64,000 bases of DNA from Macrostomum lignano (GCA_002269645.1 NIVC01000090.1:124001-188000), one strand, 5' to 3'. Counted from the stretch's first letter, positions 1 to 64,000 are shown. Notes: generated by a model from the sequence alone, not told the origin. Made by a program: numbers and translations.

Positions 1-317
1 AGGTTGTAATCAATTATTATTAATTTTATAAATGCGATTCTAATTCATTAAGTGACGCAGATGCGCTTTAGACACGACCCAGTGATTCTACAGACAATAA
101 AACACCACTAAATTACTCTTAAGCGACTCTTTGATGACTTATTTGGCGACTTGTACCGTAACATCTCGTCGTTTTAAAGTCGTCTAGAGTCACTTCTTTC
201 CTTTGTTTACCTGTGTTGCTAACAGCGACTCTGGGGGAAGACGAAAGTACCGTTGTTAGTAACTACTAGACTTGTTATAAAATAATTGGCTCTTACTGAC
301 CAATTCGCCACCTTCAG

Positions 318-1310
318 GTGTTGGTGTCGCCTTCAATGGTGCAGCATCACATGGCTGATTACGTATTGGATGCGCTAGAATCTGTGGCCCCAGCAGGTTT
401 TCATGCCGATCAGTTTTTCAACGATCAAACAATTATTGCTGACGGCTCCCATGAAGAAATTGGAGAATCAGTATTGTTGGGTACAGCGGCTACTACTGTA
501 TCAGCATCCGGTGATGCTTCATCTTTAATTAGAGCTAGTCGGTTAGCAACTAAAAGTCTGAGAACGCCCAGATCGAGTACTCTGCCATCGCGATTAGGCC
601 CATTGACACCTAACTGGCTTCCTATCGATCAAATTAATGCCAGTAATAGTAATCGGACTTCTCACGTTGCTAAGCAACTAGCCGCTGCGCCCTTGGCAAC
701 GCCGGAATCTTTATCGATAGCATCGTCTAGGATTCTGTCTTCCAAGCTATCAGTAGCCGCATCCGCGGAGGACAAGCCCCTGTCGGATGAAGATGATGAA
801 GATAGCGACAATTTTGAAATGCCAATGCGCAGTCAACTGCAAAGGCCGGTGTCTCTGCACGAGAATTTAAGCGGCTATTGTTACTACCTGTTCCCCGACG
901 AGGAGAGCGGCAGACGGAGACCGTTTGACGATATTTTGCCGAAGCCTAGGATTGACTTTGGTCGGATTGCCCACGCGGTTGGTAATAGACAATTGCTGTT
1001 GAAGCAGCAACAGCAGCAGCAGCAGCAATGCACTCTGCCGCACAGTTTATCCTCTTGCGAGACTTTAATCCCATCTGCTAAAGGAGAGCACAGTTTTCCA
1101 GACGACACCGTTATAGTTGTCGCATCGGCTATGCTACATACTACTGCTACTGCTAATAGTAGTAGTAGTAGTAGTAATATTAGCAACTATAATTTCAACA
1201 AACAAGAGCCAACAGATGATTGTCAATCTGTTGAGAGGACGCCTCAAATGCTGCGTTCATCTGGTGCTGTCTTGTGCAGACACTCGGATAGAAGAGTTGA
1301 TTACGTGTGA
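318..1310 (+). CDS. Terminal coding exon of an unidentified gene that begins upstream of the window; Ser-rich low-complexity tail ending in DYV
   Basis: 330-codon open frame starting right after an acceptor-like ccttcAG (316-317); no recognisable domain; poly-Q and poly-S tracts. Confidence 0.6.
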   Translation: MLVSPSMVQHHMADYVLDALESVAPAGFHADQFFNDQTIIADGSHEEIGESVLLGTAATTVSASGDASSLIRASRLATKSLRTPRSSTLPSRLGPLTPNWLPIDQINASNSNRTSHVAKQLAAAPLATPESLSIASSRILSSKLSVAASAEDKPLSDEDDEDSDNFEMPMRSQLQRPVSLHENLSGYCYYLFPDEESGRRRPFDDILPKPRIDFGRIAHAVGNRQLLLKQQQQQQQQCTLPHSLSSCETLIPSAKGEHSFPDDTVIVVASAMLHTTATANSSSSSSNISNYNFNKQEPTDDCQSVERTPQMLRSSGAVLCRHSDRRVDYV

Positions 1311-1477
1311 AGGTCATTCATATTTAGAGATCCTAATCATAGATTGAAACAATTCTGTTGCTATGGTTATTTTACTAATTTTTATTGTTGGTAGTGGAGC
1401 TTCCATTTCGATCATTGATTTGAATTTAATTACTTTTATAGAGGCAGTTTTGCCCATGCTTCCCTAGTATTTGAAGA

Positions 1478-2142
1478 GCCCCTTCATCAATCCTTGAATC
1501 AGCTTCTCCGCTCCCTCATCAGTCCTTGAATCAGCCTCTGTGCTACCTGCACCAGTCCTTGAATCAGCCTCCACTCCTTCATCAGTCCTTGAATCAGCCT
1601 CCACTCCTTCATCAGTCCTTGAATCAGCCTCTCTGCTCCTTCATCAGTCCTTGAATCAGCCTCTCTGCTCCTTCATCAGTCCTTGAATCAGCCTCTCCGC
1701 TCCTTCATCAGTCCTTGAATCAGCCTCTGTGCTCCTTCATCAGTCCTTGAATCAGCCTCTCTGCTCCTTCATCAGTCCTTGAATCAGCCTCTCCGCTCCT
1801 TCATCAGTCCTTGAATCAGCCTCTGTGCTCCTTCATCAGTCCTTGAATCAGCCTCTCCGCTCCTTCATCAGTCCTTGAATCAGCCTCTCCGCTCCTTCAT
1901 CAGTCCTTGAATCAGCCTCTCCGCTCATTCATCAGTCCTTGAATCAGCCTCTCCGCTCCTTCACCAGTCCTTGAATCAGCCTCTCCGCTCCTTCATCAGT
2001 CCTTGAATCAGCCTCTCCGCTCATTCACCAGTCCTTGAATCAGCCTCTCCGCTCCTTCATCAGTTCTTGAATCAGCCTCTCCGCTCATTCATCAGTCCTT
2101 GAATCAGCCTCTGTGCTATGCTAACTGCATCAGTCCTTGAAT
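1478..2142. repeat. 32-bp minisatellite (ccttcatcagtccttgaatcagcctctccgct), about 20 copies
   Basis: Direct tandem periodicity. Confidence 0.95.
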
Positions 2143-2689
2143 CTCGCTTTAAAAATAATATAGTCACAAAACAATACAAAGAAAACAACAACTTTCAAAA
2201 CCTTTTATTATTTTCTCTTTCAAACTTTGTCATTGTCTCATCGAATTTTCAAAGCATATTTTTTCTATCGATGCAGTTTTCTGCCTATAAATGTGCATGC
2301 TTGATCTAGTCACAAAAAATTTTAAGTGAAATCATGTGTGTTATTTTCCTGTTTACTACCAAATTTAAACTGCAGTTGATAATTTTATCGGAACATGACG
2401 TTTTATGTCTTTACAGTATTTACTCAATTGTTTAAATGATTTTGATTGCAAAACAGACATTTTATTTTGTTTTTATGTGATCAAATGTCATTTATAATCC
2501 GTGAAATTTCTTATATAAAAACGGTAAATTGTTTGTTAAATAAATAAATGGCATCTTGATGTAGCATATTTAAACTGTTTTACTGCTTAAGGACTACTTA
2601 ATAAGAAGAATACAATAAATTTTAGTGACATTTGAGACATATATTACAGAGCAATTGTACACAACAAAGTCGCCTATTTACACCCGTAG

Positions 2690-4760
2690 AATTACCCATT
2701 TAACCATTTTACAACCTCAGAATATCCCATTTTACACCCTCAGAATCGGCCATTTTACACCCTCAGAATCGGCCATTTTACACCCTCAGAATCGGCCATT
2801 TTACACCCTCAGAATCGGCCATTTTACACCCTCAGAATCAAACATTTTACACCCTTAGAATCGGCCATTTTACACCCTCAGAATCAACCATTTTACACAC
2901 CCAGAATCAACCATTTTACACCCTTAGAATCGGCCATTTTACACACCCAGAATCAACCATTTTACACCCTTAGAATCGGCCATTTTACACCCTCAGAATC
3001 GGCCATTTTACACCCTCAGAATCAACCATTTTACACCCTTAGAATCGGCCATTTTACACCCTCAGAATCAACCATTTTACACACCCAGAATCGGCCATTT
3101 TACACCCTCAGAATCGGCCATTTTACACCCTCAGAATCGGCCATTTTACACACCCAGAATCAACCATTTTACACACCCAGAATCAACCATTTTACACACC
3201 CAGAATCGGCCATTTTACACCCTCAGAATCGGCCATTTTACACCCTCAGAATCGGCCATTTTACACCCTCAGAATCGGCCATTTTACACCCTCAGAATCG
3301 GCCATTTTACACCCTCAGAATCGGCCATTTTACACCCTCAGAATCGGCCATTTTACACCGTCAGAATCGGCCATTTTACACCCTCAGAATCGACCATTTT
3401 ACACCCTCAGAATCGGCCATTTTACACCCTCAGAATCGGCCATTTTACACCCTCAGAATCGACCATTTTACACCCTCAGAATCGGCCATTTTACACCCTC
3501 AGAATCGGCCATTTTACACCCTCAGAATCGACCATTTTACACCCTCAGAATCGGCCATTTTACACCCTCAGAATCGGCCATTTTACACCCTCAGAATCGG
3601 CCATTTTACACCCTCAGAATCGGCCATTTTACACACCCAGAATCGGCCATTTTACACCCTCAGAATCGGCCATTTTACACCCTCAGAATCGGCCATTTTA
3701 CACCCTCAGAATCGGCCATTTTACACCCTCAGAATCGGCCATTTTACACCCTCAGAATCGGCAATTTTACACCCTCAGAATCAACCATTTTACACCCTCA
3801 GAATCAACCATTTTACACCCTTAGAATCGGCCATTTTACACCCTCAGAATCAACCATTTTACACCCTCAGAATCAACCATTTTACACCCTTAGAATCGGC
3901 CATTTTACACCCTCAGAATCAACCATTTTACACCCTCAGAATCAACCATTTTACACCCTTAGAATCGGCCATTTTACACCCTCAGAATCGGCCATTTTAC
4001 ACCCTCAGAATCGGCCATTTTACACCCTCAGAATCGGCCATTTTACACCCTCAGAATCAACCATTTTACACCCTCAGAATCGGCCATTTTACACCCTCAG
4101 AATCGGCCATTTTACACACTCAGAATTACCCATTTTACACCCTCAGAATTACCCATTTTACACCCTCAGAATTACCCATTTTACAACATCAGAATTACCC
4201 ATTTTACACACTCAGAATTACCCATTTTACAACATCAGAATTACCCATTTTACACACTCAGAATTACCCATTTTACAACATCAGAATTAACCATTTTACA
4301 CCCTCAGAATTACCCATTTTACACCCTCAGAATTACCCATTTTACACCCTCAGAATTACCCATTTTACAACATCAGAATTACCCATTTTACACACTCAGA
4401 ATTACCCATTTTACAACATCAGAATTACCCATTTTACACACTCAGAATTACCCATTTTACAACATCAGAATTACCCATTTTACACACTCAGAATTACCCA
4501 TTTTACAACATCAGAATTAACCATTTTACACCCTCAGAACTACCCATTTTACACCCTCAGAATTACCCATTTTACACACTCAGAATTACCCATTTTACAA
4601 CATCAGAATTACCCATTTTACACACTCAGAACTACCCATTTTACACCCTCAGAATTACCCTTTTTACACCCTCAGAATTACCCATTTTACACCCTCAGAA
4701 TCGGCCATTTAACATCCTCAAAACTGGTCATTTTACACCGTCAGAATCAACAATTTTACA
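2690..4760. repeat. 23-bp minisatellite (ttttacaccctcagaatcggcca), about 90 copies
   Basis: Tandem periodicity; gaattaccca variant at the ends, gaatcggcca in the core. Confidence 0.95.
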
Positions 4761-5289
4761 CCCTGAGGAACAGCCAATAAAATGGTCCATTTTAAGTCTT
4801 TTACTCGCAGATTTCTTAAAAAATTAAACAAATTTTCCGAAAATTTGTTGCACTGCCTACTGATTAGTTTTTTATGAGTAGACTGTCTGTCTTTTGCTAT
4901 ATATTTTATGTATTGACAAGATAAGAATATATTTCATATTTTACAAGCAAGTTAGCAAAATCAAACCAATTTTATAGCATGCATTGCACTACTGCATTAA
5001 GTAGTGCACATGTATATTGTTGTTTCAAGTGTTTATTCGGATTTGTTTTTTTAGAATGCGCTTCCATAAAAATGTACCAAATCAATATTTTACTTTGTGT
5101 GCTATAATTACTGGTTGTACAAGCAATGTATTAAAGTGGCTCAGTTTTAAAAGAAAACAATAGGTTCTTAGTTTGTACAACTGCAAGAAATACACAATTG
5201 AATTTTTTTTCTAATTTTATATCGAACTTTTAATGGCACTGTTTACTTTTTATTGTTTTTGCTTTCATTACTGTTTTCAGGCTCAACCC

Positions 5290-6040
5290 ATCAGCCCCTC
5301 CACCCACCCTCAGAGAATCGCCCCTCAACCCATTAGAGAATCGCCCCTCAACCCACCCTCAGAGAATTGCCCCTCAACCCACCCTCAGAGAATCGCCCCT
5401 CAACCCACCCTCAGAGAATCGCCCCTCAACCCACCCTCAGAGAATCGCCCCTCAACCCACTAGAGAATGGCCCCTTAATCCACACTCAAAGAATCACCCC
5501 TCAACCCATTAGAGAATCGCACCTCAACCTACCAGAGAATCGCCCCTCAACCCACCCTCAGAGAATCGCCCCTCAACCCATTAGAGAATCGCCCCTCAAC
5601 CCACCCTCAGAGAATCGCCCCTCAACCCACCCTCAGAGAATCGCCCCTCAACCCACCCTCAGAGAATCGCCCCTCAACCCACCCTCAGAGAATCGCCCCT
5701 CAACCCACCCTCAGAGAATCGCCCCTCAACCCACTAGAGAATGGCCCCTTAATCCACACTCAAAGAATCACCCCTCAACCCATTAGAGAATCGCACCTCA
5801 ACCTACCAGAGAATCGCCCCTCAACCCACCCTCAGAGAATCGCCCCTGAACCCACCCTCAGAGAATCGCCCCTCAACCCACCCTCAGAGAATCGCCCCTG
5901 AACCCACCCTCAGAGAATCGCCCCTGAACCCACCCTCAGAGAATCGCCCCTCAACCCACCCTCAGAGAATCGCCCCTCAACCCACCCTCAGAGAATCGCC
6001 CCTCAACCCACCCTCAGAGAATCGCCCCTCAACCCACTAA
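5290..6040. repeat. 27-bp minisatellite (ccctcagagaatcgcccctcaacccac)
   Basis: Tandem periodicity; source of ORFs 5233 and 5367. Confidence 0.95.
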
Positions 6041-6107
6041 AACATTTTTAAAACTCGGCTATTTGTATTTTTTTCAGCGTCTCGCAGGCCATCAGTAAAA
6101 TATACAA

Positions 6108-8680
6108 ATGTCGTCTCCTTCGCTGCAGTCTAAAGCCGCTACTACTTCCAGTAGTAACAAAGCAAACAAAGTATCAGCCTCATCGAGCTGTCCTCAAAGC
6201 ATTGTCAAGTCGCTTTCACCGTTGAGTTTAAACGAATTTGAAATTGTGAGCAGTGCCGCATCAGACATTGTGGACAAGCTGCCAAATTGTCACGACAATG
6301 TCCGCTTGATTCGTAGAAAATCAGACGGTAAATTGCTGGTATGGAAACGGATTCACTATGGCAGTATGGACGAGCAAGAGTTGAAGATGCTATTGTCCGA
6401 ACTGATGGTTGTCAGGCAAATACGTCATCCCAATATTGTAGAATATGTTGGCAGAATTGTTGACGAAGTGAAACAGGATGTGTACATTGTTAGCGAATAT
6501 TGCGCTAACGGCGACTTGACTGGCGTAATTAAGAAGCACATTCGCGAAGGGTGAGCTAGTTGACTAATTGAATTACCCATTCACTAATTAGACTTTCATA
6601 TACATGAGTTCACCAATTAGAATTGCCTATAATCACCAATTAAAATTCCCTATATTCACCAATTAGAACTGCCCATTCACCAGCCAGAATTCCTTATATT
6701 CACTAATTATAATTTCCTATATTCACCAATTAGAATTCCCGATATTCACCAATTAGAATTCCCTATATTCACCAATTAGAATTACCTATATCCACCAATT
6801 AGAATTGCCTATATTCATTAATTAGAATTCCCCATATTCAAAAAGTCCCAATCGCCCCGTATCCCCGCCAGGAAGTACATCCCGGAGCAGCAGATCTGGA
6901 AGTGGCTGACGCAGCTGTCGTTGGCTCTCCGCTGCTGCCACTGTCGCCAAGGCGTGAAGGCGGTGCTGCACAGGGATCTGAAGCCGGCCAACTGCTTCCT
7001 GGACTCTGACGGCAACCTGAAGCTGGGCGACTTCGGCCTGGCCAGGGTGCTTCGCCACAGCGGCAGCTTTGCCAGCACCTTCGTTGGCACGCCGTACTAC
7101 ATGAGCCCGGAGCAGATGCAGAAGAGCGCCTACACTGAGAAGTCCGACATCTGGTCTCTGGGCATTGTGGCCTACGAATTGGCCTGTCTGAGGCCTCCGT
7201 TTGTGGCCGACAAGCAGAGGGACCTGGCAACCAGAATTCGGCGAGGCGAGTTCGAACCTCCGCCTGATTGGTAGGGTTTTAGTCTGTTTAATTTGTAATA
7301 CTGCAGGTGTTTTATTCAGCATCAATTAAATTTTATGTAAATTTCCCTAAGTGTTGATGAGTGCCGTAGGTTGTTCAGTAGATAATTTAGGTTGTTTCAG
7401 TAGATCAGTTAGGTTGTTTAGACGATTGTTTAGACTGCAGTTTATAATTGACAATTTAGAGGTTAGAGTTAATTTAGATTGTTTCAGAAAAAAGTTTTAG
7501 CCTAGTGCTTAAAGCGTCGGGCTCACGACTTGAAAGTCGGGGGTTCGATTCTCGATCCACTCGGAACAATCTGTGTCCTTGAGCAATTGACACTTAGCTC
7601 TGCATTGCTTCAGTTCACCCAGCTGTAAAATGGGTGCCAGCATTAGCTGGGGTAATTGAGGGTGTGTGTGGTGACCCGAACAGCAGTACGCAGCCTTCAG
7701 ATGCGCCGCGCAATAGCTGCGGCTGAGCTGTCAGTTACACATCTGGCCTAATTGGGGCAGATGTAACAAATTAATATTAATAATTAATTGAGCTGATTTT
7801 ATCACTCTCAAACGCTCGCCACTCCAGGTACAGCCCCGCGCTGCGCACCCTGATCTCCGACTGCCTGTGTGTCAATCCCGATCACCGACCAACTGTCGAA
7901 GATCTGCTACGCCGGCCGGAGATTCGCAACCGCTTGTCGGCCAACGAATCGACGCCTGAAGCCAGCCTTCGACATTGGTCGGATCAGCTACGCGAGCTCA
8001 CGGATCTGCTCACCGCCTGGCAAGATTCGTTGACTAGGCAGGAGGTCGAACTGCGTCGACAAGAGGCATCGCTAGCGTCGTCTGCCGCGGCCAGGCAGAT
8101 GGAGCTGGAGAAACGCGAGGCTCGTCTGGACCGACTGGCTAAACAGCTGGACGAGCGGACCAAGCAGCTGACTGAGCTGCAGGACTGGCTGCGACAGAGC
8201 GGCTTCATCACCACCCCCGCCGCAGCCGGTGCGGCTACTTCGGTCACGGCTGGCACCGACTCGTTCGGCAATAATGCCATGCTGCTGCTCTCTAGCCACG
8301 ATTCTCCACTTATCGATAAAACATTAACAAGCCGCCGATCAAACAGAGTGCTAGTAGACATTGACAACAGTCCGCAGGCGGTTGTATCCACTACTACTAC
8401 AACTAGTGCTATCGAGCGAGGTCGTAACTCGCCTACACTTTCTAACAATCCTACTATTAGTAGTTTTGTATTAGTAGATGATAAAAATGAAGAATTTGAG
8501 AACACTCTACCGGTACCGTCGATTTCTACGGATGCGATTTTGTCGCCTTGTACGGCGGCTAAGTCGGCGGTGGCGACCGAGGATCTGTTGGTGCCGAAAA
8601 TACCTGCGCGTTCGCCGCCTGTGCCGTTGCCAAGGAAGTCAAGGATGCAGCAACTGCAGCAGAGAGCGGCTGACTGCTAA
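6108..8680 (+). CDS. NEK2/NIMA-like kinase paralogue A (564 aa), atypical N-lobe
   Basis: Exons 6108-6550, 6872-7270, 7828-8680 splice in frame (GT..AG, both introns phase 2). Motifs VWK, HPNIV, HRDLKPAN, DFG, GTPYYMSPE, DIWSLG; coiled coil after the kinase domain; no GxGxxG. Confidence 0.9.
6570..6840. repeat. 23-bp minisatellite (ttcaccaattagaattccctata) in NEK-A intron 1
   Basis: Tandem periodicity. Confidence 0.9.
7497..7775 (+). mobile_element. tRNA-derived SINE family A (NEK-A intron 2)
   Basis: A-box tagcctagtg, B-box ggttcgattc, central ccttgagc..acttagctctgcattgcttcagttcacccagctgtaaaatggg resembling CORE/Meta-type SINE domains; recurs at 20465, 32152 and 54675. Confidence 0.8.
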
Positions 8681-8749
8681 AAAGTGTTGACTGCTCAATC
8701 TACTAAGTGATATCTACCCTACCTTCTAAGGTCTGTCTATGTAACCTGC

Positions 8750-9330
8750 TTAGGTCTATCTACCCAACCTACTAATCTCTGTCTACTGAACCTTCTTAGG
8801 TCTATCTACCCAACCTACCAAGGGCTATCACCCAACCTACCAAGGGCTATCACCCAACCTACCAAGGGATATCACCCAACCTACCAAGGGCTATCACCCA
8901 ACCTACCAAGGGATATCACCCAATCTACCAAGGGATATCACCCAACCTACTAAGGGATATCACCCAACCTACCAAGGGCTATCACCCAACCTACCAAGGG
9001 ATATCACCCAACCTACCAAGGGCTATCACCCAACCTACCAAGGGATATCACCCAACCTACCAAGGGATATCACCCAACCTACCAAGGGATATCACCCAAC
9101 CTACTAAGGGATATCACCCAACCTACCAAGGGCTATCACCCAACCTACCAAGGGATATCACCCAACCTACCAAGGGCTATCACCCAACCTACCAAGGGCT
9201 ATCACCCAATCTACCAAGGGATATCACCCAACTTACCAAGGGCTATCACCCAACCTACCAAGGGATATCACCCAACCTAATAACGTCTATCTACCAAACC
9301 CACTAAGGTTTGTCTACCCAACCTACAATA
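8750..9330. repeat. 22-bp minisatellite (caagggctatcacccaacctac)
   Basis: Tandem periodicity downstream of the NEK-A stop. Confidence 0.95.
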
Positions 9331-10129
9331 CTAAGCACCGTAAACGTACCTCTAAATTTATGCTAAACTGATTCGGGATTTATGTCACTTGTCCCCATGG
9401 TATGGCTTTTTTCTATCATATAATGCTCGTCTGAGAAAAAAAGCGTATGTGTTATAATTCTATTTTATGATATTTCAGTTGCTCGTTGGTCATTCGCTTT
9501 AAGTTGAATAAAAAATGTAAAAATGTATACAGCATACCTCCATTTTATCAAAGCCTTGGCTGCTAAAACTTGTACTTTTAACTACATATATGTGCTTGCT
9601 TAAATACAGCATTTTGTGGTGAGTAGCTTGTTAAATTAATATTTTTTCAACAATTTTTATCGAAATTTTGTGCATTTTGTATTTATATCCGCTTCCTACT
9701 ACTGCTAGAACGAATTGTGTGCTAATTTTTTTTCATGAAATCATTTTAATTTGCTACGAAAAAACTTTTAGCATTTCACTATTGCGATTCGGTTTAACTT
9801 ATTTTACATTACGTACGGTTTTTGCTGTTTATTGCGTGTTTGTTGTAATTTTATGAACACTTTTCTGCAATCATGTTGCTGTTTGTCAATAAAAATTTAT
9901 AAATCTCTACCGATAATTTTGTTTTTGCAATACTTTTGCAATAATTTATTACGAATAACAAATTTAATTAGGGTTTTTTTCGCAATTTAGAATGATTTAT
10001 ATCATGCTAAGCCTACAAATATATGTAACTTTCTGTGCGTGAATTTAATAATTTTCTAAGAAATGTATTTGTTTAAAAGTTTCTTTTACATAGTTTTCGA
10101 ATAGAAAATCTATTTTAGAAAGGCTATCG

Positions 10130-12060
10130 TAAATAGGCTACCTTAGAATGTCTATCTTCGAAAAGCTATCATAGAAAGGCTGTCTTAGAAAGGCTGTCTT
10201 AGAAATGCTATCTTAGAAATGCTATCTTAGAAATGCTATCTTAGAAATGCTATCTTAGAAATGCTATCTTAGAAATGCTATCTTAGAAATGCTATCTTAG
10301 AAATGCTATCTTAGAAATGCTATCTTAGAAATGCTATCTTAGAAATGCTATCTTAGAAATGCTATCTTAGAAATGCTATCTTAGAAATGCTATCTTAGAA
10401 ATGCTATCTTAGAAAGGCTGTCTTAGAAATGCTATCTTAGAAATGCTATCTTAGAAAGGCTGTCTTAGAAATGCTATCTTAGAAATGCTATCTTAGAAAT
10501 GCTATCTTAGAAAGGCTGTCTTAGAAATGCTATCTTAGAAATGCTATCTTAGAAAGGCTGTCTTAGAAATGCTATCTTAGAAATGCTATCTTAGAAAGGC
10601 TGTCTTAGAAATGCTATCTTAGAAATGCTATCTTAGAAAGGCTGTCTTAGAAATGCTATCTTAGAAATGCTATCTTAGAAAGGCTGTCTTGGAAAGGCTG
10701 TCTTAGAAATGCTATCTTAGAAATGCTATCTTAGAAAGGCTGTCTTAGAAATGCTATCTTAGAAATGCTATCTTAGAAAGGCTGTCTTAGAAAGGCTATC
10801 TTAGAAATGCTATCTTAGAAAGGCTGCCTTAGAAATGCTATCTTAGAAATGCTATCTTAGAAAGGCTGTCTTGGAAAGGCTGTCTTAGAAATGCTATCTT
10901 AGAAATGCTATCTTAGAAAGGCTGTCTTAGAAATGCTATCTTAGAAATGCTATCTTAGAAAGGCTGTCTTAGAAAGGCTGTCTTAGAAAGGCTATCTTAG
11001 AAATGCTATCTTAGAAAGGCTGTCTTAGAAATGCTATCTTAGAAATGCTATCTTAGAAAGGCTGTCTTAGAAATGCTATCTTAGAAATGCTATCTTAGAA
11101 ATGCTATCTTAGAAAGGCTGTCTTAGAAATGCTATCTTAGAAATGCTATCTTAGAAAGGCTGTCTTAGAAATGCTATCTTAGAAATGCTATCTTAGAAAG
11201 GCTGTCTTAGAAATGCTATCTTAGAAATGCTATCTTAGAAAGGCTGTCTTAGAAATGCTATCTTAGAAATGCTATCTTAGAAAGGCTGTCTTGGAAAGGC
11301 TGTCTTAGAAATGCTATCTTAGAAATGCTATCTTAGAAAGGCTGTCTTAGAAATGCTATCTTAGAAATGCTATCTTAGAAAGGCTGTCTTAGAAATGCTA
11401 TCTTAGAAATGCTATCTTAGAAAGGCTGTCTTAGAAATGCTATCTTAGAAATGCTATCTTAGAAAGGCTGTCTTGGAAAGGCTGTCTTAGAAATGCTATC
11501 TTAGAAATGCTATCTTAGAAAGGCTGTCTTAGAAATGCTATCTTAGAAATGCTATCTTAGAAAGGCTGTCTTAGAAAGGCTGTCTTAGAAAGGCTATCTT
11601 AGAAATGCTATCTTAGAAAGGCTGTCTTGGAAAGGCTGTCTTAGAAATGCTATCTTAGAAAGGCTGTCTTAGAAATGCTATCTTAGAAAGGCTGTCTTGG
11701 AAAGGCTGTCTTGGAAAGGCTGTCTTAGAAATGCTATCTTAGAAATGCTATCTTAGAAAGGCTGTCTTAGAAATGCTATCTTAGAAATGCTATCTTAGAA
11801 AGGCTGTCTTAGAAATGCTATCTTAGAAAGGCTGTCTTAGAAAGGCTGTCTTGGAAAGGCTGTCTTAGAAATGCTATCTTAGAAATGCTATCTTAGAAAG
11901 GCTGTCTTAGAAATGCTATCTTAGAAATGCTATCTTAGAAAGGCTGTCTTAGAAATGCTATCTTAGAAAGGCTGTCTTAGAAAGGCTGTCTTAGAAATGC
12001 TATCTTAGAAAGGCTGTCTTAGAAAGGCTATCTCAGAAAGGCTATCATAGAATAGCTATT
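10130..12060. repeat. 14-bp minisatellite (tcttagaaatgcta / tcttagaaaggctg) with 42-bp higher-order units
   Basis: Tandem periodicity; two variants in a mostly AAB pattern. Confidence 0.97.
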
Positions 12061-12192
12061 TTAGAAAAGCTAGAAGGCAAGTTAAAATATTTAGGTTGTT
12101 TAAGAGAATCTTGATAGTTTTTAATCTAATGATATTTAATACATAAATGTCAACTTTCAGTGTAATCCTGCGGCCATATTAATTTATTATTA

Positions 12193-14736
12193 ATGTCGGG
12201 CAATACGAGCGGCAGTGGCGGCAGCAGCGGCGGCTGCACCCTGTTAGACTATGACGTACTGTGCGAGATCGGCACCGGCTCTTACGGCACTTGCGCTAAA
12301 ATTCGACGCAAACGCGACGGCCTTATTCTAGTATGGAAAGAATTAAGCTACGTCACTATGACCGAAGCTGAGAAGCGCTACCTCTGCTCCGAGGTGAACC
12401 TATTGAAAAGTTTAAGTCATCCTAATATTGTCAAATACGTTGACCGAATACACGACCGCGCCACTGGAAAGGTGTACATCATTATGGAGTATTGCGACGG
12501 CGGCGACTTGTTGAAGAGGATTCGAGCGCATCGAGAGAAAAAGTCAGTAATCCTTTATTAAAGCTACTTTAAGTAGGCGTAAATGCTAGCTTTTGCTACT
12601 TTCTTTTAAAAAAAGTCACGTAGATACCGTAGGTTATTAGGTAGATAGAGTCTGGTGAATTGGATGGACAACCTTAGTAGAGCTCCCGTGAGTAGGTTGG
12701 GTAGACAACCCTTCGTAGTGTGGGTAGATAACTCTGAGAAGGTTGGGTAGACACCCCTTAGTAGTGTGGGTAGATAACTCTGAGAAGGTTGGGTAGAGAC
12801 CCCTTAGCGGGTTGAATAGACAACCCAGTGTAGGTTGGGTAGACTCCCTGAGTAGGTTGGGTAGACAACTATTAGAAGTGCGGGTAGATAACCCTGAGTA
12901 GGTTGGGTAGATACCCTAGTATAGAAACTTAGTAGGTTGGGTAGACAACCCTTAGTAGTGTGGGTAGGCTCCCTTGAGTAGGTTGGGTAGACACGCTCTT
13001 GGTAGATCGGGTAGATACAACTTAGTAGATTGTATAGACAGACCTTAATAGGTCATAGGGTGGACACCTTTAATATAGGTGATATAGGTGGATGCGGACA
13101 AGCCTTTATGGGGTTAGGTAGACTTAGAAGATTAAGTAGAAGGGTTTTCTGCCTTAGTATATTACCAGTGAAAACTTCATTTAACTCTATAATGAAGCTT
13201 ACAAATTTTAATCCCAATCGCCCCGTATCCCCGCCAGGAAGTACATCCCGGAGCAGCAGATCTGGAAGTGGCTGACGCAGCTGTCGTTGGCTCTCCGCTG
13301 CTGCCACTGTCGCCAAGGCGTGAAGGCGGTGCTGCACAGGGATCTGAAGCCGGCCAACTGCTTCCTGGACTCTGACGGCAACCTGAAGCTGGGCGACTTC
13401 GGCCTGGCCAGGGTGCTTCGCCACAGCGGCAGCTTTGCCAGCACCTTCGTTGGCACGCCGTACTACATGAGCCCGGAGCAGATGCAGAAGAGCGCCTACA
13501 CCGAGAAGTCCGATATCTGGTCTCTGGGCATTGTGGCTTACGAATTGGCCTGTCTGAGGCCTCCGTTTGTGGCCGACAAGCAGAGGGACCTGGCAACCAG
13601 AATTCGGCGAGGCGAGTTCGAACCTCCGCCTGATTGGTACGCGGACCTGTTGGTTGTTAATTAATAGCGTGTACTACGATAGTTAGTGGTTAGGTCATTG
13701 TGGTAATCAGGTAGCTCATTATGTCTAACAGTTAGGTCATTATGTCTAACAGGTAGGTCATCATGTCTAACAGGTAGGCCATTATGTCTTACAGGTAGGT
13801 CATGGTATCTAACATGTAAGTCAATATGTCTAACAAGTAGCTATTTTGTCTAACAAATAGCTTATTATGTCTAACAGGTAGCCTAATATGTCTAACAGGT
13901 AGGTCATTATGTCTAACAGGTAGGTCATTATGTCTAACAGGTAGGTCATTATGTCTAACAGGTAGGTCATTATGTCTAACAGGTAGGTCATTATGTCTTA
14001 CAGGTAGGTCATTATGTCTAACAGGTAGGTCATTATGTCTAACAGGTAGGTCATTATGTCCTACAGGTAGGTCATTATGTCTTACATGTAGCCCAGGTAG
14101 ATCAGTTAATCAAACAAATGCATATAATTCAAGTAGAGTGACATTCAGTTCATTTAATCAATCTAGCATGTACACATTGATTAGTGTAGTCTAACATACA
14201 AAAAACCAGTTGTAAAAGTTAGTTTACGACACAGTCTACTGTCTGCAGCAAGCGATTAGGTTAGTGCTGTACTTACACATATATTAGGATAAGTCTTTGA
14301 CACCGCAATGTAACGCTGCATAAAAACATCACTTTCTGCAGCTACAGTCCGGCCCTGCGAGCTCTCATTGCCGACTGTTTAGCAGTCACGCCGGAGCATC
14401 GGCCCAGCGTTGAGGACCTGCTCCAACGACCGGAAATGATTCCCTATTCGGGTTCCGGAGCGGAAGAATCCATTTCGCCGGAGCGCGGCAGTCTGCAGAG
14501 CTGGGCAGATTCCCTGGCTAAGCGCGAGTCCGCAGTTCGGCGCGCCAGCGCCCAGTTAGAATCGGCGCGACTCGATTTGAAAGCGCGCCAGCGCAGCCTG
14601 TCTGAATTGGAGGCGCGATTGGCGGCGCGCGAACGAGCGCTGATTGACGTGGAACGGAAGCTGGCTAATGGCCAAGCACAGCTGCGGTTTGAGCAGCTCA
14701 GACTGGCTGAGTCCGCTGCGGTTCAGAGATTGGTGA

Positions 14737-14788
<52 letters not shown>

Positions 14789-14811
14789 TTCAGTCTGTCT
14801 GTCTGTCTGTC

Positions 14812-14886
<75 letters not shown>

Positions 14887-14909
14887 GTCTGTCTGTCTGT
14901 CTGTCTGAC

Positions 14910-14990
<81 letters not shown>

Positions 14991-15390
14991 GTCTGCCTTG
15001 CCAACCTAATATATTTATTTACCACGCTAAAAATTGCAGGATGCTGCCACAAGCACGGAGCCAACTATTAGCAATGGTAGGCCGACCTGCGATCGCTGCT
15101 CCTCCTGCCAACAACTGCCGCAGTTCACAACTCCGGACACTCCGCCCCCGGAGGCTGTCGCATTGTCGGCTCCATCGGCGACGTCGTTCTCTGCGGTGTC
15201 AGTCGGTTTACCGCCGCCCGTCGTCGGTTTAAACGGCCGGCAGAGACGCAGCGGCGCCAGTTCGACACCGACGAATTCTAGGAAAGTCCAGCCCGACGAG
15301 CAGCAGCAGTCTGCGGCAGTTCGAAGGCCGCCGATCCCCGCTCCTCGACGCTCGGTGCTTCGCGATCAAGCAAATCAATTGTATTGTTAA
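12193..15390 (+). CDS. NEK2: NEK2-like serine/threonine kinase paralogue B (496 aa)
   Basis: Exons 12193-12542, 13238-13636, 14342-14732, 15040-15390 splice in frame. IGTGSYG loop, LVWKE, SEVNLL, HPNIV, HRDLKPAN, DFG, GTPYYMSPE, then a NEK2-type leucine zipper. Confidence 0.9.
12650..13200. repeat. Degenerate gtaggttgggtagacaaccctt array in NEK-B intron 1
   Basis: Reverse-complement relative of 8750-9330. Confidence 0.8.
13710..14090. repeat. 21-bp minisatellite (gtaggtcattatgtctaacag) in NEK-B intron 2
   Basis: Tandem periodicity, about 18 copies. Confidence 0.95.
14737..14995. repeat. (CTGT)n microsatellite in NEK-B intron 3
   Basis: Direct. Confidence 0.97.
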
Positions 15391-16189
15391 TAATTGTAAT
15401 AATTATCGATTTTTATTAGGCATCGGTTTTGTGTTATCGTGTAATTAATCTAATTGATATTATTGTGTCTTAAATATAGGGTTTAGCCATAGACAACAGT
15501 AATTCAGCCTGGACCTGGATTCTCGTGTTGTCTATGGCCCAACCTATATAATAATTGAGAAATAAGCTTGTATTTTACTATCTGTAATGTATCTTACGAT
15601 ACATATCGGCTGTCGGACTGGATTTTGGCTATCAAAAATAATTGTTATAATTTTAATACTCGAAAACTAATAGCTGAAGTAGTGAAATATTTGTTTAGCA
15701 TTTTCTAATTTTGCTGGTCTATCTTAGTCCGAAAAATTAAAATTTAATAAAAATAGAAATTTAAATTTAATAATGGTATAACTCTGTTGTAGCTTCATAA
15801 ATTTATATAAAGTCTAATTTAAATGTTTTTTTCTAATTGCATTTGATGTCCAATGCATGCATTTGTTTTTAACTTGTCCGAATACCAACTAGTTCAATCT
15901 ATGCAGCATTTTCAGTATTTTACAATATTTTAGTTAATTAACTTTTTCAGCTCAATTTTTCTTAACGTTTCAACTTTCAATTCATATTTTAGCATTTCAT
16001 AGTAGTTTTTTTGTCAAGTCAAATATTTTCTGTAAAAATAAATTATATTATATTGGTTGTAAACGTACTGGCATATCATACAGTAGTATTTCTTTTTTGC
16101 TAGTTTTATCTTTTTTCTATTGCCCTTTTAAAAAGGAAAACTTTAGGAAAATTGCGGTTCAAGAGATAGTTGGACATTTTTTAACATTT

Positions 16190-16560
16190 TGACAGTTTCG
16201 ATCACAGTTTAGGTGATAGTTGGACAGTTTAGACACCACGGATTTAGGTGATAATTGGACAGTTTAGACACCTCAGATTTAGGTGATAGTTGGACAGTTT
16301 AGACACCTCAGATTTAGGTGATAATTGGACAGTTTAGACACCTCAGATTTAGGTGATAGTTGGACAGTTTAGACACCTCAGATTTAGGTGATAGTTGGAC
16401 AGTTTAGACACCTCAGATTTAGGTGATAATTGGACAGTTTAGACACCTCAGATTTAGGTGATAGTTGGACAGTTTAGACACCTCAGATTTAGGTGATAGT
16501 TGGACAGTTTAGACACCTCAGATTTAGGTGTTAATTGGACAGTTTAGACACCTCAGATTC
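16190..16560. repeat. 35-bp minisatellite (gatttaggtgatagttggacagtttagacacctca)
   Basis: Tandem periodicity. Confidence 0.95.
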
Positions 16561-16631
16561 AGGCGATACAATAACGCTTATGACTATATTGCATTACAGG
16601 TATCAATTACAACTGAAATTTGAAAGAAGGA

Positions 16632-17408
16632 ATGCAACAGCAATTAGCCTTTGAATTTCCTTTATGGTCGTGGAATTTCGAGCCAGCTCCCGTAGCCTTA
16701 TTCGAATCCTTATGCGGCGCTAATCGCGACAATTTATTATTACCATCGCGACCGATCACTCTGCGCTGCCGGGACAGTGTGGAAGTGTACACCAATGCCT
16801 ATATCTTATGCCTGCACTCGCCAGTGTTCCGGGCTATGCTTGGCCGGAGCGGTAGCGGCAGCGACGGTTTTAAAGAATGCGATTCCAGCTGCATCGATTT
16901 GCCAGATAAAAAAGCTACAGATGTCAGTTTCATGGTGAACTTGCTGTCATCTGGCGGTTTAGAGTTTCAACAGGCCTGCTTCACCAGAGACAACGTAGTG
17001 CCGGCAATGGCCCTGTTTCGCGAATACCAAATGGTGGCGCCATTGGCTAGGGCTGTGCAGTTTTTGAAACGCGATTTCTTAGAAATTCGACCTATTAAAG
17101 AGCCGGATCGGTTTATGGAATTGGCGCTAAGATACTTGATGCTGATTAGGCAATACCAGTTAGAGGAGCTGAAGTCACTGATTCTGGCCGAGATCAAAGG
17201 TTATTACGTGAACGCCAGGGTGTGCAAAATGTTAGGCGCCACAGATAAATCTGTTGCCGGGCGAAATCCTTTTGGCTATTCGGCCGACATAGCAACTAAC
17301 GCCAATAGTTTACTCTGTCCGCTAGAGAATCCGAGAAGGTTGCCGCTGTTTGATCAGCTGGATGCGGCTACTCAACAGAAGGTCCTGTCCGTTTGGTCTG
17401 TTAAGTGA
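16632..17408 (+). CDS. Single-exon BTB/POZ-domain protein (258 aa)
   Basis: ATG at 16632 inside ORF 16620-17408; BTB signature ILCLHSPVFRAML...FKEC...IDLPD; acceptor-like tacAG at 16598-16599 upstream. Confidence 0.75.
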   Translation: MQQQLAFEFPLWSWNFEPAPVALFESLCGANRDNLLLPSRPITLRCRDSVEVYTNAYILCLHSPVFRAMLGRSGSGSDGFKECDSSCIDLPDKKATDVSFMVNLLSSGGLEFQQACFTRDNVVPAMALFREYQMVAPLARAVQFLKRDFLEIRPIKEPDRFMELALRYLMLIRQYQLEELKSLILAEIKGYYVNARVCKMLGATDKSVAGRNPFGYSADIATNANSLLCPLENPRRLPLFDQLDAATQQKVLSVWSVK

Positions 17409-17499
17409 AGCTGGATTTCTTGTGAACACCATCATCTGATGTATTATCGAACAATATGTTTTGCATCACCTTACTGCCTCAGATCAACAAGCCTGTCTA

Positions 17500-18180
17500 A
17501 CATCCTTCCTATTACATCAGTTGCTGGGCAGCCTCCCAGATCCTCAGTTGCTAGGCCAGTCTCCCAGATTCCCAGTTGCTGGGCCAGCCTCCCAGATCCT
17601 CAGTTGCTAGGCCAGCCTCCCAGTTCCTCAGTTGCTGGGCCAGCCTCCCAAATCCTCAGTTGCTAGGCCAGCCTTTCAGATCCTCAGTTGCTGGGCCAGC
17701 CTCCCAGATCCTCAGTTGCTAGGCCAGCCTCCCAGATCCTCAGTTGCTAGGCCAGCCTCCCAGATCCTCAGTTGCTGGGCCAGCCTCCCAGATCCTCAGT
17801 TGCTAGGCCAGCCTTTCAGATCCTCAGTTGCTAGGCCAGCCTCCCAGATCCTCAGTTGCTGGGCCAGCCTCCCAAATCCTCAGTTGCTAGGCCAGCCTCC
17901 CAGATCCTCAGTTGCTGGGCCAGCCTCCCAAATCCTCAGTTGCTAGGCCAGCCTTTCAGATCCTCAGTTGCTGGGCCAGCCTCCCAGATCCTCAGTTGCT
18001 AGGCCAGCCTCCCAGATCCTCAGTTGCTAGGCCAGCCTCCCAGATCCTCAGTTGCTGGGCCAGCCTCCCAGATCCTCAGTTGCTGGGCCAGCCTCCAAGA
18101 TCCTCAGTTGCTGGGCCAGCCTCCCAGATCATCAGTTGCTAGGCCAGCCTCCCAGATCCTCACTTGCTGGGCCAGCCTCC
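17500..18180. repeat. 28-bp minisatellite (ctcccagatcctcagttgctaggccagc)
   Basis: Tandem periodicity downstream of the BTB stop. Confidence 0.95.
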
Positions 18181-18399
18181 AAGGTGCTCTGAAGATTTTT
18201 GCAGACATGATTGTTTCCGTCCGTTATGACCTTTTTATGTCTTCCATGGGCAATGCACATTCCATTTTGAATTTTTTTAAATACATGAGTTTCTGTATTT
18301 TTTAAAAAGTTAATTTTATTTTTTAAGTTTAAAATTTTTGACTTTTTGTTTTGCTAATTATGAAATAAAACTTTACACAGATCTTACCAGACCCAGGAG

Positions 18400-20020
18400 T
18401 CGAGCCCCTATTTTCATAGATCCCCAGATTCGAACCCCTATCTTCTCAGATCCCCGGATTCAAACCTCTCTCTTCTCAGATCCCCGGATTCGAACCCCTA
18501 CCTTTCCGGATCCCGGGATTCGAATCGAACCCCTATCTTCTTAGATACCAGACTCGCACCCCTATCTTCCCAGATCCCCGGATTCGAACCCCAATCTACT
18601 TAGATCCCCAGATTCGAACCTCTATCTTCTTGGATCCCCGGATTCGAACCCATATCTTCTTAGATCCCCAGATTCGCACCCCTATCTTCTCAGATCCCCG
18701 GATTCGAACCCCTATCTTCTGAGATCCCGGCATTCGAACCTCTATCTTCTTAGATCCCAGACTCGCACATCTATCTTCTCAGATCCCCGGATTCGAACCC
18801 CTATCTTCTTAGATCCCAGATTCGAACCCCAATCTTCTTTGATCCCCAGATTCGAACCTCTATCTTCTCAGATCCCCAGATTCGAACCCCAATCTTCTCA
18901 GATCCCCGGATTCGAACCCCTATCTTCTGAGATCCCCAGATTCGAACCCCAATCTTCTTAGATCCCCAGATTCGAACCCCAATCATCTTAGATTGCCAGA
19001 TTCGAACCCCAATCTTCTTAGATCCCCATATTCGAACCTCTATCTTCTCAGATCCCCAGATTCGAACCCCTATCTTCTCAGATCCCCGGATTCGAACCCC
19101 TATCTTCTCGGATCCCGGGATTCGAACCTCTATCTTCTTAGATCCCAGACTCGCACATCTATCTTCTCAGATCCCCGGATTCGAACCCCTATCTTCTTAG
19201 ATCCCAGATTCGAACCCAATCTTCTTTGATCCCCAGATTCGAACCCCAATCATCTTAGATTCCCAGATTCGAACCCCAATCTTCTTAGATCCCCGGATTC
19301 GAACCCCTATCTTCTGAGATCCCGGCATTCGAACCTCTATCTTCTTAGATCCCAGACTCGCACATCTATCTTCTCAGATCCCCGGATTCGAACCCCTATC
19401 TTCTGAGATCCCCAGATTCGAACCCCAATCTTCTTAGATCCCCAGATTCGAACCCCAATCATCTTAGATTCCCAGATTCGAACCCCAATCTTCTTAGATC
19501 CCCATATTCGAACCTCTATCTTCTCAGATCCCCAGATTCGAACCCCAATCTTCTCAGATCCCCGGATTCGAACCCCAATCTTCTCAGATCCCCGGATTCG
19601 AACCCCAATCTTCTTAGATCCCCAGATTCGAACCCCAATCATCTTAGATTCCCAGATTCGAACCCCAATCTTCTTAGATCCCCAGATTCGAACCGCAATC
19701 TTCTTAGATCCCCAGATTCGAACCCAAATCTTCTTAGATCCCCAGATTTGCACCCCTATCTTCTCAGATCCCCAGATTCGAACCCCTATCTTCTTAGATC
19801 CCCAGATTCGAACCCCTATCTTCTCGGATCCCAGGATTCGAACCCCTATCTTCTTAGATCCCAGACTCGCACCCCTATCTTCTCAGATCCCCGGATTCGA
19901 ACCCCTATCTTCTGAGATCCCCGGATTCGAACCCCAATCATCTTAGATTCCTAGATTCGAACCCCTATCTTCTTAGATCCCCAATTTCGAAGCCTCTATC
20001 ATCCCAGATTCGAACCCCAT
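18400..20020. repeat. 30-bp minisatellite (cccagattcgaacccctatcttcttagatc), about 54 copies
   Basis: Tandem periodicity. Confidence 0.95.
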
Positions 20021-20116
20021 TTTATACCGCAGCCAAACTCCACTCAATTTGGTTACGGCAGCGACGGTAAGAGCCGTGTCGATCTGTCGAAGTCTTTGGT
20101 TAGTAAGTCATCTAAC

Positions 20117-23100
20117 ATGCAACAGACGGAGCTGCCTCAGCCTCCGCCGCCGCCGCATCCGCCTCCGCAGCGAGTCTGTAAGCCACTGGCCTGCGTGTTA
20201 AACCATCCAGTGAAGATCTACGCCCGCGGCGAGAACCCCATCAGTCCTAATGGTCAACGAGCGGCAGAAACTATTGACGCATCGATTCAAGCTTTGCGAA
20301 GTTTGCCCAGAAACTGTTCTAAGAATTCCACAGTTCGCCAGCTGTTGTGCCAGTCCGCTATTAAGGGTAGTCGACGGAGGCAGGAGCTGATGCAGTCTTT
20401 GACGAGACCGTCAGCTGGGTCGCATGCTAATGCTAGGTTAGTCTAGCTTTGATTAGTAATTAGTGTTGTAGCCTAGTGGCTAGAGTGTCGGACTCACGAC
20501 TTATTCCCGATCCCACTCGGAACAATTTGCATCCTTGAGCAAGACACTTAAATCTGCATTGCTTCAGTTCATCCAGCTGTAAAATGGGTTGCCAGCATTA
20601 GCTGGGGTAATTGACAGTGTGTGTGACGACCCCCCAGTCCTTGGACTGAACAGCCGTACGCAGCCTTCAGATGCGCCGCGCAATAGCTGCAGCTGAGCTG
20701 TCGGTTGCACATCTGGCCATCAGTGTAATCAATTTGTTATTATTATTGGTCGGCAAGGCAGAGAGAGAGTGTACATGCCTGACGATTAGATAGCCAAAGG
20801 GCCGCTGTACACCCTGTGTGAGCGTTTGCATGAGTGCCGTGCCTGCGTACAGTACTGGCGCGCTTGCATGTGTGCTCAGGAGTCGGCAGAGTCGGCAGAG
20901 TTGCCTCTGCACTGGAATTGAATTGTGGGTCGGTCGTTAAAGCGTTTTTTTTATTTAATGCAGTTGGCTGCGTGCACCCTGGCGCACTTTAAGCGATATT
21001 GTGGCACAGCCGGCGAGAGGCGTTACTGCCCATTCGCCGACTCCCTGAGCAGGCACACACTCACACAGGAGTGTACAGCGGCCCTAACTAGCTATCGTTA
21101 GGCATGTACACTTCACTGTGCCTTGGGGGTTGTTCCTGAAGCTGGGCGTTAATTGCACAAGCAGAGCCAAGCCGAGATACCAATTTAGCCCCCAAATTGA
21201 TGACTGCACTTGGAATCGAGCCTGGGCCGCTGGCACATCTGAGCGCCATGGTGTCTAGATGCTCATTAACTAGTGTCTTTTCACCCGCAGCCGACGCAAA
21301 AGTCTGCCAGCTCCAGCTGCCTACCAGCACGAGGCGACTGCCTCATCAAAAGCATCGACAACTCAACAATCTGGTCAGCGTAGTGTGTCGCTTCGGCTTG
21401 TCGGAGGCGGCGGTCGAGAAAGAGTTCTAGCGGCTCTGTCTGAGAATGCTTCAATGTCTGCGTCTGCTGGAGGAACAAAATCGCCGTCAAAATCTCCATT
21501 GTTTTATTGTGACGACGAGTCGTTAGATGAAGATGGGACGCATGCTGAGTCTGCTGAGCTCATTGAGGATGCAAAGCCTCAAGTGGAGACTGCTGGATGG
21601 GGTGAGGTTATGTTTGTTAGTTGCTGTTTTGATATTGAGAGTCTTTGTAGTGTCAATATCGAGTCTTTGTCCAAACAGATCTACCATCCCAACTGTATCA
21701 ATATTGAGTCTTTGTCCAAACAGATCTACCATCCCAACTGTATCAATATTGAGTCTTTGTCCAAACATGTCTACCATCCCAACTGTATCAATATTGAGTC
21801 TTTGTCCAAACAGATCTACCATCCCAACTGTATCAATATTGAGTCTTTGTCCAAACAGATCTACCATCCCAACTGTATCAATATTGAGTCTTTGCCCAAA
21901 CAGATCTACCATCCCAACTGTATCAATATTAAGTCTTTGTCCAAACAGATCTACCATCCCAACTGTATCAATATTGAGTCTTTGTGCAAACAGATCTACC
22001 ATCCCAACTGTATCAATATTAAGTCTTTGTCCAAACAGATCCACCATCCCAACTGTATCAATATTGAGTCTTTGTCCAAACAGATCCACCATCCCAACTG
22101 TATCAATATTGAGTCTTTGTCCAAACAGATCCACCATCCCAACTGTATCAATATTGAGTCTTTGTCCAAACAGATCTACCATCCCAACTGTATCAATATT
22201 GAGTCTTTGTCCAAATAGATCTACCATCCCAACTGTATCAATATTGAGTCAGATCTACCAGATCTACAGATCTACCATTCTATATCTAAGTCTATTTCTA
22301 TTTTCCAGCTAACGACTACGACAATCCATCAGATGAATTAACAGGCACTGATCCAGACTCTAGCAGTCTGACCCAGCTGACAGACTTGTCTCGTAATTTC
22401 GTTCTGTTGCATAGTAGACTCGACTTTGTTGAAAGCGAGTCAAAGCCTAAGCCTGCCGCTTATCATCACGATGTAACTAAATCTGCTGCTGCTGCTGCTG
22501 CTGATTTAAGTGTCGATGGTCGCCAACTATGCAGCAATCCGTCCATGGATTCCTCAGGCAGCAGTTCAACTGTCACAGGGGACAGCGGCGGAGACAAAGA
22601 CCCTACAGACAACAGTACATTGATGATGCGTAAAGCTGTGCGTTTTATTGATTCGTTTGGCTTAGACTTGACCTACACTAAACTGCTGGTTGATGTTGAC
22701 AAGCCGCCGGCTGTACCGCCGGAGGCGCTGCTCTATCTGGACCTGAGCGGCGGTCAGGACGACGAAACTGGGGCTACCGGCTGCAGGACTAAGTGGGTTT
22801 TGTTTCTAGTTAGCTGTGTTGTTAAACACCTGCTGGGGGGTGTCAGTTGCTAGGCCAGCCTACAAGCAACTCATGAACGTATCGTTGGCTCACTCCATCC
22901 TCGCCTCTAAAATGTCAGTCAGTCAGTCAGTCAGTCAGTCAGTCAGTCAGTCAGTCAGTCAGTCAGTCAGTCAGTCAGTCAGTCAGTCAGTCAGTCAGTC
23001 AGTCAGTCAGTCAGTCAGTCAGTCAGTCAGTCAGTCAGTCAGTCAGTCAGTCAGTCAGTCAGTCAGTCAGTCAGTCAGTCAGTCAGTCAGTCAGTCAGTC

Positions 23101-23218
23101 AGTCAGTCAGTCAGTCAGTCAGTCAGTCAGTCAGTCAGTCAGTCAGTCAGTCAGTCAGTCAGTCAGTCAGTCAGTCAGTCAGTCAGTCAGTCAGTCAGTC
23201 AGTCAGTCAGTCAGTCAG

Positions 23219-23258
<40 letters not shown>

Positions 23259-23837
23259 GAAGTCAGTCGGTCAATCAATCAATCAAGAAGTCAATGAATG
23301 AATGAATGAATCAATCAATCAATCAATCTATCAATCAATTATTATTCCAGATCCCAGCGCCGCCGTTCGTCCACCACAACGAGCCAATCAGGCCGGCCCT
23401 TCATCAGCGCCTGTTTCAGCCTCCCAGCCAGCCAGTCGGATCTGTTAAGAATCGTTTCGCATCGTAAAATTGCCCTGGAAAGCTGGGAAATGACTACTGA
23501 CTCGTGTCTAGTCAGCGGTATAGTTCGAGTAGCTAATCTGGGCTACGAGAAATGCGTTATTGTTCGAGTCAGTTTTAATAATTGGCGCACCTTTGCCGAT
23601 ATCTATGCCGCTTACGTCATCGACTCTAGCGACGGTCTGACCGACAGGTTCTCGTTTTCTTTTGTGTTGCCAAGGAATTTCTCTGTTGGAGATCGGGTGG
23701 AATTCTGCTTCAGATACGACTGCTACGGTTCTGTTTATTGGGACAGCAATGCCGGCAGGAATTACACTCTGGTTTATTTTGCCGCCAACCCTGACGTTGC
23801 TGATGTTAACGATGCAGGCTGGTTGCACTTTCTTTGA
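20117..23837 (+). CDS. Protein phosphatase 1 glycogen-targeting regulatory subunit (PPP1R3 family, CBM21; 533 aa)
   Basis: Exons 20117-20436, 21291-21601, 22309-22792, 23351-23837 splice in frame. RVxF-type KAVRF-x-D motif; CBM21 motifs GIVRVANLGYEK and YWDSNAGRNY; PKA-like RRKS and RRRSS sites. Confidence 0.88.
20465..20735 (+). mobile_element. SINE family A copy with B-box deletion (PPP1R3 intron 1)
   Basis: Same head, core and tail as 7497-7775. Confidence 0.8.
20762..20940 (+). mobile_element. SINE family B body fragment
   Basis: Reverse-complement match to 20965-21250 and 42936-43288. Confidence 0.65.
20965..21250 (-). mobile_element. SINE family B (putative tRNA-derived)
   Basis: B-box-like GGCTCGATTCC on the minus strand at 21212-21222; high similarity to 42936-43288. 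Confidence 0.7.
21650..22250. repeat. 45-bp minisatellite in PPP1R3 intron 2, about 13 copies
   Basis: Unit atcaatattgagtctttgtccaaacagatctaccatcccaactgt. Confidence 0.95.
22913..23335. repeat. (CAGT)n grading into (CAAT)n microsatellite in PPP1R3 intron 3
   Basis: Direct. Confidence 0.97.
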
Positions 23838-23924
23838 AAAGAAAATATTTTTGCGTATTCTAATTTGGTATTTATTGCTTCTATTAGTAATTACTTTGAT
23901 GGCAGAATTAATTGATTTTTTATC

Positions 23925-24650
23925 AGTGAAGTCGATCCCAACTCAGTGAAATCCCAACTCAATGAAATCCCAACTCAGTGAAATCCCAACTTAATGAAAT
24001 CCTCACTCAATGAAATCCCAACTCAGTGAAATCCCAACTCAGTGAAATCCCAACTCAATGAAATCCGAACTCAGTCAAATCCTCAGTCAGTCAAATCCCA
24101 ACTCAGTAAAATACCAACTCAGTCAAATCCCAACTCAGTCAAATCCCAACTCAGTAAAATACCAACTCAGTCAAATCCCAACTCAGTAAAATACCAACTC
24201 AGTGAAATCCCAACTCAGTGAAATCCCAACTCAATGAAATCCGAACTCAGTCAAATCCTCAGTCAGTCAAATCCCAACTCAGTGAAATCCCAACTCAGTG
24301 AAATCCCAACTCAGTCAAATCCCAACTCAGTCAAATCCCAACTCAGTGAAATCCCAACTCAGTCAAATCCCAACTCAGTCAAATCCCAACTCAGTCAAAT
24401 CCCAACTCAGTCAAATCCCAACTCAGTGAAATCCCAGTCCCAACTCAGTGAAATCCCAACTCAGTGAAATCCCAGTCCCAACTCAGTGAAATCCCAACTC
24501 AGTGAAATCTCTCAACTCATTGAAATCCTTACTTAGTGAAATAACAACTTAGTCATCCCCAACTCATTGAAATCGTCCCACGGTGAAAACTCCCCTCAGT
24601 GAAATAACCACTTTGTGAACTCCCAACTTACCCAGTGAAATCCAAACTTA
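23925..24650. repeat. 16-bp minisatellite (agtgaaatcccaactc)
   Basis: Tandem periodicity; same family as 32760-33325. Confidence 0.95.
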
Positions 24651-24836
24651 TAAGCAGGTCAAATTTTCATATATTTTAATGATAGTAACTTTTTAATTTC
24701 ACTACTTTAATAAAAGTATGCAGGTATTTCATAGACTGTAGTAGATGCCCTCTTTGTTGTTGTTTAATAAATAAAAGTTATTTTGAAAACCAATTTAAGA
24801 TGATTTTTGGTATTATTTTTTTCTTCTTAGCTTGGC

Positions 24837-25305
24837 CCACAGAAACTATAATAACTAAGATGGGCCACTCAGCACATTTGCATGTAAACTACTTTCAGTT
24901 CAGTAGTAAGTGAAACAGAAGTATTTTAATGCATTTTTAAAGCCAAGGCTCACTTATTGGCTCTTAACCCCCAGCTTAAACCCTCCAATCGCGCCTTTCC
25001 ACACTACCCCCCCCCCACCGGACCCGCCCCACCCCAATTTTTATTGCCTTTCTCGGAATTCCAGCCTAAAGCGGGCATGTACATTTATTTCAGTGGACTG
25101 GCTAATGTACATTATTGCTGAACCAATTTAGCAAGTTGTTTGCGCCTGCAAGCTTGGGCTTCTAAACTTATCAAAGTCATTTCAGCGCCTAGTATTTTTA
25201 TAAAATAGCTTATGTATTCTTCTTTGCTACTGAACTGAAAGTAGAAAGCTGTTCTACTAAGTATATATGCCTGAGTTGCCCATCTAGTTATTTTAGTATC
25301 TGTGG
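24837..25305. mobile_element. MITE/foldback-like element with imperfect inverted arms of about 70 bp
   Basis: 24837-24907 is the approximate reverse complement of 25226-25305, including an exact 18-mer ctactttcagttcagtag; no TSD seen. Confidence 0.55.
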
Positions 25306-25944
25306 CTTGGACCATTTGATTATTAATTTATTAAACTTGATTGTTGTATAGGTATAGTTAATTGGAAATTATTTTTACTACTGTTAGTAGGTTTATAATG
25401 CTGTTTAAAATTAAAATGTGTTTTGGCGCCATTTTTCATGTTTGCTTTTTAAGTTGCAAACTGCTCATAGACATCAAGTCTTTCATTTCGTTTAGTTCTT
25501 CGTTAGCAATTTATAGTAATTAATTTAATATAATCATTTTCTTCAGATTACAATTATTTAGTTTACAATCCTACTTCCCGTTTTTTATAGAAAAAAATGA
25601 TTTATAGTTAAAAACCAGTGAATTGTAAATATTCACTATAAAGTGTGAAATTTATATCACTGTCCATATAGCCAGTTTAATTTTTTTTGTAGTTTAACAG
25701 CTTCGTAGGATTTTTTTAGAAAAATACATTAGAATATAGTTTTGAGTGTTTAACTTGCTGTTGTTTTACAGTACTGTTATTATTATTATTCGTTTGCTTG
25801 CCTAAATCATTTTTTGTATATTGTAACTCTCTTGATCATTTTTAATCATCGATTAAAAAAAACTAAATCATCGATACACTTTATGGCTATTAAGTGTATC
25901 GATGATTTGTACTTTTAACCTTTGTATCCTAAAATATAAAAACT

Positions 25945-26640
25945 GTCATTTTGAATTGTGAATAAGGTCGTGTGGCTGTTATTTTGAATGAGTGAATAAG
26001 GGTTATGTGACTGTCATTTTGAATGAGTGAATAAGGGTTATGTGACTGTCATTTTGAATGAGTGAATAAGGGTTATGTGACTGTCATTTTGAATGAGTGA
26101 ATAAGGGTTATGTGACTGTCATTTTGAATGAGTTAATAGGGGTTATGTGACTGTCATTTTGAATGAGTGAATAAGGGTTATGTGACTGTCATTTTGAATG
26201 AGTGAATAAGGGTTATGTGACTGTCATTTTGAATGAGTGAGTAAGGGTTATGTGACTGTCATTTTGAATATGTGAATAAGGGTTATGTGACTGTCATTTT
26301 GAATGTGTGAATAGGGGTTGTGTGACTGTCATTTTGAATGTGTGAATAGGGGTTGTGTGACTCATTTTGAATGTGTAAATAAGGGTTGTGTGACTGTCAT
26401 TTTGAATGTGTGAATGAGGGTTATGTGACTGTCATTTTGAATGTGTGAATGAGGGTTGTGTGAATAAGGGTTGTGTGACTGTCATTTTGAATGTGTGAAT
26501 GCGGGTTATGTGACTGTTATTTTGAATGTGTTAATGATGGTTGTGTGACTGTCATTTTGAATGTGTGAATGCGGGTTATGTGACTGTTATTTTGAATGTG
26601 TGAATGACGGTTGTGTGACTCATTTTGAATGTGTGAGTGT
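25945..26640. repeat. 35-bp minisatellite (gtcattttgaatgagtgaataagggttatgtgact)
   Basis: Tandem periodicity. Confidence 0.95.
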
Positions 26641-27173
26641 GAATAAAGTGTGATTCGCAATACAAATGTGTGAATTAAGGCTCGTGAATCGCCTTAACAG
26701 ATTTGTGACTGCTGAGTCTAAATGAGTCTAAATAATAACCTGTAGTCATTTTAAATGTGTCTAAAATATTTATGTAGAATTTTAGCGCATTGTTTATTAC
26801 TGCATATTTTCTGATTAGTAAGATATTGAAGAACAAAGTACTTTTCATGTACTTTTCGCTAACTTACCTTAGCTTTCTCGTGTACTTCGAACTAGTAAAT
26901 GTTATTTTTCCAATCTGATCATCAATCCTGCTAAGACAGCAGAGTTTCAAAACAAATAATAACTAGCTTTTGGAAAGTAATATACCTTATTTTACCGACT
27001 CGTGTAGCCTAGCTAGGGACTTTTTTATCCCTTGTTTTAAATTCGGTTCTTGAGTCTTTTATTGAATTTTTTAAAACTTACTTTTCAATTTACTTTCTGT
27101 CGCCTGATGTCTCGGATTAAGAAATTGTTCATATTTGAATAAACTAATTTTTTCATGCCAACTAGTTTTCACG

Positions 27174-27417
27174 ATGAAAGGCAGTTTTAAACCGGGCGAT
27201 CTGGTATTTAACATTGAGCCCTACGCTGTTGTGGTGAACTCTGGTCACCGATTGACTCGCTGCGATCACTGCCTGAGTGAGGGCGAGCGGAAGTGCTCTG
27301 CTTGCAAAGCGGTGAGTCATCCTGTCTGTCTGTCTTAGTGTCTGTCTTAGTGTCTGTCTGTATTGTCTGTATGAGTGTCTGTCTTGTCTGTCTGTCTTGT
27401 CTGTCTGTCTGTCTGTA

Positions 27418-27455
<38 letters not shown>

Positions 27456-30070
27456 GCCTGTCTTAGTGTCTGTCTGTCTGCCTGTCTATCTGTCTGTCTG
27501 TCTGTTTGTCTGTGTGTCTATGTCTATATGTCATATTTTTATAGTTTTATAGTTTTTACACTCAATTTACCCTCTCATATAACCGCTGTGCATTTTATTA
27601 CCCGCACAGATCGTCTACTGCAGTCGAGACTGTCAGAAAGCTGCCTGGCGACTCCACCACAAGTTGGAGTGCCGCTGCCTGTCCAACCACCGACCGAACG
27701 TGCCCTCGGAATCGGGCAGGCTCTTTCTGAAGCTCCTGTTTCGTAGCGTCGGCGCTATCGGAATTGGCGACGATCACGAAGGCGCCGTCTGGCGCGATTC
27801 TGCCGGCTTAAGACTTTTTAAAGATCTGATGAGTCACGTTGATGAATTGCGAGCTGATGAAGCTCGGATGCTGGCATTTGGTGAATTGTGCCAGTCTATT
27901 CGAGTGTTCACTGCGGGCGTTATCAATGCCGACAGTTTTCCTAGCGGCGATTCCTTGCTTGAACTGTTTGGACGCATGGTTATTAACGCTTTCTCTGTGC
28001 CGGTGAGTTGAGCTAGCCAGGGTTAAGCTGATTCGGCTGCGGTTAGTACACACGTACAAGTGGCCTGCTTGCTTGAGATTTAATCTGCAAAAAATGTGAA
28101 CTTTTTTATCTTGGAAGATAAGAGAGTTCAGTGTCTCTCTCTCTCTCTCCCTCTCCCTCCCCCTCTCTCTCCCTCCCTCCCTCTCTCTCTTTTTTTTCTC
28201 CCTGACTCTCTGATCTCTCCCTGACTCTCAGATCTCTCCCTGACTCTCTTGTCTCCCTGACTCTCAGATCTCTCCCTGACTCTCTTGTCTCCCTGACTCT
28301 CAGATCTCTCTCTGACTCACTTGTCTCCCTGACTCTCAGATCTCTCTCTGACTCACTTGTCTCCCTGACTCTCAGATCTCTCTCTGACTCACTTGTCTCC
28401 CTGACTCTCAGATCTCTCTCTGACTCACTTGTCTCCCTGACTCTCAGACCTCTCCCTGACTCACTTGTCTCCCTGACTCTCTGATCTCGATCTGAGTCTC
28501 TTGTCTCCCTGACTCTCTGATCTCGATCTGAGTCTCTTGTCTCCCTGACTCTCTGATCTCGATCTGAGTCTCTTGTATCCCTGACTCTCTTGTCTCACTG
28601 ACTCTCTGATCTCTCCGTGACTCTCTTGTTTCACTGACTCTAATCTTCTTGACTCTCCTATCTCAAGTAATTGAGTACTTCATTTTTTAGTTTGATCCAT
28701 TTATCGATTCTCCACCACTGCAGGACTCATTTGGCGTTCAAATCGGTACCGCAATTTGCCTGTCAGCCTCCGTGCTAGATCACAGCTGCCAGCCCAATGT
28801 TCACGCCTATTTCCAATCCGGCAAACTGTTAGTTAAATGCCTGACTAATGTTAACAGATTTGATCAATTAAGAATCAACTATTGCAGTTTAATGTACACC
28901 TGGAAACAGCGTAGGGAGACTCTACTTAGTCAGTACTATTTTGAGTGCAATTGTTCGCTTTGTAGCGAATATCTGATGCAAAATTCTTCGGAGCCAGACG
29001 AACTGAAGTGCAGTAAAACTGCCTGCCAAGGCGTTTGTACTGCTGTTGTTGATGGTGAGTACGTCTAACCGTCCAAACCTCCACACCCTCCCTTTCTACA
29101 CCCTTCCAAATGCCTTCCCACACGCAATTCTACACACTCACTGAACTTTCCACACACCTACACACTCGTACACACCCTCCCACACACCCTCCTACGCACC
29201 CTTCCACACACCCACACACCATACTACACACCCAAACACTCTACTACACACCCTTCCACACACCCTCCCTCACAGCCTCCCACACACCCTCCTACACACC
29301 CTTCCACACACCCTCCCTCACACCCTCCCACACACCCTCCCATGCACCCTCCACACCCATCACACATCTTGATCCCACACCCTTCCCATCTGCCCTTCCG
29401 CATAGCTTCCCATACACCCACACAAGCATACCCTCGCCAGATTGTGAAAACAAAAGCGCAGACTAATTTCAACTGCACCCTCGCACACGAGTCTCCACAA
29501 TTTCCTGTCGCCTTGTCAGGCTCAACCCAAGCGGTCACCGGGCATTCAGTTTGCGAGCTGTGCGCCTCTCAGCCAGCCAGTCTGGACCCCAGCCTAATTC
29601 AATCTTGGCGCAATCAACTTCAACTGGAATTGGCTAATAAGTCCGATACGAGCAATAATAGCGATTCTAACGTCGTTAATCGTCGTAAAGCGTTGCTTAG
29701 CAACCAGGAAAATCCTCTACATCCTCAGCACAAGCTGTGCGCTCAACTGTTCGACTCTCTGTACTCAAACTGCCTGAGCAAATCCGATTGGACTGAAGCT
29801 CAAAAGATTGGCGAAGAAATTTTATTACCAGCTAGAAAGCGTCATCTGGGTTCGTTGCTATGGCAACAGCACGACTCTGGTTTGTTGCTATACGAACTAG
29901 GCCGGTTAGCTAACAATCAGATGCAGCTGCGTCAAGCACTGGGTCGTTTCGAGCAGGCTGAATCGATTTTTAATTTAACAGTCGAGTCTGACGCACCAGC
30001 CCTACTAAGTCTCCGGTATCAAATTATCAAGACTAAGTCCGAAATTCTGGCTGTCGAGCAGAGTGGCTGA
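27174..30070 (+). CDS. SMYD2/3-like SET and MYND domain protein (about 470 aa; N-terminus may be incomplete)
   Basis: Exons 27174-27311, 27610-28002, 28724-29054, 29520-30070 splice in frame. MYND CDHC..CSAC..YCSRDCQ..W..HH..EC; SET DHSCQPN; post-[13 protein letters not shown]; helical C-terminal domain. Confidence 0.88.
27320..27520. repeat. Degenerate (CTGT)n in SMYD intron 1
   Basis: Direct. Confidence 0.9.
28130..28660. repeat. CT-rich minisatellite of about 36 bp in SMYD intron 2
   Basis: Unit ctccctgactctcagatctctctctgactcacttgt. Confidence 0.9.
29070..29420. repeat. C/A-rich low-complexity repeat in SMYD intron 3
   Basis: cacaccctcc-type reiteration. Confidence 0.85.
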
Positions 30071-30199
30071 TTTTTACTATTAATACTACTGCTGTTGCTA
30101 TCAATTTTACTATTTAGCATTGATATAACATTCAAATACATTTGCCTGCATTTTATGCCTACTTATACTTAATACGAGTGCGTTATAAATTTTAATTAA

Positions 30200-31650
30200 A
30201 TTATGATCAGACACTGCAGACTATGATGAGACACTATAGATTATGATCGGACGCTGTTGATTATGATCGGACACTATAAATTATGATCAGACACTATACA
30301 TTATGATCAGACGCTAAAAATTATGATCAGACACTATAGATTATGATCAGACACTATACATTATGATCAGACGCTAAAAATTATGATCAGACACTATAGA
30401 TTATGATCAGACACTATAGATTATGATCAGATGCTATAAATTATAATCAGACACTATAAATTATGATCAGACACTATACATTATGATCAGACGCTATAAA
30501 TTATGATCAGACACTATACATTATGATCAGACGCTATAAATTATGATCAGACACTAAACATTATGATCAGACACTATACATTATGATCAGACGCTATAAA
30601 TTATGATCAGACACTAAACATTATGATCAGACACTATAGATTATGATCAGACACTTTAAATTATGATCAGACACTATAGATTATAATCAGACACTATACA
30701 TTATGATCAGACGCTATAAATTATGATCAGACACTATACATTATGATCAGACGCTATAAATTATGATCAGACACTATACATTATGATCAGACGCTATAAA
30801 TTATGATCAGACACTAAACATTATGATCAGACACTATAGATGATGATCAGATGCTAAAAATTATAATCAGACACTATAGATTATGATCAGACACTATAGA
30901 TTATGATCAGACACTTTAAATTATGATCAGACACTATAGATTATAATCAGACACTATACATTATGATCAGACGCTAAAAATTATGATCAGACACTATAGA
31001 TTATGATCAGACACTATAGATTATGATCAGACACTATAGATTATGATCAGACACTATAAATTATAATCAGACACTATAGATTATGATCAGACACTATAGA
31101 TTATGATCAGACACTATAGATTATGATCAGACACTATAAATTATGATCAGACACTATAGATTATAATCAGACACTATACATTATGATCAGACGCTAAAAA
31201 TTATGATCAGACACTATAGATTATGATCAGACACTATAGATTATGAATTATGATCAGACACTATAGATTATGAATTATGATCAGACACTATAAATTATGA
31301 TCAGACACTATAGATTATGATCAGATGCTAGAAATTATAATCAGACACTATACATTATGATCAGACACTATAAATTATGATCAGACACTATAGATTATGA
31401 TCAGATGCTACAAATTATGATCAGACACTATAAATTATGATCAGACACTATACATTATGATCAGACGCTATAAATTATGATCAGACACTAAACATTATGA
31501 TCAGACACTATAGATTATGATCAGATGCTATAAATTATAATCAGACACTATAGATTATGATCAGACACTATAAATTATGATCAGACACTATAGATTATGA
31601 GCAGACACTATCGATTATGAGCAGCACTATCGATTATGAGCAGCACTATT
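30200..31650. repeat. 20-bp minisatellite (attatgatcagacactatag), about 70 copies
   Basis: Tandem periodicity between SMYD and LONP1. Confidence 0.97.
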
Positions 31651-31741
31651 GATAAACCAGCCTGCATATCAAAGACATATTTATGAGTGAAAAGGCAATA
31701 TTTGATCTCATATTTCTGCTAACTCTCTGAGTCAGAAGAGA

Positions 31742-34700
31742 ATGTCTTCACAACTATTATTTAGAATGGGTGTCGGCTCATCCAGAAGCGGTCTTGGTGT
31801 CGGAATTTCGACGCTACTAAGTCGCAGCTATGGTTCTATTGCGTCGTCAACTTCTAGACGAATCGTACTGAAAATGTCGAGTAATAATTTACGTCGAGAA
31901 AGTTTATTAACTACCGCAGCAGCTGTTAATAGTGCTTTAAATAATCATTACAATAAATCGAGATTCTATTGTTCGAACTCTTCGTCTTCGAATTCCGACG
32001 GCGGAGGCGGCGACGATTCTGCTGGCGACGCTTCGTCATCGTCTGGGGGGAGCTCCGCCGGCGACAACTCGGACGATCCGGGGGATTCTTCTGGTGAGTG
32101 ACGGTTAAAAAAATTGATTTATTGAGGCTGTCTTTAGTGAAGAGACAGAGAGTTGCAGCCTAGTGGTTAGGAACGTGGGACTCACGACTTGAAGGTCGGT
32201 AGTTCGATTCTCGGCCCACTCGGAATAGTTTGTGTCCTTGAGCCAAGAGACTTTTAACTCTGCTTTGCTTCAGTCCACCCAGCTGAATTTGGCGACCCCC
32301 AACAGTCCTTGGACTGAACAGCCGTACGCAGCCTGCAGATGCGCCCCGCGATAGCTGCGGCTGAGCTGTCGGTTGCACATCTGGCCCATTATGCAGGTGT
32401 AATCAATTTTTTGTATATATAGCTAGTAAGTTTAGACAAAACGACTCAATAGATCCATTCTCTTCTAAACTAATTCCTTAAGAGCCTGGCGATGCCTGAT
32501 ACTAGACGCAACATGTCGCTTATCGAAAGATATCACAGTGACAAAAATCGCTAAAAAGTCGTTGCAAACATATCTTAAATGACTCTCGTCTAGCAACTCT
32601 GGGGCGACTCTTGGGACTTTTTAGCGACTCAAACGCGTCTGATGCGACAGAGAGGCGGCTGTTGCGTCATAATCGCGTCACGTGAACTTTCGCTAGAGAT
32701 TTATACGAGCTTATGTGACTGGAATTCGTCAAGCGACGCAAATGCGCTTCAAACACAACCCAGTGAAATCCAAACTTAGTGAAATCCCAACTCAGTGAAA
32801 TCCCAACTCAGTGAAATCCAAACTTAGTGAAATCCCAACTCAGTGAAATCCCAACTCAGTGAAATCCAAACTTAGTGAAATCCCAACTCAGTGAAATCCC
32901 AACTCAGTGAAATCCAAACTTAGTGAAATCCCAACTCAGTGAAATCCCAACTCAGTGAAATCCAAACTTAGTGAAATCCCAACTCAGTGAAATCTCAACC
33001 CAGTGAAATCCCAAATTAGTGAAATCCCAACTTAGTGAAATACCAACTTAGTGAAATCCCAACTTAGTGAAATCCCAACTTAGTGAAATACCAACTTAGT
33101 GAAATCCAAACTTAGTGAAATACCAACTCAGTGAAATCCCAACTTAGTGAAATACCAACTCAGTGAAATCCCAACTTAGTGAAATACCAACTTAGTGAAA
33201 TCCCAACTTAGTGAAATACCAACTCAGTGAAATACCAACTTAGTGAAATCCAAACTTAATGAAATCCCAACTCAGTGAAATCCCAACTCAGTGAAATCCC
33301 AACTTAGTGAAATACCAACTCAGTGTACATGAGAGTGTACATGCCTGACGATTAGATAGTCAAAGGGCTGCTGTACACCCTGTATGAGTGCGTGCCTGAC
33401 TACAGTATTGGCCCGCTTGCATGTGCTCAGGAGTCAGCGGGATGGGCAGAATTGCCGTCAGCTCTGGTTGTGGGACATTTTCTACCACTTAAGGAATTAA
33501 GAACCGATATCTTCGCTACCGCAATAATTTTCATTTTCAAACGCTACAGGTCGACCACCTCCGCCGCCCCTGTTCGCCCCTGGCCCAGGCCAGATGGCGC
33601 TGACAGTCAACGCTGTGCCAGAAAATTTCCCAATTGTACCAACTATTGTGATTGGCAAGAATCCGGTGTTTCCCAAATTTGTCCGATTGATTGAACTCGA
33701 AGATCCTCAGTTGATTCGTCTCATAATGCGTCGAGTTCATCTCGGTCTGCCTTACGCTGGCGTGTTCTTGAAGCGCAGCTCAGACGATCCCAATTATCCT
33801 CAGGCAGCTGATTCTCTTGACGATATCTATCAGGTTGGCACATTTGTGCAGATCACCGAGCTGCAGGATCTGGGAGACAAACTGCGACTATTGCTGTTGG
33901 GGCATCGACGGATTCAGATTGTTAAACAGGTAGGAAAATCTATAAATAACTGATTAAGACCCTTTATTTTGATTTAATTACCTTTTTAAGTGCTTGCTAG
34001 AATTTTTTTGAGTTTTCAACTCAACATCTCAAAGCCGCCTTGGGAATCAGCCCTCATCCACTATGAGAATCTGATCTTATCCACTATGAGGATCAGCTCT
34101 CATCCACTATGAGGATCAGGTCATCCACTATGAGAATCAGCTCTCATCCACTATGAGAATCAGCTCTCATCCACTATGAGGATCAGGTCATCCACTATGA
34201 GAATCAGCTCTCATCCACTATGAGAATCAGATCTTATCCACTATGAGAATCAGATCTCATCCACTATGAGAATCAGCTCTCATCCACTATGAGAATTAGA
34301 TCTTATCCACTATAAGAATCAGCTCTCATCCACTATGAGAATCAGATCTTATCCACTATGAAAACCAGCTCTCATCCACTATGAGAATCAGCTCTCATCC
34401 ACTATGAGAATCTGATCTTATCCACTATGAGAATCAGCTCTCATTCCCCTTCATCCAGGTCGAGGAGGACAACAATGGCAAGCCTCAGTATCAGGCCAGT
34501 GACTCATCTACAAACGGCCATGCGCAGTCACCTGCCAATGGTCGCAAGAAAGGCAGTGAGTGTTTTGCATTTGCTAGCAGCAGGCACTGAAGGGTCGGGG
34601 GGGGGGCAGCAGCAGGCACTGAAGCATCAGGGGAGGAGCAGCAGCAGGCACTGAAGCATCAGGACAGGGGCAGCAGGCACTGAAGCATCAGGACAGGGGC

Positions 34701-37700
34701 AGCAGCAGGCACTGAAGCATCAGGGGAGGAGCAGCAGCAGCAGGCACTGAAGCATCAGGGGAGGGGCAGCAGCAGGCACTGAAGCATCAGGGAAGGGGCA
34801 GCAGCAGGCACTGAAGCATCAGGGGAGGGGCAGCAGCAGGAACTGAAGCATCAGGACAGGGGCAGCAGCAGGCACTGAAGCATCAGGGCAGGAGCAGCAG
34901 CAGGCACTGAAGCATCAGGGGAGGGGCAGCAGCAGGCACTGAAGCATCAGGGGAGGGGCAGCAGCAGGCACTGAAGCATCAGGGGAGGGGCAGCAGCAGG
35001 CACTGAAGCATCAGGACAGGGGCAGCAGCAGGCACTGAAGCATCAGGGGAGGGGCAGCAGCAGGTTAAGTAGCATCCTGAAAGAGCCGACTCTCTGCATT
35101 TCAGTCGGCAAGTCCGGCTTCCGTCTGGGCAGTCTGTCCGGTTTCAACAATCGAGGCTCAGCTTCTCAGACGAAGTCGGCTGAATCACCCAGCAGCTCAG
35201 ATTTTGATGAAGCCTCTAAACAGCAGGACAGCAGTGGCCCGAGTGGCCGAGTGTTATTAGTAGAAACCGTGAACTGTTATCACAACGAGTTCACTCAAAA
35301 TGCCGAGATTAAAGCTTTGACAGCCGAGATAGTGAAGACTATCAGGGATTTGATCTCTTTAAATCCTATGTACCGAGAGACTGTGCTGGCGATGCTGGCC
35401 ACCGGGCAGAAGGTTGTCGACGATCCAATCTATCTGTGCGACCTTGGAGCCGCCCTGTGCTCAGCAAGCGAGCCAGCCGAATATCAGGCCATCCTAGAGG
35501 AGCCAGACATTCGCCAGCGGCTAATGCTATCCTTAGCCATGCTAAAGAAAGAATTGGAAATGTCCAGATTGCAGCATAAAATTGGCAAAGAAGTCGAAGA
35601 GAAGGTGAAGGAGCAGCACAGGAAGTACATGCTCCAGGAGCAGTTGAAGGCTATTAAAAAAGAGCTCGGATTAGAGAAGGAAGATAAAGACGCTATTGGT
35701 GAGAAATTTCGAGCCAGATTAGCTAATCTCACTGTGCCAGCTCACGTGACCGAGGTCATTAATGAGGAATTAAACAAGCTGAGCTTCTTGGATAATCATT
35801 CTTCCGAGTTTAACGTTACTAGAAACTACTTGGACTGGCTGACCAGCCTGCCTTGGGGAGTGTTTAGCGAGGAGAATCTCGATCTAGCTAGGGCTAGGTG
35901 AGTATTGCGCGCCTATAAATTGCTTTTTACATGTGTTTCTCCACCCACAAACTGTCTTCAAATTCGTCCCTCCTCATAATCGGCTTTTTAATCCACCCTG
36001 CAACCAGCCTTCAAATCCGCCCCTTTACAATCAGCCTTCAAATCCGCCCCATTACAATCAGCCTTCAAATCCGCCCCTATACAATCAGCCTTCAAATCCG
36101 CCCCTATACAATCAGCCTTCAAATCCGCCCCCTATACAATCAGCCTTCAAATCCGCCCCCTTACAATCAGCCTTCAAATCCGCCCCCTATACAATCAGCC
36201 TTCAAATCCGCCCCATTACAATCAGCCTTTAAATCCGCCCCCTTACAATCAGTCTTCAAATCCGCCCCCATTACAATCAGCCTTCAAATCCCCCCCCACA
36301 ATCAGCCTTCAAATCCGCATCCCTTACAGTCAGCCTTCAAATCCGCCCCCTTAAAATCAGCCTTCAAATCCCCCCATAATCAGCCTTCAAATCCGCCCCA
36401 TTACAATCAGCCTTCAAATCCGCCCCCTTACAATCAGCCTTCAAATCCGCCCCCATTACAATCAGCCTTCCAATCCGCCCCCATTACAATCAGCCTTCAA
36501 ATCCGCCCCATTACAATCAGCCTTCCAATCCGCCCCCATTACAATCAGCCTTCAAATCCGCCCCATTACAATCAGCCTTCAAATCCACCCCATTACAATC
36601 AGCCTTCCAATCCGCCCCTATACAATCAGCCTTCAAATCCGCACCCCATCTACGCACTGAAACACTCCAGAGAGATCCTCGAGCAAGATCACTACGGCAT
36701 GCAGGATGTGAAAAGCCGCATCTTGGAGTTCATCGCTGTCAGCCAACTGAAAGGCAGCACGCAGGGCAAGATACTCTGCTTTCACGGTCCGCCGGGAGTT
36801 GGCAAAACTTCTATCGCCCGTTCGATTGCTAAAGCTTTGAATAGGAAATACTTCCGGTTCTCAGTTGGCGGCATGTCTGACGTTAGCGAGATCAAAGGTC
36901 ACCGACGCACCTACGTTGGCGCCATGCCTGGCAAACTGATTCAGTGCTTGAAGAAAACCAAAACGGAAAATCCTCTGATTCTTATTGACGAGATTGACAA
37001 GCTGGGTCGGGGCTGGCAAGGCGACCCGTCATCCGCGCTGCTTGAACTTCTGGATCCGGAGCAGAATGTCAACTTTCTAGATCATTACCTGGACGTCACT
37101 GTTGACCTGTCTAAGGTGCTGTTTATCTGTACGGCTAATACTTTGGATACCATACCTGAGCCGCTGCGAGATCGCATGGAGATGATTGAAGTCAGCGGGT
37201 GAGTGACCTAGCTTAGAGAAGCATCTCTAGTCTGCTGCTGCCCCTCCCCTGATGCTTCAGTGCCTGCTGCTGCCCCTCCCCTGATGCTTCAGTGCCTGCT
37301 GCTGCCCCTCCCCTGATGCTTCAGTGCCTGCTGCTGCCCCTGTCCTGATGCTTCAGTGCCTGCTGCTACCCCTTCCCTAATGCTTCAGTTCCAGCTGCTG
37401 CCCCTGTCCTGATGCTTCAGTGCCTGCTGCTGCCCCTTCCCTGATGCTTCAGTGCCTGCTGCTGCCCCTGTCCTGATGCTTCAGTGCCTGCTGCTGCCCC
37501 TTCCCTGATGCTTCAGTGCCTGCTGCTGCCCCTGTCCTGATGCTTCAGTGCCTGCTGCTGCCCCTCCCCTGATGCTTCAGTGCCTGCTGCTGCCCCTCCC
37601 CTGATGCTTCAGTGCCTGCTGCTGCCCCTCCCCTGATGCTTCAGTGCCTGCTGCTGCCCCTCCCCTGATGCTTCAGTGCCTGCTGCTGCCCCTGCCCTGA

Positions 37701-39166
37701 TGCTTCAGTGCCTGCTGCTGCCCCTCCCCTGATGCTTCAGTGCCTGCTGCTGCCCCTCCCCTGATGCTTCAGTACCTGCTGCTGCCCCTCCCCTGATGCT
37801 TCAGTGCCTGCTGCTGCCCCTCCCCTGATGCTTCAGTGCCTGCTGCTGCCCCTCCCCTGATGCTTCAGTGCCTGCTGCTGCCCCTCCCCTGATGCTTCAG
37901 TGCCTGCTGCTGCCCCTGTCCTGATGCTTCAGTGCCTGCTGCTGCCCCTGCCCTGATGCTTCAGTACCTGCTGCTGCTCCTCCCCTGATGCTTCAGTGCC
38001 TGCTGCTGCCCCTGCCCAGATGCTTCAGTGCCTGCTGCTGCTCCTCCCCTGATGCTTCAGTGCCTGCTGCTGCCCCTGTCCTGATGCTTCAGTGCCTGCT
38101 GCTGCTCCTCCCCTGATGCTTCAGTGCCTGCTGCTGCCCCTGCCCTGATGCTTCAGTGCCTGCTGCTGCCCCTGTCCTGACCCTTCATTCACTCCAATCT
38201 TATTTCCAATTCTCCAGCTACGTAGCGGAAGAGAAGGTGAGCATCGCGCAGAAGTACCTCATCCCGGAGGTGCTGGAAGCCAGCGGCCTCCGTCCCGAAC
38301 AAGTCAGCGTCACGGATGCCGCCCTGACCGCCCTGATCAGTCGCTACTGTCGCGAGTCTGGCGTGAGAAATTTAAAAAAGCACATTGAAAAATTGCTCAG
38401 AAAAGTTGCTTACAAACTGGTTGATAGCAAAACAGCCGATTCCAGTACAGCTGCCGACTGTACCAGCATTGACGAAACCAGTCTGGCAGACTTTGTCGGC
38501 AAGCCAGTGTTTAGCAGAGACAGACTGTACGACAGCACACCATCGGGTGTGGTGATGGGCCTTGCCTGGACCGCGATGGGCGGAGCCGCTCTATTCGTTG
38601 AAACCTCATTGAAAACGCCGCCGTCTTTGACAACTACTGCGAAGAAATCTGAGAATAATAATACAGTCTCGCCGACTCCTGCTTCTGGCAGTCTTGAGCT
38701 CACCGGTCACCTTGGCGACGTGATGAAGGAGTCTGTGCGCATAGCTCACACCTATTCTCAATCGTTCCTAGCCCGCCTAGATCCCGACAATGCCGCACTA
38801 CGCAGCGGCGGTATTCACATCCACGTGCCTGAGGGCGCCACGCCAAAGGACGGGCCTAGCGCTGGCATCACCATGGCAACGGGTTTATTGAGTCTAGCCT
38901 TAGACACGCCAGTCTGCCAAGAGACGGCCATGACTGGCGAGTTAAGCTTGACTGGCAAAATCATGCCAGTAGGCGGTATTAAAGAGAAAGTGATTGCTGC
39001 TAAACGGGCCGGAGTGTCCACCGTTGTGCTGCCTGAGGACAACAGGAAGGACTATGCCGATCTGCCAGAGTTCTTGCGCGACGGAGTTAAAGCTCATTTC
39101 GTGTCTCACTATAGCGAAGCGTTTCCGCTGCTCTTTCCCGACTGGGCTGGCAAGATGCCGAAATAA
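31742..39166 (+). CDS. LONP1: Mitochondrial Lon protease (1032 aa)
   Basis: Exons 31742-32093, 33550-33929, 34459-34555, 35105-35897, 36671-37198, 38218-39166 splice in frame. Arg/Ser-rich transit peptide, LON N-domain, Walker [16 protein letters not shown], catalytic DGPSAG and GGIKEK. Confidence 0.96.
32152..32410 (+). mobile_element. SINE family A copy (LONP1 intron 1)
   Basis: Same head and tail; internal deletion. Confidence 0.8.
32490..32765. repeat. Dispersed repeat; related sequence at about 53-250
   Basis: gcgacgcaaatgcgcttcaaacacaacccagtg (about 32733-32765) matches gtgacgcagatgcgctttagacacgacccagtg (about 53-85); shared gcgactct and tcgtctag motifs. Confidence 0.45.
32760..33325. 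repeat. 16-bp minisatellite (agtgaaatcccaactc) in LONP1 intron 1
   Basis: Tandem periodicity. Confidence 0.95.
33324..33475 (+). mobile_element. SINE family B body fragment
   Basis: gtgtacatgcctgacgattagatag..gctgtacaccctg shared with 20762-20940. Confidence 0.65.
34040..34445. repeat. 23-bp minisatellite (tccactatgagaatcagctctca) in LONP1 intron 2
   Basis: Tandem periodicity. Confidence 0.95.
34578..35065 (+). repeat. 32-bp minisatellite (agcagcaggcactgaagcatcaggggaggggc) in LONP1 intron 3
   Basis: About 15 copies. Confidence 0.95.
35995..36650. repeat. Minisatellite of about 27 bp (acaatcagccttcaaatccgccccatt) in LONP1 intron 4
   Basis: Tandem periodicity. Confidence 0.95.
37228..38180 (-). 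repeat. Same 32-bp minisatellite in inverted orientation, LONP1 intron 5
   Basis: Unit ctgctgctgcccctcccctgatgcttcagtgc, about 30 copies; reverse complement of 34578-35065. Confidence 0.95.
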
Positions 39167-39269
39167 TGCTGAATATGGGAATTTACTAAACTAATTTATC
39201 GTGGATGACTTTTGCTATTGGTTAAATTGTCTGAAATGTTTGCTAAATGATTTGGCTCATGTAAACTTA

Positions 39270-39590
<321 letters not shown>

Positions 39591-40845
39591 GGACTAAATT
39601 TAAATAAAAAAATACGTGAGCCAATTTTATAAATACAGCATGTTTCTTTTTTTCAACAAGTAACATCAAAGGACAAAGCGATTCCATTTACTTTTTGTCA
39701 CTAAAAGCACTAGCGCAATATACCTATTTCTAATTGTTTATCCAGCTTTAAATGTTATCTTGAAGTTTTACGGCTATTTGATTCTTAAGAATATAAATTA
39801 ATTCATCGGTTATCCCCCTAAGTTTTCCATCATTTAGTGAAATTTTAGCGCCAGTTGAATTGTGCTGTCACCTCTTTGAATTATGACCTCGTATATGTTT
39901 CTTAGAATTTATGTTTAGCTGGCCATGTTCTGTTTAAATTTACGCGAAAAAAAACTTTGAGCTCGTTTGTGTTTGGCAAGCATTTTTCAGTAGTTGCCAG
40001 GCTATCCGTAGTGGCAATTTTAAGTACATTGAAACTTCATATTGATTAGCGATTTATATATTGCATGTAGTTTGCGTTTTCGTGCCTTTTTCACTTTTCT
40101 GTGTCTATTGAAGTGTAGGTATGGGAATTATATGTGTATACATGTAGATCTGGGTATTCTATGGGTATAGATCATGGGTATTCAATGGGTATAGATCATG
40201 GGTATTCAATGGGTATTCAATGGGTATAGATCATGGGTACTCTATGCCTACAGACCTGTGTGCATTCCGAAGGGCTCAAACCTAAGCCTATATTTTCTGG
40301 CTAATTACATACCCAGTAAAACCTTGATTTGTGCTTTCACAGGTCGCGTATTTCTCAAAAACTCTTTAATTATTTATCTGCTTGTTGGTGGACTAGTCTT
40401 TTAACTTGAAAGAAATATCTCCTTTCAAGATTTTGGAGGATTCTCTTTCGTGTCTTCTCTTGATAAGATAATTCTAGCTTGCGTCAAGCGCAGGTCAATG
40501 TAAACGAAAGAAAATGAAGGTCTTCGCGTCTTATAAATTATAATTAAAATTTATCTTCTCTGAGTTTGTTTTCCAGGGTTTGAGTACAGGGGGTGTGTGC
40601 CACCGACCTCAGCAGATTACCAGCCTTAGCAACTTACGTACAGACAAACACATTCGACCCAATCCACTGCTGCTGTGTATTTAAGAGTCAACACAGTTTG
40701 CACAAGCCTTTTACTTTGCTTCACATTTTTTCACTTGATCTGTTTCAGCGCCTAAGTGTACGAGAAGTCGATCTTATATTTCAATACATTGATTTTGAAT
40801 ACATCGCCAATATCAGTATAGATACAGAGAAGATAAATATTAACG

Positions 40846-51870
<11,025 letters not shown>

Positions 51871-52428
51871 AGCTAATTGAAGAAAACTTTAAGAATCGTT
51901 GAAAATTAATAAACGTTTTTCTATCATTCGTAAAGCCGAAGTTAACAGTAAAATCTTCTCTATTAACTTTTAACTCCATCATCTTTTCCAAGTTTTAAAA
52001 ATCAAATCCTAAGTTATAAGTTAAAGATTTATTATCAAAGCTAAACTTATTACAAGTAAATTATTGATTTTTCATTTATTATTCATCTGTAAGCTCGATA
52101 TTAACGCTATTGAATAGGTTTTGAGTTTTTTCCCGGCTGATTTGGTTATCAGTAAATCCAATTAAAATCAATTTATCATCAATATTGTGCGAATGATGTG
52201 CACACAGAGAGAAAACTTAAATATAAAGTTGTCATTTTTTGTTTTAATTTTTCTTTTGATTGTCTGTCTACCTGTGTTGCTGTTATTATTTACTATTTAA
52301 TAAGGTCAACTAAAATTAGTTTCTATTGCAATCGAGAAGCACTTTACTTAGAATAATTTTTATAAGCTACTTAGTAAGTAGTAGGTAAGGCTTATATAAA
52401 GCATGTATCTTACTCTGTTTGCGTTGCC

Positions 52429-53653
52429 TAAATTAATTGGGAGCAAGGGAATTTCCTACAGGAAGTTTTCCCTTCGAGGTTTTTCCATATTACAACTAGA
52501 CTAACTAGATTTCAAATCCTATTGGGTCTGGCTTGAAATTCCGTCTTGGAAATCTCGGCGGGAAAAACTCTCGCGGGAAAACCTTGGCGGGGAAAACTCG
52601 GCGGGAAAACCTCGGTGCGAAAACCTTGGTGGGGAATCTCGGCGGGAAAACCTCGGCGGGAAAAACTCGGTGCGAAAACCTTGGCGAGAAAACCTCGGTG
52701 CGAAAACCTTGGCGGGAAAACCTCGGCAGGAAAACCTCGGTGCGAAAACCTTGGCGAGAAAACCTCGGTGCGAAAACCTTGGCGAGAAAACCTCGGTGCG
52801 AAAACCTTGGCGGGAAAACCTCGGCAGGAAAACCTCGGTGCGAAAACCTTGGCGGGAAAACCTCGGCAGGAAAACCTCGGTGCGAAAACCTTGGCGAGAA
52901 AACCTCGGCAGGAAAACCTCGGTGCGAAAACCTTGGCGGGAAAACCTCGGCAGGAAAACCTCGGTGCGAAAACCTTGGCGGGGAAATCTCGGCGGGAAAA
53001 CCTCGGTGGGAAAACCTTGGCGGGGAAATCTCGGCGGGAAAACCTCGGTGGGAAAACCTTGGCGGGGAAATCTCGGCGGGAAAACCTCGGCAGGAAAACC
53101 TCGGTGCGAAAACCTTGGCGAGAAAACCTCAGTGGGAAAACCTTGGCGGGGAAATCTCGGCGGGAAAACCTCGGCGGGAAAACCTTGGCGGGGAAATCTC
53201 GGCGGGAAAACCTCGGCGGGAAAACCTCGGCAGGAAAACCTCGGTGCGAAAACCTTGGCGGGGAAATCTCGGCGGGAAAACCTCGGTGGGAAAACCTTGG
53301 CGGGGAAATCTCGGCGGGAAAACCTCGGCAGGAAAACCTCGGTGCGAAAACCTTGGCGAGAAAACCTCAGTGGGAAAACCTTGGCGGGGAAATCTCGGCG
53401 GGAAAACCTCGGCGGGAAAACCTAGGCGGGGAAATCTCGGCGGGAAAACCTCGGCGGGAAAACCTCGGTGCGAAAAAATCTTGGCGGGGAAAACGGCGGG
53501 AAAACCTCGGCGGGGAATCTCGGCGTGAAAACCTTGGTGAGGAAATCTCGGCGGGAAAACCTCGGTGGGAAAAACTCGGCGGGGAAATCTTAGCGGGAAA
53601 AACTCGCTACGGGAAACTTCCTGTGGAAAATTCGCATAGACCCAATTAATTTA
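52429..53653. mobile_element. Non-autonomous TIR element (1225 bp) whose interior is a minisatellite
   Basis: Perfect 13-bp ends taaattaattggg / cccaattaattta, plus subterminal inverted gaattt.c.acaggaagttt; the terminal TA may be a TSD. Confidence 0.65.
52545..53615. repeat. GC-rich 14-bp-subunit minisatellite (ggcgggaaaacctc)
   Basis: Tandem periodicity; source of ORFs 52533, 52546 and 52670. Confidence 0.95.
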
Positions 53654-53932
53654 CAGGACATTAAAGTGGATTTTCAGCTCACCAATATAGGGTTATTGTA
53701 TGTTTCTTTTTTCTCTCGCACCCTATATGAGCGTGTGAATGTGGTCAGGAGTCAGCGGAATTTATTACGATTGTGGGATGCGGAATGTCGCCGCGAAAGG
53801 CACACAGTGAAAGGATTGCATTTATTAATATTAATTCTTTAATAATTCTATCAAACAAAACCAAAACAAAAATAAGCAAACGTGCCCAATTAACTCCAGA
53901 TCAGGCACACAGACACACAACGACACAAGACA

Positions 53933-61840
<7,908 letters not shown>

Positions 61841-64000
61841 CCTTATTGAACGAACGGGACCTACATGTAACAAAATAATGATGACTTACTTTTAGAAATT
61901 GAACTCAAAAGGATCTCTTGTTTATTTAATCGCACACTTTAATTTTTATTGTGCATGTCCCTTACGTTGCATTCCGTCCGTCCAACCTAATAATATTAGT
62001 TTTTTTCAGTTAGCAATCGACTACGCAAAAAAACTGTAAATATTAACGCTAAAATAATTTATTCAAGATTTCGAAAGTTTTATTTTTAGTCATTTTTTTC
62101 TTTATCATCATGCAAAGTAAGCTCGTGAATATCTCAGTTAAAGTAGTTAAAGTATATCGAAGTTACATAATTCGGTATGTACATATTGGGTGCAAGTACA
62201 ATAAATTATGTATTTCCCTTAAGTTACCCATAGACGTCAGATTTAAAGACCTCTTCTAATAAGATAATAGATGGTACAATTTTCGCTTTGGAAACTATCT
62301 CAATCATAAATCTGAAGCTGGGCGATACACAGCTTCTGCACTTCTGCACTGACACATGCAAAAAGTCCTAATCGTTAAAATTGTTTCTTAACAGTTATAA
62401 CAACAGCCTTGTATTAAAATGTCGATACAACAGTAAGTCCTTAAAATGATAAAAATGGCTGATCATTAAAAAATTTATTACAGAATACATAGTAAATAGT
62501 AATTGACTTTCGGTTTTTTCGTGATACTTTTTAAACATGCTGGGCAGAGCGGCATGTACAACTTGATTGATCGGCTTCAATGGCCCTTCAATTAAGAGTT
62601 TAAGTAAAGTTCATTCGAAGAGCTTTTGATAAATAAATTTTCACTTATCTATTATAACATAGAAATTAGGAAAAAAAGAACTATGGAATTTGTATTTTGA
62701 TGGTCGGATAGAAAAAATACTTGTGAAACTATTTTTTAGTAGAAAAATAAAAAGCTTTACCATCTTGCAGCATGAAAATGCGGTAAGAATAACAGAGACA
62801 ACTTTTTATTTTTATAAATATCTGTTGTAGGGCTGTTAACCCCGACGTACTTAAAGATCCCACCGATTAACACCAAGTTATTATTGAGATGTATTTCTCT
62901 CTATTAAGATTTTACTAAATTGTACTAAAATCTAATATTTCTAAGAATCCTACTTTTAAACCTATAGGCCTATGTATTATATAGGCCTACGTTATGGCAT
63001 GGGCTATCGTCGGTACGAATTACCCTGGGCCTGGGTAGCTTCAGCGCCCAAGCGGCAAGACACTGCTGACTACTACTGCTATTACTAATTCTTCAACTAA
63101 TCAGTCCAACACAGTGCTACCATGGACTGAGGGGTTTCCGGCATATTGTCTCTCCTGACTAATACTGCATCATGCTTAGCTGCAACAGCCTGAATCTATT
63201 TCTTGGGAATCCTCCCTTTCTATTGAGCAATCTGCCCTTTCTTTTACTGAGCAAAATGCTTGTTCAGCAATCCCTGCTTAACTGCACTGGCAAAACATCC
63301 TTTCTATCCAATATGGTAAAGGGCCTATTTCCAACTCACAATCCTACTTAAATGACTAAGTCAGAAAACCAGAGAAATCTTAATTTCTAGGCTACTAAGT
63401 ACTGAACCCAAGAGAAGGTTAAAGAAAATGTTCAAGTTTCATCTTATATTTAGGCCTATACTAGTCAAAGTCTTTCCTTATTGGTTCGTGCTATATTCAT
63501 TTTAACAACATTGAATTAAAACAAATTATTTGCCTCACTAAAACAAAATTTCTACATTTAGAACAAATAGTATACTAAAACAAAAATATATGAGTATTTG
63601 TTAATTTGGCAAGAGTTCAACTTATAAAATGTTTAATAATTTCCTAGAATAAAACATTAGCTCTATTGCATATCTTTTATATAAAGTGTAGGGAGGTACA
63701 CAAGATTGGCATGAATCAACCTCCCCTCTCAGCTTAGCAAGCTAGTAGGCAATGCCCCCAAGCCCCAACCCCTGGTTGGGCCACCAGGGATTTGAGTACA
63801 AATGTAACAATGGCCCTATAGGCCTATGCAAGCCTGACTGCCACATGCTCCCCTTCCCCTCAGTACTAAGCTAGGCTCTGAACTTTGTTGGGTGACCAAG
63901 GCAGCTACCAGCAGATGGGATAAGCAGTGTTGCATTGAGGGAGAGGGACTAGCACAACAGAAGGCAGCCATAGTAGACGGGTAGTTTTGTTGGTTGTGAC

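What the first reader, a model, noticed from the sequence alone, without database searches (positions are those of the whole stretch)
6846..13639. Exon-limited homogenisation: two divergent kinase paralogues share a near-identical exon 2
Seen: 6872-7270 and 13238-13636 (399 bp each, 6366 bp apart) differ at only three synonymous sites (act/acc, gac/gat, gcc/gct). Identity extends about 26 bp into the upstream intron and ends at the donor GTA. Exons 1 and 3 and all introns are strongly diverged, and the tract is bounded by unrelated arrays. Inference: recent or recurrent gene conversion (or exon transfer) keeps the catalytic C-lobe identical while N-lobes and tails diverge. Identical phases would also allow chimeric 1A-2-3B-4B products by read-through splicing or by recombinational deletion.
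Basis: partly seen in the sequence, partly recalled or inferred. Interest (0 to 1): 0.75.

Follow-up and report, generated by a model that had tools for sequence, protein, structure and literature searches.

The report
Gene conversion keeps one kinase exon identical
Two old, neighbouring NEK2-like kinase genes of the flatworm Macrostomum lignano keep one 399-bp exon almost identical by copying it between each other, a well-known process (non-allelic gene conversion) seen here in an unusually clean form.

Summary
Window 6846-7273 and 13212-13639 (428 bp, 6366 bp apart) differ at three synonymous sites, and everything around them is unalignable or saturated. Between the two genes dS is 0.03 in exon 2, against 1.7 in exon 1 and 2.1 in exon 3.

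The window is Macrostomum lignano. The genes are tandem NEK2-like kinases: A (564 aa) has a degenerate N-lobe with no glycine-rich loop, and B (496 aa) is canonical.

A second copy of the locus, probably homeologous, was assembled independently (GCA_002269645.1, L001) and shows the same pattern.
- Two substitutions and one intron indel group the four exon-2 copies by locus; none group them by orthologue. So homogenisation continued after the two locus copies split.
- Gene B of L001 carries a repair scar. About 300 bp of A's intron 2 is copied in after exon 2, followed by a duplicated 96-bp exon-2 end. This is direct evidence of DNA synthesis primed from B on the A template.
- Third-codon-position GC content (GC3) of exon 2 is 0.82, against 0.48-0.64 in the other exons and 0.61 in a third, non-converting paralogue. 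This fits long-term GC-biased conversion.

Verdict: recurrent non-allelic gene conversion, confined to the only segment that still has homology. It is a known kind of event. Chimeric transcripts are frame-compatible, but nothing supports them.

The parts
6108..6550 (+). Gene A exon 1 (ATG 6108; donor GTGAGC; ends in phase 2). It encodes a diverged N-lobe in which the glycine-rich loop is replaced by SAASDIVDKLPNCHD (about 6249-6296).
   Evidence: Gene model and translation. Pfam Pkinase hit starts only at residue 65. Alignment with NEK2 orthologues gives 38-46% identity.
6551..6871 (+). Gene A intron 1, mostly a 23-bp minisatellite (6609-6840, TTCACCAATTAGAATTCCCTATA). Its last 26 nt (6846-6871) belong to the shared tract.
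   Evidence: TRF; identity scan.
6846..7273 (+). Converted tract, copy 1: 26 nt of intron with the acceptor, exon 2 of gene A (6872-7270), and GTA of the donor. It encodes HRDLKPAN (6969), DFG (7029), the activation segment and SPE (7104).
   Evidence: 428 bp at 99.3% to 13212-13639. dS 0.034. GC3 0.83.
7271..7827 (+). Gene A intron 2, containing a tRNA-like, SINE-like fragment (about 7497-7700). The homeologous counterpart of its first ~300 nt is the sequence found copied into gene B of locus L001.
   Evidence: ARAGORN and Rfam give no hit.
7828..8680 (+). Gene A exon 3 (acceptor CTCCAG; stop TAA 8678-8680): end of the kinase domain, a charged and probably coiled-coil region, and a Ser/Thr-rich tail.
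   Evidence: It is 42% aa identical to B exon 3, dS about 2.1.
8677..9327 (.). 22/46-bp minisatellite arrays 3' of gene A. They are an inverted relative of the array in B intron 1.
   Evidence: TRF; inverted repeats I1-I13; blastn minus-strand hits at about 70%.
10102..12072 (.). 14-bp minisatellite (about 140 units, with higher-order periods of 42, 98 and 140 bp) filling the A-B spacer.
12193..12542 (+). Gene B exon 1 (ATG 12193; donor GTCAGT; ends in phase 2): canonical NEK2-type N-lobe with glycine-rich loop IGTGSYGT (12265).
   Evidence: It is 62-66% identical to metazoan NEK2 N-lobes.
12543..13237 (+). Gene B intron 1 with a 23/46-bp array (12689-13053). Its last 26 nt (13212-13237) belong to the shared tract.
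13212..13639 (+). Converted tract, copy 2: 26 nt of intron, exon 2 of gene B (13238-13636), and GTA of the donor.
13637..14341 (+). Gene B intron 2 with a 21-bp minisatellite (13691-14091). It has no similarity to A intron 2.
14342..14732 (+). Gene B exon 3: end of the kinase domain and a charged, probably coiled-coil region.
14733..15039 (+). Gene B intron 3, almost entirely (GTCT)n (14737-14995).
15040..15390 (+). Gene B exon 4 (stop TAA 15388-15390).
   Evidence: It matches P0001.

Best explanation
Two tandem, anciently duplicated NEK2-like kinase genes of Macrostomum lignano exchange their second exon by recurrent non-allelic (interlocus) gene conversion.

Inferred mechanism. Exon 2 plus 26 nt of acceptor-side intron is the only stretch long and similar enough for homologous pairing between the genes. 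Whenever one copy is broken, or a replication end is displaced, the 3' end pairs with the other copy 6.4 kb away and is extended on it. That overwrites the local differences. Because the flanks are unrelated minisatellite-filled introns, heteroduplex and normal annealing cannot extend beyond the exon. So the tract is exon-sized, and each conversion restores the identity that permits the next one. Exons 1 and 3 escaped this loop long ago and are saturated at silent sites.

Inferred consequences. Conversion has been going on long enough, and with a GC bias, to raise third-position GC of the exon to 0.82. The catalytic core (HRD, DFG, activation segment) of the fast-evolving paralogue A stays identical to that of the conserved paralogue B, although A's N-lobe has lost the glycine-rich loop.

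Shown: the identity pattern, its boundaries, grouping of the exon copies by locus, the A-to-B templated insertion in the second locus copy, and the local GC3 excess.
For: (1) Between A and B, exon 2 has dS 0.034 and dN 0.003. Exon 1 has dS 1.74 and exon 3 dS 2.1. The identity includes 26 intronic nt.

(2) The longest identical run is 264 nt, against at most 29 in 10,000 permutations.

(3) The organism and a second locus copy were identified. L001 is M. lignano GCA_002269645.1, NIVC01000684.1, with the same gene order Lipase_3 - A - B - BTB - CBM_21. Orthologous exons of window and L001 differ by dS 0.05-0.11. This fits the 1.9-2.4% SNP divergence of the S/L1/L2 subgenomes (PMC10733133).

(4) Four-sequence site patterns in exon 2: positions 199 and 274 and a 1-bp indel in the shared intron part group (wA2,wB2)|(LA2,LB2). 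No site groups by orthologue. Seven sites are singletons. Pairwise differences are 3 and 4 within a locus, and 5-6 between loci.

(5) The scar in L001 gene B. After exon 2 (ending at L001 11707) come about 300 nt of A-type intron 2 (to 12010), a GAATT filler, and a second copy of exon-2 positions 304-399 (12016-12111). The native B donor and intron follow. The insert matches L001's own A intron (299 matches, 9 mismatches, 1 gap, including a shared 22-bp indel) better than the window's A intron (269 matches, 17 mismatches, 24 gaps). So the event post-dates the split of the locus copies. This is the structure expected when copying runs past the end of homology and must end by microhomology-mediated joining (PMC5104497).

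(6) GC3 is 0.82-0.83 in exon 2, against 0.55 (A) and 0.63 (B) for the rest of each gene (Fisher p = 7e-9 and 3e-5). It is 0.61 in the same region of the non-converting paralogue C (p = 1e-4). At codons with the same amino acid, A2 has G/C where C has A/T 26 times, against 5 the other way (p = 2e-4). Exons 1 and 3 show 8:17 and 12:22. A GC bias of non-allelic conversion and tracts of a few hundred bp are documented in humans (10.1101/135152).

(7) Both genes are constrained. Between locus copies dN/dS is about 0.2-0.27 for A and 0-0.12 for B. So these are two live genes, not a gene and a pseudogene.
Against: The by-locus grouping rests on only two substitutions and one indel.

No third subgenome copy and no other Macrostomum species could be retrieved, so a cross-species exon tree was not possible.

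Both sequences are assembly consensus. Cross-polishing could have erased a few real differences, though it could not have created the identity.

The L001 scar is seen in one PacBio-based assembly only and could in principle be a local misassembly.

The GC3 excess is attributed to biased conversion by inference. GC-biased conversion has not been demonstrated in flatworms here. The three window differences are too few to polarise a bias.
Confidence: 0.82

Rival explanations
1. A single recent exon replacement (one conversion or exon transfer) rather than recurrent homogenisation. One copy of exon 2 was overwritten once, shortly before the subgenome copies separated, and nothing has happened since.
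For: The 5' boundary of the tract is the same in both locus copies, 26 nt and 25 nt upstream of the acceptor, the difference being the 1-bp indel. This fits one founding event. The absolute number of differences is small everywhere (3-7).
Against: Two substitutions and an indel are shared by the two paralogous copies within each locus but differ between loci. Parallel mutation would give about 0.01 such sites. The A-type intron insert in L001 gene B is of L001 type, so it records a separate later event. The strong local GC3 shift relative to paralogue C and to the flanking exons needs many fixation events, not one.
Confidence: 0.1
2. Assembly or polishing artefact. Reads from one exon copy were used to correct the other, or a repeat was mis-joined, so the near-identity is not in the animal.
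For: M. lignano assemblies are known to be difficult, and 36% of Mlig_3_7 by length lies in chimeric scaffolds (PMC10733133). Reads from a 428-bp repeat at 99% identity would multi-map.
Against: Polishing can only remove differences between sequences that already align. It cannot make sequences about 50% identical into identical ones with sharp boundaries at a splice acceptor region and a donor. Two different locus copies from different contigs or assemblies show the same architecture, with different private differences (3 against 4 sites at different positions). Both gene models give uninterrupted kinase domains only when they include their own exon 2.
Confidence: 0.03
3. Extreme purifying selection on exon 2, at protein or RNA level, without any DNA exchange.
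For: Exon 2 holds the catalytic and activation segments, the most conserved part of any kinase. It is 60-66% identical to NEK2 of distant animals.
Against: Silent sites and 26 intronic nt are identical too (dS 0.034 against more than 1.7 in the flanks). The same region of paralogue C encodes 69% identical protein but is full of synonymous differences. No Rfam family or other RNA signal overlaps the exon.
Confidence: 0.01
4. Conversion is not merely tolerated but selectively maintained. Identical C-lobes are favoured because A and B act together, for example as NEK2-type dimers that trans-autophosphorylate, or with A as a regulatory partner that is impaired in ATP binding.
For: A keeps an intact ORF under purifying selection (dN/dS 0.2-0.27) although its glycine-rich loop is lost. 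Its exon 2 evolves at the rate of the conserved paralogue B, not at the rate of A's own N-lobe. Both proteins have a charged, coiled-coil-like segment after the kinase domain.
Against: Nothing here tests interaction, expression or activity. Neutral homology-limited conversion explains the pattern without invoking selection. Coiled coils were not tested with any tool.
Confidence: 0.12

Closest known systems
Mosaic (partial) interlocus gene conversion between tandem paralogues, i.e. concerted evolution of part of a gene. Reviewed for Drosophila and in general in PMC3924832 and PMC3924837, and modelled for tandem HMA4 copies in 10.1101/2025.10.29.685298.
   Same: Tandem copies a few kb apart. A tract of a few hundred bp is near-identical at silent sites while the rest of the genes has escaped and diverged. 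Paralogues within a genome are more alike than orthologous or homeologous copies.
   Different: The contrast is unusually extreme: dS 0.03 against saturation on both sides. The tract coincides with one exon because both flanking introns were replaced by unrelated minisatellites. One of the partners has a degenerate N-lobe.
Human fetal G-gamma/A-gamma globin genes (HBG2/HBG1), where the conversion tract ends at a simple-sequence repeat in intron 2. This is the classical case and is cited from my own knowledge (Slightom, Blechl and Smithies 1980); I did not read it here.
   Same: Tandem paralogues with a homogenised 5' part. The tract boundary sits next to simple or tandem repeats in an intron.
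   Different: The globin duplicates are young and similar throughout. Here the duplicates are ancient, and only one internal exon is homogenised.
Non-allelic gene conversion in human duplicate genes (Harpak et al., 10.1101/135152)
   Same: Tract length of a few hundred bp, dependence on sequence similarity, raised GC content of converted regions, and about 67% bias toward G/C.
   Different: That was a genome-wide statistical inference in primates. This is a single locus in a neopolyploid flatworm, with a physical repair scar in a homeologue.
[quoted passage not shown] A related case, aborted SDSA followed by alternative end joining in Drosophila (PMC2895639), appeared only in a search listing and was not read.
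   Same: The L001 gene B structure: copying from the donor runs beyond the shared homology, and rejoining uses a short filler and microhomology, leaving a partial duplication.
   Different: Those are reporter assays in cultured cells or flies. Here it is a fixed germline footprint between natural paralogues. Both 96-bp repeats carry the same derived base (exon position 322), which favours copy-choice from the B template over simple gap repair.

Membership tests
Interlocus (non-allelic) gene conversion / partial concerted evolution | The paralogous tract is far more similar than its flanks, at silent and non-coding sites as well | tested here: met
   dS 0.034 against 1.74 and 2.1; 26 intronic nt identical; no similarity in the rest of the introns.
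Interlocus (non-allelic) gene conversion / partial concerted evolution | The identical fragment is significantly longer than chance given the overall divergence (Sawyer/GENECONV logic) | tested here: met
   A run of 264 nt against a maximum of 29 in 10,000 permutations. GENECONV itself was not run.
Interlocus (non-allelic) gene conversion / partial concerted evolution | Paralogues group by genome or locus copy rather than by orthologue | tested here: met
   Two substitutions and one indel support grouping by locus, none support grouping by orthologue. This compares two locus copies of one species only; the species-level test was not possible.
Interlocus (non-allelic) gene conversion / partial concerted evolution | Direct trace of donor-to-recipient copying | tested here: met
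   About 300 nt of A-type intron 2 inside L001 gene B, of L001-A type, with a filler junction and a 96-bp duplication. Seen in one assembly only.
Interlocus (non-allelic) gene conversion / partial concerted evolution | Both copies verified in single molecules; shared polymorphism in populations | not testable with these tools
   No reads or population data are available.
GC-biased gene conversion footprint | Local excess of G/C at silent sites in the converted tract, relative to the flanks and to a non-converting homologue | tested here: met
   GC3 0.82 against 0.48-0.64 in the other exons and 0.61 in paralogue C; 26:5 strong/weak asymmetry at same-amino-acid codons.
GC-biased gene conversion footprint | Polarised weak-to-strong (AT-to-GC) excess among recent substitutions | tested here: inconclusive
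   Only nine variable sites among the four exon-2 copies, too few to test.
NEK2 subfamily of NIMA-related kinases | Protein kinase domain whose best matches are NEK2 orthologues | tested here: met
   Pfam Pkinase E = 2e-57 (A) and 1.5e-63 (B). Top named hits outside M. lignano are all Nek2.
NEK2 subfamily of NIMA-related kinases | Complete catalytic motifs: glycine-rich loop, VAIK lysine, HRD, DFG | tested here: met
   Gene B has IGTGSYGT, VWK, HRDLKPAN and DFG.
NEK2 subfamily of NIMA-related kinases (gene A) | Glycine-rich ATP-binding loop | tested here: not met
   In A the loop is replaced by SAASDIVDKLPNCHD, which is 7 residues longer. Its N-lobe is only 38-46% identical to NEK2. A is best called a divergent NEK2-derived paralogue, possibly impaired in ATP binding.
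NEK2 subfamily of NIMA-related kinases | C-terminal leucine-zipper / coiled-coil dimerisation motif | not tested
   Charged, heptad-like segments are visible in exon 3 of both genes, but no coiled-coil predictor was run.
Assembly artefact (cross-polished or collapsed repeat) | The pattern is confined to one assembly and the copies have no private differences | tested here: not met
   A second locus copy in GCA_002269645.1 shows the same pattern. The copies differ at 3 sites in the window and at 4 other sites in L001.

The most novel reading that the evidence does not exclude
The exon-sized conversion is functionally maintained. Paralogue A combines a rapidly evolving N-lobe without a glycine-rich loop (possibly pseudokinase-like) with a catalytic lobe that is continually reset to that of canonical NEK2-like B. 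The pair would then behave as a modular system, one shared C-lobe cassette with two different regulatory halves, perhaps acting as a heterodimer. In that reading gene conversion acts as a repair and maintenance mechanism for a diverging paralogue.
Probability: 0.12. Interest if true: 0.6.

Novelty: new member of a known kind. Interest (0 to 1): 0.35.

Why it matters
It is a very clean natural example of how homology limits gene conversion. Once the introns are replaced by unrelated minisatellites, a single exon can stay in concerted evolution indefinitely while the rest of two genes diverges to saturation.

It has practical consequences. Any phylogeny, dating or orthology call for these M. lignano kinases based on the kinase domain will be misleading. 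Short reads and RNAi or in-situ probes against exon 2 cannot distinguish the two genes. Gene predictors already produce chimeric models here, such as UniRef entry P0002.

The scar in the homeologous copy is a rare fixed footprint of the repair intermediate itself.

The local GC3 excess is a hint that GC-biased conversion operates in a free-living flatworm. That could be tested genome-wide in this neopolyploid, which has three subgenomes.

Tried and rejected
- The repeat finder on 4-17 kb was swamped by the 14-bp minisatellite and did not list the exon pair. I replaced it with a direct offset comparison and blastn.
- Megablast of the window against L001 was flooded by array hits, so I used exon-by-exon blastn instead.
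- My first attempt to rebuild the paralogue C model by brute force failed. I solved it stepwise.
- I looked for A or B orthologues in other species with two large protein searches. Only M. lignano entries were close, so no cross-species exon trees could be built. P0002, P0121 and P0122 are fragmentary or chimeric UniRef models with no DNA attached and were not usable as a third locus copy.
- ARAGORN and Rfam gave nothing for the tRNA-like, SINE-like piece in A intron 2, or anywhere else in the window.
- Rejected: purifying selection alone, because silent and intronic identity rule it out.
- Rejected: recent whole-gene duplication with fast divergence, because dS is saturated on both sides, and A, B and C are roughly equidistant in exons 1 and 3.
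- Rejected: ongoing conversion with paralogue C, because only a 23-nt identical patch lies amid many synonymous differences.
- Rejected: a simple gap-repair reading of the L001 scar, because both 96-bp copies share the derived A at exon position 322, which fits copy-choice from the B template better.

Full report
**1. What is in the sequence**

At an offset of 6366 bp, window 6846-7273 and 13212-13639 (428 bp) are identical except at 7136, 7148 and 7172. All three changes are synonymous third-position changes: ACT/ACC, GAC/GAT and GCC/GCT. Identity begins 26 nt upstream of a CAG acceptor and ends after GTA of the donor. Outside these limits the two sequences do not align. blastn finds exactly two copies in the 64-kb window.

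**2. Gene models**

Splicing the obvious GT-AG sites gives two complete reading frames.
- Gene A: 6108-6550, 6872-7270 and 7828-8680, 564 aa.
- Gene B: 12193-12542, 13238-13636, 14342-14732 and 15040-15390, 496 aa.

Both carry a Pfam protein kinase domain (E = 2e-57 and 1.5e-63). Both first exons end in phase 2, and exon 2 is 399 nt (133 codons), so the exon is symmetrical. Exon 2 encodes HRDLKPAN, DFG, the activation segment and the SPE motif. The last kinase helices are on exon 3.

**3. Organism and family**

A protein search identifies Macrostomum lignano. P0001 (BOX15_Mlig013584g1) is 99% identical to B. P0004 (BOX15_Mlig003906g2) is 95% identical to A. Both lie on the same 492,575-bp contig of GCA_002269645.1. 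All other named top hits are Nek2 from many animals.

B's N-lobe is 62-66% identical to metazoan NEK2. A's N-lobe is only 38-46% identical, and its glycine-rich loop is replaced by a longer SAASDIVDKLPNCHD segment. A third paralogue, C (P0006 and P0033; loci L002 and L003), sits on other contigs.

**4. How sharp the contrast is**

Nei-Gojobori estimates between A and B:

| Region | dS | dN |
|---|---|---|
| Exon 1 | 1.74 | 0.72 |
| Exon 2 | 0.034 | 0.003 |
| Exon 3 | 2.1 | 0.71 |

The longest identical run in the codon alignment is 264 nt, against a maximum of 29 in 10,000 permutations. At DNA level the only other similarities are 62% over 213 nt in exon 1 and 67% over 102 nt at the start of exon 3. 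In exons 1 and 3, A, B and C are about equally distant from one another, at 35-50% amino-acid identity. The duplication is therefore old.

**5. A second copy of the locus**

L001 (NIVC01000684.1:285545-310156) carries the same gene order, Lipase_3 - A - B - BTB - CBM_21. Its exons are 93-99% identical to the window's, and orthologous dS is 0.05-0.11 in every exon, including exon 2. M. lignano has three subgenomes (S, L1, L2) that differ by 1.9-2.4% in SNPs (PMC10733133). The window and L001 are therefore most likely homeologous copies. This last step is an inference; they could also be divergent haplotypes.

In L001 the two exon-2 copies differ at four sites (exon positions 50, 91, 128 and 322), none shared with the window's three. 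Among the four exon-2 sequences:
- positions 199 and 274, and a 1-bp indel in the shared 26-nt intron part, group the copies by locus;
- no site groups them by orthologue;
- seven sites are singletons.

Parallel mutation would be expected to produce about 0.01 such shared sites. At least one homogenisation event therefore happened after the two locus copies separated.

**6. A repair scar**

In L001, exon 2 of gene B (11309-11707) is followed by about 300 nt of A-type intron 2 (to 12010) rather than by B's own intron. That stretch includes part of the tRNA-like element. Next comes a 5-nt GAATT filler, then a second copy of exon-2 positions 304-399 (12016-12111). Only after that do B's native donor and intron appear.

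The inserted intron piece matches L001's own A intron (299 matches, 9 mismatches, 1 gap, sharing a 22-bp indel). It matches the window's A intron less well (269 matches, 17 mismatches, 24 gaps). The event is therefore specific to the L001 lineage. The window's gene B lacks it.

Both 96-bp copies carry a derived A at exon position 322, which A and both window copies lack. The simplest reading is that a 3' end lying near the exon 2 - intron 2 junction of B paired with A's exon 2. It was then extended about 300 nt into A's intron, beyond the end of homology, and rejoined B by microhomology at exon position 304. That is homology-initiated copy-choice, or long-tract conversion with non-canonical termination. 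Such termination by microhomology-mediated joining with nucleotide addition is what reporter assays show when copying ends in a region with no homology to the second end (PMC5104497). The structure is shown; the pathway is inferred. The structure rests on one assembly.

**7. Evidence for a long history**

GC3 is 0.82-0.83 in exon 2. It is 0.48 and 0.59 in A's other exons and 0.61-0.64 in B's (Fisher p = 7e-9 and 3e-5). The homologous region of paralogue C has GC3 0.61, no higher than its other exons.

At codons that encode the same amino acid in exon 2 and in C, exon 2 has G/C where C has A/T 26 times, against 5 the other way (p = 2e-4). In exons 1 and 3 the ratio is 8:17 and 12:22. A local, exon-limited drift to G/C is what GC-biased conversion predicts. 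Such a bias is documented for non-allelic conversion in humans, where tracts are a few hundred bp long (10.1101/135152). That the same process causes the excess here is an inference.

**8. Why only this exon**

Both introns flanking each copy are filled with different minisatellites:
- A intron 1: a 23-bp array;
- B intron 1: a 23/46-bp array;
- B intron 2: a 21-bp array;
- A intron 2: a tRNA-like, SINE-like element and short repeats.

Exons 1 and 3 are about 50% identical in DNA. The 428-bp tract is therefore the only substrate for homologous pairing. Conversion cannot spread, and each event renews the identity needed for the next. The 5' limit is the same in both locus copies, 26 nt and 25 nt upstream of the acceptor, the difference being the 1-bp indel. 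This fits a limit set by where homology ends.

**9. Function**

Between locus copies, dN/dS is 0.2-0.27 for A and 0-0.12 for B, so both genes are constrained. Exon 2 is 60-66% identical to NEK2 of distant animals. It thus evolves like B's conserved N-lobe and not like A's fast N-lobe. This suggests that net flow or selection favours the canonical version. The L001 scar shows that copying from A into B also occurs. Whether A is an active kinase is unknown.

**10. Side observations on exon structure**

Lingula and Lineus NEK2 genes have introns at the positions of the A/B/C exon 1/2 boundary, after SPEQ, and near the exon 2/3 boundary. Paralogue C keeps the SPEQ intron, and A and B both lack it. 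The intron loss lies inside the converted tract. It could have been lost before the A/B duplication, or lost once and spread by conversion. The data do not decide between these.

**11. Chimeric products**

Chimeric transcripts, or a deletion allele formed by unequal crossing-over between the two 428-bp repeats, would be in frame. Nothing found here supports them. UniRef model P0002 joins A exon 1 to an internal site of B exon 1 and skips both exon 2 copies. It has two N-lobes and no catalytic loop, and is most likely a prediction artefact.

**12. Verdict**

The phenomenon, partial interlocus gene conversion between tandem paralogues, is well known (PMC3924832, PMC3924837, 10.1101/2025.10.29.685298). 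This is therefore a new member of a known kind. It is notable for the extreme contrast, the fixed repair scar in a homeologue, and the local GC3 footprint. Interest is moderate to low (0.35).

Noticed in passing
window 8677-9327 and 12623-13139: The minisatellite 3' of gene A (unit TATCACCCAACCTACCAAGGGA) and the array in B intron 1 (GGTTGGGTAGAC...) are reverse complements of each other, at about 70% identity. They form a large diverged inverted repeat around the A-B spacer and B exon 1.
   Followed up: partly
window 10102-12072: About 140 copies of a 14-bp unit (TAGAAATGCTATCT / TAGAAAGGCTGTCT) with higher-order periods of 42, 98 and 140 bp fill the spacer between the two kinase genes. In L001 the spacer is about 1.1 kb shorter, so the array length differs between locus copies.
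   Followed up: partly
window about 7497-7700 (A intron 2); L001 11950-12010: A tRNA-like, SINE-like fragment (GCCTAGTGCTTAAAGCGTCGGGCTCACGACTTGAAAGTCGGGGGTTCGATTC...) is not called by ARAGORN or Rfam. The L001 repair scar ends inside its T-arm-like GGTTCGATTC.
   Followed up: partly
window 6249-6296 (gene A exon 1): Gene A lacks the glycine-rich ATP-binding loop; SAASDIVDKLPNCHD replaces IGxGSYG. It keeps the VAIK-type lysine and the intact exon-2 catalytic motifs, and is under purifying selection. It may be an atypical kinase or a pseudokinase-like protein.
   Followed up: partly
L002 10869-11269 (paralogue C): Paralogue C keeps an intron after SPEQ that is also present in Lingula and Lineus NEK2. 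Genes A and B both lack it, so the converted exon is a fusion of two ancestral exons.
   Followed up: partly
L004 1871-2071 and 2202-2411 (Lingula anatina NEK2 locus): The exon encoding residues 185-254 appears twice in tandem (97% and 100% amino-acid identity to the annotated protein). It corresponds to the 3' half of the exon converted here. It may be a pair of mutually exclusive exons or an assembly duplication.
   Followed up: no
proteins P0002, P0121, P0122 (UniRef, M. lignano): Public models of this locus are chimeric or frameshifted. P0002 is A exon 1 plus part of B exon 1 plus B exons 3-4. P0122 fuses the upstream lipase to kinase A. P0121 mixes a window-type exon 1 with an L001-type exon 3, which may hint at a third subgenome copy.
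   Followed up: partly
window 55750-59400: A long purine-rich minisatellite of roughly 39 bp (GACAAACAGGTTGAGAGGAGAGACACAACACAA...) has AT skew of about 0.6-0.7. It produces stop-free ORFs of more than 1,100 aa in all three minus-strand frames. These ORFs are artefacts of the repeat.
   Followed up: partly
window 14737-14995: Intron 3 of gene B is almost entirely a (GTCT)65 microsatellite.
   Followed up: no
window 16620-17408; 35931-39166: Neighbouring genes are a BTB-domain ORF downstream of gene B and a Lon protease (AAA, Lon lid and Lon_C domains) at about 35.9-39.2 kb. The Lipase_3 - A - B - BTB - CBM_21 order is conserved in L001.
   Followed up: partly
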